This document shows positions 1 to 64,000 of a stretch of 64,000 nt of DNA, in pieces. The translations under genes were made by a program, and so were the position numbers. Within the stretch, counting starts at the first letter, position 1. The number at the start of each line of letters is the position of its first letter. Location of the stretch: assembly GCA_964016885.1 (NCBI GenBank), contig OZ024743.1:124868001-124932000 (forward strand). Direction: 5' to 3'. The notes beneath the pieces were generated by a model, which was given only the letters and a program-made list of their open reading frames with translations, made no database searches and was not told the DNA's origin. Source of the stretch: Eledone cirrhosa. Taxonomy: Eukaryota.

Positions 1-87
1 CGGCGGGATTTGAACTCAGACTGTAAAGGGTCGTAACTATGCTGGAAAGCATGGCGTCCAACCCTCTACCGATACTGCCAATTCACC
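1..87 (-). mobile_element. tRNA-derived SINE, 5' part (Meta-domain-like family), cut by window edge
   Basis: Minus strand has A-box-like and B-box (GAGTTCAAATCCCGCCG) motifs; nearly identical to 3601-3681. Confidence 0.7.
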
Positions 88-102
88 AATAATGATAATA
101 AA

Positions 103-621
103 CACTCAAACTTTTCAAAATTCAACTTTTTGATCCCCTAGATTAATCCCTTAGGTGAAAAACTGGGTATTTTCAGCTTTTTAGTGGTTTTTTGAGGCGT
201 TACGTCAGACCGATTTCCTTGAAATTGTAACTATGTATTAGTCAGTCTCTTCTTCATACCGTGAGCAAAGAAAATCCAACTTTTTATGGCCTAGGACCTG
301 CATTAGGTGAAAAACTTCATTTTTTTTCAGCTTTTTAGGTCTCTTTTTAGGCGTTACGTCTAGCTGATTTTCTCAAAATTTCAAGGCATATTATGCACAT
401 AAAAAAAATTCATTTTCTTGATCCCCTAGGGCCCGCATTAGGTGAAAACCTGCATTTTTCCTGCTTCATCGAGGAAAATCTTAAAGATTATCTAGCCATT
501 AGAGAATTTGGTTTATTTTCTTTACATATTGTCCAGGCATGCAGTTTTTCCACGATTAGGTCTGTTGGCGGCCTGCGTTCCAAAACACCTTATCCCGTGC
601 AACGCCGGGTACCACTGCTAG
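103..621 (+). mobile_element. Non-autonomous Helitron, 3' portion with internal ~150-bp tandem repeats
   Basis: Subterminal hairpin CCCGTGCAACGCCGGG (594-609), then 8 nt and CTAG (618-621) followed by T; about three degenerate repeats containing TTAGGTGAAAA upstream; 5' end not identified. Confidence 0.7.
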
Positions 622-644
622 TATTTTATATTCCTGAGAATTTC

Positions 645-786
645 AAAACCACACCATCTAAACATAATGTGTTGATCAGTTGCCACTTATATCCAGGGTT
701 TAGATTTTTACACATTTCTCAGACATAAAATGGGGAGGGGAAGGAAGTTTATATTCGGATCAGCTTATATTCAAGCATATATGGTA
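645..786. mobile_element. Terminal fragment of a pogo/Tc2-like DNA transposon (second copy at ~5430-5538)
   Basis: Ends in GCTTATATTCAAGCATATATGGTA, resembling the TACCGTATATACTCGAATATAAGCCG-type TIR; homologous stretch at 5435-5538. Confidence 0.45.
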
Positions 787-1974
787 GTTTACAAAAGCGG
801 TACTATTTCAAATCTATGAGTTTATCATAGCATAATATATAGCAATCAAATGATTTCTATTGACTTGATATAACAAATGCTAAAGTACAAGTGCTGTAAT
901 AATTTAAACCAACCTTGGCATATTGTCTCTACTTATTTTAGCAACTAAAGGCACATCATTAGATTAACATTCCAGCAGTAAATATCTATTCTTATTTTTC
1001 TGTTGTTTTTTTTTAAAGATGTTAAGGTGTGTTTTAAAAGGAAGGTTTTGATGATAATTGCAGCAGGTTAAGCAGTAACATGGAGGGCCCCCTCATGTCT
1101 GCTCAATTAGGACTCACCTGGAGTTAAATAACAACCTAGGTCACATGAAAGGGAAAGCTGACTTCAAAAGCATTCTAACGTAGAAACAAATTCACCAAAC
1201 ACGAAGAAATGACATATCCAGAGCAATTCTTTATTGCTTCTAACAAACTTATTTAACACCAATATAATGTCATATACAGAACGTAATATAAGCTGAGGCT
1301 ATTGTATGTTCATACCATATTTATAACACTATAAAGACAAGGAGGTTAACAATAATACATAAAATAAAAACAACAACTGAGTCAATTACTGAGATTCCTG
1401 AAATTCATAGAACTAAATGTGAAAATGATGAAGTATGTTTTATATACGTAATAATATGACATTTAGATCAACATGTATGATCATGTATGTAGGCATGACT
1501 ATTGGTGGCGACATCATTGTTAACATCATCACAATCATCATTTTTATGTCTGCCTTTTCAATGCCAGCATGGATTAGACAAGACCTTTTGAGGCAGTATT
1601 CTATGACCAGGTACCCTTCCTGATGCCAACCTTTACACTTTTTCTTTAAGTATGTTACTTATCCCACTGCTCTTCACATATCAAACTGCTGAGTTGTGAA
1701 ACATAGTTTATACAGGATATAAACAAATGGCACCAGTTGTTTTAAGCAGTGTCATGTCATCATCCTCATTGTTTTTATGTCTGATTTTCCACGCTTCCAT
1801 GTGTCTCAATATACAAATATAAATGAAGAAACACACACACACAACCATATACACTCATATATGTGGAGGTTAACAGTGCCTGAATTTCCTATGTAGTTCA
1901 TAAAGTAATAGTCAAGTACCTTGATCAATTTAATTGACTACCCTCCCTCCAATAGCTGGTCTTAAGCCTAAATT

Positions 1975-2300
1975 AAAATAGGGAAGAATCGTTAAGGCAT
2001 TGAACAAAATACTTTCAATGTTCTGAGTTCAAATCCCTCCAAGGTTAACTTTGCCTTTTATCCTTCCAAGGTTAGAAATCTAAGACTGGTGGATTAGAAG
2101 TATCAGTAGAGCTCAGGAAATATATTTTGCAACATATAGTTATGGCTCTTTACATTCTGAGTCCAATTCTCGCTGAGGCTATCTTTGCCTTTCATCCTTC
2201 TGGGGTTGATAGAAAAAAGTACCAGTCACGTAGTGGGATTGATTTAATCGACTGTCCCTTTCCTTCAAATTGTTGGCCTTGTGCTTAAGTTAAAAACTAT
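1975..2300 (+). mobile_element. Two adjacent degraded tRNA-SINE copies (Meta-domain-like)
   Basis: GAGTTCAAATCC B-box followed by CTTTGCCTTTCATCCTT...GATA...AAGTACCAG, present twice. Confidence 0.6.
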
Positions 2301-2854
2301 TATTATCTTTATAATTCATGACTTGAGAAATACATCCAGTTTCCTTTCTAGGATCAAAAGTAGGTACATCTTGGAGAAAAATGTAAAACATGCAAAGAAT
2401 ATTCAGGTTTAACAAAAGAATATTTTCAAGGTCAACAAATACTGTGTCAAGGACCTAACAATGTTTATAAATCATCATCATAATCATTAAACATCCATCT
2501 TCCCCGTTAACAAAAGGGGTTGATGGGTTTACACAGAATGAATCAGTACTGAAGCAAAGTTACTGACCTCTCAGATGGGCCTACATCTCACTAATAAATG
2601 TTCCCATACTCTACTAATTGCCAAGGTTTGCTAGGATGCCCATATACCTACAAGATATACTTTTGGTATATATGTATGTATGCATGGTCCTGTAACTCCT
2701 GATAGAGTCACAGGGGTGTCGCATTGACATACAGCATTTTGGGGGCATTTTAAGTCTGATGGAGCCCATCCTCCTCCAGGCCTGAGTATAGCCGATTTGT
2801 TCAGAAAGATAGAAAGTGAGAGAGAAGAAATGAGAAAGAGATATAGAGAAAGAA

Positions 2855-3012
2855 TCGACCCCAGTACTAAACTGGTACTTTTTCTTATCGATCTTGAAAG
2901 GATGAAAAGCAAAGTGGTCCGCAGCAGGATTTGAACTCCGAGAGCAGAGACTGGAACGAATACCATAAAGCATTCTATCCAACGTTCGAACGACTCTGCC
3001 AATTCGCTGCCT
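2855..3012 (-). mobile_element. tRNA-derived SINE (Meta-domain-like)
   Basis: CTGGTACTT...TCGATC...AAGGATGAAA...GGATTTGAACTC on the plus strand. Confidence 0.6.
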
Positions 3013-3504
3013 TAGTTTTGGTATACTTGATTAAAACATCATGTGGACTAGAATTCAATCCCTCATCATGTGTGATGATGATAACTCCACTGATGAAACA
3101 TTTATCCAAATCTGCCAGTCATATTTTGTGCTACATGGAAATTATCATACAAAATGATCATACAAATAAAAAGTTTACAATTGTCACAATACAGTGATGA
3201 CAAACGAATATGCTGGCTAAACTTGTTAGAAATAGCAGCCAAATCTCATTTAACCATTCAAAATAAAAGGCATATTTGATTATGTTGTTACAAAAAATGA
3301 TATATATACTTATACACACATATAAACACACACATATAACGCACACATATGTAGTTGTATGTGTATCTGTAATTATAAATTGGCAAAGTTAGAATACCTT
3401 GCAACATTCATTTCAATGCTGAGTGCTCTCAGTTCAAATCCTGCTAAGATATACATTAGGACCCAACCATCATGACTCATAGTCTTAGTATTAATAATTC
3501 AATA

Positions 3505-3681
3505 ATTGTTTCTACGTTAGGCACAAGGCCAGCAATTACCCAGTGCATTACTGGTACTTTATTTTATCGATCCCGTAAGGATGAAAGGCAAAGTCAACAT
3601 CGGCGGGATTTGAACTCAGATCGTAAAGGGACGTAACTATGCTGGAAAGCATGGCGTCCGACCCTCTACCGATACTGCCAA
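3505..3681 (-). mobile_element. tRNA-derived SINE (Meta-domain-like)
   Basis: CTGGTACTTTATTTTATCGATCCCGTAAGGATGAAAGGCAAAGTCAAC...GGATTTGAACTC. Confidence 0.7.
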
Positions 3682-3959
3682 ATGATGACACACAAGTATG
3701 TTTAGTGTCTGGAATAAAGTTTATTCATGTGATATCCATGTGTCCCACTTGTGGTGAAAACACTCAATTGTTTCCATGTGTCTCTTCTAGGCCACTCAGA
3801 GAGACACTAAATAAACAGGCATCATATATTTATTCAACCTTTCTCAATCTCCATACAATACTGCCTGAGACCACCTTTGGTTCTGATATAAAATCTCATT
3901 TTATAGTGTACACATTTAAATTAATACTTTCCATCAAGTTATGTTCTAAACACTAACTT

Positions 3960-4120
3960 AATAATTGTTTCTAATATTGGCAGACACAAATCCAAAAATT
4001 GCGAGGGAGGAGGTTAGTTGATTAAATCAATCCCATTACTTGACTGATATTTTATAAACACTGGCAAGATGAAAGGCAAAGTTGATCTCAGTGTGATTTG
4101 AACTTGTAGCACAGAACCAG
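3960..4120 (-). mobile_element. Degraded tRNA-SINE, same family
   Basis: GATGAAAGGCAAAGTTGATCTCAGTGTGATTTGAACT. Confidence 0.5.
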
Positions 4121-5546
4121 AAAACATACACTAAGACATCCATGTTATTTTACAAAATCCATTCAAATTCTTTATTTTAAAAACTAATTAAAATACATAG
4201 TCAATATGTTTTGCAAGAGATGATAGCCACAAAAGGGTTATTATAGCAGTGTTGATCACCTTTCTGCAATCAAAATTATTTCTATATATTAGCAAATGAG
4301 TTGGCTGTCTTCCCAAATCATAGGTGAATTCCTCCATCAATATAATTTCTCTTCTCTTAGGCAAAGAACACACATTTTTTTCAACATTAGAGTTTTTTAA
4401 TGGAATAGAAAGATGTTGAAAAAGTTGCTCATTCAACCAACTTACATTAACATCTCTAATGTGGGTTTTTTTAAATATTTCATTTTAATGATAGCACCAG
4501 TAACGTAACATACAGAAGGATAAAGAGCTTGCATGTCTATGTCTACTTTTTAATCCTCTAGCATTTTAACCGGCCATATCCGGCCAGAATTCTCTCATAT
4601 CTTTCTGTTCAAAACCGGCTGTAACCAGCTGCTAATGCAGATGTTAAGGTATTGTTCTCAAAATAAATAATATCAAAATCTCGTAGATTCGATATTATAT
4701 GAGGTAATTATGTAAGTTAAAGCCTAAAATGAGAAGTATGTGATTAAAAAAATCGAAAGTAAAATGGGAAGGTTGGCTTATATTTGAAGTCACTATTTTG
4801 ACGATTTTCACCAACTTCAAATACTATGTGAATAAGATGCTAATATATCTGGAGTGATTATTTTACAATGAAACAGTTTTTTTCCCTTTTACTACATCGT
4901 CATTAGTGTTAATTATGCATTCCATTGAAAATATTTCCAACAAATTTATATAATTTGAACTTTTAATACATAAATATCCCATACACATGCACAAGCATGC
5001 ACACACACATATATACATACATGCACTCACAACCACACCAACTATTTTTCTCTGACTTAATAATACTTTTTCTTTCAATCTTATGTAAAATTGAAATCTT
5101 ACTTCTGACTTGTAATTTATTGCTCTGCCCCCCCCCCCCCCCTTCTCATTCTGTTTCCCCCTCTCTCTCTTTCTTCTACTCTATGAATCCCTCCCTATAC
5201 TAAGTTCTCTTATTCAATCTCTTGCTTTCAAAGTACTCCTAGCATGTGAGATGTTGGAAGTAAACAAAAATTCTAGAAAATTATTGAAACTAGAGAATGG
5301 TTGAAATGGTAACAAAGCATTACAAAAAGGAGTTGCGAAACAAAAACTATACTCTAAACAAACTTAAAAGATTTTAAATATTAAAATATTAAAGCTTCAT
5401 AAATATATTTTATATTCATGAGAAATACAAAAGTGCACCATCTAAACATAATGTACTGATTAGTTGCCTCAGGGTTTGGATTTTTGCCCCCATTTCTCAG
5501 GCATAAAATAGGAGCCGGCTTATATTCAAGTATATCAGTGTATGTA

Positions 5547-5582
<36 letters not shown>

Positions 5583-5586
<4 letters not shown>

Positions 5587-5767
5587 TCATCATCATTTTA
5601 CGTCCGCTTTTCCCTGCTTGCAAGGGTGGGACGGATCTTATTCAGCACAGCATCTCTCCACTTGTCATGGTCCTTCGTCATCTCCACCTTGAGCTTCAGC
5701 GATCTGAGGTCTGTTCTCACCACCTCCGCCCATGTTTTTTCATGGTCTACCTCTACCACGTCTTCCT
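5583..5767 (-). mobile_element. 5'-truncated RTE LINE 3' end (short-UTR family, cf. 44485-46310)
   Basis: (CAT)n tail on plus; ORF end GRGR.MK(T)WAEVVR similar to 44551-44610; flanked by (TA)n on both sides. Confidence 0.75.
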
Positions 5768-5785
5768 ATATATATATATATATAT

Positions 5786-6860
5786 AAACGGAAAAAATGA
5801 AACAAAATTTCATTTCTCACTCTTAGTACGGCTGTTACTTAAATATAAGTATGTATACGTACATACATATATGTATACAGACGTATAGTAGTATGTATAT
5901 ATATACATACATGCACACATATATATATATGTACGTATGGATTTACCGAACATTTATTATAATGCTCGGTGTGTTTGTAAACAAACATCCCGAATTAAGC
6001 CGTATAGTGTCTAGCAACCATCGTTGCTCATTTGTTCAACACTGACAAAGGATCGATGCACTAGTTTCAAGCTTATTAGCTATCGTCAGCACTGTATACC
6101 TTCCTGCCAGATGATTGAACATCTGAAAGTATATAATTTCCTTAAGCATATTAACGGCTGAGCAGCCTAATTTGCATATCGAGTGAGTTAATCGGCCGGG
6201 CGCACCGAAAACAATAAACGGAAAAAATGAAACGAAATTTCATTTCTCACTCTTAGTACGGCTGTTACTTAAATATAAGTATGTATACGTACATACATAT
6301 ATGTATACAGACGTACAGTAGTATGTATATATATATACATACATGCACACATATATATATGTACGTATGGATTTACCGAACATATATTATAATGCTCGGT
6401 GTATTTGTAAACAAACATCCTTATATTTGTAAACAAACATACTTATATTTAAGTAACAGCTGTACTAAGAGTGAGAAATGAAATTTCGTTTCATTTTTTC
6501 CATTTATTGTTTTCGGTACGCCCCGCCGATTAACTCACTCAATATGCAAATTAGGCTGCTCAGCCGTTAATATGCATAAGGAAAGTATATACTTTCAGAC
6601 GTTCAATCATCTGGCAGGAAGGTATACGGTGCTGACGATAGCTAGTTCCTTTGTCAGTGTTGAACAAAAGAGCAACGATGGTTGCTAAACACTGTACGGC
6701 TTAATTCGGGATGTTTGTTTACAAACAGACCGAGCATTATAATAAATGTTCGGTAAATCCATACGTACATATATATATATATGTGTGTGCATGTATGTAT
6801 ATATATACATACTACTGTACGTCTGTATACATATATGTATGTACGTATACATACTTATAT
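5786..6860. repeat. Retrozyme-like family A: ~1.5 tandem 430-bp units (minus sense) plus one inverted unit
   Basis: AAACGGAAAAAATGAAAC recurs at 5786 and 6216 (period 430); 6438-6860 is the reverse complement of a full unit; the unit carries a minimal HHR and an octamer ATGCAAAT. Confidence 0.8.
6054..6094 (-). ncRNA. Minimal type I hammerhead ribozyme, mutated copy (GUG triplet)
   Basis: Minus strand: cagtg CTGACGA tAGCTaataAGCTt GAAAC TA GTG catcg. Confidence 0.6.
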
Positions 6861-6871
6861 ATATATATATG

Positions 6872-7200
6872 TGAGGCACATGGCTTAGTGGTTAGAGCAT
6901 TGGCCTTGCAATCGAAAGGTTGTGAGTTCAATTCTCAGACCGGGTGATGTGTTGTTTCCTTGAGCAAGACACTTTATTTCACATTGCTCCAGTTTACTCA
7001 GCTGTAGAAATGAGATGATAGGGACTGAGGTCTATATCATTCCACTGCAAAGTGGTCGTGGAGGTGCCACGGCAAAAAAGCACCCAGCACTCACTGTAAA
7101 TGAGGTTGGTGTTAGGAAGGGCATTCAGCTGTAGAAATCAAGCCAGAATCAGTTCCCGTCCCACCCTTGCAAACAGGAAAAAGCGGACGTAAAATGAAGA
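6872..7200 (+). mobile_element. Full-length CORE-type tRNA SINE with RTE-derived 3' tail
   Basis: A-box TGGCTTAGTGG, B-box GAGTTCAATTC, CORE-like CCTTGAGCAAGACACTT...CAGTTTACTCAGCTGTAGAAATG; tail matches the LINE 3' UTR at 49163-49380. Confidence 0.85.
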
Positions 7201-7216
7201 TATATATATGTATATA

Positions 7217-7410
7217 GAAAGCACCCAGCCCACACTGTAAATGTGGTTGGCATTAGGAATGGCATCCAGCCATAGAAAACCAGCCAGAAACACTCCTATA
7301 TGAGCGAGACACGGTCACCCGACACAACTTGCCTCAAAATAGGATCCGTCTAACCCATGCCAGTGTAGAGGATGGACGTTAATTGATGATGATGATGATG
7401 ATGATGATGA
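7217..7410 (+). mobile_element. RTE/SINE 3' tail fragment ending in (GAT)n
   Basis: GGAATGGCATCCAGCC...AACCCATGCCAG...GGACGTTAA(TGA)n. Confidence 0.6.
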
Positions 7411-8659
7411 CATACTGTGAAGATGTTTGACTTAGGAATTAAGGTGTTAAAATCACTATTGTAAGGTTATGAGTTTGATTACTGGGCAAGGCCTTGAGGA
7501 AGCTACTTCATTTCATGTTGCTCCAATTCACTCGGCTGAAAGAATGTGTAACAATAGCAGTTCAAGGTTAACTTTATAACAGACCAGAATCACATCCAGG
7601 GGGAAGTCTGGTACTCTTAGTTGCTTAGAATAGGGGCTTAGCTTCTGGGTTTGAGACAGACTTTTTAAAACATATGTATAATTTACTATTACTCATCACA
7701 TCCACCATAATAAAAATACCCTCAAGCAAAATTAGTCTGACAGAATTTGTATGTAAGGTTGGCCTTTTGAATTACAAGTCCACTCCATCTAACAGGTTTT
7801 CAGACTGTTTCTATCTATCTAATTTCACTCACATAGTAAGGGTTTTTTTCAAGAAATTCAAGATTGAGATGCAAGGAAGTTGATGTATTTAAAACCAGTC
7901 AAACCCATGCCACTGTGGAAAATAAGACATAAAACTACCAGTGTGTGTATGTGTGGGTATGTGTTTTATGTCTTTTGTCTAGATGTTGCATCAGTATCTT
8001 CTCCTGACTGCAGAATTAATCTACAAAATGAAGACATCAGTATTCAAAATGTGATCTTTGTAATTGCCAACAAAATGCCTTACCAATAACCTAATTTCCT
8101 GTCATGTAGCAACCAAGTGAAATTATTTTCTGGACTTGCCTTATATTTTTATTTTTTTCTATTTTATTATTATTTCTCTTATCTTTTTCCATAATTATCA
8201 ATGCTATGTTTTTTGTTTTATCAAAAATGAATGTCCAAGAAATAAAACTCTATAAGAATAAGATAATACACTGATTTACTATTTATTTTTGCTATTCTAT
8301 CTATTGCATAATGCTTATTTTATTGTCATTATCAATAAATGAAATAATATAATCAATTGATGATTTCTGTGATATTCTGACTTTCAATTTCTCAAATACT
8401 TAACCCCTTCAATATAATCAACTCTTGCAGTGTACTTAGATAAAAATATTAAAATAAATTGCAATGAACACACTTTCAACACCAACCCACTTCAGACTAC
8501 CTCTACTGAAGTGTCCAAATTTAAATTCAAATCTTCAACTGAAATCATATTATTAACATGAAAGATAAGAAGATAGTATTAGGTTTCAACAGGAAAATGC
8601 ATGGCTTATTGGTTAGGGTGAACTCAAAACACAAAGAGCTGGAACAAATATTGGTTTTT

Positions 8660-9000
8660 AATTTAGGCACAAGGTCAGCAAATTTGGGGGAAGGGCAAAG
8701 TTGATTAAATCAACCTCAGTACTTGACTGATATTTTATCTTATCAATGCCAGAAGGATGACAGGCAAAGTTAACGTTGGCAGGATTTGAACTGAGAGCTA
8801 GAATAAATACTGTAATGGCATTTTATCTGACATTCTACCAATTCTGCCAATCCCCAAACCTTAGCCAGAACAAATATTACAAGGTAACCCCCCCCCCCAA
8901 TGCACTAACAATTTCACCAATCCACTCCTCTTTACTGTTACTGAACTTTATCAAACCTGAAAGAATGAAAAGCAAATTTGGCCTCAGTGAAATTTGAATC
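8660..9000 (-). mobile_element. Degraded tRNA-SINE copies
   Basis: AGGATGACAGGCAAAGTTAAC...GGATTTGAACT and a second GAATGAAAAGCAAATTTGG...ATTTGAATC. Confidence 0.5.
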
Positions 9001-10240
9001 AGGCTACAATGAGCTAGAAAATATAGTCTAATGCAATCATCATTATCATCATTTAATATCCATTTTCCATGCTAGCAAGGGTTCAAAATGTCGTCAGAGA
9101 CTGGTCAGTATTCAAGCATAGCCTCAAGGTGGGATGGGGTCTTGACATACAATCCCATGCTCTACTGAGTGCATTTTTACCATGGCACCAACACTAGAGA
9201 AGTTGTAACGTCTTTGGAATAGTCGAAGAGTCTTCCTGACCTTTTTGTTTGGCAGGTTTTTCACTGGTGGATGCCCTTTTAATCAACAACCACTTTACAG
9301 ATCGTTTATCATGTGGATCATCAATACTAGGGAGGTTGTCATGCCTATGGCAATCAATTGGACAAATGGAAAGAGGAAAAAGTAATGCTCATTATCTACA
9401 GAGTGTATTTAACTGCTATATCAAGGTTTGAACACTTGACTACAGCTGTGTAGTACCTCCAACTCACAGACATGTTTACATCCACCTATTTCATGTTGGA
9501 ATAGGATGGAGATTATTTTTGAGGCTATATTCTACAACCAAATGCTCTTCCTGATGCCATCACATAGTTGTTTTTAGGCATGGTACTTTCTTCCACACAT
9601 TTCCTCCCGTCAAACTATTCAGTCAAGAGACATAAACAAACATCACCATTTGAAATGGCAAAAATATAAAGACCTACACAGATATCACACACATGCACAC
9701 ACACACCACTCACACATATGATGGCCTTCTACAAGGTTTTCCTCCACTGAATTTCATTCACAAAGCAGTGATCAGTAGAAGACATTTTCCCAAGGTGCCA
9801 TGGAATGAGATTCAACCTGAAGCTATGTTGTGGGAAAGCAAACATCATAAGCACACAACAATTGCTTTTGTATTTCTCCAAACATTGACAACTCATAGGA
9901 ATGCTGGAATGCTTTTAAGTTTATTTTAGCTTCTTTTTTTTTTTTTTTTTACTGGAAGCAGGATGCAATTCAGTCACCCAACCCAAAAGAAGCTAATGCA
10001 GCTTCTTACTAAAGAGTTTCATTGAAATCATCCCACTCTCAATTACTTTAGTCAGATAAAGATAAGGGTAAGGTCATAATGTGGGAGTGCTCGTTTATTG
10101 TTTTTATGCTGCAAAACAGTAAATAATGAAATATACTTACTAAAATCTAAATACTGATCTTTGAGAAATTGATTATACACACACATTGCTTTGTAAAGTG
10201 AACATAGTTAATATCACCATTATTGGGAAAAGGACAATGC

Positions 10241-10291
<51 letters not shown>

Positions 10292-10525
10292 TAGTAGTAT
10301 TTGGTTTTGTTAGTGTATTCATGTAACAAGAAACTGAAGCCGCTTTTTACTTTTTTTTTACTCAATGGTCGAATTATTTTGTTTGGTAAATCCTGTGGTA
10401 GTTCCACTATAAGGTTCCGAATGATTATATAACACATACAAAGAAACACGTGTCAGTGTTATGCAATAAATGATCTCACTGTTCTGGAATGTGGTGTTAT
10501 AAATAATAATTTTTGTAAATTCCTA

Positions 10526-10612
10526 TTGTCAGCTATCGGACTCATTCCGGTATTAGCCTTGGATGGAGCTTACTACTAGCTTTGATCTGCATTCGCAAGC
10601 AACCCGACTCTC
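10526..10612 (-). pseudogene. 28S rRNA fragment (conserved 5'-domain segment)
   Basis: Minus strand GAGTCGGGTTGCTTGCGAATGCAGATCAAAGCTAGTAGTAAGCTCCATCCAAGGCTAATACCGGAATGAGTCCGATAGC matches the recalled eukaryotic LSU GAGTCGGGTTGCTTGGGAATGCAGCCCAAAG...GGTAAACTCCATCTAAGGCTAAATAC...CCGATAGC. Confidence 0.85.
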
Positions 10613-10712
10613 AGACCAAGACATGGTCACCTGACCTGGCATTGCTCACAACAGGACAACCCGTCTAACCCATGTTAGCGTGGAAAAATGGACGTTAAAC
10701 AGCAATGATGAT
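10613..10712 (+). mobile_element. RTE LINE 3' tail fused to the rRNA fragment
   Basis: CATGGTCACCTGACC...CACAACAGGACAACCCGTCTAACCCATG...GGACGTTAAA matches the reverse complement of 24575-24655; followed by (TA)/(CA) microsatellite. Confidence 0.75.
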
Positions 10713-10734
10713 ATATATATATACACACACATAC

Positions 10735-10765
<31 letters not shown>

Positions 10766-10774
10766 TATATATAT

Positions 10775-10839
<65 letters not shown>

Positions 10840-11099
10840 CATACACACACATATATATATTTTAAATTAAGAAAAACTAAGGTTAACAACTTAAATCCAT
10901 TCTTTAATTTCTACGAATGTTTCTATAGAGGTGATAATAGTATGTGCATATATCAGAAACAGTTAATTAACAATTATTTACACAAAACATAATACATATG
11001 ACGCTCGCATATTATCAGGAATTATAAAAAAGGATAAAGTTTAACCAAATACAAATTATAAGAACAAACTGTCAAATGCGTTTAATGACAGCAATGGGC

Positions 11100-11480
11100 A
11101 AAAATGCCTCAGAGGACAGAGACTAGCAGGCAGTGGTCGGCAGAGAGACAATCCTCGATGTCAGTATGGGAGCAACTGACTTGATGGAGGTTACTGACCT
11201 GATAGGCCTGTATATACTCCAGAAATTGATAGAAAGGGTTCCTGCTCTCGGAGGGGACCTATACCGAGAAAACAGGTTTATAACTTTCACTGAATATAAC
11301 CCCAGTGGTACAAACCAAGTACGCAAACATCTGATCAAATTCTTCCGGGAATTAGGATGTAAGATTACCATATAGATATCCCTCACCTGTACCAAGTTTT
11401 TGGATGTTACCCTAAACTTAGAGAACCAACTGCACTACTCCTTCTGGACACCCAATTAAACCATGCATTATATTATAGAA
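11100..11480 (+). mobile_element. Penelope-like RT fragment (YRDD-type clade), degraded
   Basis: DVSMGATDLMEVTDLIGLYIL...LYREN followed by FLDVTLNL; homologous to 37969-38388 and 40539-41795. Confidence 0.75.
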
Positions 11481-12451
11481 ACTTGAAGGGATATCTGTAC
11501 ATTTTGATGACAATGCTACACATTTATATAACATACATAACACCATCTTTTCCCACAAAATCTAATATCCAGACTGGCAGTTTGGCACCACAGGGGTGGA
11601 CCATCCAACACTGGTAGGGTTTTGATCATGTGAGTTTTCCTTCTCAATGATGCAGGTTGTTGACTCATGAGCTCCCATGATGGATTTGCTCAGGTTTCAA
11701 GAGACACCCCTGCACATACACATATGCTGATGCATATGTACAAAATATTGGATGGTCATTGACTCTCATGAGTTTCTCCGCCCTTTAACAGGTTTTGTTT
11801 TTTATCCTGCATGATGTTCAGAAATTCTTCTCCTCACCAAGCAGGTTTGATGGGGTTGTCAGTTTAGTTACCAACAACGCGACCATACAAATAGGTTGTA
11901 CTGGATTACATACTAGCAATTGCGCTCAAAATCAACCTGACATTACATGTACATAAATAAACATATACACAAATTTATTTTATATATATAATAATTTCAC
12001 TCTACTCTGGGTAACAGAACATCTGGTTTTGAAAAAAAATGTTTTGTAAAGCTTGGATAAAAGTACATATTTGAAAAATCCTTTATTTAAATCACTCCAC
12101 TTTCAAAGTAACAGTATATAATGCTGTGTTCAGTATTGAAATAATGTTTCTTAAAATCTCTTTCCTCTAATTTAAAGAAACAATCATCTGACCCTGAAAT
12201 AAAACATTTTAATTACTTTAAAATATTTCTTGAAATCCTAGAAAACAGTACATCCGGTGTTGAAATAGCGCCTATTCAAAAGATTTTACTGTTTTTAAAA
12301 CAACAATAGATAATGTTATGTCCAGTATTGAAATAGTATTTAATAATTTGAAGAAATACATTATATTAGTACTGGACATACCATTATCTACACCTGCAGA
12401 AGTCATTTATCTCTCTCTTTATATATATATTTATATATATATATATACACG

Positions 12452-12914
12452 TATTTTTAAATTCCCATAATTCTTCTCTTATTACTGTTATATATGCTTG
12501 TTAAATTATGCCCAAAATTCGAGGATTTTATTTAAACCTCCTATTCTTCACCCCCCTATATCATGCTGGTTCTCTCTCAATCCCTTCTTCTCTCTCCAAA
12601 TATAAAATAAATCTTTTGCAAGTACGAAACTCAGAATTCGTCAACCCCTTTTCAGGCTAGGCTGCTCGCTCGGTGAAATGTAACGTACTAATGCTATTTC
12701 TTTACTCTTCTCTCCATTTTTTTCCCTGGTCCATTCATCTATCTGTATCATTTCGCCCAGAATCCAATCTTTGCTTTTTCAATGCTATTCGATAATTCTG
12801 TCTGATTGTTCAAAACAATCTTCTTGTATTTTTAAATTCCCATAATTCTTCTCTTATTACTGTTATATATGCTTGTTAAATTATGCCCAAAATTCGAGGA
12901 TTTTATTTAAACCT
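12452..12914. repeat. ~376-bp unit with an ~87-bp direct terminal repeat
   Basis: TATTTTTAAATTCCCATAATTC...GAGGATTTTATTTAAACCT present at ~12452-12539 and ~12828-12914. Confidence 0.7.
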
Positions 12915-13220
12915 TCTCGCTAACTACCCCATATAACCACTCACCACCATTATTATGTGGACCAATCATAAGTCAGCGGCCTATGCTATCACTTCTTAAG
13001 TTTAGACCTGGTTGCCTTTCGATATGATGGATGGATTACGGAATTCTGGAGAGTTTTAAAAGAAAAAATCTGGACACTCAGTGACAATGCCAAAGATAAA
13101 GACAAATTCACCTCATGCTGCCGGACGAGAATGCAAGGACTCCTCCTCTTTATTTCGGCCGCAGATGGCTAACATAACCCCATCTCCCTCACCCCACCCC
13201 CACCCCTGTGCCCCACCCCT

Positions 13221-14237
13221 GTGCCCCACCGTTCCCACACTCCAAACGCAATCCAAAACTTCAGAGTTGGTACCATGAATGTAGGCACCTTAAAAGGTCG
13301 CTCTAACGAGGTTGTAGAAATGCTTGAACGTAAGGAGGTCGATGTTTGCTGTATTCAAGAGACCAGGTGGAGGGGTGGGTCTGCTAGATTCATTGTGGGT
13401 AAAGAACGATGTTATAAGCTTTTCTGGGTGGGAAATGACAATGGGCTGGGTGGAGTAGGAATCATGGTAGCAGAAAAGTGGGCAGATAAGATAATAGACG
13501 TAAATAGCGTGAACGACAGAATAATTAAAATAAGACTTGTCCTCAATAGAACTACTGTGACAATAATATATGCATATGCACCACAATCCGGACTGCCTGG
13601 TGTTATAAAAGAAAGATTCTATGAGACGTTAATGCTCACTACCTCCCAAATAACTGACAGTGACTACATAGTTATCGCTGGCGACCTAAATGGTCACGTT
13701 GGGCAACATTGTGACGGCTATGACAGAATCCATGGAGGCTATGGGTTTGGTACTAGAAATGAGGAAGGCTCCAGAATCCTGGAATTCTGTGACGCAAATA
13801 ACCTAACTATCTGTAACACTAACTTCAAAAAACGAGACAATCACTTGATCACCTATAGATCAGGGGAACACACCAACCAGGTAGATTATATCCTTACCAG
13901 AAGACGTGATAGGGTGTCTGTTGTAAACACTAAATCCCTCCCCCATGAAGAATGCACCTCTCAACATAGACTCATAATTAGCGACCTCATAGTCAGGACG
14001 AGACGTACTCGACAACAGAAGAGGACTATCCTCAGGAGAAAAATATGGAAGCTAAAGGACCCCACAGCCAGTAATAAATTTAAAAGCATATTACTTGATG
14101 CTTTTGATAGTAAGGAAGAGCAATTAGAGTCATACAATATAGAGGAACAGTGGGAATACCTGAAAGCTAAACTGCTGAAGGCGACAGATGAAATCTGTGG
14201 CTGGAACAGACCTATAGGCAGGAGGAGAGTAACTTAG
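13221..14237 (+). CDS. APE-type endonuclease domain of the RTE LINE (open up to a premature stop)
   Basis: GTMNVGTL, CCIQETRW, YAPQ, GDLNGHVG, QVDYIL, SQHRL motifs. Confidence 0.85.
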   Translation: MPHRSHTPNAIQNFRVGTMNVGTLKGRSNEVVEMLERKEVDVCCIQETRWRGGSARFIVGKERCYKLFWVGNDNGLGGVGIMVAEKWADKIIDVNSVNDRIIKIRLVLNRTTVTIIYAYAPQSGLPGVIKERFYETLMLTTSQITDSDYIVIAGDLNGHVGQHCDGYDRIHGGYGFGTRNEEGSRILEFCDANNLTICNTNFKKRDNHLITYRSGEHTNQVDYILTRRRDRVSVVNTKSLPHEECTSQHRLIISDLIVRTRRTRQQKRTILRRKIWKLKDPTASNKFKSILLDAFDSKEEQLESYNIEEQWEYLKAKLLKATDEICGWNRPIGRRRVT

Positions 14238-14662
14238 TGGTGGAACAGTAAGGTGGAGGAGTCAATCAAGGCCAAAAAGCAGGCTTGGAAAGCATGGCAG
14301 GATGGAGGAAATAGAGAAGACTATCAAGTGGCCAGGAGGGAAGCCAGGAGACAAGTGTACTTCGCAAGAAGGGAAGCAGAGGAAAGAAAGTTCAAGCATG
14401 TTCTACAACGCGAGGACCAAAAACGTGAGGTGTTCAGGATTGCTAGGCAATGTGTCAAGGAAAACCGTGATATTGTCGGGGAGAAGTGTGTCCTTAATGA
14501 TGATGGTGTACTTGCCATCACTGACGCTGAAAGAAGGTAGCTTGGAAGTGTCACTACGAAAGGCTACTAAATGAGGAGAATAACTGGGAGAAAGACAGTC
14601 TCCCCCACATCGATCCAATAGAGGGACCAGCAGTTCAAGTTGAAGGTAGTATAATAAGTAAG

Positions 14663-15800
14663 GTGATCAAAGATATGAGGACAGGCAAGGCGGCTGGGCC
14701 TTCGGGAATAGTTGCTGAAATGCTGAAAGCATCTGGAACGGTGGGACACACGATGGCCAACCGGATAGTAAACCAAGTCATACAGAATGGGGTCGTTCCG
14801 AAGGACTGGCGTAGCAGCATCATCCTTAACTGCTACAAGGGTAAAGGAGATGCCCTAGATAGGGGAAACTATAGAGGCATTAAATTAATTGACCAGGTCA
14901 TGAAGGTCACAGAAAAAGTAATAGCGCAACTAATCAGAGAGCGAATTGATCTAGATGAAATGCAGTTCGGGTTTGTGTCAGGTAAAAGTACAACAGACGC
15001 TCTTTTCATTGTACGACAACTACAGGAAAAGTACCTAGCTAAAAGTAAAACCCTATACTTAGCTTTTGTTGACTTGGAGAAAGCCTTTGACAGAGTACCC
15101 TGCTCCATTATCTGGTGGGCTCTTAGAAAACTAGGTGTTGATGAGAGCTATACAAGCCATGTATAAAGAAACAGTCAGCAAGGTTAGAATTAACAACGAA
15201 TATAGTGAAGAGTTTAGCGTAAAAGTTGGTGCTCATCAGGGCTCCGTCCTTATCCTCCTACTATTTATTATTGCCCTTCAGGCTATAACAGAGGAGTTCA
15301 AGACCGGCTGCCCATGGGAACTCCTATACGCAGATGATCTAACGCTCATAGCTGAATCAATGGCTGAACTAAAGAAGAAATTCCAAACATAGAAGCATGG
15401 CCTAGAATCAAAAGGCCTTAAAATTAACCTGTCTAAGACTAAAGTTCTAGTTTGTAGGAAGGAAAATAGGGCACTGGTCCCATCTGGGAAGTGGCCATGC
15501 TCAGTGTGTAGGAAAGGAGTAGGCAGAAACTCCATTTTATGTCCCAAATGCAGAGTATGGGTGCATAAAAGATGTAGTGGGATCACAGGTAAGCTAACTA
15601 AGAATATAGATTTTATATGTGGCCGGTGCTCAGGTGCAATAAGTAGCAACAAGTTGCCACAGAATACTAGCTCATTCCATTGCCCAGATGGTTCTATAGA
15701 AATAGTGGACACCTTCCATTACCTGGGTGACAAAATCAGCAGTGGGGGAGGGTGCTCTGAAAGTACAGTAGCTAGAGTCAGAACTGAATGAAAAAAGTTC
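14663..15800 (+). pseudogene. Reverse transcriptase domain of the RTE LINE with embedded C4HC3 PHD finger (15498-15629)
   Basis: [33 protein letters not shown], then CSVC..CPKC..VHKRC..CGRC, then FHYLG. Confidence 0.85.
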
Positions 15801-18800
15801 AGAGAGCTTATACCACTATTGCTCTCCGTTGGATGTGTAATAGTAATATACGTGAACGGCAAAGCATAAATGAACTAAGGGAGAAATTAGGAATAAGAGG
15901 AATCAGATGTTGTTTACTCGAGAGAAGACTACGTTGGTATGGTCACGTGATGCACATGAAAGACGACAGCTGTATAAAAAAGTGCAGGGCGATAAAAATA
16001 GATGGTAGCCACGAAAAACCTGGGACGACTTGATAAATTCCGACCTCACACACTTATACCTCTCCAAGACAATGTCACTGGACCGAGATCTTTGGCGCTA
16101 CACAGTAATACAGCAGACCCGCCTTGCCTAAGTACAAAGTGAAACCTACAGTCAGTAGGCACCTCTTAACAAAAAAAAAAAAAAAAAAAAAAAAAATACA
16201 CACCCGTCCCACTACCCCCACCCCATCCACACCACCCCTTTCGATGTAAAGTTATGTTGGTACCACAACATCCAGTCCGAAATAAATGAGGTCGTGTAGG
16301 TGTCACGACAAAAAAACACACAGTCCACGCTGTAAGGTGGCTGTGTAGGTAACACGGTAAAAACCTCCCAGTCCACACTGTAAACATGGTTGGTGTTAGG
16401 AAGGGCATCCAGCCGTAGAAAACCCGCCAGACAGTCCTATACGAGCAAGACAACCAATCTTGCCTCAAGTGGGAAAATTCCTGTCCAAACCCATGCAAGC
16501 GTGGAAGATGACGTTAAACAATGATGATGATGATGATGATGATGATGGCACATATACAGAGAAAGTTGGGAGTTACCAGCTTATCCATTCGGTGTCAAAA
16601 TGGCAAAAGCTCAGCCATTGGGCATTCACTCATTACAATATATATATATATAGTAAAGAGAAAGTATATAAACAAATAAAAATAGTGAACAAAAGTAAAT
16701 TAAATTTTGAACTGTTTTGGAATATCTACCTAGAGATAAGTTGAAGCAATTTTCTCATTGAGCAGTGCATATGTCCTTCCTTTATATTGGAACATAGGTA
16801 CCAGGTACCTATATTCTAACTGTCATAAATGAATGTGAAGCTATATAATTATGCAAATGTACAACCAGAACAATACTGAAAAGCAACGAACTTCTATTCT
16901 AATGATTAAAATATGTACTCAATTATCACTACCCTAATAATACGAGTCTGGACGGTTTGGAAGAACACATGTAGAACCCTAGAAGCAAGCGACTTCATGG
17001 TCTCGGCAGATAGAATGGAGAAAACATTGCCTTGGAGGAAAGCCAAGGAGATGCATTGAAATAGACATACCAACTCCGCCCTGATAGCAGTGAGGAGGTG
17101 ATATGGGTACTCAGAAAGCCATACACACCTTGATTTAAACCACTGTGTGTAAACGTGTATGTTTGATCATATGTGTATCTATGTATATCAGTGTATATGC
17201 TTAGTATAAAAATTAAATTAAAATGAGTTGAAAAATGGATGAACAGAATAATAGGTAGATAGTTGATGATGATGATGATGATGATAGTAGTGGCAGAGGT
17301 AGTGATGATCATAAAAATAGGAATGAGAAGAATAAAAACAGTGAATGGTTTCTGTAATAAAGTTTATTATGAATTTATTTCTAACAATTCAATTTATTGA
17401 TTTTGTATGTAGACAAACTATTACTAATCAGGTTGAATTCTTGATATTATTTGCTAGCCTGTAGAATTGGGAGAATATTTTTCATTTAATTCTTGATACC
17501 AAATAGTCTGATACAAATGTGTTTCTATTAAAGTGTTTATATTTATCTAAAATATTTCCATCATAATTTTATCTAAGAAGTTTTGTTCAGTTATGTTCCA
17601 AACACTGGCTTAACAAGAAAGTTAGTTGTATTACTAAATCCCTCCATATTCTTGATTATTTTCAAAATTATCTTAAAACCATAGGTAGTGTCTCTCATTA
17701 GAAATATTGTAATGAAAAGGTTATGAGGTGCAGCTAAAAAAAATTGTAGCTTCAATATTTTTTATGGCATCTGTCAAATATCTGAACATCTGACACAAAT
17801 ACTTTTTACTTTATCTTTGTTTTGTTTTAAATTTTCTAACAATGAGACATGTTTAAAAAAAAACATCACATCAAAAAATCTGAATCACATTCACAGTGGG
17901 ACATCTTTTTAACTAACAAGGTCACTGACATTCAAAATAGAGAAATGTAATTGGCCTATATATTTCATTGAACACAATCTGTTATGAGTGGCTCTGGTGC
18001 TTTCGGATTTGGCTATGGATAGGGCACACCTTCACTCTACACAAGTGTACTTTATAGTTTATAGAGACTAGAGAGCAGCAATGAATTATAGATTACAGTA
18101 TATAATGATGTATAAGTCACACTTCCATTTTGCATACAACATGAATTGAGATTTGTAGACCACAATGTTGAAAAACAAGCTTGTTTTTCACAAGGGGGTG
18201 AGGAAATGCAACTTATGCTTATCATAGTTTCTATATTTTTTAAATATAGAAAACAAAAACAGAATAAAATACAAGCAAACTTCATACACTCAGTTGAGCA
18301 ACATACCCTAGCTATATCTTACAGAAAAGATGGCAAAATCATTCCACAAATTTAGCCAACAATATCCACTGCATCAGCCATTCCACATCACAAAGCTCCT
18401 TCCATAGACATGACAACCTCATCCCGATTTAAAAGAGAAGTGAAAAACAGTTCAGAGACCAAGGACACTGGTGGCCTCAAAAAAGACAAATGATAAAAGT
18501 TTAGCAATGCAGAAGAACCAAAAGCTTATATTTTTTCCAATTTGATTTGCACAGAGTGCAAATCCATCAAAAAGTTGTCTTTTATCCCTGCAGTTTCAAT
18601 AAAATTAAGTACCAGTTCAAGGTGGTCGATTGGCAGAATTGTTAAAGCTTCAGATGAGATGCCATGTGGTATTTGTTCCATTATTTTGCAATGAGTTCAA
18701 ATCCTACTGAGGTCAAGTCTGTGGTTTAAAGATATTATTGTTCTTCTTTCCCACCAGTTTTGAAAACCCTGAAAAGAATTATTGGCACTGCTCTTCCCTC

Positions 18801-20599
18801 ACTGACTACACAGTGAAAGGAAATATAGTGAAGGAGAATTCTCAACTTCTAGAACATTGTTTTCCTATTCTAAATTCTAGAAATTTTACAAATTGCTCAA
18901 AAACTTACATTTTATCAAATAATGTATTAAGAGTTATGTTTTGGCCCCTAGTTCAGCACTGATTAAGCAAACCTATGATCAAAGACATTCTGTCTTAAAT
19001 ATAACAGAATACAATAGCAGATGTGAAAAAAAAAAAAATCTCAATAACAAACCATAAATTCATAGTGGATTTATGAATAATAATTAAAGTCAATAAGAAT
19101 AAACAATAGAAGCAGTTTTGCTTTTATGAAATCAGAAAAATATGTTTATGTCATTGCATTGCATAAGCATGGTTGTGCAGCTAAGATGTTTGTTTCACAA
19201 TTACATGGGTTTTGCATTAGATCCAACACTGCAACATCTCAAGTAGTTGTCTTCTACCATTATCTTGGATCGAGTAAAGCTTTGTAAATGAAATTTGAGA
19301 GACATAAATTATGTGGTATCCCGTCAGAGTGACCATTCCTGTTCTATAGTGCCAGAATTAATCTGTGACCTGATTTAACACCACCACTTAGCACTTGTAT
19401 GCCTTTAATCGAGTCCACATGCTTACAAACATTGAGATCAAATCTTTGGTTTGTGGATAATTTACTCCCTTCCTCCCATAAGTCTTGGATGCACTGAAGA
19501 GTATCATGGCTATGTGTTTCCTCGTCTAATTACATCATTAAAAAAACATATTTTGCAGACCATCAAGTCTCCACAGCAAAAATTAAATGCTATATATACT
19601 CATGTTTATGTTATGCCTTTTCATGGAAACACAATGTGAAAAACCAGCATTGGCTCAAAATATATAGTACAGTGTAAAGGTTGTATGTAAAACTTATCTA
19701 CTAGTATGACTTATACATGAATATATAAAGTAAATGAATAAACAAATCACCATATATTAAAGATTGTACATTATTAAGGAATTAGTATATTAATAGAAAC
19801 ATAATATGAATATGCAGAAATATGTTTAGGAAAAAAAAGGCAGGATCACACATACCCATAGCAACACATCTACACGTAACCGCAACCACAAGGTGTTTTA
19901 CAGCAACCAAATGAACCCTGCAAATAAAATAAATATATTGGTAATAAATTGTTAACAAAACATAATTTAAAGGCATGAAAATATAAAACTTAAAACTATA
20001 TACATAATAAAAAAAACATTATGAAATACTTGTATTTTCAAAATAAGATGCATGTGAACAAATTGCAAACATCATACACCCATCATTGGCTCTAGAAAAT
20101 TCATGTCCAAGAAACTCTCATGTATAATACCTGATGTGGGTTAGTTCATTATTGGCATGTTTGATAACATAGAGAGAGGGTGGGGGAGAAAGCAACAGTG
20201 GGAGATAGAGAGGTAGAGAATGCTATACTAGTGTTATAATCATCATCATTTAACATCCACTTTCCAACAAGAGTTGAATGGGTCTACATAGACCAAGTCA
20301 GTACTGAAGCAGCGCTACTGATCTCCCAGACAGGCTGGGAAATTGCAGAAAAGTTGTGTTTTCTGACACAAACTGAAGTGTCCTCCTAACCCCTTGTTAG
20401 GCAAGCTTTCTATGGCTGGATGCCCTTCCTAACACACTTTTATTGTATAGTACACCAGCACTGGGGAGGCTCTCGCATCCTTGACGCAACTAAAGGATCC
20501 CCCCAACACTTTGTTCGGCAAGCTTTTTATGACTGGATGCCCTTCCTGCTGGATTTTTGCAAGTACTACACTTGCGTCCGGCTTACAGAGTGAATGCTT

Positions 20600-21720
20600 C
20601 AAAGCAGCATGCTCCACTCACTTTTTCTCAAAGACATCACATCCATATTTGATGATCATTCTCCATGATGTACGGCCTTCAGCCGTACATCATGGAGAAT
20701 GCTTCCCAGTTCTTCATATCAATCTTCAGAGCTAGAAGATTGTCTTTTATAACATCCCTAAACCACTTCTGGTTTATGCAGAGGCCTTTTTCCTCAGCTC
20801 CCCATAAAATAACTGTTTAGGCAACCTTTCATCTTCCATCCTGACACATGACCAGCCCAACACATTCGGTTCATAATAATCCTCCTTTCAATACAGATGC
20901 TACCTGCTCTCTCAAGTATAACAGAATTAGGTGTGTAAGAGGACCCCTTAATGTTCAGGATGCGTCAGATACAATATTGATAAAACCTTTCCAGCTGCCT
21001 GATGTGATGCCGGTAAGTTGTCCACATTTAGCATTTGTATAGCAGGGCTATAAGAACAGAGGCCTCATACATAGAGAGCTCTGTATTTCTAGTGTTACCC
21101 CGATATGATCAGACTTGCTTCTCAAGCTTTCCATAGGCAAGACATATGTCAGCAGCACGGTGAAGAAGATGGGTGAAGAGTGAGTGCAGGTATGTTGCTC
21201 TATTTGACACCATTTTCCACTAATATTGCCTCTGAAAGTTCCATTGCAGTTCACTTTTGATGTTTTTTTTTTTTAATATTCCAACAAATTCATGAGTTTC
21301 CCCAATATGACCCACAATGCACTAAGATTAATAGTATTGAAAGCTTTAGTAAGGTCCACAAATACTTGGTACAGTGGCACTTGCTGCTCAACACATTTCT
21401 CCATAAGCTAGTAGGCTGAGAAAATCATGTCCATAGAACCCTGTGCAGCTCTGAATCCACACTGGGTCTCAGGGGTGGCACCAAGGCAGATCTATTTTAT
21501 TAGACGATTCAGTAGAACCTTGGATCAGACTTTTCCTACCAATTTGATCAGAATTATACCCCAATAATTACTGCATTCAGACTTGGATCCCTTGCCCCTG
21601 TAAACTGACAGCAAAATTTAATTTGCTAAGTCTTGCAGGACAGGATCACCATGCCATACAGATAAAACTAGCTTATGAATGGCCATAACAACATTTTCTC
21701 CTCCAAAGCGGATCAGCTCA
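20600..21720 (-). mobile_element. Old BovB-like RTE LINE remnant
   Basis: Manual minus translation gives PETQCGFRAAQGSMDMIFS..MEKCVEQQVPLYQVFVDLTKAF, and C-terminal WTTYRHHIRQLERF...CWAGHV. Confidence 0.7.
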
Positions 21721-21859
21721 ATAGGTATGCAATCCAAACCTGGATTTTTCTCTATGTTTATCTCTTTAGTAGGAGACCTTATCAACAGTTTGATCATTCA
21801 TAATCTCTGTCACCGTCTCCTTTTGCAACAGTTCATTGATAATTCCCCTAACTACAGTT

Positions 21860-24342
21860 TAGAGACAACTTCAGTTACTGATGAAAGAAACCTAATCATC
21901 ATGGCAGGTGACTTCAAAGGAAATGTTTGACTGAACCAGGATGGATTCAGTGGAGTTCACAGGGGTTATGGTTATGGCTCAAGAAATGAAGAGGGAGTGA
22001 GGCTTCTGGAATTCTGTGGTCCAAATGAACTAATCATTTGCAACACAAATTTCAGGAATCTGGCTAGCCATCTAATCACATACCAATCAGGCAAGCACAC
22101 AAGCCAAATTGATTTCTTACTTATTTATTATGGACTGTAATAAATACTAAGACCTTCCACGGGAAAGAATGTGCCGCCCAACACAAGTTAGTTATTAGTG
22201 ACATCAAAATAAACACAAGACAGAACAAGAAATGCAGGAAAATATGGAGATGGAGAGTTCGGAAGCTAAATGACCTTTCTATTAAATATAGTTTTAGAAA
22301 GGCCTGATGGGATGCATTTGATGAGAGGGGTGATGAGCTAAATACATATACCATAGAGGACAATTGTGAATTCTTATGTGACAACCTTTTGCAAACTACG
22401 ATGAGACATGTGGAACAGTACAGTGGATAAAGCCATTAAAGCCAAGAGGCGGGTGTAGAAAGATTATAAAAATGGGGTAACGGAAACCAATACCAGGTTG
22501 CTAGGAGAGAAGCTAGATGACAAGTATACACAGTCCAGAGAGAGGCTGAAAAAATAATGTTTGACAATGTCTGGTGATAGGTGACCTAGTGATGGAACAG
22601 CATAATGGATAGAGCTATTAAAGCAAAGAGACAGGCATAGAAAGACTGAAAAAATGAGGGTAGCAGAGACCAGTACCAGGTACCAGTACCAAGAGAGAAG
22701 TTAGAAGACAGGTGTACACAGCTTGGAGAGACGTTGAAAAAAGAAAGTTTGCCAATGTCTTGTGACATGGGGATTAGAGATTGCAAGGCAGTCTGTTAGT
22801 GTTGAATCGGAATGATGTCGGGGAAAAAGTGTGAGAAATGACACTGGTGCACTTAGCCCCACTGATGTTCAAAAGAAAGAGGCCTGAAAATGTTACTATG
22901 AGAGGCTGATGAATAGAGGATGGAGTCGTACCTAATGACAGGCACAGAAGTACAATCATAAAGAGTAAAGATGATGCCCTAGAGAGGGGCAACTATAGAG
23001 GAATAAAACTAAGTTATGAAAGTGATGGAAAGAATTATAGCGCTGCTAATTAGGGAAAGAGTCAAAATAGATGATGATATGCAGTTTGGTTTCATGCCTG
23101 AGAAAAATATTACAGATGCCCTTTTCTTAGTGAGAGAACTACAAGAGAAATTCCTAGCCATGAATAAGCCGTTATATTTAGCTTTTGTTAATCTAGAAAA
23201 GTCCTATGACAGAGTACCTTGATCTATTACCTGGAGGTTGTTAAAGAAATTAGGTGTAGAAGAATGGCTTGTGAGATCAATGCAAGCCATGTATAGAGGA
23301 GTTGTCAGTAAAGTGAGAGTAGGAAGTGGGTTTAGTGAGGAGTTCAAAGTACAGGTAGGAGTCCATCATGGTTCAGTTCTTTGCCTCCTGCTGTTCATCA
23401 TAGTTCTCCAGGCCATAACAGAGGAGTTTAAAACTGGCTGTCCATAGGAACTTCTCCCTGCAGATGATTTGGTCCTTATAGCTGAATCCATAAAAGAGCT
23501 AGAGAATAAGTTCCAACTATGGAAACAGAATTTGGAATCAAAAGATCTGAGAGTAAACTTAGCCAAAATTAATGTGCTAGTAAGTAGGAAAGAAGATAGG
23601 ACACTGATTCCTTCAGGGAAGTGGCCTTGCACAATATGTAGAAAAAGAGTAGGCATAAACTCTATACAATAATGTACACAATGTAAATCTTGGGTACACA
23701 AGAGATATAGTGGCATAACAGGCAGACTAAAAGCCTTTTCCACTCACATGAAGGATCAATAAAAGTGGTTGATAGCTTCTGCTATTTAGGTGACCTAATT
23801 AGCAGTGGAGAAGGGTACTATGAGAGTATAAGGATAGGAAGGAAGACCTTTACAGAGCTACTCTCACTGTTGACAAAAGGCTTCTCCCTATGTACAAAAG
23901 GACGACTGTATGACACCTGTGAGATGCTGCATGGTAGTGAAATGCGGGCAGTCTCTGCAGAGGACGCATAGACTGTAGAGAAATGAAGCAACCATGTTTC
24001 ATTGGATATGCAATGTAAATGTGAGAGAAATGCAGAGATTGGATGAACTGAGGGACAAACTGGGTTTAAAAGGAAACCGAAGTGGTGTGCAAGGGAGATG
24101 ACTGAGTTGCTACAGACGTGATGTGCATGGATGATGATTGCTGGGTGAAGAAGTGCTAGGAAATCCCAGTAGAGGTAGACCAAGGAAGACCTGGTCAGAG
24201 GTGGTGAGAGCTGATCTCACAGAGGAGATGACAAAGGAACGCAACAAATGGAGAGATGCTGTACTGAAGAAGACCAGTCCAACCCATGCAAGTGTCGAAA
24301 AACAAACATAAAAACCATGATGATGATGATGATGATGATAAT
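21860..24342 (+). mobile_element. Degraded RTE LINE (EN remnant, RT, PHD, 3' tail)
   Basis: IMAGDFKG, MQFGFMP, VNLEKSYD, KWPCTICRK; ends in (GAT)n; many stops. Confidence 0.85.
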
Positions 24343-24437
24343 GATATATATATACATATATGTTGATAGCCTGCAGTACATAGACTAGAAAGACCAGAAA
24401 TCAAAGTAGTACTCCATACATTGTATGATACAGAGTG

Positions 24438-24544
24438 TGTATATTAGTGAAGTAGGGGATCGACCACAAGCTCAGGCGGTTTTGGTTGGTAACTAGCCAA
24501 AACTGTCTGAGCTCACGGTCGATCCCCTACTTCACTAATATACA
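24438..24544. repeat. 107-bp fold-back palindrome (MITE-like or hairpin RNA)
   Basis: TGTATATTAGTGAAGTAGGGGATCGACC ... GGTCGATCCCCTACTTCACTAATATACA, perfect outer arms and near-perfect inner arms. Confidence 0.8.
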
Positions 24545-24551
24545 TACATAT

Positions 24552-26794
24552 ATCATCATCATCATCATCACCATTTTACGTCCATTCTTCCACGCTAGCA
24601 TGAGTTAGATGGGTTGTCCTGTTGTGGGCAGTGTCCGGTCAGCTGACCATGCGTTGCTCATACAGGAACTGATTCTGGCTTGATTTCTACAGCTGGATCC
24701 CCTTCCTAACACCAACCTCATTTACAGTGTGTGCTGGGTGCTTTTTTTCCGTGGCGCCTACACGTCCACTTTACAGTGTGGGCTGGGTGCTTTTTTTGCC
24801 GTTGCACCTCCACGACTACTTTACAGTGGGAGGGTGTGGGGGCATATTGTCTATATGCTTCAGCTTCGGCTTGTACCCGTGGAGGGTCGGGTCTTCTATA
24901 TTACTATGTGACGCAGAGGTCACGGTCGTGTGTCATCGCAGTTGAGAGGTGTAATTGGGTAAGGTCGGCTTTTATCACCTCATCCCAGGTCTTCTTGGGT
25001 CTCCCCACTCTGCAGTTTCCATCGACTTCTAGTGCTCTGCACCTTTTTATGCAGCTGTCATCCTTCATATGCATCACATGTCCATACCAACGCAACCGCC
25101 TCTCCTGCACACAGCATTTGATTCCTTTTATGCTCAGTCTCTCTCTCAATTCATTTATGCTTTGCCGTTCACGTATATTACTATTACACATCTATCGGAG
25201 CATGCAGGCTTCGTTTCTTTCTAATCTACGCAAGTCTTCCACAGACAGCGCCCAGGTCTCACTACCATGTAACATTGCTGTTCGTATACAGTCTGCCTTT
25301 CATTTTGAGGGAAAAGACTTTTGCATCTAGCAGTGGCAGTAGCTCCCTGAACTTCTTCCATTCCGTTCTTGCCCTAGTTATTGTACTTTCCGAACACCCA
25401 CCTCCGCTGCTAATTCGGTCACCTAGGGAGAAGAAGCTGTCTACTGTTTCTACAGAGCCCTCCCAGAGTTTGGTGGTACTTGTTTCCTGTGGTTGTTTGC
25501 TGCTTGCTGTCCCAGCACAGCTGCTACATGTGAAGCCTATATTCTTAGTTAAGCTTCCTGAGATCCCGCTACATCTCTTATGTACCCATTATTTGCATTT
25601 GGGGCAGAGAATGGAGTCCCTACCTACACCTTTCCTACATACTGAGCAAGGCCATTTCTTTGAGGGGATCTGGGTTCTGTTTTCTCGTCAACTTACAAGG
25701 ACCTTAGTCTTTGTCAGGTTGACTTTGAGACCCTTTCTTTCTAGTCCCTGCTTCCAAGTTTGTAATTTCTTCTCTAGTTCTACCATAGATTCAGCTATAA
25801 GTGTTAGGTCATCTGCACACAGGAGTTGGTCTTAAACTCCTTCGTTATTGCCTGCAGGACTATGATGAACAGGAGAGGGCTAAGAACAGAGCCCTGGTGG
25901 ACACCGACCTATATGCTAAATTACTCACTATACTCATTGCTAATGCTAACTTTGCTGACTGCTCCCCTATACATGGTTTGTACAGCTTTCAAAAGTCATT
26001 CATCTACTCCTAGTTTTCTAAGAGCCCACCAGATTATAGCACGGGGAACTCTGTCAAAAGCTTTCTCGAGATCGACGAATGCCAGGTAGAGCGGTTTACT
26101 TTTAGCTAGGTACTTTTCCTGTAACTGCCTCACAAAGAAGATGGCATCAGTGGTGCCTCTTCCTGGCACAAACCCAAATTGCATCTCATCTAGTTTCACT
26201 CGGTCCCTAATCAACTGTGCAATAACTCTTTCTGTTACTTTCATGACCTGGTCCATCAGCTTTATACCTCTATAGTTTCCTCTATCTAGTGCATCACCTT
26301 TACCTTTGTAGCAGTTGACAATGATTCTACTACACCAATCTTTTGGTATGACACCTTCTAGTATTACCTGGTTAACAATACGTGTGGTTATGGTGTGACC
26401 TACCGACCCAGATGCCTACAGCATCTCGGCAGCTATACTCGATGGACCGGTTGCCTTCCCAATCTTCATATCTTTGATTGCCTTACTTACTACGCTGCTG
26501 CTGACTTGTACTGCTGGCCCCTCTATAGGGTCTACTCTACTTGGAGTAGGGTCTCTTCTTCTCATGCATTCTCCTCATTTAGTAATCATAATGGCTCTTC
26601 CACGCATCTTTCTTCTCAGCACTTGTGCGGGCAAGCTCACCTTTATCATTCTGGATACACTTCTCTCCAATGACATCACAATTCTCTGACACACTGCCTC
26701 GCAATCTTGAACTCCTGTTTCTGGTCCTCACATTGCAAAACATGCTTGAATTTTCTATCCTCTGCTTCCCTCCTAGCTAAGTATACTTGTCGCC
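24552..26794 (-). mobile_element. 5'-truncated RTE LINE (RT + PHD + 3' UTR)
   Basis: [32 protein letters not shown]; LRWYGHV; (CAT)n tail at 24552; 5' end abuts (TA)n. Confidence 0.9.
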
Positions 26795-27053
26795 TATATA
26801 TATATATATATATGTATGTATGTAGGTATATAGGTATATATATATATATATATATGTGTGTATGTATATATGTATATATATGTGTCTGTGTGTGTGTGTG
26901 TATATATACACACATATATATATATATAATAATTTCATTTATGTATATATGTATATGTATGTGTATATATATATATTTATATGTATATGTATATATATTT
27001 ATATATAAATGGACGTAAAATGGTCATCATGATGATATATATGTATACATATG

Positions 27054-27112
<59 letters not shown>

Positions 27113-27152
27113 GTGTATGTGTGTGTGTATATATATGTATATATTTATATGT

Positions 27153-27186
<34 letters not shown>

Positions 27187-27229
27187 GTATATATTTATAT
27201 GTATACATTTACATGTATATATTTATATG

Positions 27230-27348
27230 TGAAGGCGTGTGGCTGAGTGGTTAGAGAATTGGATTCGCAATCGTGAGGTTGTGAGTTCGATTCTCAGACC
27301 AGGCGATGCGTTATGTCCTTGAGCAAGACACTTTATTTCACGTTGCTC
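27230..27348 (+). mobile_element. 5' half of a CORE-type tRNA SINE
   Basis: TGGCTGAGTGG A-box, GAGTTCGATTC B-box, CCTTGAGCAAGACACTTTATTTCAC. Confidence 0.75.
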
Positions 27349-27486
27349 CTTCTACCTGGAGTTGTGACCGATAGATAGTATTAGCAATTGGAAAGACCAA
27401 TGGAAACATTGTTTCCTCGGTCCGATTTGACGAAAGTCGATCGTCTAAAAGAAATATTTATATGTATATATATATGTATATATATA

Positions 27487-28500
27487 AAGCACTCACTGTA
27501 AACACAGAGTCAAAGTGCGGTCCACGCACTTGCGACAGGTTTAGAAAAGAACTCACAGCCTTCTTTAAAGGCTTCAAACTCTTCATACAGGTTGAGGCCA
27601 ACCTCTTAGCCGTTAATTACCTCGACGTTACCCTCAATTTGTTGAATGGCTTGTTCCACCCGTATAGAAAGCCGAATGATACGCTTAATTACATAAGTAA
27701 GTGCTCTAACCATCCTGCCAGTATAACCAAGAACCTGGTAAGAAACGTTTCTTTGAGGCTTTCCCGTCTATCTACAAATGAGCATATTTTCGCCGACCAT
27801 TCCACATATTACAATGACGCTCTTGCTCAGAGTAGATTTGTCGATAAGGTAGCATATACAGAGTATGAGCAGAGACCTAGGAAAAATAGATCCCGACACA
27901 TTATATGGTATAACCCACCATATAATATGGATGTGGCCACACCATTAGCTAAGATCTTTCTCTCCCTTATTAAGAAGCATTTCCCCTCAGCACATAAATA
28001 TAATAACATTTTTAATAGAAATACCATTAAAATATCTTACTCTACGACTCCTAACTTTGCACATAACATCACTGCTTCAAAATTAGCTAAGTTACCTAGC
28101 CGTAGGAACATGTACAACCCTGTAGCTAGCACTAACTGTAATTGTAGAAAAACCCACGTCTAGTAGGGCCTACATAGGATTAACCGCCAATAGATTCAAG
28201 CAGCATCTTTACATGCACACCCATTCTTTTCTTAACCCTTTAAGAAGGAATATGGCATCACTTTCAGTTTATATCTAGAGTCTAAAAGACAACCACACCC
28301 AATATAGGTTACACTGGGAGATCCTAGATAAACCCAGATCATATAACGGAAGTAAAAGACCATGCAATCTTTGCGCCGCTGAAGCCCTGGAAATAATCTA
28401 CGCCTATGATCACATCTTAAACAAAAAATCTGTGGCAAATTCGGCTTGTAAACACAAATTGCATAAAACTTTCCAGTATTACAGCCCCACATTATACCCT
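27487..28500 (+). mobile_element. 5'-truncated Penelope-like element (RT C-terminus + GIY-YIG), disrupted
   Basis: VNYLDVTLNL..PYRKPN..SNHP, IIWYNPPY, NCNC; downstream YIGLTANRFKQ...WEIL...CNLC. Confidence 0.85.
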
Positions 28501-29342
28501 AATCGATAGTACGAAGAATACAAAGAAAATATACGTCTTGATGTGGTAGCTAAGTATATTTTATGTTTATACCATTACTTATTTGTATAGGTAAGTATAC
28601 CCATATGTTTTGTGAAGGTACGTATACATTCTCGTACGTATATATGCTTGTATTTGTTATAGTTGTATATATTATATTATATATACTGGTATATGTGTAT
28701 ATGGTTATGTGTATATCTGTATTTTGTGTTTGTGTGTGTATGTGTTTGCACGTATGTAAGGTGTGTACATTCTGTTTTGGTTTACGTACGTTTGGTGAAC
28801 ATATGTGCATTTACCTGTAGGTATGTGTGAGCATGTGTTATATATGTATTTATGTGTGTATATGTATATACGTTTATATAATTATATGTATATACACACA
28901 CGCACACATATATATATTTTTATGTGTATTTGGTGCATACATTCATATGTGTGCGGGTACATGAGTCGCGCGGGTTTATGTATGTGCGTGCGTGTGTGTG
29001 TGTATATATGTATATATATATATAAATACATCTTGCTTGATGGGAATAGGATCACCTAGTTCAACAATCCAGAGGCGTCATCAGGCATAGAACCAACCAT
29101 ATCACCAGTGCCCCCCGTCGTTATCTTGTGTGCAGCCTGCAGCTGCTGAAACAAATGAGAGTAAGGCCCTGGTAGGTTGATCTAGCGGGAGCGGGAGGCA
29201 GAGGATCTGTGGATCCTCTTTGCCCGGGTCAAGAACAGAAAGAACCGATGCGTTGTAGATATGGAGCTTCATCTTCGGAAGTCACAAGATATTTCAATAA
29301 TGAGACGGAGGGCAGAAATATAGTTAGCAGTACATCGATTTG

Positions 29343-29385
<43 letters not shown>

Positions 29386-29412
29386 GTATATATATATGTA
29401 TATATATCTATC

Positions 29413-29464
<52 letters not shown>

Positions 29465-29465
29465 G

Positions 29466-29547
<82 letters not shown>

Positions 29548-29549
<2 letters not shown>

Positions 29550-29886
29550 CATCATCATTTCATTTTACGTCCACTTTTCCCTGCTTGCAAGGGTAGGACG
29601 GGAACTGATTCTGGCTTGATTTCTACAGCTGGATGCCCTTCCTAACACCAACCTCATTTACAGTGAGTGCTGGGTGCTTTTTTGCCATGGCACCTCCACG
29701 ACCACTTTGCAGTGGAATGATAGGGACCCCAGTCCCTATCATCTCATTTCTACAGCTGAGTAAACTGGAGCAATGTGAAATAAAGTGTCTTGCTCAAGGA
29801 AACAACACATCACCCAGTATGAGAATTGAACTCACAACCTTTCGATTGGAAGGCCAATGCTCTAACCACTAAGCCATGTGCCTCCA
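29548..29886 (-). mobile_element. Full-length CORE-type tRNA SINE
   Basis: Reverse complement of 6872-7200. Confidence 0.85.
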
Positions 29887-30380
29887 ATTCCGACCTCACA
29901 CACTTACACCTCACCAAGACAATGTCACTGGACCGAGACCTTTGGCGGTACTCAGTAATAGAGCAGACCCGCCTTACCTAAATACAAAGTAAAACCTACT
30001 ACAGTCAGTAGGCATCTCTAACAAAATACACCCCCGTCCCACCACCCCCACCCCATCCACACCACCCCTTTCAATGTAAAGTTATGTTGGTGCCACAACA
30101 TCCAGGCCGAAACAAATGAGATTGTGTAGGTGTCACGTCAAAAAAACACACAGTTCACGCTGTAATGTGGCCGTGTAGGCAACACGGTAAAAACCTCCCA
30201 GCCCCACACTGTAAATGTGGTTGGTGTTAGGAAGGGCATCCAACTGTAGAAAACCCGCCAGATAGTCCTATGCGAGCAAGATAACCACTCTTGCCTCAAG
30301 TGGGAAAACCCCCGTCCAAACCCATGCAAGCGTGGAACACGGACGTTAAACGATGATGAGGATGATGGTGATGATGATGA
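29886..30380 (+). mobile_element. RTE LINE 3' end (ORF tail + 3' UTR)
   Basis: Matches 16035-16547; (GAT)n tail. Confidence 0.85.
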
Positions 30381-30547
30381 AAAGTAATTGATATAAGAAC
30401 ATATATATATACATATATACATATATATATATACATATATATGCATATATATACATATATATATACATATATACATATATACATATATATATATACATAT
30501 ATATACATATATATACATATATACATACATATATATGCATACATATA

Positions 30548-30587
<40 letters not shown>

Positions 30588-30639
30588 TATATAAACATAT
30601 ATATATACATATATAAACATATATATATATACATATATA

Positions 30640-30690
<51 letters not shown>

Positions 30691-30887
30691 TTATATATAC
30701 ATATATATATACATATATGTATACATATATATATATATATACATGTATATATATATATACACATGTAAATACATATATATATACATGTATATATATATAT
30801 ACACATGTAAATACATATATATATACATGTATATATATACGTATATATATACATATATGTATATATACGTATATATATACATATATG

Positions 30888-30982
<95 letters not shown>

Positions 30983-30985
<3 letters not shown>

Positions 30986-31102
30986 AACCAGTAAGACCCC
31001 GACAGCTGAGCTCAAGCCGTTTCGACGGCTAATTCTACTACCTCAAGTATTGAGTACTTTGGTGCGTTATGGTCCACCTGGTTCCTTACCACATTTCCTT
31101 CG

Positions 31103-31105
<3 letters not shown>
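30983..31105. repeat. Small dispersed bipartite element with internal inversion (also 58195-58250 and 58903-59078)
   Basis: GGAACCAGTAAGACCCCGACAGCTGAGCTCAAGCCGTTTCG module joined to an inverted ATAACGAAGGAAATGTGG module; flanked by TA. Confidence 0.7.
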
Positions 31106-31141
<36 letters not shown>

Positions 31142-32379
31142 CCACCCTTGCAAACAGGGGAAAGCGGACGTAAAATGATGATGACATATATACATATAAC
31201 GGCGATGAATTTGTTTTGCAAAGTTTTTGATATGAAATCGTGTGTCGAAACAAATATTGTTATACATGGGGAGGGTCATGTTGTAATAATATTGCCAGAA
31301 ATAATAACAGAACACACTGTTTGGTTGGTTTTCGCTTCTGCATCTTTTATATCTCCATAGTTAATTTATTTGGCAATCAATGTGTATCATTGACTGACCA
31401 ACGGTTAACATACAGATATAAATATATATATATATAGTCTAACAAAGTTCTTTCATTGAACATTTGTAACATCATCAGTAGTACTATTTTCATGTTTCCT
31501 CCTATTGTGTTGTATTGTAATATTCACGCCATTTTTATTTTATTTATTTATTTATTTATTTATTTATTTTTGTCTCCGTCTCTGTGCATGCGTTTGCGTG
31601 TGTGTATAATGTTTGGTGTGTTTGGGTGTATGTGTTTTGGTTTTTGTATTCTATCTTTGTTTACTAATGTGTGTTTATATATGTGTTTGCTGTTATTGTA
31701 CTTGTGTTTAACTTTGGTTTTCTAAGCCCTATTTCGCTCAACTTCTCTCATTTGCTTACCTGTTGGGTCATTTCTATGTTTAGATATTATTTTAATTTCT
31801 ATGTTGCCTATATTACCGTCATGTTTTTGTCTGGCATGTTCGTATAGTACTGAACCATTTTTTTGTCCTTTTAATTACCCCCAGTGTTGGTCTATTCTTT
31901 CTCCTATGCTTCGAGCTGTCTCACCTATGTATGTCGTTGTCATGTTTCAGCAGGTACCCTCTGTACATCTTATGCTATAGACTACATTTCTAGTTTTACA
32001 ATTTATCTGGTGGTTCACTTTACATATAACACATTTCTTATTAGTACAGTGGGTTTTCTTAAAAGGGTATGTTTTGCTGATCAGGGATTTTACGGAAGTT
32101 CCTGGCTTTTCTACCACTTTAATCTTTAAGTGGGTTTTTGTTAGGGCCTTTCTACATTGGTTAGCTAATTTCCCCCCAGGGGTAGCATCCATGAACATAA
32201 CACTCTGGTATCTCTGGTTGTCGTACCATGAGGTGGCTTTCCCTATCTTATGTTTAGTCCTATCTAAACTATTCCATGATTTGCTCCTGTATAATAGGAA
32301 AATTCTTCTCATGTCCATTTCTATGAGGGTCTTATACTTCTCCATGGCTCCTTTGTACTCTGATTCTGTCTCTTTGGTT

Positions 32380-34700
32380 CAGATGAACAAAATTTATCCC
32401 ATTAAATTACCTTTTAATAAAAGAGTTTGTACACCACAACAAATAGATGACGAAACAGAGGCACAGTTTACCATAGCTAGAAATAAACTTAGACAAATAG
32501 TAGACCGATATACTAAGAGACAAAGTAGACCAGAAATCCAACAACTTGGAAGGAAACCTGTAGAAGGCCTAGTAAGCCTCAAGCAGTGCACAAGGGATGG
32601 TGAGATAGTATGTCTACCCACAGATAAATCTGGTAGGATGTCAATAGACAGCATGCCAAACTACATCAAGGCTATGCAACCCCCCATCATCAACACGAGC
32701 GAAACAACACAACAAACACATGAGGGGAGAAAGAAGATCCTCAATGCTCACATAATGATGAGGACCGACATCCTAAAGCCAAGCAGACACACTGCCAACA
32801 ACTTCCAGGCGTCTAACAATGACATACCACCCTTGTATGGGCTCCGCAAAGACCATAAGACAGCCAACGACCCGACGACAGGACCACCAACAAAACCTGT
32901 ATGCGGAGCCAATATTGCTAGCAACTACAGGATCTCTTGCTTCCTCTCGATGGTTATACGCCCCATAATTAAGATGTCCCCAGATATATGGGACAGTACA
33001 GAGGACCTCCTCAAGAGAATCAATGAGTGCAACAAAAGCAAAAACTTATCTAATTGCATAATAGGCAGTATGGATGTAGTATCTCTGTACCCATCCATTA
33101 ACATTGATTTTTCTGTGGAAAAATGTGTGGAAATAATCAATGAGAGCGAGGTGGAGTTCTGCGATGTCGACACAGATGAACTGGGCCTCCTACTTAGACT
33201 TACTTATGACACCGAGTACCTAGATACCATGACATTAACTGTTTCTGCCCCAGTAGACCCATAAAAGGTAGACCCCCCCCCACCACCATAACCTCAATGG
33301 CAAAAAGACCCCCATGGGAAGGTGGAATGGATGGACCAAAGCCATACGGACACCCCAAAACAATGATCACGTGAGAAAAATGGTCGCGCATGCAATAGGG
33401 CTAGTATTAAAACTTCCCTAAAGGGCCATATGTTTAAATTCAATGAAAAGATCAACAACCAGAATGAGGGAGCAGCCATTGGCGTCAGCATAGCTGGTGA
33501 TGTTGCCAATCTATTTATGGTATGGTGGGAAAGGAGACTCAAAGATCTCCTTGAAGAGAGCTCCATAGACCTTGTCATATACTTTTGTTACATAGACGAT
33601 ATTAATATAGTAATAAGAACACCCCCACAAGAGAGTACAAATGAACATGATTTAGAATATAGCACAATGGAAAGCATCCAGCAGATAGCTAACTCCATAC
33701 ACCAGAGTATAACTGTAACTGTTGACTACCCTTTCAAACACCCTAACAATAGACTACCTGTATTAGACACGGAACTCTGGATTAACACTATAAACGAGAG
33801 GGCCCAAATTCTCCACTCACGCTATGCTAAACCCATGGCCTCCAAATACCTGATACTCAAAAACTCAGCAATGTCCAGTAGTGCTAAGTTTAATATTCTG
33901 ATTGCAGACTTGGTACGAGTGATGAAGAATGTGTCCCGCATGTGCGACCTAACAGAAATGGAAAGACACATCCAACACTTCATCAACCGCATGCAGTTCT
34001 CTGGCTACAACCAAAGAGACAGAATCAGAGTATACAAAGGAGCCATGGAGAAGTATAAGACCCTCATAGAAATGGACATGAGAGGAATTTGCCCATTATA
34101 CAGGAGCAAATCATGGAATAGCTTAGATAGGACAGAACATAAGATAAGGAAAGCCACCTCATCGTAAGACAACTAGAGATTCCAGAGTGTCATGTTCATG
34201 GATGCTACCCCTGGGGGGAAATTAGCTAACCAATGTAGAAAGGCCCTAACAAAAACCCACTTAAAGATTAAAGTGGTAGAAAAGTCAGGAACTTCCGTAA
34301 AATCCCTGATCAGCAAAACATACCCCTTTAAGAAAACCCACTGTACTAATAAGAAATGTGTTATATGTAAAGTGAACCACCAGATAAACTGTAAAACTAG
34401 AAATGTAGTCTATAGCATAAGATGTACAGAGGGTACTTGCTGAAACATGACAACAACATACATAGGTGAGACAGCTCGAAGCATAGGAGAAAGAATAGAC
34501 CAACACTGGGGGGAATTAAAAGGACAAAAAAATGGTTCAGTACTATACGAACATGCCAGATAAAAACATGACGGTAATATAGATAACATAGAAATTAAAA
34601 TAATATCTAAACATAGAAATGACCCAACAGGTGGGCAAATCAGAGAAGCGAGCGAAAGAGAGCTTAGAAAACCAAAGTTAAACAGAAAATACGAATGGAA
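32380..34700 (+). pseudogene. PLE ORF (RT + GIY-YIG), frameshifted
   Basis: Segments of ORFs 32074-33264, 33430-34167 and 34192-34443, continuing in frame after the TGA. Confidence 0.85.
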
Positions 34701-34985
34701 TAACAACAACCATACCCAAACAAACAATACTGAGTTAAGAGTAATATAAATAAATAAATAAATATATACACAAGTACAATAACAACAAACACATATAAAC
34801 ACACACTAGTAAACAAAGATGGAATACAAAAACCAAAACACAAACACACAAACGCGAACACACACACCAAACATTATACACACACGCAAACGCATGCACA
34901 GAGACGGAGACATAAATAAATAAATAAATAAAATAAAAATGACGTGAACATTACAATACAACACAATAGGAGGAAACATGATAAT

Positions 34986-35035
34986 TGTACCACTGATGAT
35001 GTTGCAGAAGTGCAACGAAAGAACTTTGTTAGACT
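34986..35035 (+). ncRNA. Hammerhead-like motif in the PLE 3' region (degenerate)
   Basis: CTGATGA t GTTGCA gaag TGCAAC GAAA gives a perfect stem II; stems I and III are poor; degenerate mirror at ~31435-31485. Confidence 0.45.
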
Positions 35036-35226
35036 ATATATATATATACTTATATCTGAATTTTTAACCGTTGGTCAGTCAATGATAAACATCGATTGCC
35101 AAATAAATTAACTATGGAGATATAAAAGAAGCAGAAGCGAAAACCAACCAAACAGTGAGTGTGTTCTGTTATTATTTCTGGTAATATTATTACAACAATA
35201 TGACCCTCCCCAATTATAACAACATA

Positions 35227-35340
<114 letters not shown>

Positions 35341-35394
35341 TATACATATATATATATATATACATATATATACATATATATATATATATATAGT

Positions 35395-35887
35395 TGTAGA
35401 ACACTGGAAGGTAATATCCATAGTGGTAGAGCACTCAGTCCATGGGACAAGTTAGTCTTAGATTCTTCCGCACCGTTCGCCGCTCGAGCAGTCAGTACTC
35501 GCCACCGGTCACGATCAGCGGCAACTTTTTCGAAACCGTGCCAGGTGATAGCGACTGCTACCAGGTCCTTCCGGAACGAACTTCGCAATGTGATCCTTGG
35601 GAAACCCCGCCTCCGTTTACCACCAGGCGGAGTCCAGTTCATCGCTGTTTTCGAATGCCGTTCATTTGGCAGACGCAGAATATGGCCAGCCAGACGGCAC
35701 CGACGCTCCGTGACCACTCTCTCTAGCGTCCACGACTCGGCTCTCCGCAGGATCTCCTTGTTTCACACTCGGTCGTGCCAGGACACACGAAGGATCTTTC
35801 GCAGGCACCGCTGGTGGAAAGCGTTCAGCCGTCTCTCTTTTTTTGCCGTATTCTTCCAGGTCTCGCTCGCATAAAGCACTGTTGGCA
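35395..35887 (-). mobile_element. GC-rich RTE LINE C-terminal fragment, distinct family
   Basis: [28 protein letters not shown]; [31 protein letters not shown]; both ends in (TA)n. Confidence 0.85.
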
Positions 35888-36219
35888 TATATATATATAT
35901 ATATATACATATATATATCATCCTCATCATCATCATCACCGTTTCACGTCCGTTCTTCCTCGCTAGCATGGGTTATATGTATATATACATATTTATATAT
36001 ATGGGATAACAAGTTATTGTTATAGGTAATCCAGTTAGAGGTTATGAGTACTCCGCGTCATGGATAGTTTTAACGTACGGCATTGTTTGACTCAACAAGA
36101 TCTTTCCATAGTTATGCAGCAAGATCGCGGTAATTTCTATGCAGGTTATACTTGGAGTAATAATAGTTAAAGAAAGAAGAGTAACATGGTTGGCTGTACA
36201 ATAAGGGCTTTATTTAAAG

Positions 36220-36328
36220 TACTGACAATTGTTTCGTTGATCAAGTGCATCTAGAGTTCGCTAATCGCTTGAGATTGCGTTAATCGATCTCCAATACATT
36301 GTTTACCTCTGGTCAACACATCAGAGTA
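36220..36328 (-). ncRNA. Variant type I HHR with enlarged stem II in the PLE 3' end (sense copy)
   Basis: Reverse complement of 38794-38902. Confidence 0.55.
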
Positions 36329-36948
36329 TGTATATATGAAAATAATTAACTCGAGGCAAGATTTATATAGAAAAACAGCGTAAAACAAAAACAATAACAT
36401 CAATAATAAAACAGCGTATAATTAATTAAAACAATAACATCAATAATAAGACATGTATGGGTAAATAGATAGAGAAGTTATAGACGTAAAAAGTAAAATA
36501 TAAGATAGGGTACATTAAAAAATAATAAGAAAATGAGGAAATGGAAAATATAAAGAAATAAATGAGTGTGAAAGTGCAAGTGTTAGTAGTTTTTGAGTCA
36601 GTGTTCTTATAAGGATTCGTTGGTGCTAACATGAGAAACTAGATTTGAGATGTAGATAAATATGTGTAGAGGGTCCGATAAAAGAAAAGACAATAAATTG
36701 ATTAATTGATGTATACATGTATTATGTTTATGGGCTAGGGATGACAGGACGTTTGATAAACGCTTGTTGTAAATGTTTTGCTGATTGTTCTATTTTAATG
36801 GGGTTGATGGAGAGAGGGTGGAAGTGTACAGAGATTTATGATCCAGTGACCGGTTGGTAGTTTGATAGCTAATAGTGGTGCGATGGTGTGTATTCTATGT
36901 GTTAAAATTTAGGTGGTTCAGTACTAATTTGGGGATTGCTGGTTCAAA

Positions 36949-37563
36949 TCATGGTGGTTTGAAGTTCGTAAATCTAGTAACTATTTTATGCTTACAGAAA
37001 ATAGATCTTTCTATTTTGCTGTTAAGCAGCATCCTATCGTACCTTAAAATATGTAGTAGTTCCAAATTACAAAGCCCGCAGTGGGACATACCGTTGCTGT
37101 AGGTTTTTGCTACTGATAATTTCGACCAGCTAATCTTATATTCTAGGTTTTTGTCCTTAAGTTGCCAGATTTTATTGGTGAGCGTTGTAGAGTTCTCCAG
37201 TGCATGGTTCTTCATGGAGTGTCTGTGGACGTAACACCTATTCTTAAACTCCCCAGCTGTGGAACCTATGTAGTGCCAGGTAGAGTTGCCTGAATTCACA
37301 GTACACAGGTATACCATACTCAAATCCAGGCATCTATTTCGTAGTGGGCACTTATCTGGTAGGTGGCAATTACAATTTGAGGTTTTATTTTGTGCATGTT
37401 CGTCGTTGCGGTATTGTAAGTTGTTGTGGGTGGGTTGTGATTTAGGCCTATTAATGTTTTGTTGTGATGTGTTCTGATGCGTTTGTGGTTGTGATGTTGT
37501 TATGTGTTTGTGTTTTGTATTTGGTGTTATGGTGCGCATTGGTAGGTTAATTTCTTTAGACAT
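36949..37563 (-). CDS. GIY-YIG endonuclease portion of the PLE
   Basis: MVYLCTV..WHYIGSTAGEFKNR..H..WQLKD..CGLCNLE..LN..CKH. Confidence 0.8.
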   Translation of the reverse strand: MSKEINLPMRTITPNTKHKHITTSQPQTHQNTSQQNINRPKSQPTHNNLQYRNDEHAQNKTSNCNCHLPDKCPLRNRCLDLSMVYLCTVNSGNSTWHYIGSTAGEFKNRCYVHRHSMKNHALENSTTLTNKIWQLKDKNLEYKISWSKLSVAKTYSNGMSHCGLCNLELLHILRYDRMLLNSKIERSIFCKHKIVTRFTNFKPP

Positions 37564-38793
37564 ATTTTTGTGGTTGATCTTACGTATGTGCGATTCTATG
37601 TTGGCTGCAGTAGAGTATGAAAGTTTTAGTTTTACTATTGAAGATTTTATGGTATTTGTGTAGTGTAGGGAAGTGCTTATCTATTAGTTTAAAGAATGTA
37701 GAAGGTAGTTTAGTTTTTATAGAGGAGTTGAATATTGGATTGAACCATAGGTATTTTCTTTCTCTGGATCTTCTATAGTTTTGGGGGGTCCTAATATTAG
37801 TGCTCTGTTTCGGTTATTTTTGGTGCTCGTTGTCTAATTCTATGCTTAGTCCTATGCTTGTTATTTCTGTATGAGCGGGTAGTGTTGATGTCATTAGGTT
37901 TGTTGTTGTTGTCTCTATCTAGTATGCATTTCAGCTTCTCCTTATGTCCAGCCTTATGTAAAGCTATGTTATAATAGTTTGTTAAAAATTTCTAGGTTCA
38001 AAGATAGGCGGGATATTCTGAGGGATATACTATGTGCTATGGAGGTACTTATGGATCGGGGGTGGTTTGAGTTGTAACTAATGTAGGCTAGATTTTCGTT
38101 ATTCTTATGGAAGGGCTCTATTAATCTTGTGTTTAGGTTGAGAGTTACATCTAAAAAATTTGCTTTTTTAGAGTTAAGTTCAAAAGTGATACCTAGGCCT
38201 AGTTTTTTAAAGAATATTTTAATGTTTTTACGTAATCTTTCCATGTTCTGATTATTTAAGTTTTTGGCTAGAAGGAATGTATCGTCTCTATAAATTCCTC
38301 CTTGGAGGTTACTGATTTCCTTATGTAAGTTCTGAGCTATATATATTCCCACCAAGTCCGTTATCTGCGCTGAGTCGTTAGATCCCATTGTGATATCGAA
38401 GCTATTCTGTCTGTTTTTTCGTTTGCAGTAATTATTTTCGAATTAATGATAGTCCTTCTAGCAGCTAGTATTATATTAATTTCGTCCGAGGTAAGGTCCA
38501 AAATTCTTATAAGAACACTGACTCAAAAACTACTAATATCTACTTGCACTCTCACACTCATTTATTTCTTTATATTTTCCATTTCCTCATTTTCTTATTA
38601 TTTTTTAATGTACCCTATCTTATATTTTACTTTTTACTTTTTACATCTGTAACTTCTCTATCTATTTACTATACATGTCTTATTGATGTTATTGTTTTAA
38701 TTATACGTTATTTTGTTATTGATGCTATTGTTTTGATTTTACGCTGTTTTTCTATATAAATCTTGCCTCGAGTTAATTATTTTCATATATACA

Positions 38794-38902
38794 TACTCTG
38801 ATGTGTTGACCAGTGGTAAACAATGTATTGGAGATGGATTGACGCAACCTCAAGCAATTAGCGAACTCTAGATGCACCTGATCAACGAAACAATTGTCAG
38901 TA
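38794..38902 (+). ncRNA. Variant type I HHR with enlarged stem II (inverted copy)
   Basis: tact CTGATGT gttga..~70 nt..tcaac GAAAC AATT GTC agta; palindromic stem III ACAATTGT; core has U where A9 is expected. Confidence 0.55.
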
Positions 38903-39082
38903 CTTTAAATAAAGCCCTTATTGTACAGCCAACCATGTTACTCTTCTTTCTTTAACTATATATATATATATATATTCAGTAGTAAGCAAATCAAGACCAC
39001 AAACTCACATAGAAGACATTAGTCAAAGAGTATCAACATTAAGTGCAGTTTAATATAAAGAAGAGAGAGGGTAATAATGTCA

Positions 39083-39204
39083 GTTTACAATTGTTTCACT
39101 ACTCCATATAATATTTCTGGATCGATCGATGGTAAGATCGTTATTGATTTGATGCGGAGGAAGATAAGTAACATAAGATAATATTATGGAGCAGATCTCG
39201 GAAG
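39083..39204 (-). ncRNA. Degenerate HHR with enlarged stem II in the PLE 3' end
   Basis: Minus: CCGA-GA t CTGCTCCATA ... TATGGAGTAG t GAAAC AATT GTA; homologous to 61887-62007. Confidence 0.45.
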
Positions 39205-40538
39205 AGATAATGAAATTATTAATATATATAAAGTAGAAATAAAAATAAAATAAGAGGGTTACGTGTCCGTAAAGAATCCTCAGATTAGCAGCTCCCTAAA
39301 TGGGGTCCCATGGCACTGGAGAACTCAAGTGTATGGTATAAACAAACATTACATATCTGTCGAGGCTGAAAGTAAACAATGCCGCCTATCGCATAACAAG
39401 ATGGCTTCTTGTAGGAAAACTACCCTATTGTATAGAGATGGGTTTCAAGGGAGGTAACTCCTTGAAAAGCCAAAGGCTCCGGATGAGAGTTGTAATCAAG
39501 ATAATGTAAGGGACGTAGCTTATAGGTGTAGTCACAATGAGATTTGTAACTAAGATAATGCATGGGAGGTAACTTATAGGTGTTTATGTGGTGGACTAAC
39601 GATGTCTTTAGTTTGTTAGTTATAGGGAGGGGCATGATTAAAGGATAGGCTAAGTTGGGTCGAATATTCTGTTAACGAAGGAGCTCGCTCTGCGGTGGTG
39701 GCAGTTGATGACCAACTCATTCCTGTCATTGATGGGGAGTGGCCTTGACAAAGTTATGTGATAGGCCTCGGTAAGACAGAGATCGCAAAAATTTCTTCTC
39801 CCATTAAACGCTCGAGATCTAGCTAAGATATCCCAAGTTAGTGAATGTTCAATGTTGGCTAGTTTAAGGTTTTTAATGAGCCTGGCTAGAGAAGTTGAGC
39901 ATTTATGGCTAGGGTCACGGAAGGAAAATGAGTGCGCATTATAGCGGACCTTAAAGGGGTTAGATGTAGAGCCAATATAAGAGCTAGTAGATGAGGCCGT
40001 TCTAACCATGCACCTATATAGAATATTGGGCGTAAGGCACTGCCCATTAAGCGGGCACGCAGTGGGGTTACGGCAGTTGCAATTACGATTGCGATTAGTA
40101 GGGGTAGGGTTGTTTAAACTATGCGGCTGGTGTGTAGTAATGGGATTGGAGGGGGGAGTTCTGCTACTAGGATGAGTATTGGTATGGTTGCATGGTGTAC
40201 TTATGGTGAGTGGTAGTGCCGCAGGGGGGAGAGTTATATTTTTTTAGTTTATTATGGTTGCCGAATGCGATGTGGCTAGCTAGGTTCGGTGTAGTGGAGG
40301 AGATTTTAATATTGTTTTTATTAAAGAGTTTGTAGTATCTATGGTTAGGGGGGAAGTGTTTAGATAGGATGGAGAAGAAACGTTTAGGGATGTTAGTAGC
40401 TAAATTAGATGAGAGAGGAGAGTTAAGCCAGGTGATTTTTCTAGGCCTGTTACTTCTATGGGGTCTACCAGAACTGGCAGGGGTATTAACAGGGTTATCA
40501 TTGCCAAGGTGTTTGCCAATGGTAAGCCTATTAACCTT

Positions 40539-41795
40539 TCATATTCTAGGGTTGATTCTGAATCTGCTACTAGGAGTAGGGAGTAGGCCTCTGCCACTAT
40601 TACGATTACCTGTATAGGTATTGGTAGGCCTAGACCTCCGGCAAATCTGGCTACATGCTAATGTGTTTATAGTTCTAGTGTTAAAGTTATTGGGATTGTG
40701 GTGAAGTTCTGTGTTATGGCCTTTAGGTATGTAGTAGATAGATTGTGCATAACCAGACTCAGAAAGGGCCTTATTATAATATGCTGCATGGACATTGAAT
40801 ATCTCCTCATTGGCGGATAGCATGGAAATCCTATATGAGATAGAATTAATGACCACTCTGATGACTGCCGTTGGGTGATTAGAGTGCGGGCTAATATAAG
40901 TAAGTATCTCACCTGGTTTATGATAAGGGTAATATAAATTGTTAGTAAGATGAAGGGTGACATCCAGGAAATTCACTACCTTATGGTTATGTTCGATGGT
41001 AATGGATAGACCGTTATTTAAAAAAAATTTATGTAGTTGTTTTTTGAGCAATTCAATGCGACGATCCATGCAATTGTGGACTGCAAATAGGGTGTCGTCC
41101 CTATATATTCTACCTTGCAAAAGTGGGAGCTCAGCTTTAATGTTGTGTAACATGTAGATTCCAACTAAGTCTGTGACTTGCGCAGAATCGCTAGAGCCCA
41201 TTGTGATATCAAAGTTATCCATTCTGTCCTTTCTTGTCCAGAATGAGCCCTTGAACTCAATAATGGTCTGCCTAGCCATAAGGATGATGTCAATCTCTTT
41301 ATTAGTTATGTCTGAATTAGTGCAAGCTAGGGTTAATGCTTTGTTAAACAGTGCCGGGGATATAGATGCGTAGTAACTGTCAATGTCGAATTGGAAAAAC
41401 CTCATCGAGCCTGTGGACTCAAGATCTGAGAACCATCTAATGACTTGGCCGGTGTTAGACCACAGTTTATAGGTGATAGCATCTCGCATCCCAGAGATGA
41501 TCCTATCGAGAATGTTATTGCTGATACAACCCAAGTCAGAGGTGGTTGGGCTAATAAGTCTAATAGAAGGGTTCCCAATAAAGTTGGGCTTATGATCCTT
41601 GAGGGAGAATCTTGGAGTTGTGGGTACATATGGGTAGGTGAATCTGTCAAGATGTAAATCCTTAACGAAGGCCTGGGCTTTGCGGTTAAGTAAATTTACA
41701 CTGGAGGGTTTAGTTTTTTTATAATTCTTATTAAGTTCCTTAAGGAGGAAAGAGTTGTAAGTTTCAGAAGGCATGGTATATAAATTTCTAGTTTT
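40539..41795 (-). CDS. PLE reverse transcriptase (open ~415 codons; the N-terminus of the listed ORF is spurious)
   Basis: RT motifs as above; the ORF track extends into TA and antisense LINE sequence beyond 41795. Confidence 0.8.
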   Translation of the reverse strand, partial: KTRNLYTMPSETYNSFLLKELNKNYKKTKPSSVNLLNRKAQAFVKDLHLDRFTYPYVPTTPRFSLKDHKPNFIGNPSIRLISPTTSDLGCISNNILDRIISGMRDAITYKLWSNTGQVIRWFSDLESTGSMRFFQFDIDSYYASISPALFNKALTLACTNSDITNKEIDIILMARQTIIEFKGSFWTRKDRMDNFDITMGSSDSAQVTDLVGIYMLHNIKAELPLLQGRIYRDDTLFAVHNCMDRRIELLKKQLHKFFLNNGLSITIEHNHKVVNFLDVTLHLTNNLYYPYHKPGEILTYISPHSNHPTAVIRVVINSISYRISMLSANEEIFNVHAAYYNKALSESGYAQSIYYIPKGHNTELHHNPNNFNTRTINTLACSQICRRSRPTNTYTGNRNSGRGLLPTPSSRFRINPRI

Positions 41796-41850
41796 ATATA
41801 TATATATATATGTATGTATATATACATATATCATATAATTATATATATAT

Positions 41851-42623
41851 AGTGAGACCTGGGCATTGTGTGCAGAGGATATATGCAGACTGGAGAGGAA
41901 CGAAGCTTGCATGCTCCGCTGGATGTGTAATAGTAATATACGTGAACGGCAAAGCATAAACGAACTAAGGGAAAAATTATAAATAAGAGGGATCAGATGT
42001 TTACTCGAGAGAAGACTACGTTGGTATCGTCACGTGATGCGCATGAAAGACGAGAGCTGTATAAAAAAGTGCAGGGCAATAAAAATAGACGGTAGCCACG
42101 GAGTAGGCAGACCCAGAAAAACCTGGGACGACTTGATAAATTCCGACCTCACACACTTACACCTCTCCAAGACAATGTCTCTGGACCGAGATCTTTGGCG
42201 TTACACAGTAATACAGAAGACCCGCCTTACCTAAGTACAAAGTGAAACCTACTACAGTCAGTAGGCACTTCTAACAAAATACACCCCCGTCCCACTACCC
42301 CCACCCCATCCACACCACCCCTTTCAATGTAAAGTTATGTTGGTACCACAACATCCAGCCCGAAACAAATGAGGTCGCGTAGGTGTCACGACAAAAAAAC
42401 ACACAGTCCACGCTGTAATGTGGCCGTGTGGGTAACACGGTAAAAACCTCCCAGTCCACACTGTAAACGTGGTTGGTGTGAGGAAGGGCATCCAGCCGTA
42501 GAAAACCCGCCAGACAGTCCTATACGAGCAAGACAACCAATCTTGCCTCAAGTGGGAAAACTCCCGTCCAAACCCATGCAAGCGTGGAATATGGACGTTA
42601 AACGATGATGATGATGATGATGA
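41851..42623 (+). mobile_element. 5'-truncated RTE LINE
   Basis: [23 protein letters not shown]; 3' UTR and (GAT)n. Confidence 0.9.
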
Positions 42624-42640
42624 TTTATATATATATATAT

Positions 42641-42981
42641 GGAGGCACATGGCTTAGTGGTTAGAGCATTGGCCTTGCAATCGAAAGGTTGTGAGTTCAA
42701 TTCTCAGACCGGGTGATGTGTTGTTTCCTTGAGCAAGACACTTTATTTCACATTGCTCCAGTTTACTCAGCTGTAGAAATGAGATGATAGGGACTGGGGT
42801 CCATATCATACCACTGAAAAGTGGTCGTGGAGGTGCCACGGCAAAAAAGCACCCAGCACTCACTGTAAATGAGGTTGGTGTTAGGAAGGGCATCCAGCTG
42901 TAGAAATCAAGCCAGCATCAGTTCCCGTCCCACCCTTGCAAGCAGGGAAAAAGCGGACGTAAAATGAAATGATGATGATGA

Positions 42982-42985
<4 letters not shown>
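42641..42985 (+). mobile_element. Full-length CORE-type tRNA SINE
   Basis: Near-identical to 6872-7200. Confidence 0.9.
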
Positions 42986-43021
<36 letters not shown>

Positions 43022-43025
<4 letters not shown>

Positions 43026-44335
43026 CTTATAGCTGAATCAATGGCTGAACCAGAGAAGAAATTCCAAACATGGAAGCATGGCCTAGAATCAAAAGGCCTT
43101 AAAATTAACCCGTCTAAAACTAAAGTTCTAATATGTAGGAAGGAAAATAGGGCATTGGTCCCATCTGGGAAATGGCCATGCTCAGTGTGTAGGAAAGGAG
43201 TAGGCAGAAACTCCATTTTATGTCCCAAATGCAAAGTATTCGTGCATAAAAGATGTGGGATCACAGGTAAGCTAACTAAGAATATAGATTTTATATGTGG
43301 CCAGTGCTCAGGTGCAATAAGTAGCAGCAAGTGCCCACAGAATACTAGCCCATTCCATTGCACAGATGGTTCTATAGAAATAGTGGACACCTTCCGTTAC
43401 CTGGGGGACAAAATCAACAGTGGTGGAGGGTGCTCTGAAAGTACAGTAGCTAGAGTCAGAACGGGATGGAAAAAGTTCAGAGAGCTTATACCACTATTGG
43501 CCGCTAAAGGTTTCTCTCTAAAAATGAAAGGCAGGCTGTATGATGCCTGCATACGGACAGCTATGTTACATGCCAGTGAGACTTGGGCATTGTGTGCAGA
43601 GGATCTACGCAGACTGGAGAGGAATGAAGCTTGCATGCTCCGTTGGATGTGTAATAGTAATATACTAAATGAACTAAGTGAGAAATTAGGAATAAGAGGG
43701 ATCAGATGCTGTTTACTCGAGAGAAGACTACGTTGGTATGGCCACGTGATGCGCATGAAAGACGACAGCTGTATAAAAAAGTGCAGGGCGATCAAAATAA
43801 ACAGTAGCCACGGAGTAGGCAGACCCAGAAAAACCTGGGACGACTTGATAAATTCCGACCTCACACACTTACACCTCTCCAAGACAATGTCACTGGACCG
43901 AGATCTTTGGCGCTACGCAGTAATACAGAAGACCCGCCTTGCCTAAGTGCAAAGCGAAACCTACTAGTCAGTAGGCACCTCTTACCAAAATACACCCCCG
44001 TCCCACTACCCCACCCCATCCACACCACCCCCTTTCGATGTAAAGTTATGTTGGTACCACAACATCCAGTCCTAAATAAATGAGGTCGTGTAGGTGTCAC
44101 GACAAAAAAACACACAGTCCACGCTGTAATGTGGCCGTGTAGGTAACACGGTAAAAACCTCCCAGTCCACACTGTAAACGTGGTTGGTGTTAGGAAGGGC
44201 ATCCAGCCATAGAAAACCCACCAGACAGTCCTATACGAGCAAGACAACCAATCTTGCCTCAAGTGGGAAAATTACCGTCCAAACCCATGCTAGCGTGGAA
44301 GATGGACATTAAACGATGATGATGATGATGATGAT
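43022..44335 (+). mobile_element. 5'-truncated young RTE LINE (open PHD + C-terminal ORF)
   Basis: ~305 open codons LIAESM..WPCSVC..FRYLG..LRWYGHV..GRPRKTW, then 3' UTR. Confidence 0.9.
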
Positions 44336-44484
44336 ATATATACATATATATGTATAAGTATGCACATATATATATATATGTATACATACATATACATATA
44401 TACATATAATCATCATCATCGTCATCATCATTTATGCACATATATATATATGTATATGTATACATACATATACATATATACATA

Positions 44485-46310
44485 TAATCATCATCATCGT
44501 CATCATCATTTTACGTCCGCTCTTCCCTGCTTGCAAGGGTGGGACATGTCTTATTCAGCACACCATCTCACCACCTTCGCCCATGTTTTTCGTGGTCTAC
44601 CTCTACCACGTCTTCCTTCAACTGGCATTTCTTGGCACTTCTTCACCCATCGGTCATCCTCCATGCGCATCACATGTCCATACCACCTCAGTCTCCTCAC
44701 CCGTACACTACATTCTATCCCTCTCAGACACAGTTTCTCTCTCAACACATTCATGCTGGGTCGTTCACGCACATTGACACTGCACATCCAACGGAGCATG
44801 CTTGCCTCATTTCTCTCCAGCCGTCGCATATCCTCTGCAGTTGCTGCCCATATCTCACTACCATGCAGCATCGCGCTCCTCACACAGGCATCATATAGCC
44901 GGCCTTTCGTACGCAGGGAGAAACCCTTCTTCGTCAGCAGAGGAAGCAGCTCCCTAAACTTCTTCCACACCCATCCTTATTCTAGATACTATGGCCTCAG
45001 AACACCCCCCTCCCATGCTAATCTGATCTCCTAGGTACCGGAAGCTATCCACCACTTCTATGGCACCCGCCTGCATTTGAAAAATGTGTCTATCAATGCG
45101 ACTTCTGTCTAATTTCCCTGTACATCTACTGCATACATATTTCTCCCTACCTGTTAGTTTGCCTGCTATCCCGCTACATCTCTTGTGTACCCAGGATCTG
45201 CATTGTGTGCATTCTATAGAATTTATGCCAGTTCCTTTTCTGCATATCGAACATGGCCATTTCCCTGACGGAATCAGAGTTTTGTCCTCTTTTCTACTCA
45301 TCAACACTTTTGTCTTAGCTAGGTTCACTCTCAGTCCTCTTGCTTCCAACTGCTGTTTCCATAGTCAGAATTTATTCTCTAGCTCCTCTACTGATTCTGC
45401 TATAAGAACCAGATCGTCAGCATAGAGAAGTTCCCATGGACAGCCAGTCTTAAACTCCTCTGTTATGGCTTGGAGGATTATAATGAACAAGAGTGGGCTG
45501 AGGACCGAACCTTGATGTACACCTAATTGTATCTGGAATTCCTCACTAAACTCCATTCCTACCCTGACTTTACTGACAGTACCCCTGTACAAAGTTTGCA
45601 CTGTCCTCACAAGCCATTCCTCAACACCTAGTTTCCTTAGGGAGCACCAGATGACAGATCGGAGCACCCTATCAAAGGCCTTCTCTAGGTCAACAAAGGG
45701 TAAGTATAGTGGCTTATTTTTCTCTAAGAACCTCTCTTGCAATTGTCTCACCAAGAAGAGGGCATCTGTTGTACTCTTCCCAGGCACAAAACCAAACTGC
45801 ATCTCATCTAGTTTGACCCTTTCTCTAATTAGTTGTGCTAATATCCTTTCTGCCACATTCATAACCTGATCCATCAGTTTTATACCCCTATAATTGCTCC
45901 TCTCCAGAGCATCCCCCTTACCTTTGCAGCAATTTATGAGAATACTGCTGCACCAGTCTTTGGGTATGACACCACCATATATAGGCTGATTGATGATGCG
46001 TGCAACCAGTTTAGTGCCTACGTCTCCTGATGCCTTCAGCATCTCAGCAACTATTCCCGATGGTCCAGCAGCCTTACCATTTTTCATTTCCTTAATCAAC
46101 TCTTGGACCCTATATTCGTCAATCTCAATAGCTGTTCCCTCTGTCGGATCTACAGAGGGTAATTTCTCTCTCTCCCATTCGTTCTCCACATTCATCAGTC
46201 TCTCATAATGACATTTCCAGACCTCCTTTTTCTGATTATTCGTGACACTAAGTACACCGGCATCATTCCGGACACATTTATCTCCAACAACATCCTGATG
46301 TGCATAATGT
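44485..46310 (-). mobile_element. RTE LINE, short-3'UTR family, 5'-truncated
   Basis: ORFs 45365-46195, 44954-45349 and 44551-44970 give RT, PHD and C-terminus; (CAT)n tail. Confidence 0.9.
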
Positions 46311-46393
46311 ATACATACATATACATATAAATGTATATGTATACATACATATACATATGTATATATATATGTACATATATATATATATGTGTG

Positions 46394-46449
<56 letters not shown>

Positions 46450-46454
<5 letters not shown>

Positions 46455-46632
46455 GCTTATTTTTCTCTAAGAACCTCTCTTGCAATTGTCTCACCAAGAA
46501 GAGGGCATCTGTTGTACTCTTCCCAGGCACAAAACCAAACTGCATCTCATCTAGTTTGACCCTTTCTCTAATTAGTTGTGCTAATATCCTTTCTGCCACA
46601 TTCATAACCTGATCCATCAGTTTTATACCCCT
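46450..46632 (-). repeat. Local duplicate of RT segment ~45706-45888
   Basis: AGTGGCTTATTTTTCTCTAAG...CAGTTTTATACCCCTA repeated essentially identically. Confidence 0.85.
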
Positions 46633-46634
46633 AC

Positions 46635-47020
46635 CAAAACCAACCACGCATATCTTTACTATCTCTAATCCTTCTATAGATTTAGAAAAATAACCAATAA
46701 TATATTCTATAAAAAATGTCAAAACAACAGATGGGAATCTAATTAATCACTGCCACCAAGAATTCTCACTGCTATCGAAAAACCACTCCTTCAACTATTC
46801 TTCTAACAACTTCACCCCTTCCTCCTAATATTCTCTATAAAAACTAAATAGGTCCTCAGTAATATTATTCTGATGAAATGACAGTAAACAATAACATTGA
46901 AATATTGAATGTCTGCATAACTAAAAGTTTGTAGATAGCTGTTTTAGGTTATGTAACTGTTATAGATACACGTGTCAATAAATTCCTTTCAACTAAACTG
47001 TATCCATTCAAATCTTTCTA
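46635..47020 (+). mobile_element. Probable degraded PLE 3' end with HHR-like motif (~46865-46915)
   Basis: GNLINHCHQ resembles PLE C-termini (NELVINCHH); CTGATGA aatg..catt GAAA. Confidence 0.35.
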
Positions 47021-47029
47021 TATATATAT

Positions 47030-47072
<43 letters not shown>

Positions 47073-47250
47073 GTACATATATATACATATATATATATAT
47101 GTGTGTATATATACATCTTTTTCCTTCTCCGTAACACGACGACTTACTAATATAAGTAAACAAATCCACTATCCCTGATGTCTTCCAAAAGTAACGGTTG
47201 CATTTTGAAAGGGTATGTCAATATTTATTTATAAAACTGGTATATATTGT

Positions 47251-47313
47251 ATTTTGTCTGATGAAAGCATACCATAATTTAACATGGTATCCTTGAAATA
47301 TGTATAATAAAAT
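47251..47313 (+). ncRNA. Minimal type I hammerhead ribozyme
   Basis: attttgt CTGATGA aagcataccat-loop-atggtatcctt GAAA TA TG TA TA / ataaaat: 7-bp stem I, ~10-bp stem II with one mismatch, AUA triplet. Confidence 0.6.
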
Positions 47314-47441
47314 AGATATGGTTTTATAAATATAGTTTCCATTTGTTAATATCGTATATTTACTCCAAATACTTGTCGAGTGCTTTATATCAGTTATAAA
47401 CATATTTGCTTGTTGTATCCCAACAATTTAAATAGAACTTT

Positions 47442-47494
<53 letters not shown>

Positions 47495-47517
47495 ATGTAT
47501 ATATATATATATATACA

Positions 47518-47571
<54 letters not shown>

Positions 47572-47796
47572 TATACATATATATCATAACTTATATCATG
47601 ACTCTGTTTTCCTTTTAATGTTTTATTGTTTTCCGGGATTTATCTTAACCTACATTTTCAACATATGGATTACATCGAGTTCTTCATGCAGAATAGACCC
47701 CACAACTTACTGTGGATACCTCTGTGTTTATATATACATATATATATATATGTATATATGTATACATATATATACATATATATATACATATATATA

Positions 47797-48395
47797 CAAA
47801 GGACTATTTTTCATCATATGTAACCCATGTGCAACCACGCAGTATTCTTCTTTCTTCTCATGTTTTTTATATATATTTACCTCGGCTGCATTTGTCTGTT
47901 TCTCTCTTACTGCTTCCCCGCTCTCTCTGTTTCTCTCACCTTCTTTCGCCCCCTCTGTCAGTTACACTTTCTCTCGACTGACCTCTTCCTCACACTTCCA
48001 CTCACTCACTCTCTGTTTCTCCCCTTCTCACTTCCTCCCGTTTGGCTTGTAGTAGGTCTCTTCTTGCTTACATCTCACACACATCAACATGGTCTGTACC
48101 TCTCTCGCTCATGAAATCCACCCAGCTTATGCTGACGGGACAACCATGTGCTTGTTTATTTTCCTATCTTCGGTTTGCTTTTATCCTTCTATGTTGTTTA
48201 CTTGTCCCCCTCGCTTTACGCGAATTACTGGTCCCAATAAGTTTTTTTAGTTATTGCTCGCACCAACCTGAGGTATCTGATTTTTAATGCGATGAAATAC
48301 CAATGATGGTTGGAAAATCACTGACGAAGGACTATTTTTATCATATGTAACCCATGTACAACCACGCAGTATTCTTCTTTCTTCTCATGGTTTAT
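47797..48395 (+). repeat. ~530-bp non-coding unit with ~65-bp direct terminal repeat (family C)
   Basis: AAGGACTATTTT..TCATATGTAACCCATG..AACCACGCAGTATTCTTC at ~47799 and ~48328; TA-flanked; homologous to 53868-54240. Confidence 0.75.
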
Positions 48396-49162
48396 ATATA
48401 TATATATATATATATACATATATACATATATTTAGATATATACATATATATTTTTACATATATTTATATATATATATACATATATATTTTTACATATATT
48501 TATATATATATATTTATATATACAAATATATATATATTCATATATTGATCGATATGCAATATAAATATACATATATATATATATACATATATATATATTT
48601 ATATATATACATATATATTTATACTTATATTTATATATATACACATATATATATATGGTGGCTGCCAACTCGTTTTCGAGTATGGCCACTACTTTATATC
48701 CATGTAGGAGAACCCCTACTGATGCGCTAAACAAGTGTGACTTTTTAGTCCAGCCAGCGACTTGAAAACTCTACACCTGTGACAATTATTGACACATAGT
48801 GCTGGGCCCATGGCACCATGTGACGACAAGTGCAGAGAGATCTCCAGATATAAAGCAATGCCTGTGCCGTGAAGCTTTTATAGTGAGCAAAGGCACTGCA
48901 CAAAGCCAGTCCCACTCTCTTAACCAAGATGATATTTACCAAAAAGAAGAACAAGTTAACATCATTGGATACCATCAGGGTTTCAGGTGTTATATCAGAG
49001 TTTTCCTTCTCCTAGAATTCTGCCTTGACAAAGGCTAAGGGTTCATCTCTCCCATATATATACACATATACATACATACGTATATATATATATATATATA
49101 CATATATTTATATATATTTAATACATTAACAGAGAAAGCTTTAATACATATATATATATACA

Positions 49163-51276
49163 TATCATCATCATCATTTTACGTCCGCTTTTCCCCGCTT
49201 GCAAGGGTGGGACGGGAACTGATTCTGGCTTGATTTCTACAGCTGGATGCCCTTCCTAACACCAACCTCATTTACAGTGAGTGCTGGGTGCTTTTTTCCG
49301 TGGCGCCTACACGTCCACTTTACAGTGTGGGCTGGGTGCTTTTTTGCCGTGGCACCTCCACGACCACTTTGCAGTGGGAGGGTGTGGGGGCATATTGTCT
49401 ATATGCTTCAACTTCAGCTTGTTCCTGTGGGGGGTCGGGTCTTTTGTATTACCGTATGACGCCAGAGGTCATGGTCGTGTCATTGCTCCTTTCTCCCTCA
49501 TCCCAGGTCTTCTTGGGTCTCCCCACTCCGCTCCTCTCCTGCACACAGCATGTGTTTCCTCTGATGCTCAGTCTCTCTCTCAATTCGTTTATACTTTGCC
49601 GTTCGCGTATATTACTATTACACATCCATCGGAGCATGCAAGCTTCATTTCTTTCTAATCTGCGCAAGTCTTCTACAGACAGTACGCAGGTTTCACTTCC
49701 ATATAACATTGCTGTTCGTATACACGCATCATACAGTCTGCCTTTCATTTTGAGGGAAAAGCCTTTTGCAGCTAGCAGTGGCAGTAGCTCCCTGACCTGC
49801 TTCCATCCCGTTCTTACTCTAGTTATTGTACTTACCGAACACCCACCTCCGCTGCCAATTCAGTCACCTAGGTAGCAGAAGCTGTCTACTGTTTCTACAG
49901 ACCCCTCCCTAAGTTTGGTGGTGCTTGTTTCCTCTGGTTGTTTGCGGTTTGCTGTCCCAGCACAGCTGTTACATGTGAAGCCTACATTCTTAGTTGAACT
50001 TCCTGAGATCCCACTACATCACTTGTGTACCCATTGTTTGCATTTGGGTCAGAGGATGGATTTCCTACCTACACCTTTCCTACATACTGAGCAAGACCAT
50101 TTCCCTGAGGGAATCTGGGTCCTGTTTTCTCGTCTACTTACAAGGACCTTAGTCTTTGTCAGGTTGACTTTGAGACCCTTTCTTTCTAGTCCCTGCTTCC
50201 ATGTTAGACATTTTTTCTCTAGTTCCACCATAGATTCAGCTATAAGTGCGAGATCATCCCCATGCAGGAGTTCCCATGGGCATCCGGTCTTAAACTCCTC
50301 CGTTATTGTCTGCAAAACTATAATGAACAGGAGAGGGCTAAGATCAGAGCCCTGGTGGACACCGACCCGTATGCTAAATTCTTCGCTATACTCATTTCTA
50401 ACTCTAACTTTGTTGACTGCTCCTCTATACATGGCTTGTACAGCTTTCAAAAGCCATTCATCAACTCCTAGTTTTCTAAGAGCCCACCAGATTATAGTAC
50501 GGGGGACTCTGTCGAAGGCTTTTTCCAGATCGACGAATGCCAGGTAAAACGGCTTACTTTTAGCTAGGTACTTTTCCTGTAACTGCCTCACAAGGAAGAG
50601 GGCATCAGTGGTGCCTTTTCATGGTACAAACCCAAATTGCATCTCATCTAGTTTCACCCGGTCCCTAATCAGCTGTGCTATAACTCTTTCCGTTACTTTC
50701 ATGACCTGATCCATCAGCTTTATACCTCTATAGTTTCCTCTATCTAGTGCATCACCTTTACCTTTGTAGCATTTGCCAATGATGCTACTGCACCAATCGT
50801 TTGGTATGACACCTCCTAGTATGATCTGGTTAACAATTCGTGTGGTTATGGTGTGCCCTACCGACCGAGATGCCTTCAGCATCTTGGCAGCTATACCCGA
50901 TGGACCGCTTGCCTTCCCTGTCTTAATATCTTTAATTGCCTTACTTACTATGCTGCTGCTGACTTGTACTGCTGGCCCCTCTATAGGGTCCACTTGGGGT
51001 AGGGTCTGTTTTTCCCATGCATTCTCCTCGTTTAGTAATCTTTCATAATGGCTCTTCCACGCATCTTTCTTCTCAGCACTTGTGGGGGCAAGCTCATCTT
51101 TATCATTCCGGATACACTTCTCTCCAATGACATCACAATTCTCTCTGACACACTGCCTCACAATCTTGAACACCTCCTGTTTCTGGTCCTCACGTTGCAA
51201 AACATGCTTGAATTTTCTATCCTCTGCTTCCATCCAAGCTAAGTATACTTGTCGCCTAGCTTCCCTCCTGGTCTCT
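49163..51276 (-). mobile_element. 5'-truncated RTE LINE; its 3' UTR matches the SINE tail
   Basis: RT motifs in 50049-51270, PHD, internal deletion near 49530; 5' end in (TA)n. Confidence 0.9.
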
Positions 51277-51288
51277 ATACATATATAT

Positions 51289-51321
<33 letters not shown>

Positions 51322-51599
51322 CATACATATATATATATAAACATATACATACATATAAACATATATACATACATATAAACATATATACATACATATAAAC
51401 ATATATACATACATATATATATATATATATACATATATATATACATATATATATACATATATATACATATATATATACATATATATATAAACATATACAT
51501 ACATATATATATACATATATATATAAACATATACATACATATAAACATATATACATACATATGTAAACATATATACATACATATATAAACATATATACA

Positions 51600-52015
51600 T
51601 AAAAACAAATAACGAAACGAAATTAAATTTCGTTTCGTTTGTAACTCACTTTTGTATGACTGACGCTTAAACAATTAAGTTAAAGATGTACATCCATATA
51701 TGTATACTGAAATACTAGTATGTATATGAATACACACACGTATACATATGTAGATGTACCAAGTTTTTTCACTGGTCACTTTACTGTGAGTGGCCAGCTA
51801 TTCTGTATGTAAACACACAGACAAACCGGTTTTTAGAGTCATACTGGTTTTTGAGGAAACACCTTTCCTCTATTCTCCAGAAAGCCAGACAAGGAATATT
51901 GAACTAGTTTCGTTGTTGTTACAACTCATCAGCAATATTTACCTATCTTCCGGCCTCTCTAGAGAATCGTAAAAGCACATATCGTTATATGCTTTTTCTA
52001 TGAAAATTTAACTTA
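51600..52015 (-). repeat. Diverged relative of retrozyme family A
   Basis: Same module order as 5786-6215 (GAAAC.AAATT...TCACT, TA-rich core, GTAAACA.AC, GACAA.GGA, HHR) at low identity. Confidence 0.65.
51895..51939 (-). ncRNA. Canonical minimal type I hammerhead ribozyme
   Basis: Minus: AATATTG CTGATGA GTTGT aaca ACAAC GAAAC TA GTT / CAATATT: 7-bp stem I, 5-bp stem II, palindromic ACTAGT stem III, GUU triplet. Confidence 0.85.
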
Positions 52016-52145
52016 ATCATATATACATACATATATATATACATACATATATGTATATATACATATAGATATACATATATACATATATATATATAGACAT
52101 ACATATATATACACATATATATACGTAAATACATATTTACATATA

Positions 52146-52290
52146 TCATCATCATCATCAACGTTTAACGTCCGTGTTCCACGCTTGCATGGGTTTGGAC
52201 GGGGGGTAGTCCCACTTGAGGCAAGAGTGATTGTCTTGCTCGCATAGGACTGTATATATATACCGAGACTGAGTACCGCCAAATGTCTTG
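52146..52290 (-). mobile_element. RTE 3' end remnant with internal deletion
   Basis: (CAT)n tail, TTTAACGTCCGTGTTCCACGCTTGCATGGG, then a jump to TGAGTACCGCCAAA. Confidence 0.7.
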
Positions 52291-52329
52291 GTATATATAT
52301 ATACATATATCTACATATATATATATACG

Positions 52330-52387
<58 letters not shown>

Positions 52388-53097
52388 CATAGATACATTA
52401 TGATATATATATATGCATACATATATACATTATGATATATATATGATACATTATGATATATATATATATATATATATACATACATATATACATTATGATA
52501 TATATATGTATATATATACATATATATATAAATACATATATATATATACATACATACATATATATATAAATACATATATATATATACATACATACATATA
52601 TACATTATGATATATATATGTATATATATACAAATATATATACATACATATATATATATATACATACATTATGATATACATATATATCTACATATATATA
52701 TACATACATATATATATATACATACATATATACATATACATACATATATACATACATATATATATATATATATACATACATATATAGATACATACATTAT
52801 GATATATACATATATATATATACATACATATATATATACATACATTATGATATATACATATATATATACATACATATATATATATACATACATTATGATA
52901 TATACATATATATATACATACATATATATATATACATACATATATATATATATACAGATATATATATATACAGATATATATATACATACATATATATATA
53001 TACATACATATATATATATACATACATACATATATATATATACATACATATATATATACATACATATATATATATACATACATACATATATATATAT

Positions 53098-53127
<30 letters not shown>

Positions 53128-53128
<1 letters not shown>

Positions 53129-53679
53129 AGATAGACGGTAGTCACGGAATAGGCAGACCTAGAAAAACCTGGGACGAGCTGATAAACTCCGACATCACAC
53201 ACTTACACCTCTCCAAGACAATGTCACTGGACCGAGACCTTTGGCGGTACTCAGTAACAGAGAAGACCCGCCTTACCTAAATATATAGTAAAACCTACTC
53301 CAGCCAGTAGGCATCTCTAACAAAATACACCCCGTCCCACCACCACCACCCCCACCCCATCCACACCACCCCGTTCTATGTAAAGTTATGTTGGTGCCGC
53401 GCCATCGAGGCCGAAACAAATGAGATCGTGTAGGTGTCACGACAAAAAAACACACAGTCCACGCTGTAATGTGGCCGTGTAGGCAACACGGTAAAAACCT
53501 CCCAGACCCACACTGTAAATGTGGTTGGTGTTAGGAAGGGCATCCAACTGTAGAAAACCTGCCAGACAGTCCTATGCGAGCAAGACAATCACTCTTGCCT
53601 CAAGTGGGACTACCCCCGTCCAAACCCATGCAAGCGTGGAACACGGACGTTAAACGTTGATGATGATGATGATGATGAT
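53128..53679 (+). mobile_element. RTE 3' end, near-identical to 54478-55060
   Basis: Shared diagnostic variants GACGAGCTG and GGGACTACCCCC. Confidence 0.9.
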
Positions 53680-53779
53680 ATATATATATACATATACTAT
53701 ATATATACATATACTATATATATACATATACTATATATATACATATACTATATATATACATATACTATATATACACATA

Positions 53780-53819
<40 letters not shown>

Positions 53820-53867
53820 CATATATATATACATACATATACATATATATACATATATATATATATG

Positions 53868-54240
53868 ATAATAAGGGCGCTGCGGAGTTGCAAATGGGTT
53901 ACATATGAAAAAAGTTTGTCCTTCATCAGTGATCTTCCAACCATCATAGGCATTTCATCGCTTTAAAGACCATATACCTCCGGTTGGTGCGAGCAACGGC
54001 TAAAAAAAGTCGTTGGGACACGTAAGGGTAAACAAACAAAATGGTGAAGCAACAGAAAGTGAGGAAGAAAGAGATTGCTTCACCATTTTGTTTGTTTACC
54101 CTCGCGTCCCCTTTATTTACGTGTCCCAACGACTTTTTTTAGCCGTTGCTCGAACCAACCGGTGGTATATGGTCTTTAAAGCGATGAAATGCCTATGATG
54201 GTTGGAAGATCACTGATGAAGGACAAACTTTTTTCATATA
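53868..54240. repeat. Inverted pair (hairpin) of family C ends
   Basis: ~53903-54051 is the reverse complement of ~54075-54238 apart from a short indel; homologous to 48190-48380. Confidence 0.8.
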
Positions 54241-54477
54241 TATATATATACATATATATATACATATATATATATATACATATATATGTATATATACATA
54301 TAAATACGTACATATATATACACATATATATACATTTATATATACATATACATACATTTATATATACATATATTTATATATACATATACATACATATATA
54401 TATACACACATATACATATATATATATACATATATACACATATATATACATATACATATATATTTACATATATATAC

Positions 54478-55056
54478 GATAGCTGTATAACAAAGTGCAG
54501 GGCAATAAAGATAGACGGTAGTCACGGAATAGGCAGACCTAGAAAAACCTGGGACGAGCTGATAAACTCCGACATCACACACTTACACCTCTCCAAGACA
54601 ATGTCACTGGACCGAGACCTTTGGCGGTACTCAGTAACAGAGAAGACCCGCCTTACCTAAATATATAGTAAAACCTACTCCAGCCAGTAGGCATCTCTAA
54701 CAAAATACACCCCGTCCCACCACCACCACCCCCACCCCATCCACACCACCCCGTTCTATGTAAAGTTATGTTGGTGCCGCGCCATCGAGGCCGAAACAAA
54801 TGAGATCGTGTAGGTGTCACGACAAAAAAAACACACAGTCCACGCTGTAATGTGGCCGTGTAGGCAACACGGTAAAAACCTCCCAGACCCACACTGTAAA
54901 TGTGGTTGGTGTTAGGAAGGGCATCCAACTGTAGAAAACCTGCCAGACAGTCCTATGCGAGCAAGACAACCACTCTTGCCTCAAGTGGGACTACCCCCGT
55001 CCAAACCCATGCAAGCGTGGAACACGGACGTTAAACGTTGATGATGATGATGATGA

Positions 55057-55060
<4 letters not shown>
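54478..55060 (+). mobile_element. RTE 3' end
   Basis: See 53128-53679. Confidence 0.9.
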
Positions 55061-55118
<58 letters not shown>

Positions 55119-55121
55119 ATA

Positions 55122-55187
<66 letters not shown>

Positions 55188-55219
55188 TATATATAGATAT
55201 ATATATATGTGTATATATA

Positions 55220-55250
<31 letters not shown>

Positions 55251-55402
55251 CGTTATTCCGGGTTGAATCGGAGGTAACCACGGTAAGTAAGGTACTCAAT
55301 ACATAGCAGAGTATAAAACTTTTAATGAATGAAACAGATCCAGTCCTGTAGAATCTCTTCTATATATATATATATATATATAGATATATATATATGTGTA
55401 TA

Positions 55403-55493
<91 letters not shown>

Positions 55494-55586
55494 TTCTGCA
55501 TCATGCATTCTCATCTCGGGAACAATTTTGAATAGTGCCAGTTCGTAATTTGAACTCGGGAATTTTATATTCTCCGAGTGAAAAGA

Positions 55587-55673
55587 ACATTCTGACGAGA
55601 GTTTATCTTTGTAATGGAAGCCCGCAAGGACTATCCATTTATTTTTGAGACTCGAAACTGAATCGGTAAAGGT
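55587..55673 (+). ncRNA. Type I hammerhead ribozyme (copy 1)
   Basis: acatt CTGACGA gagttt...agactc GAAAC TGAATCG GTA / aaggt. Confidence 0.7.
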
Positions 55674-56073
55674 AACCATAGTAAGTAGAGTAAATTGTTT
55701 GAAATTTATTTTGAAACTTTTTCTTATTTGCTAAACCTTGATTATATATGTTCTGGCTCGTTAATTTATTAACCTGCCATTGAACCACTTTGGCATATGG
55801 TAGGATAATACATGTGTCCCTATTCGCTTTTTGCGTGTAGGGATATATACTTTATTATTATTAATCTCCCCCTGGTCGAGATGAAATTTGGTCGTTTTGA
55901 CTACTGCTATTTATAGTGGTAGTAGATTGACCTCCATGCTTCTGCCTTCTATCTTTGCACACAGCACTGGACAGAATTGCTTCCACATCATTCATTCTCA
56001 TCTCGGGAACAATTTTGAATAGCGCCAGTTCATAATTTGAACTCGGGAATTTTATATTCTCCGAGTGAAAAGA

Positions 56074-56161
56074 ACCTTCTGACGAGAGTTTATCTTCTCA
56101 ATGGAAGCCCGGCAAGGACTATCCATTTATTTTTGAAACTCGAAACTGATTCGGTAAAGGT
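56074..56161 (+). ncRNA. Type I hammerhead ribozyme (copy 2, fully paired)
   Basis: ACCTT CTGACGA GAGTTT [AATGGA..TCCATT inner helix] AAACTC GAAAC TG ATT CG GTA / AAGGT. Confidence 0.8.
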
Positions 56162-56233
56162 AAACATAATATTTGAAATTCTTTGAAATTTATTTTGAAA
56201 CTTTTTCTTATTTGCTAAACCTTGATTATATAC

Positions 56234-57197
56234 ATCATCATCATCATCATCATCATCATCAAGGTTTAGCGTCCGTGCTCCACGCTTGCATGGGTTTGGA
56301 CGGGGGTTTTCCCACTTGAGGCAAGAGTGGTTGTCTTGCTCGCATAGGACTGTCTGGCGGGTTTTCTACAGCTGGATGCCCTTCCTAACACCAACCACAT
56401 TTACAGTGTGGGGCTGGGAGGTTTTTACCGTGTTGCCTACACGGCCACATTTACAACGTGGACTGTGTGTTTTTTGTCGTGACACCTATACGATCTCAAT
56501 TGTTTCGGCCTGGATGTTGTGGCACCAACATAACTTTACATTGAAAGGGGCGGTGTGGATGGGGTGGGGGTGGTGGGACGGGGTTGTGTTTTGATAGAGA
56601 TGCCTACTGACTGTAGTAGGTTTTACTTTGTATTTAGGTAAGGCGGGTCTCCTCTATTACTGAGTACCGCCAAAGGTCTCGGTCCAGTGACATTGTCTTG
56701 GAGAGGTGTAAGTGTGTGAGGTCGGAATTTATCATGTCGTCCCAGGTTTTTCTGGGTCTGCCTACTCCGTGGCTACTGTCTATCTTTATTGCCCTGCACT
56801 TTGTTATACAGCTGTCGTCTTTCATGCGCATCACATGACCGTACCCTTCTCTCGAGTAAACAACATCTGATCCCTCTTATTTCTAAATTTTTCCTTAGTT
56901 CGTTTATGCTTAGCCGTTCACGTATATTACTATTGCACATCCAGCGGAGCATGCAAGCTTCGTTCCTCTCTAGTCTGCGTATATCCTCTGCACACAATGC
57001 CCAGGTCTCACTGCCATGCAGCATTGCTGTTCGTATGCAGGCATCGTATAACCTGCCTTTCATTTTTAGGGAGAACCCTTTAGCGGCTAATAGTGGTATA
57101 AGCTCTCTGAACTTTTTCCATCCAGTTCTGACTCTAGCTACTGTATATTCAGAGCACCCTCCCCCACTGCTGATTTTGTCACCCAGGTAACGGAACA
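56234..57197 (-). mobile_element. 5'-truncated RTE LINE
   Basis: [21 protein letters not shown]; 3' UTR; (CAT)n; 5' end in (TA)n. Confidence 0.9.
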
Positions 57198-57329
57198 TAT
57201 ATATATATATATATATATACATATATATATACATATACATATATATATATATACATATACATATACATATATATATATGTAAGTATGTATATACACGTAC
57301 ATACATATATGTATACAGACGTACAGTAG

Positions 57330-57375
<46 letters not shown>

Positions 57376-57540
57376 CATGCACACATATATTTATATACGT
57401 ATCGGTTTACCGAAAATTTATTATAATGCTCGGTTTGTTTCTTTGTAAACAAACAGCCCGAATTACGCCGTACAGTGTTCAAGCAACCATCGTCGCCTTT
57501 TTATCGTTTTCGGTGCGCCCGACCGACTAACTCACTCGAT

Positions 57541-57548
57541 ATGCAAAT
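57541..57548 (+). promoter_or_regulatory. Octamer motif ATGCAAAT within the family A unit (also 6170-6177 minus, 6544-6551, 59703-59710)
   Basis: Exact match ~75 bp upstream of the HHR in all four unit copies; function not shown. Confidence 0.35.
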
Positions 57549-57623
57549 TAGGCTGCTCAGCTGTTAATATGCATAAGGAAAGTATATACTTTCAGATGTT
57601 CAATCATCTGGCAGAAAGGTATA

Positions 57624-57664
57624 CGATGCTGATGATAGCTAATAAGCTTGAAACTAGTACATCG
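57624..57664 (+). ncRNA. Minimal type I hammerhead ribozyme (intact core)
   Basis: CGATG CTGATGA tAGCTaataAGCTt GAAAC TA GTA / CATCG. Confidence 0.8.
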
Positions 57665-58152
57665 TTCCTGTGTCAGTGTTGAACAAAAGGGCGGCGATGG
57701 TTGCTTGAACACTGTACGGCGTAATTCGGTCTGTTTGTTTACAAAGAAACAAACCGAGCATTATAATAAATGTTCGGTAAACCGATACATACATATATAT
57801 ATGTGTGCATGTATGTATATATATACATACTACTGTACGTCTGTATACATATATGTATGTGCGTATACATACATACTTACATTTAAGTATCAGCCGTACT
57901 AAGAGTGAGAAATGAAATTTCGTTTTATTCTTTTCCATTTATATATATATCTGTTTTTTAACCTGATTAGTTCTTTCGTTACTTTGGTATTGCATGGTTG
58001 GGTTTTGCCTACCGCAATTTCCAATTTGTCAAGCTATTTAAGCGTATGTTATTACTCTAAGGACCTACACTTATTGTGCTGTGCTACTCATTCCTTATGT
58101 TATGTCGACTTTGCTTGGCTACAGCCAAAGCTTCGATTTTACTAAGCTTCCA

Positions 58153-58196
<44 letters not shown>

Positions 58197-58254
58197 AACC
58201 AGTAAGACCCCGACAGCTGAGCTCAAGCCGTTTCGACGGCTAATTCTGGACGGT

Positions 58255-58476
<222 letters not shown>

Positions 58477-58537
58477 TGTATGTATGTATGTATGTATGTA
58501 TGTATGTATGTATGTATGTATATATATATATATATAT

Positions 58538-58877
58538 GGAGGCACATGGCTTAGTGGTTAAAGCATTGGCTTTGCAATCGAAAGGTTGTGAGTTCAATTC
58601 TCAGACCGGGTGATGTGTTGTTTCCTTGAGCAAGACACTTTATTTCACATTGCTCCAGTTTACTCAGCTGTAGAAATGAGATGATAGGGACTGGGGTCCA
58701 TATCATTCCACTGCAAAGTGGTCATGGAGGTGCCACGGCAAAAAAGCACCCAGCACTCACTGTAAATGAGGTTGGTGTTAGGAAGGGCATCCAGCTGTAG
58801 AAATCAAGCCAGAATCAGTTCCCGTCCCACCCTTGCAAGCAGGGAAAAGCGGACGTAAAATGATGATGATGATGATA
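58538..58877 (+). mobile_element. Full-length CORE-type tRNA SINE
   Basis: Near-identical to 42641-42985. Confidence 0.9.
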
Positions 58878-58902
58878 CATATATACACATATATATATGT
58901 AT

Positions 58903-59078
58903 ATAACGAAGGAAATGTGGTAAGGAACCAGATGGACCATAACGCACCAAAGTACTCAATACTTAGGGTAGTAGAGTGGGTAATAGGAACGACTAGGACC
59001 CCGACGGCTGAGCTCAAGCCGTTTCGGCGACTAATTCTGAACTAAAAGCTCAGCCGTTGGGGTCCTACTCGTTCCGAT
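58903..59078. repeat. Small bipartite element with terminal inversion (cf. 30983-31105)
   Basis: AAGCTCAGCCGTTGGGGTCCTACTCGTTCC inverts GGAACGACTAGGACCCCGACGGCTGAGCT. Confidence 0.7.
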
Positions 59079-59083
59079 ATATG

Positions 59084-59116
<33 letters not shown>

Positions 59117-59165
59117 GTGTGTGTGTATATATATATATATGTATGTATATATATATATATGTATG

Positions 59166-59263
<98 letters not shown>

Positions 59264-59336
59264 TATACATACATATATATATATACATACATATATATAT
59301 ATACATACATATATATATATACATACATATATATAT

Positions 59337-59371
<35 letters not shown>

Positions 59372-59389
59372 CACTCATATATATATATA

Positions 59390-60090
59390 TAAGCATGTAT
59401 ACGTATATACATATATGTATACAGACGTACAGTAGTATGTATATATATACATACATGCACACATATATATATATATGTACGGCTAAATTCGGGTTGTTTG
59501 TTTACAAACAAACCGAACATTATAATAAATGTTCGATAAACCCATACGTACATATATATATGTGTGTATGTATATATATATGCATACTACTGTACGTCTG
59601 TATACATATATGTATGTACGTATACAGAGTGAGAAATGAAATTTCATTTCATTCTTTTCCATTTATCGTTTTCGGTACGCCCGGCCGACTAACTCACTCG
59701 ATATGCAAATTAGGCTGCTCAGCCGTTAATATGCATAAGGAAAGTATATACTTTCAAAAGTTCAATCATCTGACAGGAAGGTATATAATGCTAACGATAG
59801 CTAATAAGCTCGAAACTAGTTTATTGTTCCTGTGTCAGTGTTGAACAAAAAGGCGACGATGGTTGCCGAACACTGTACGGCTTAATACGGGCTGTTTGTT
59901 TACAAACAAACCGAACATTATAATAAATGTTCGGTAAACCCATACATACGTATATATATATGTGTGCATGTATGTATATATATACATACTACTGTATGTC
60001 TATATACATATATGTATGTACGTATACATGCTTATATTTAAGTATCAGCCGAACTAAGAGTGAGAAATTTCATTTCATTTCATTCTTTTC
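59390..60090. repeat. Retrozyme family A: short inverted partial + ~1.4 tandem units (HHR at 59786-59826 with CTAACGA mutation)
   Basis: GTACGGCT.AA..CGGG.TGTTTGTTTACAAAC recurs at ~59477 and ~59875. Confidence 0.85.
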
Positions 60091-60179
60091 TCTCTATATA
60101 TATATATACACACACACACATATATATATACACATATATATATATATACTCATATATATATATATATATATATATACTC

Positions 60180-60213
<34 letters not shown>

Positions 60214-60499
60214 TACACACATATATATATACACATTACACACATATATATACATATATATATATACATATATATACACATTCCACACATATATATATAC
60301 ACATTACACACATATATATACATATATATATATACATATATATATATACATATACATATATATATATACATATATATATATATACATATATATATACATA
60401 TATATATATATACATATATATATACATATATATATATATACATATATATATACACATATATATATATATATACACATATATATATATATATATATACAC

Positions 60500-60530
<31 letters not shown>

Positions 60531-60655
60531 TATATATATACATATATATATATACACATATATATATACACATATATATATACATATATATATATACACA
60601 TATATATATACATATATATATATACACATATATATATACATATATATATATACAC

Positions 60656-60702
<47 letters not shown>

Positions 60703-60749
60703 TATATACATATATATATATACACATATATATATACATATATATATAC

Positions 60750-60821
<72 letters not shown>

Positions 60822-60825
<4 letters not shown>

Positions 60826-61020
60826 ACACAGTAAAAACCTCCCAGACCCACACTGTAAATGTGGTTGGTGTTAGGAAGGGCATCCAACTGTAGAAAACCT
60901 GCCAGACAGTCCTATGCGAGCAAGAATATCACTCTTGCCTCAAGTGGGACTACCCCCGTCCAAACCCATGCAAGCGTGGAACACGGACGTTAAACGTTGA
61001 TGATGATGATGATGATGATA
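60822..61020 (+). mobile_element. RTE 3' UTR end
   Basis: Matches 53482-53679. Confidence 0.85.
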
Positions 61021-61223
61021 CATATATATATATATATACATACACAGTTCAAGAGTAACCAATCTTAAAGAGGGAGATTGAGATAGTAGAGGAGATATGA
61101 GAGGAAAGATTGGTGAGTTAGTTAGAAGCCAAAGCGTAAAGGCATGTGCTCAATGTGCAATATGCAGTAGAAAGCAGCTAGGTGGCTGGGTTCATGCAGA
61201 GGTTAGGTGTGCAGAGCTGGAAA

Positions 61224-62128
61224 TATTCATTAGTTAAGCAAAACAAGACCACAAATTTCACAAGGAAGACATTATTAAAAGATTGTCAACATATTTAGTT
61301 TGATGCAAAGAATGTAGAGAATAATAATAATAATAATATTAATAATAATATTGCCCGTTTACAATTGTTTCGCTACTCCATATAATATTTCTGGATCAGA
61401 TGACTATGTATCATAATTGATCTGGTTCAGTTGAAAATAATTAACTTAACTAATGAATATATATATACATATATATATACATATATATATACACATATAT
61501 ACACACACACATATATATATATACACATATAAAAAACAGAGTGGCTCATCGGAACTCAAAGGAATATAAATTAAAATAATGTTACATAATATAATGTTCC
61601 ATATATTAGTTTTTACTATGGTGCCTTTGTTTCATCAGCTGTCAGCCATAATCAAGCAGTACTCATCTGTCGAGGCTGCATTGTGTGAGATCTGCCTATG
61701 GTTACCCATAGGCAGATCTCACACAATGCAGCCTCGACAGATGAAGGCAGATCTCACAAAATGCAGCCTCGACAGATGAGTACTGCTTGATTATGGCTGA
61801 CAGCTGATGAAACAAAGGCACCATAGTAAAAACTAATATATGGAACATTATATTATGTAACATTATTTTAATTTATATTCCTTTGAGTTCCGATGAGCCA
61901 CTCTGTTTTTTTAAATATGTTAATTATTTTCAACTGAACCAGATCAATTATGATACATAGTCATCTGATCGAGAAATATTATACGGAGTAGCGAAACAAT
62001 TGTAAACGGGCAATATTATTATTATTATTATTCTCTACATTCCTTACATCAAACTAAATATGTTGACAATCTTTTAATAATGTCTTCCTTGTGAAATTTG
62101 TGGTCTTGTTTTGCTTAACTAATGAATA
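61224..62128. mobile_element. ~900-bp palindrome of two head-to-head PLE 3' ends (related to 38975-39370)
   Basis: Arms are reverse complements with apex TGCCTATGG-TTAC-CCATAGGCA at ~61693-61714; ATTCATTAGTTAAGCAAAACAAGACCACAAA matches 38975 onward. Confidence 0.85.
61887..62007 (+). ncRNA. Variant HHR (CCGAUGA core) with ~75-nt stem II loop
   Basis: gtt CCGATGA GCCACTCTGT ... ACGGAGTAGC GAAAC AATT GTA / aac. Confidence 0.55.
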
Positions 62129-62413
62129 TATATATACATATATATATACATATATATATACACATATATACACACACACATATATATATATACACATATA
62201 TATAGACATATATATACACATATACATACACATGTATATACACATATATATATATACTCATATACATATATATACATATATATATACACATACACATATA
62301 TATACATATATATATACACATACATATATACATACACATATACATATATACATACACATATACATATATACATACACATATACATATATATATATACACA
62401 TATACATATACAC

Positions 62414-62450
<37 letters not shown>

Positions 62451-62487
62451 TATATACACATATACATATACATATACATAGATGTAT

Positions 62488-63498
62488 ATCATCATCATCA
62501 TCATCATCATCGTTTAACGTCTATCTTCCATGCTAGCATGGGTTTAGACGGGAATTGTCCCACTTGAGGCAAGATTGGTCTTGTAACCATGTCTCGCTCA
62601 TATAGGACTGTCTGGCAAGTTTTCTATGGCTGGATGCTCTTCCTAACACCAACCACGTTTACAGTGTGGACTGGGAGTTTTTTACCGTTGTGACACCTAC
62701 ACGACCTCATTTATTTTGAATTGGATGTTGTGGTACCAACATAACTTTACAGAGAAAGGGTGGTCTTGGTGGGACTTGGGGGTGGAGTAGGGGTAGTGGG
62801 ATGGGGATGTATATTTGGTTAAGAGGTGCCTACTGACTGTAGGTTTTGCTTTGCACTTAGGCAAGGCGGGTCTTCTGCGTGGTGCCAAAGATCTCGATCC
62901 AGTGACATTGTCTTAGAGAGGTGTAAGTGTGTAAGGTTGGAATTTATCAAATCGTTCCAGGTGATTCTGGGTCTACCTACTCCGTAACTTCCATCAATTT
63001 TGATCGCCCTGCACTTTTTTATACAGCTGTTGTCTTTCATGCGCATCACATGACCATACCAATGTAGTCTTCTCTCGAGTAAACAGCATCTGATCCCTCT
63101 TATTCCTAATTTCTCACTTAGTTCATTTATGCTTTGCCGTTCACGTATACTACTATTACACATCCAACGGAGCATGGATGCTTCGTTCCTTTCCAGTCTG
63201 CACAGGTCCTCTGCACGCAATGCCCATGTCTCACTGCCATGTAGCATTGCTGTTCGTATACAGGCATCATACAATCTGCCTTTCATTTTTAGAGAGAAAC
63301 CTTTTGTGGCCAATAGTAGTATAAGCTCTCTGAACTTCTTCCATCCCGTTCTGACTCTGGCTACTGTACTTTCAGAGCACCCTCCACCACTGCTGATTTT
63401 GTCACCCAGGTAATGGAAAGTGTTCACTATTTCTATAGAACCTTCTGGTCAATAGAAGGAGCTAGTATCCTGTAGGCACTTGCAACTTATTGCACCTG
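62488..63498 (-). mobile_element. 5'-truncated RTE LINE
   Basis: ORF 62819-63427 FHYLGDK..LHGSETW..LHWYGHV; 3' UTR; (CAT)n. Confidence 0.9.
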
Positions 63499-63521
63499 TA
63501 TATATATACATATATATGTAC

Positions 63522-63868
63522 ATCATCATCATTCATCATCATTTCATTTTACGTCCACTTTTCCCTGCTTGCAAGGGTGGGACGGGAACTGATTCTGGCT
63601 TGATTTCTACAGCTGGATGCCCTTCCTAACACCAACCTCATTTACAGTGAGTACTGGGTGCTTCTTTGCCGTGGCACCTCCACGACCACTTTGCAGTGGA
63701 ATGATAGGGACCCCAGTCCCTATCATCTCATTTCTACAACTGAGTAAACTGGAGCAATGTGAAATAAAGTGTCTTGCTCAAGGAAACAACACATCACCCG
63801 GTCTGAGAATTGAACTCACTACCTTTCGATTGCAAGGCCAATACTCTAACCACTAAGCTATGTGCCTA
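63522..63868 (-). mobile_element. Full-length CORE-type tRNA SINE
   Basis: Reverse complement of 42641-42985. Confidence 0.9.
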
Positions 63869-64000
63869 CATATATATATATATATATACATATATAAATA
63901 TATATACACATATATATATATACACATATATATATATATACACATATATAAATATACACATATATATATATATATATACACATATATAAATATACACATA

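Follow-up and report, generated by a model that had tools for sequence, protein, structure and literature searches.

A type I hammerhead ribozyme in a 5'-truncated non-coding repeat, a likely Penelope-mobilised non-LTR retrozyme

Results

The hammerhead and the unit that carries it

The 64-kb stretch of DNA analysed here (the window) is repeat-rich animal DNA, with (TA)n tracts, pieces of LINE-type reverse transcriptase (RT) and endonuclease, and a tRNA-like SINE head. The minus strand of 51602-52008 carries a truncated copy of a unit that we call family Q, with a hammerhead ribozyme at 51895-51939. The features of this copy and its borders are as follows, each with the evidence for it.

51602..52008, minus strand: long arm, a monomer of the non-coding, strongly folded family Q unit, truncated at its 5' end to 407 of about 467 nt (fold, contigs)
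51884..51951, minus strand: type I hammerhead ribozyme with a bulged stem I (Rfam match, alignment, covariation, fold)
51933..51943, minus strand: 5' arm of stem I, AAUAUUG (51939-51933), and the upstream GG-UA bulge (51943-51940) (alignment columns 9-19; common to family A)
51926..51932, minus strand: core CUGAUGA (sequence, Rfam match)
51912..51925, minus strand: stem II GUUG/CAAC with loop 2 UAACAA (alignment; three of four pairs changed on both sides relative to family A)
51902..51911, minus strand: GAAA, palindromic helix III ACUAGU (51908-51903) and triplet GUU (alignment, fold)
51893..51901, minus strand: 3' arm of stem I, CAAUAUU, and CC (alignment; pair probabilities 0.63-0.94)
51872..51967, minus strand: long outer stem around the ribozyme, 51967-51949 with 51889-51872 (fold; present in family A with another sequence)
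51688..51870, minus strand: series of hairpins 3' of the ribozyme, the last a long AU-rich hairpin (51759-51688) (fold; same order in family A)
51602..51673, minus strand: one-sided 72-nt tail with a terminal hairpin at 51639-51611; the family A tail has 58 nt (fold, alignment)
52007..52017, plus strand: 11-nt inverted arm, a copy of 51684-51674 (alignment; ends where the family A inverted arms end)
51276..51601: microsatellite rich in (TA)n, adjoining the long arm at its 3' end (repeat listing)
52019..52146: microsatellite rich in (TA)n, just beyond the inverted arm (repeat listing)

From 51939 to 51895 the minus strand reads, in order, AAUAUUG, CUGAUGA, GUUG-UAACAA-CAAC, GAAA, CUAG, U, U and CAAUAUU. 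The core, stems and triplet were all found as the original prediction had placed them, and the motif is homologous to the family A hammerhead. It has the type I core CUGANGA / GAAA / UH, and helices I and II around the core, with the open ends in helix I, are supported by predicted pair probabilities of 0.63-0.99 as well as by covariation. By hammerhead numbering, the cut is predicted to fall between 51902 and 51901. The motif had been called perfect, which is right for the core but not for helix III (probability 0.00 in the monomer fold); the triplet, moreover, is GUU, a slower one. The text of PMC3138052 lists GUU as cleavable and GUG as non-cleavable. The Rfam model Hammerhead_HH9 (RF02275) matched 51879-51950 with 37.7 bits (E value = 2.3e-8; gathering score, 52), and no hammerhead family reached its gathering threshold in the 64-kb window. 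Rfam miRNA matches around the unit were rejected as microsatellite artefacts.

Compensatory stem changes between families Q and A

Family A has three insertions in the same window.

5780..6868: family A insertion 1, a full 428-nt unit and partial tandem (minus strand) and an inverted permuted unit (plus strand); both ribozymes damaged
57270..57945: family A insertion 2, an inverted partial arm, then a full unit (plus strand) whose ribozyme (57610-57677) is the only one of family A that is intact
59385..60100: family A insertion 3, an inverted arm, a partial tandem and a full unit (plus strand); ribozyme core altered at G5

Their hammerheads lie at 57610-57677 and 59772-59839 (plus strand), 6041-6108 (minus strand) and 6613-6658 (plus strand, core deleted). 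One of the four is intact, at 57610-57677; the damage in the other three is a changed G5, a GUG triplet with a broken stem I, and a deletion (one each). A covariance model built from four hammerheads found one more copy in the window (at 6613, with the core deleted) and nothing else there at E < 0.1. The letter at the cleavage site is A, U and G in family A (57659, 59821 and 6059, respectively) and U in family Q (51902).

The 68-nt hammerhead block of family Q aligned with that of family A without gaps. Compared with the copy at 57610, it was identical at 16 of 17 core letters, 22 of 28 unpaired columns and 20 of 40 paired columns. With the structure fixed on the core, 7 of 20 pairs had changed on both sides, a count that none of 500 shuffles reached and that compares with 0 to 2 in slid controls. 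Against the intact copy, all seven Watson-Crick pairs with two-sided changes had stayed Watson-Crick (indicative P value = 0.0008; 0.005 allowing G·U), bearing out the earlier claim that the changed stems still pair; of the 20 pairs, one is broken in the Q copy and two are U·U in family A. These P values are indicative because two lineages (Q and family A) were compared, with a shuffle control that ignores relatedness, and because the motif was noticed for its pairing.

The stems themselves need a more careful description than they had been given. CGAUG/CAUCG and AGCU/AGCU, quoted for family A, do belong to the 57610 copy, but they leave out the U·U of stem II: positions 10.1-11.1 of this stem are mismatched in family A (U·U or U·C), followed by AGC/GCU and the loop UAAUAA. 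In register, the stems II of both families have four positions and a UAAYAA loop. Stem I is not entirely different, as had been stated, since three of its seven pairs are unchanged; three others are changed on both sides, and one is U·U in family A. Stem I of both ribozymes has the GG-UA bulge, and loop 2 reads UAAYAA in both; a tertiary contact is expected there.

Another stretch of the window, 55495-56235, is a partial tandem whose units measure about 490 nt. Each unit has CUGACGA, followed by a long helix and GAAAC, and lacks a closing stem I; this is possibly a third, decayed ribozyme family.

Homology and fold outside the ribozyme

Over the whole unit, family Q is 57% identical to family A, and family A copies are 89-92% identical among themselves. 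A lack of homology between the units outside the hammerhead would have refuted the original prediction, and such homology was found 3' of the ribozyme: three separate segments gave z scores of 3.6-7.0 (at most 1 in 500 shuffles as good), and all segments combined gave a z score of about 12-15. The 57 nt on the 5' side of the ribozyme showed no significant homology between Q and A (z score of -0.9 to 1.1 against shuffles). The flanks, which had been described as far from family A, are not unrelated to it.

The fold of 51602-52008 had a predicted energy of -137.4 kcal/mol (z score = -9.4; 0 of 30 shuffles as good), compared with z scores of -0.6 to 1.4 for five control stretches, and family A units gave z scores of -5.6 to -12.4. 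Units of both families thus show the high self-pairing by which non-LTR retrozymes are recognised. The conserved order of hairpins beyond the ribozyme suggests that more than cleavage has been selected. In counts over the whole unit, which are weak because they rest on an alignment made from sequence only, two-sided changes still paired in 18 of 26, 18 of 29, 13 of 23 and 15 of 25 cases (P values = 0.015, 0.066, 0.22 and 0.13). A stem that seemed to close 51595-52020 by pairing its two ends was rejected as an RNA feature, because the inverted arm gives rise to it. The word ATGCAAAT, which we take to be the octamer motif, part of snRNA-type promoters, occurs in the 5' part of family A copies (57540-57547, 59702-59709 and others); the corresponding part of family Q is absent from the window.

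Selection on the whole fold, or mutation bias, might also make stems covary, with cleavage not the selected function. Such an explanation would fit the strong fold of the middle part of the unit without the ribozyme (51765-51871; z score = -3.5), the two of three stem I changes that run from CG to UA on both arms, in the direction of CpG decay, and the damage to three of the four family A ribozymes in the window. However, the stem II changes (A-U to U-A, G-C to U-A and C-G to G-C) are not CpG decay, damage is expected among passive insertions, and, at an overall identity of 57%, loop 2, the GG-UA bulge and all but one of the 17 core letters have been kept; we consider this explanation very unlikely. 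Selection on cleavage, as originally proposed, can fairly be inferred from the alignment for the source elements of these two lineages, Q and A, with 16 of 17 core letters kept and paired columns that are 50% conserved yet still pair. It does not apply to the 51602-52008 locus itself, because here a single monomer, truncated at its 5' end, stands alone, and its ribozyme is of a type that depends on dimers.

Abundance, unit length, and closure of family Q

In sequencing run X1, possibly the source of the window DNA, 1047 contigs matched the Q unit: 525 at an identity of at least 99%, 301 at 95-99%, 169 at 90-95% and 52 below 90%. Variation at 10% of depth or more was seen at three sites, at one of which the window copy departs from the majority. 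None of these sites lies within the ribozyme, in a sample of 3 such variants in 417 nt, and the GUU triplet is part of the majority sequence. Summed contig depth in X1 is not a copy number. The prediction that several subfamilies exist is upheld, since the Q copy is 57% identical to A and yet near the majority of the 1047 contigs. For the same reasons, and given the 89-92% identity among A copies, Q is better described as a second family of its own than as a diverged family A relative: it is homologous to A, as had been proposed, but it is no decayed A copy.

A 503-nt contig of run X10 (contig X10-9) runs from 51967 to 51602, continues with 60 other letters and then runs from 52008 to 51938. 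Its ends overlap by 30 nt and close a unit of 473 nt, or about 467 nt without 6 inserted letters; a circle and tandem DNA would give the same contig, and the strand is not readable from contigs. From this closure it follows that the window copy is about 60 nt short on the 5' side. Six X1 contigs depart from the window sequence beyond 52008, and the sequence that lies beyond 52008 in other Q copies was not found in the window.

Head-to-tail organisation was seen in this one X10 contig for family Q and at three junctions for family A (6221, 6500 and 59659; unit of 428 nt). The 51602-52008 locus is a monomer, no Q tandem was found in the 64-kb window, and one further feature by which non-LTR retrozymes are recognised, a pair, was likewise not found within it. 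The units of about 467 nt (Q) and 428 nt (A) are short non-coding repeats with one type I hammerhead each. The only open reading frames (ORFs) of the Q region begin in microsatellite-rich frames and had no Pfam match, and no ORF with RT plus GIY-YIG, as in an autonomous Penelope-like element, was found in the Q unit, which closes in 473 nt.

We also considered whether 51895-51939 might be a domesticated single-copy ribozyme, like amniote HH9/HH10, selected in place. HH9 is its best Rfam match, with which it has in common a type I topology, a bulged stem I, a 4-bp stem II and a 6-nt loop, and it is a solo copy with an intact core. An intact core needs no selection at the locus, however, because the sequence of the copy is close to that of most members of a large family. 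The match lies under the gathering score (37.7 versus 52 bits), and helix III is of the dimer type and five letters shorter than in HH9. Unlike HH9, a conserved single locus, the ribozyme belongs to a high-copy mobile repeat, here a truncated copy between microsatellites and LINE/SINE pieces. We therefore regard domestication as extremely improbable.

Insertion layout and Penelope-like elements

Penelope-like elements are described as inserting with 5' truncation, partial tandems, an inverted arm, a one-ended tail of 30-40 bp and (TA)n targets (bioRxiv 2021.04.23.441226). A layout of this kind, with a truncated arm, an inverted arm, a one-sided tail and (TA)n at both ends, was found in all four window insertions of families Q and A. 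The inverted arm of the Q copy stops at alignment column 401, followed by (TA)n, and all three family A inverted arms stop at or just behind column 400, also followed by (TA)n. The long arms extend past this site by 58 nt (family A) or 72 nt (Q), again into (TA)n. The chance of the 11-nt inverted arm at 52007-52017 is about 0.002, and about ten-fold more without two letters that it has in common with the unit end. In X1, (TA)n was joined at 51674 in one contig and at 51668 in four. The last 60-90 nt, with two hairpins, are likely to be the recognition and priming region.

Three remnants of Penelope-like elements, with matches to RT and weak ones to GIY-YIG, also lie in the window, and no sequence link between them and the Q and A units was found. 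Among 17 homologs of one of the RTs, the only named one was from Argonauta hians (45% identical), which, taken together with the SINEs of octopuses, makes an octopod the likely source of the window. A PDB search with a Penelope-like RT gave no matches. One remnant (31260-35219) has RT pieces at 32074-34167 (plus strand) between long inverted repeats; a CUGAUGA-U-6 bp helix-GAAA motif at 34993 resembles the minimal hammerhead of Penelope-like terminal repeats (pLTRs), and a decayed copy of it lies at 31478 (minus strand). The other two (36163-41957, minus strand) have RT at 37969-38388 and 40539-41957 and GIY-YIG-like sequence at 36949-37563 and 39650-40009. GAAAC-AAUU-GUH, with a palindromic helix III but without an intact CUGAUGA, occurs in the terminal repeats of the 36163-41957 remnants and in repeats at 61371 and 61993. 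A 352-nt contig of run X10 (record 10) matches only 36 nt of the Q tail (51620-51655, with 5 differences), is unlike it on both sides and could be another family or an autonomous element with a common tail.

The unit might instead be the terminal repeat of a 5'-truncated autonomous Penelope element, with no free-standing retrozyme. The insertion layout would be equal, hammerheads are known in pLTRs (PMC4209133), and retrozymes homologous to pLTRs are described (bioRxiv 10.64898/2026.07.22.740005). We nevertheless find this improbable. The X10 contig closes after 473 nt, and family A measures 428 nt from junction to junction, so there is no room for an ORF. In addition, the ribozyme is canonical, with a 4-bp helix II and a bulged stem I, and not of the minimal type described for pLTRs (PMC4209133), and the unit has no match to the Penelope remnants of the window.

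A predicted dimer-type helix III and a proposed mechanism

Helix III consists of one pair capped by CUAG, within the palindrome ACUAGU. It is missing from the predicted monomer fold, in which the core CUG is mispaired with UAG (probability of 0.92), and two copies are predicted to cofold at 3.4 kcal/mol below two monomers. Helix III is thus predicted to form only in dimers. According to PMC4209133, metazoan type I hammerheads have a helix II of 4 bp and a helix III of 1-2 bp with a palindromic loop, and such short helices III make them dimer-dependent. A hammerhead of the same type from axolotl is reported to cleave poorly as a monomer and efficiently as a dimer, and circular RNAs are described from coral, mussel and axolotl, as is ligation by RtcB (PMC7229834). 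For vertebrate retrozymes, one of nine predicted dimers was reported to cleave in vitro and eight were left uncleaved (bioRxiv 10.64898/2026.07.22.740005).

We consider it highly likely that the type I hammerhead lies in a 5'-truncated copy of a non-coding repeat of about 467 nt, homologous to family A, that is a non-LTR retrozyme mobilised by Penelope-like elements. By analogy with the systems above, tandem source copies would be transcribed, neighbouring hammerheads would build helix III between them from the ACUAGU palindrome and cleave behind the GUU triplet, and the unit-length RNA would probably be closed to a circle by a host ligase. The RT and GIY-YIG endonuclease of a Penelope element may then copy the circle into (TA)n tracts, which would leave truncated, partly tandem and inverted arms and a one-sided tail. 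The compensatory stem changes would have arisen in source elements once lineages Q and A had separated, and the solo copy at 51602-52008 is probably a recent, passive insertion.

Family Q sequence in runs labelled as other organisms

Words of the Q unit were present in 20 public runs from 17 studies, with 16 organism labels and one wastewater label; half or more of the words were present in 10 runs (8 studies, 8 organism labels). The ten runs with shares below half, of which X18 was among those compared, were left out as evidence, and the comparison covered 4 of the 24 listed runs. Also left out were the raw Hi-C run X21 of organism E, with no matching read in 12.8 million, and runs X23 and X24, which contain hardly any words of the unit. 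No RNA set was listed among the holders, which bears neither way on expression. The wastewater piece, of 157 nt, did not differ from the window copy. The closed unit of X10, a run labelled as organism H, has four substitutions that are rare in X1 (0.6-3.4% of depth) and a 5-letter insertion found at 0.02% of X1 depth. Three of the substitutions are A-to-G changes on the strand of the ribozyme, where A-to-I editing is indistinguishable from alleles. All four give G·U with the best predicted partner, which is too weak to be counted as evidence: one partner is confident (0.94) and the rest are not (0.20-0.47), and the same outcome is expected for 141 of 260 transitions.

One reading of these matches is that the Q circle is also found beyond this genome and travels from host to host as RNA; the spread over runs and studies and a closed unit with X1-rare substitutions in organism H could be cited in its favour. 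Depth speaks against it: two foreign contig sets had depths of 10 and 6 (2 contigs and 1 contig), compared with a summed depth of 2-7 × 10^5 over 1047 contigs in X1, the pattern of carry-over, diet or environment. We rate such movement as highly improbable. The low-depth matches are most likely carry-over between pooled libraries, or food, and related species are a possible source. If X10 is carry-over, we infer from its rare alleles that they suggest one source template, e.g., an expressed locus or another individual. The chance is slender that a hammerhead circle of about 470 nt, besides being repeated in the genome of this animal, occurs as free RNA in wastewater and in hosts unrelated to it; if true, it would be a retrozyme crossing into viroid-like transmission in animals.

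Relation to known retrozymes

Family Q appears to be a new addition to the non-LTR retrozymes, a group with examples in corals, mussels and amphibians. Like those described from Acropora, Mytilus and axolotl (PMC7229834), it has an AT-rich non-coding unit a few hundred bases long with a single canonical type I hammerhead, a highly self-paired fold that leaves the ribozyme free, a head-to-tail form and Penelope-like elements nearby in the genome. Its helix III resembles that of axolotl HHR_Amex1, with one pair and a palindromic tetraloop, and helix II of family A starts with a U·U, as does that of HHR_Amex2 (both PMC7229834). In contrast to the retrozymes of that account, the Q unit is longer (467-473 nt versus 150-450 bp), the copies are monomers or partial tandems with inverted arms and not long arrays, the triplet is GUU, and a circular RNA is predicted for the family.

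With Penelope-like elements and pLTR hammerheads as described (PMC4209133; bioRxiv 2021.04.23.441226), the units have in common truncation, partial tandems, the inverted arm, the one-sided tail, (TA)n and a dimer-type hammerhead; they differ in having no RT/endonuclease ORF, a canonical and not a minimal hammerhead, and a tail of 58-72 nt versus 30-40 bp. Vertebrate retrozymes are argued to be non-autonomous Penelope derivatives in a study whose scope lies outside the invertebrates (bioRxiv 10.64898/2026.07.22.740005). The units studied here resemble them in the proposed Penelope origin, in common solo monomers and in a unit length within 51-972 bp. Homology to pLTRs is reported there (Xenopus), whereas none was found here, where the link is the insertion layout.

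Cephalopod retrozymes were absent from the literature matches listed, in a search outside of which lie subscription journals and the supplement of PMC7229834, which may list some; the main text of an Octopus vulgaris repeat annotation, as far as it was available, names no ribozyme, hammerhead or retrozyme (PMC13282606). Hammerhead pattern scans gave no hits in viral contigs or prokaryote genomes and eight loci in metagenome contigs, none of them homologous to the Q or A units (best BLAST E value = 0.47; best model score = 14.7 bits). Metagenome contigs L002, L007 (about 520-645), L003 and L005 have unrelated hammerhead-like cores with GAAACUAGU; these lie in both arms of a long inverted repeat in L002 and L007 and in a 180-nt tandem repeat in L005.

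Two related retrozyme families, Q and A, are thus added from this genome, which is probably that of an octopod. Their Penelope-type insertion layout, with inverted arms that end at one homologous site in families that are 57% alike, gives direct genomic support, from an invertebrate, for the proposed mobilisation of animal retrozymes by Penelope elements.

Follow-up and report, generated by a model that had tools for sequence, protein, structure and literature searches.

Non-LTR retrozymes of metazoans, described in coral, mussel and axolotl among others, are tandem, non-coding repeats whose units carry type I hammerhead ribozymes (PMC7229834; 10.64898/2026.07.22.740005). In the sections of these papers used for comparison, the units are present in many copies, have a GC content below 50% and give a strongly self-paired monomer, and their length is put at 150–450 bp in the first account and 51–972 bp in the second. 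Most invertebrate retrozyme motifs act alone according to the relevant part of PMC7761336. The main text of PMC7229834 predicts that the ribozyme is free in most metazoan retrozyme circles and leaves open how the circles of animals escape cutting themselves again. Here we describe a locus in a 64-kb window (the whole stretch of DNA that was analysed) that has the features of this group: head-to-tail hammerhead units, many copies, no coding capacity, a GC content below 50% and a self-paired monomer. Its unit of 488 nt lies above the first size range and within the second. The locus differs from the published retrozymes in having a 56-nt stem II region with an internal loop (a comparison that covers structures outside their supplementary material), in a predicted pseudoknot where they have loop–loop contacts, and in a circle that is predicted to block its ribozyme.

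The hammerheads that Penelope-like elements carry in their pseudo-LTRs are a second point of reference. As presented in the compared sections of PMC4209133, PMC8557442 and PMC11167929, they share with our locus a partial tandem arrangement, the type I topology, a 5-bp stem I, a long stem II, a palindromic helix III and microsatellite flanks. The minimal motifs of this group have an absent or tiny helix III and an extra base after A9 (PMC4209133, as far as compared). By contrast, these features are absent from our unit, which has a full 4-bp helix III and in which G10.1 follows A9 directly with no extra base between them. The arrangement expected of an autonomous Penelope-like element, with an open reading frame (ORF) for a reverse transcriptase (RT) and a GIY-YIG endonuclease between the repeats, is likewise absent from the 1.5-copy tandem, and the unit matches no pseudo-LTR of an autonomous element within the 64-kb window.

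The third relevant group comprises hammerheads in which additional pairing braces stem I against stem II. Such pseudoknots are reported for about 40% of hammerheads, across all three types, and the disruption of one slowed the rate 20- to more than 100-fold (PMC3088659, in the part compared). The type III motifs in hepatitis delta virus (HDV)-like circles of termite and toad are braced in the same manner: they have a 5-bp stem I and a 6-bp stem II, and the 5′ strand of a hairpin-capped internal loop pairs with the loop of the other stem (PMC7936874, as excerpted). Our motif has stems of the same 5 and 6 bp in a mirror arrangement. It is type I, and the looped extension of its stem II is predicted to pair with the nucleotides immediately 5′ of stem I. 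Unlike the toad and termite circles, the unit has no delta-antigen ORF and no antisense ribozyme; a search of the unit found neither an antigen ORF nor a ribozyme motif on the minus strand, the marks of an HDV-like or viroid-like circle.

A 3′ half-unit and, after it, one whole unit make up the locus, which has a (TA)n(CA)n microsatellite on its left and, on its right, the (GAT)n tail of an inverted LINE (interval 55361-56273; Table 1). The two copies of the repeat are 91.4% identical over 257 columns, with 21 differing columns in a global alignment, and BLAST finds no copy of the 55493-55748 repeat in the 64-kb window beyond that at 55980-56232. An earlier note on this DNA had described a second tandem retrozyme-like unit. 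The tandem arrangement holds, with the amendment that only 1.5 units are present, and the retrozyme-like character is supported. The 488-nt monomer has a GC content of 36%, and its longest ATG-initiated frame encodes 34 amino acids on the sense strand (with the joint included) and 62 on the other strand. In a check for a target-site duplication, which in non-LTR retrozymes exceeds 4 bp where one is present, the longest word common to the two flanks was 8 nt and consisted of microsatellite sequence.

Table 1 Coordinates of the tandem locus, its hammerhead motifs and the predicted tertiary and decoy pairings, numbered from the first nucleotide of the window
Feature	Position	Strand	Remarks
Left flank	55361..55492	.	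(TA)n, then (CA)n microsatellite
Repeat copy 1	55493..55748	+	3′ half of unit, 5′ side truncated
Middle part of unit	55749..55979	+	single occurrence here; series of hairpins
Repeat copy 2	55980..56232	+	short TA run at end
Right flank	56233..56273	-	(GAT)n tail and LINE 3′ end, opposite orientation
Predicted monomer, cut site to cut site	55669..56156	+	488 nt
Hairpin 5′ of ribozyme	56041..56066 (copy 1: 55554-55579)	+	arms 56041-56046/56061-56066 and 55554-55559/55574-55579
Hammerhead copy 1	55580..55673	+	core 55592-55598, 55654-55657; predicted cut after 55668
Hammerhead copy 2	56067..56161	+	core 56079-56085, 56142-56145; predicted cut after 56156
Stem I, copy 2	56074-56078/56157-56161	+	5 bp
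Stem II, copy 2	56086-56091/56136-56141	+	6 bp, G10.1-C11.1
Extended stem II, copy 2	56086..56141	+	56 nt; 6 bp, then 8x8 internal loop and capping hairpin
Inner stem II helix, copy 2	56100-56105/56122-56127	+	capping hairpin above internal loop
Stem III, copy 2	56145-56148/56152-56155	+	4 bp including one U-G
Palindromic stem III	56145..56155 (copy 1: 55657-55667)	+	monomer 4 bp and triloop; dimer 10-11 bp
Predicted pseudoknot, 5′ strand	56067..56073 (copy 1: 55580-55586)	+	directly before stem I
Predicted pseudoknot, 3′ strand	56093..56099 (copy 1: 55606-55612)	+	5′ strand of stem II internal loop
Predicted decoy	55735..55739 (copy 2: 56219-56223)	+	stem I 5′ strand repeated in unit tail

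Copy 2 conforms to the type I hammerhead consensus, with CUGANGA, GAAA and RUH boxes, the G10.1-C11.1 pair and three helices of which helix I is open; copy 1 conforms except for one mismatch in stem I, where A replaces C at 55589. The CUGACGA cores begin at 55592 and 56079, and in copy 2 GAAA is at 56142 and GUA at 56154-56156. The 5-, 6- and 4-bp stems, inner helix and canonical core that the earlier note had read in copy 2 are all located by sequence, and the arms of the ACUCGG/CCGAGU hairpin that it placed just 5′ of the ribozyme are found beside both copies. Its spacing of exactly 487 bp is correct for the cores. Owing to a single additional base in copy 2, at 56111, the predicted cut sites are separated by 488 nt, and the monomer is accordingly predicted to be 488 nt and not 487 nt long.

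With a descriptor of the same stringency as copy 2, the window gives a single match, which is copy 2 itself, and there is none in 1,500 shuffled windows (100-base blocks, both strands scanned); copy 1 fails this descriptor because of its stem I mismatch. Another pattern, which was taken from the sequence of the locus and is no independent test, had no match in 100 shuffles. The hammerhead families of Rfam give no match at the gathering score anywhere in the window, nor at E values up to 10 in 55490-56235, likely because of the long stem II. The family is thus invisible to Rfam, and descriptors that allow a long stem II may reveal many more such families. Pattern scans for the motif returned no locus in metagenome contigs and none in viral contigs.

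The monomer is strongly folded, with z scores of -6.7 as a linear and -7.6 as a circular RNA, compared with -4.0 and -4.9 for the opposite strand (25 shuffles each); a separate test with 100 shuffles gave a z score of -5.2. The signal is attributable to the middle part of the unit (MFE -74.8, z -6.6, 100 shuffles), since the repeat by itself folds in an ordinary way (z -0.4). The palindromic stem III bears on whether the ribozyme acts as a monomer or a dimer. With the majority base of the sequencing runs at 56147, its hairpin has a stability of -2.0 kcal/mol, which would make the monomer fold feasible for intact members of the family, whereas both copies in the window stand at +0.2 kcal/mol because of a U-G pair. 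Between the two window copies, all 11 nt of the stem III segments can pair (-13.1 kcal/mol). The dimer fold of the locus (-183.2) is 6.4 kcal/mol better than two monomer folds (-176.8), with the free fold at -196.8, and the folds of copy 1 alone and copy 2 alone lie 6.7 and 1.6 kcal/mol, respectively, above their own free folds. The suggestion that cleavage might be monomeric rather than dimeric is therefore half right: the monomer fold is feasible for intact members and suits the copies found here less well than the dimer. Both routes appear possible in these models: intact members could act alone, and the locus in the window leans towards the dimer.

The seven nucleotides directly before stem I complement the 5′ strand of the internal loop in stem II, and we predict that the two form a pseudoknot. 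Watson–Crick pairs occupy six of the seven positions in copy 2, five of seven in copy 1 and all seven when 56097 carries its majority base, and an eighth pair (56066-56100) is possible. Both strands lie outside all helices and the core. The chance of at least seven contiguous pairs in such a place is 0.0013 and that of five pairs 0.053, values that apply to a pairing noticed before the test. Read by eye, a consensus that has no core (X1, five contigs) has two pairs swapped within the register of the pseudoknot. The 7-bp pseudoknot would hold stems I and II parallel and take the place of the usual loop–loop contacts. If real, this brace could allow a ribozyme without such contacts still to cut fast, and it would be the type I counterpart of the brace in the termite and toad HDV-like circles. 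We found no description of this architecture in animal retrozymes in the literature searched, in which PMC7229834 is represented by its main text; mussel motifs that lack the usual contacts are shown in the supplement to that paper.

A second predicted feature of the unit is a decoy in its tail. This repeat of the stem I 5′ strand would pair with the 3′ strand of stem I and so close a long hairpin, with an energy of -15.6 kcal/mol in copy 1 and -6.7 kcal/mol in copy 2. In the circle the decoy has a pairing probability of 0.62–0.74, compared with 0.11–0.16 for stem I. The margin in favour of the decoy is 2.5 kcal/mol, a modest effect computed without the pseudoknot. As the transcript grows, the active fold of copy 2 becomes more costly, from 1.8 to 5.6 kcal/mol. 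The tail decoy, made about 60 nt past the cut site, would capture the stem I 3′ strand and damp re-cutting of the circle. It is noteworthy given that, in most animal retrozyme circles, the ribozyme is predicted to stay free, and the decoy helix provides a concrete candidate for how retrozyme circles escape re-cutting. The class of element was already known, and for this reason the element alone would be a modest addition; what appears new here are the modelled pseudoknot and decoy.

We surveyed the family in contigs from three sequencing runs of one sample of unrecorded kind, which contain 41–44% of sampled words and whose organism may be a relative. Contigs matching the unit (55746-56232) at an identity of at least 80%, in four identity bands, number 1,292, 1,502 and 1,308 per run; these are not copy numbers, and no single contig covers the entire unit. 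Depth is present in all 29 bins of the unit, including those of the middle part. The head-to-tail joint from 56229 to 55746 occurs in 10, 4 and 3 contigs. The 1,292–1,502 contigs per run and the presence of the joint in all three runs establish a multi-copy tandem family, composed of many divergent copies with head-to-tail arrays. The duplication, which the earlier note had allowed might be unique to this locus, is therefore one instance of a dispersed tandem family.

We compared sequence variants in the runs with the structure derived from the window, using 30 of the 40 listed variant rows (of 91 in total) and leaving out 10 of low depth (56167-56176). Fourteen of the 30 fall at unpaired positions, five keep a G-U pair, two improve a pair, two (55940 with 55963) constitute a compensatory two-sided change of one pair and seven break a pair. 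Thus, 7 of the 16 rows at paired positions disrupt the model, all of them outside the ribozyme. Among the 40 of 91 rows listed, the core and stem I are free of variants, and the three in the modelled ribozyme helices (56097, 56137 and 56147) keep or improve pairing. A minor change at 56106 would break one pair inside the capping hairpin, where the model had left the inner pairs open. At 56097, 56137, 56147 and 56164 about 99% of run depth differs from copy 2, and copy 1 has the base of the runs at 56097, 56137 and 56164. These differences from the majority bases indicate that each window copy has lesions of its own, which fits decay after insertion, and by its sequence the locus looks like a decayed member of the family. 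Loose ends of the contigs reveal a subfamily with a changed 5′ strand of stem II (10 contigs in X1 and 12 in X3), and one loose-end consensus (X1, behind 56068, five contigs) is the coreless sequence considered above. These subfamilies count against a uniform ribozyme function across the family.

The locus is likely to be a 1.5-copy, partly decayed member of a non-coding family of non-LTR retrozymes. We favour, with a probability of roughly 0.7, a retrozyme cycle composed of read-through transcription, two cuts, ligation and copying by a Penelope-like element. By analogy with the published systems, the locus would be transcribed, and a transcript that spans two copies would cleave itself behind every GUA to give a unit of about 488 nt. 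This unit would probably be circularised, with an RtcB-type ligase as the expected enzyme, and then probably reverse-transcribed back into (TA)n sites by the enzymes of a Penelope-like element. The literature basis for cutting, ligation and copying lies in the relevant parts of PMC7229834, 10.64898/2026.07.22.740005 and PMC4209133, and portions of PMC5680766 and PMC6155905 also bear on the mechanism and its alternatives. At the locus itself, the core of copy 2 is sound and would act on site 1 if the dimer forms and on site 2 if the monomer does. Because both copies here carry lesions, the RNA is more likely to come from other loci. A fuller version of the cycle, in which the pseudoknot brace gives fast monomeric cutting, the decoy serves as an off-switch and stable 488-nt circles are abundant in cephalopod tissue, is a tentative proposal that we regard as doubtful. 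Eight of nine predicted frog retrozyme dimers failed to cleave (10.64898/2026.07.22.740005, in the part compared). The unit has no similarity to the ends of the Penelope-like ORFs of the 64-kb window that would mark one of them as its partner element. A 3′ end in common with the Penelope-like element at 39650(-) was considered (p 0.002, one of 10 tails) and rejected when the value rose to 0.21 without the TA run.

The 1.5-copy layout is also that of pseudo-LTRs in the accounts compared, and the tandem could accordingly be the pseudo-LTR of a Penelope-like derivative that is non-autonomous and is copied from a linear RNA made by read-through, with an inherited hammerhead that cuts seldom or only when helped by protein and with no build-up of circles. 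This linear route gains support from the anole Penelope-like element, which inserted uncut RNA in vitro and whose ribozyme cleavage depended on protein and was dispensable for insertion (PMC11167929, as excerpted); putative non-autonomous, multi-copy, head-to-tail elements are also described in Chlamydomonas in the relevant part of PMC8557442. Nevertheless, helices I–III are complete in the majority ribozyme, which also has a candidate for a tertiary brace and in this differs from the minimal motifs of such elements. The whole unit is strongly structured, and we consider this route unlikely. Satellite-like spread by DNA duplication and unequal exchange, with a hammerhead that was once active and no present RNA step, would be in keeping with the head-to-tail joints in the runs and with the altered-core subfamilies in the loose ends, and a DNA-level route is discussed for retrozyme arrays in 10.64898/2026.07.22.740005 (part compared). 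It is made highly improbable by the isolation of the copy between unrelated repeats, its 5′ truncation and terminal TA run, and the lack of variants in the core and stem I among the 40 of 91 rows listed.

The unit might instead be a SINE-like element that is moved by the abundant LINE; the (GAT)n-tailed 3′ end of this LINE resembles that of the unit. The last 13 nt of the unit match the end of the adjacent inverted LINE at 13 of 13 positions and four other LINE ends of the window at 11 of 13, with p 0.004 against shuffles for one of two ends tested, after the fact. A match of 11–13 nt is short, however, and the tail hairpin and decoy of the unit already explain these bases. Moreover, the unit ends in TA, no (GAT)n run occurs in any of the 12 joint sequences listed, of 26 in total, and a search of the unit found no Pol III A box, no plus-strand B box and no tRNA. 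We therefore give this origin very little credence, while noting that the 11–13-nt match lacks a full explanation. The last 13 nt of the unit and of the LINE (56214-56226 and 56258-56270) form a perfect inverted repeat, for which template-switch correction would be a guess.

Under the favoured retrozyme cycle, this is likely to be the first case from a cephalopod, as we found no cephalopod retrozyme in the open-licence papers searched. Giant squid has 235 Rfam hammerhead-1 loci (PMC6962438), and recently active Penelope-like families occur in Octopus vulgaris (PMC13282606), according to the parts of these papers that were compared.

The window as a whole is rich in microsatellites and full of retroelement pieces. 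Pfam confirms the endonuclease domain of one LINE ORF; among eight Penelope-like pieces it assigns no family to seven and gives one weak RVT_1 match (E 0.0038). By their motifs, we take the ORFs of the window to be RTE (including the LINE of the right flank) and Penelope-like elements. One RT-like ORF has 26 relatives, including one in Argonauta hians that is 45% identical. Together with the repeat content, this relative suggests that the host is an octopod.

A second hammerhead family, probably the one termed family A in the earlier note, is represented at 57629-57658 (+), 59791-59820 (+) and 6060-6089 (-). It has a 6-nt palindromic stem III, and its copy at 59791 has an altered core. Partial repeats with periods of 398 and 430 surround two of these hammerheads. 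With family A taken as the motifs at 57629(+), 59791(+) and 6089(-), our unit gives no BLAST match to it, and whole-unit local alignments have p values of 0.30 and 0.02. A single hammerhead at 51879-51950 (-) matches Rfam HH9 with 37.7 bits (E 7.7e-7), which is under the gathering score, and the 3′ end of its unit resembles that of family A (p 0.002). Two related hammerhead-like cores at 34993 (+) and 31478 (-), with an odd stem III region, flank Penelope-like ORF pieces at 31947-34805. At approximately 39080-39200 (-), a Penelope-like ORF is succeeded by a long hairpin, behind which come a GAAA box, a stem III palindrome and GUA (39086-39097); no clear CUGANGA was found in this interval, which may be a hammerhead that has a long stem II and has decayed.

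Two tRNA-like heads, at 29819-29876 (-) by an Rfam tRNA match and at about 58545-58600 (+) by eye, are likely to belong to SINEs; ARAGORN calls no tRNA at either position. The window also contains near-exact duplications, 53128-53658/54508-55039 (99.6%) and 45708-45890/46451-46633 (100%), that represent recent duplication or an assembly artefact. Long inverted repeats with short spacers occur at 53900-54240 and 57334-57853, the latter bracketing a family A hammerhead.
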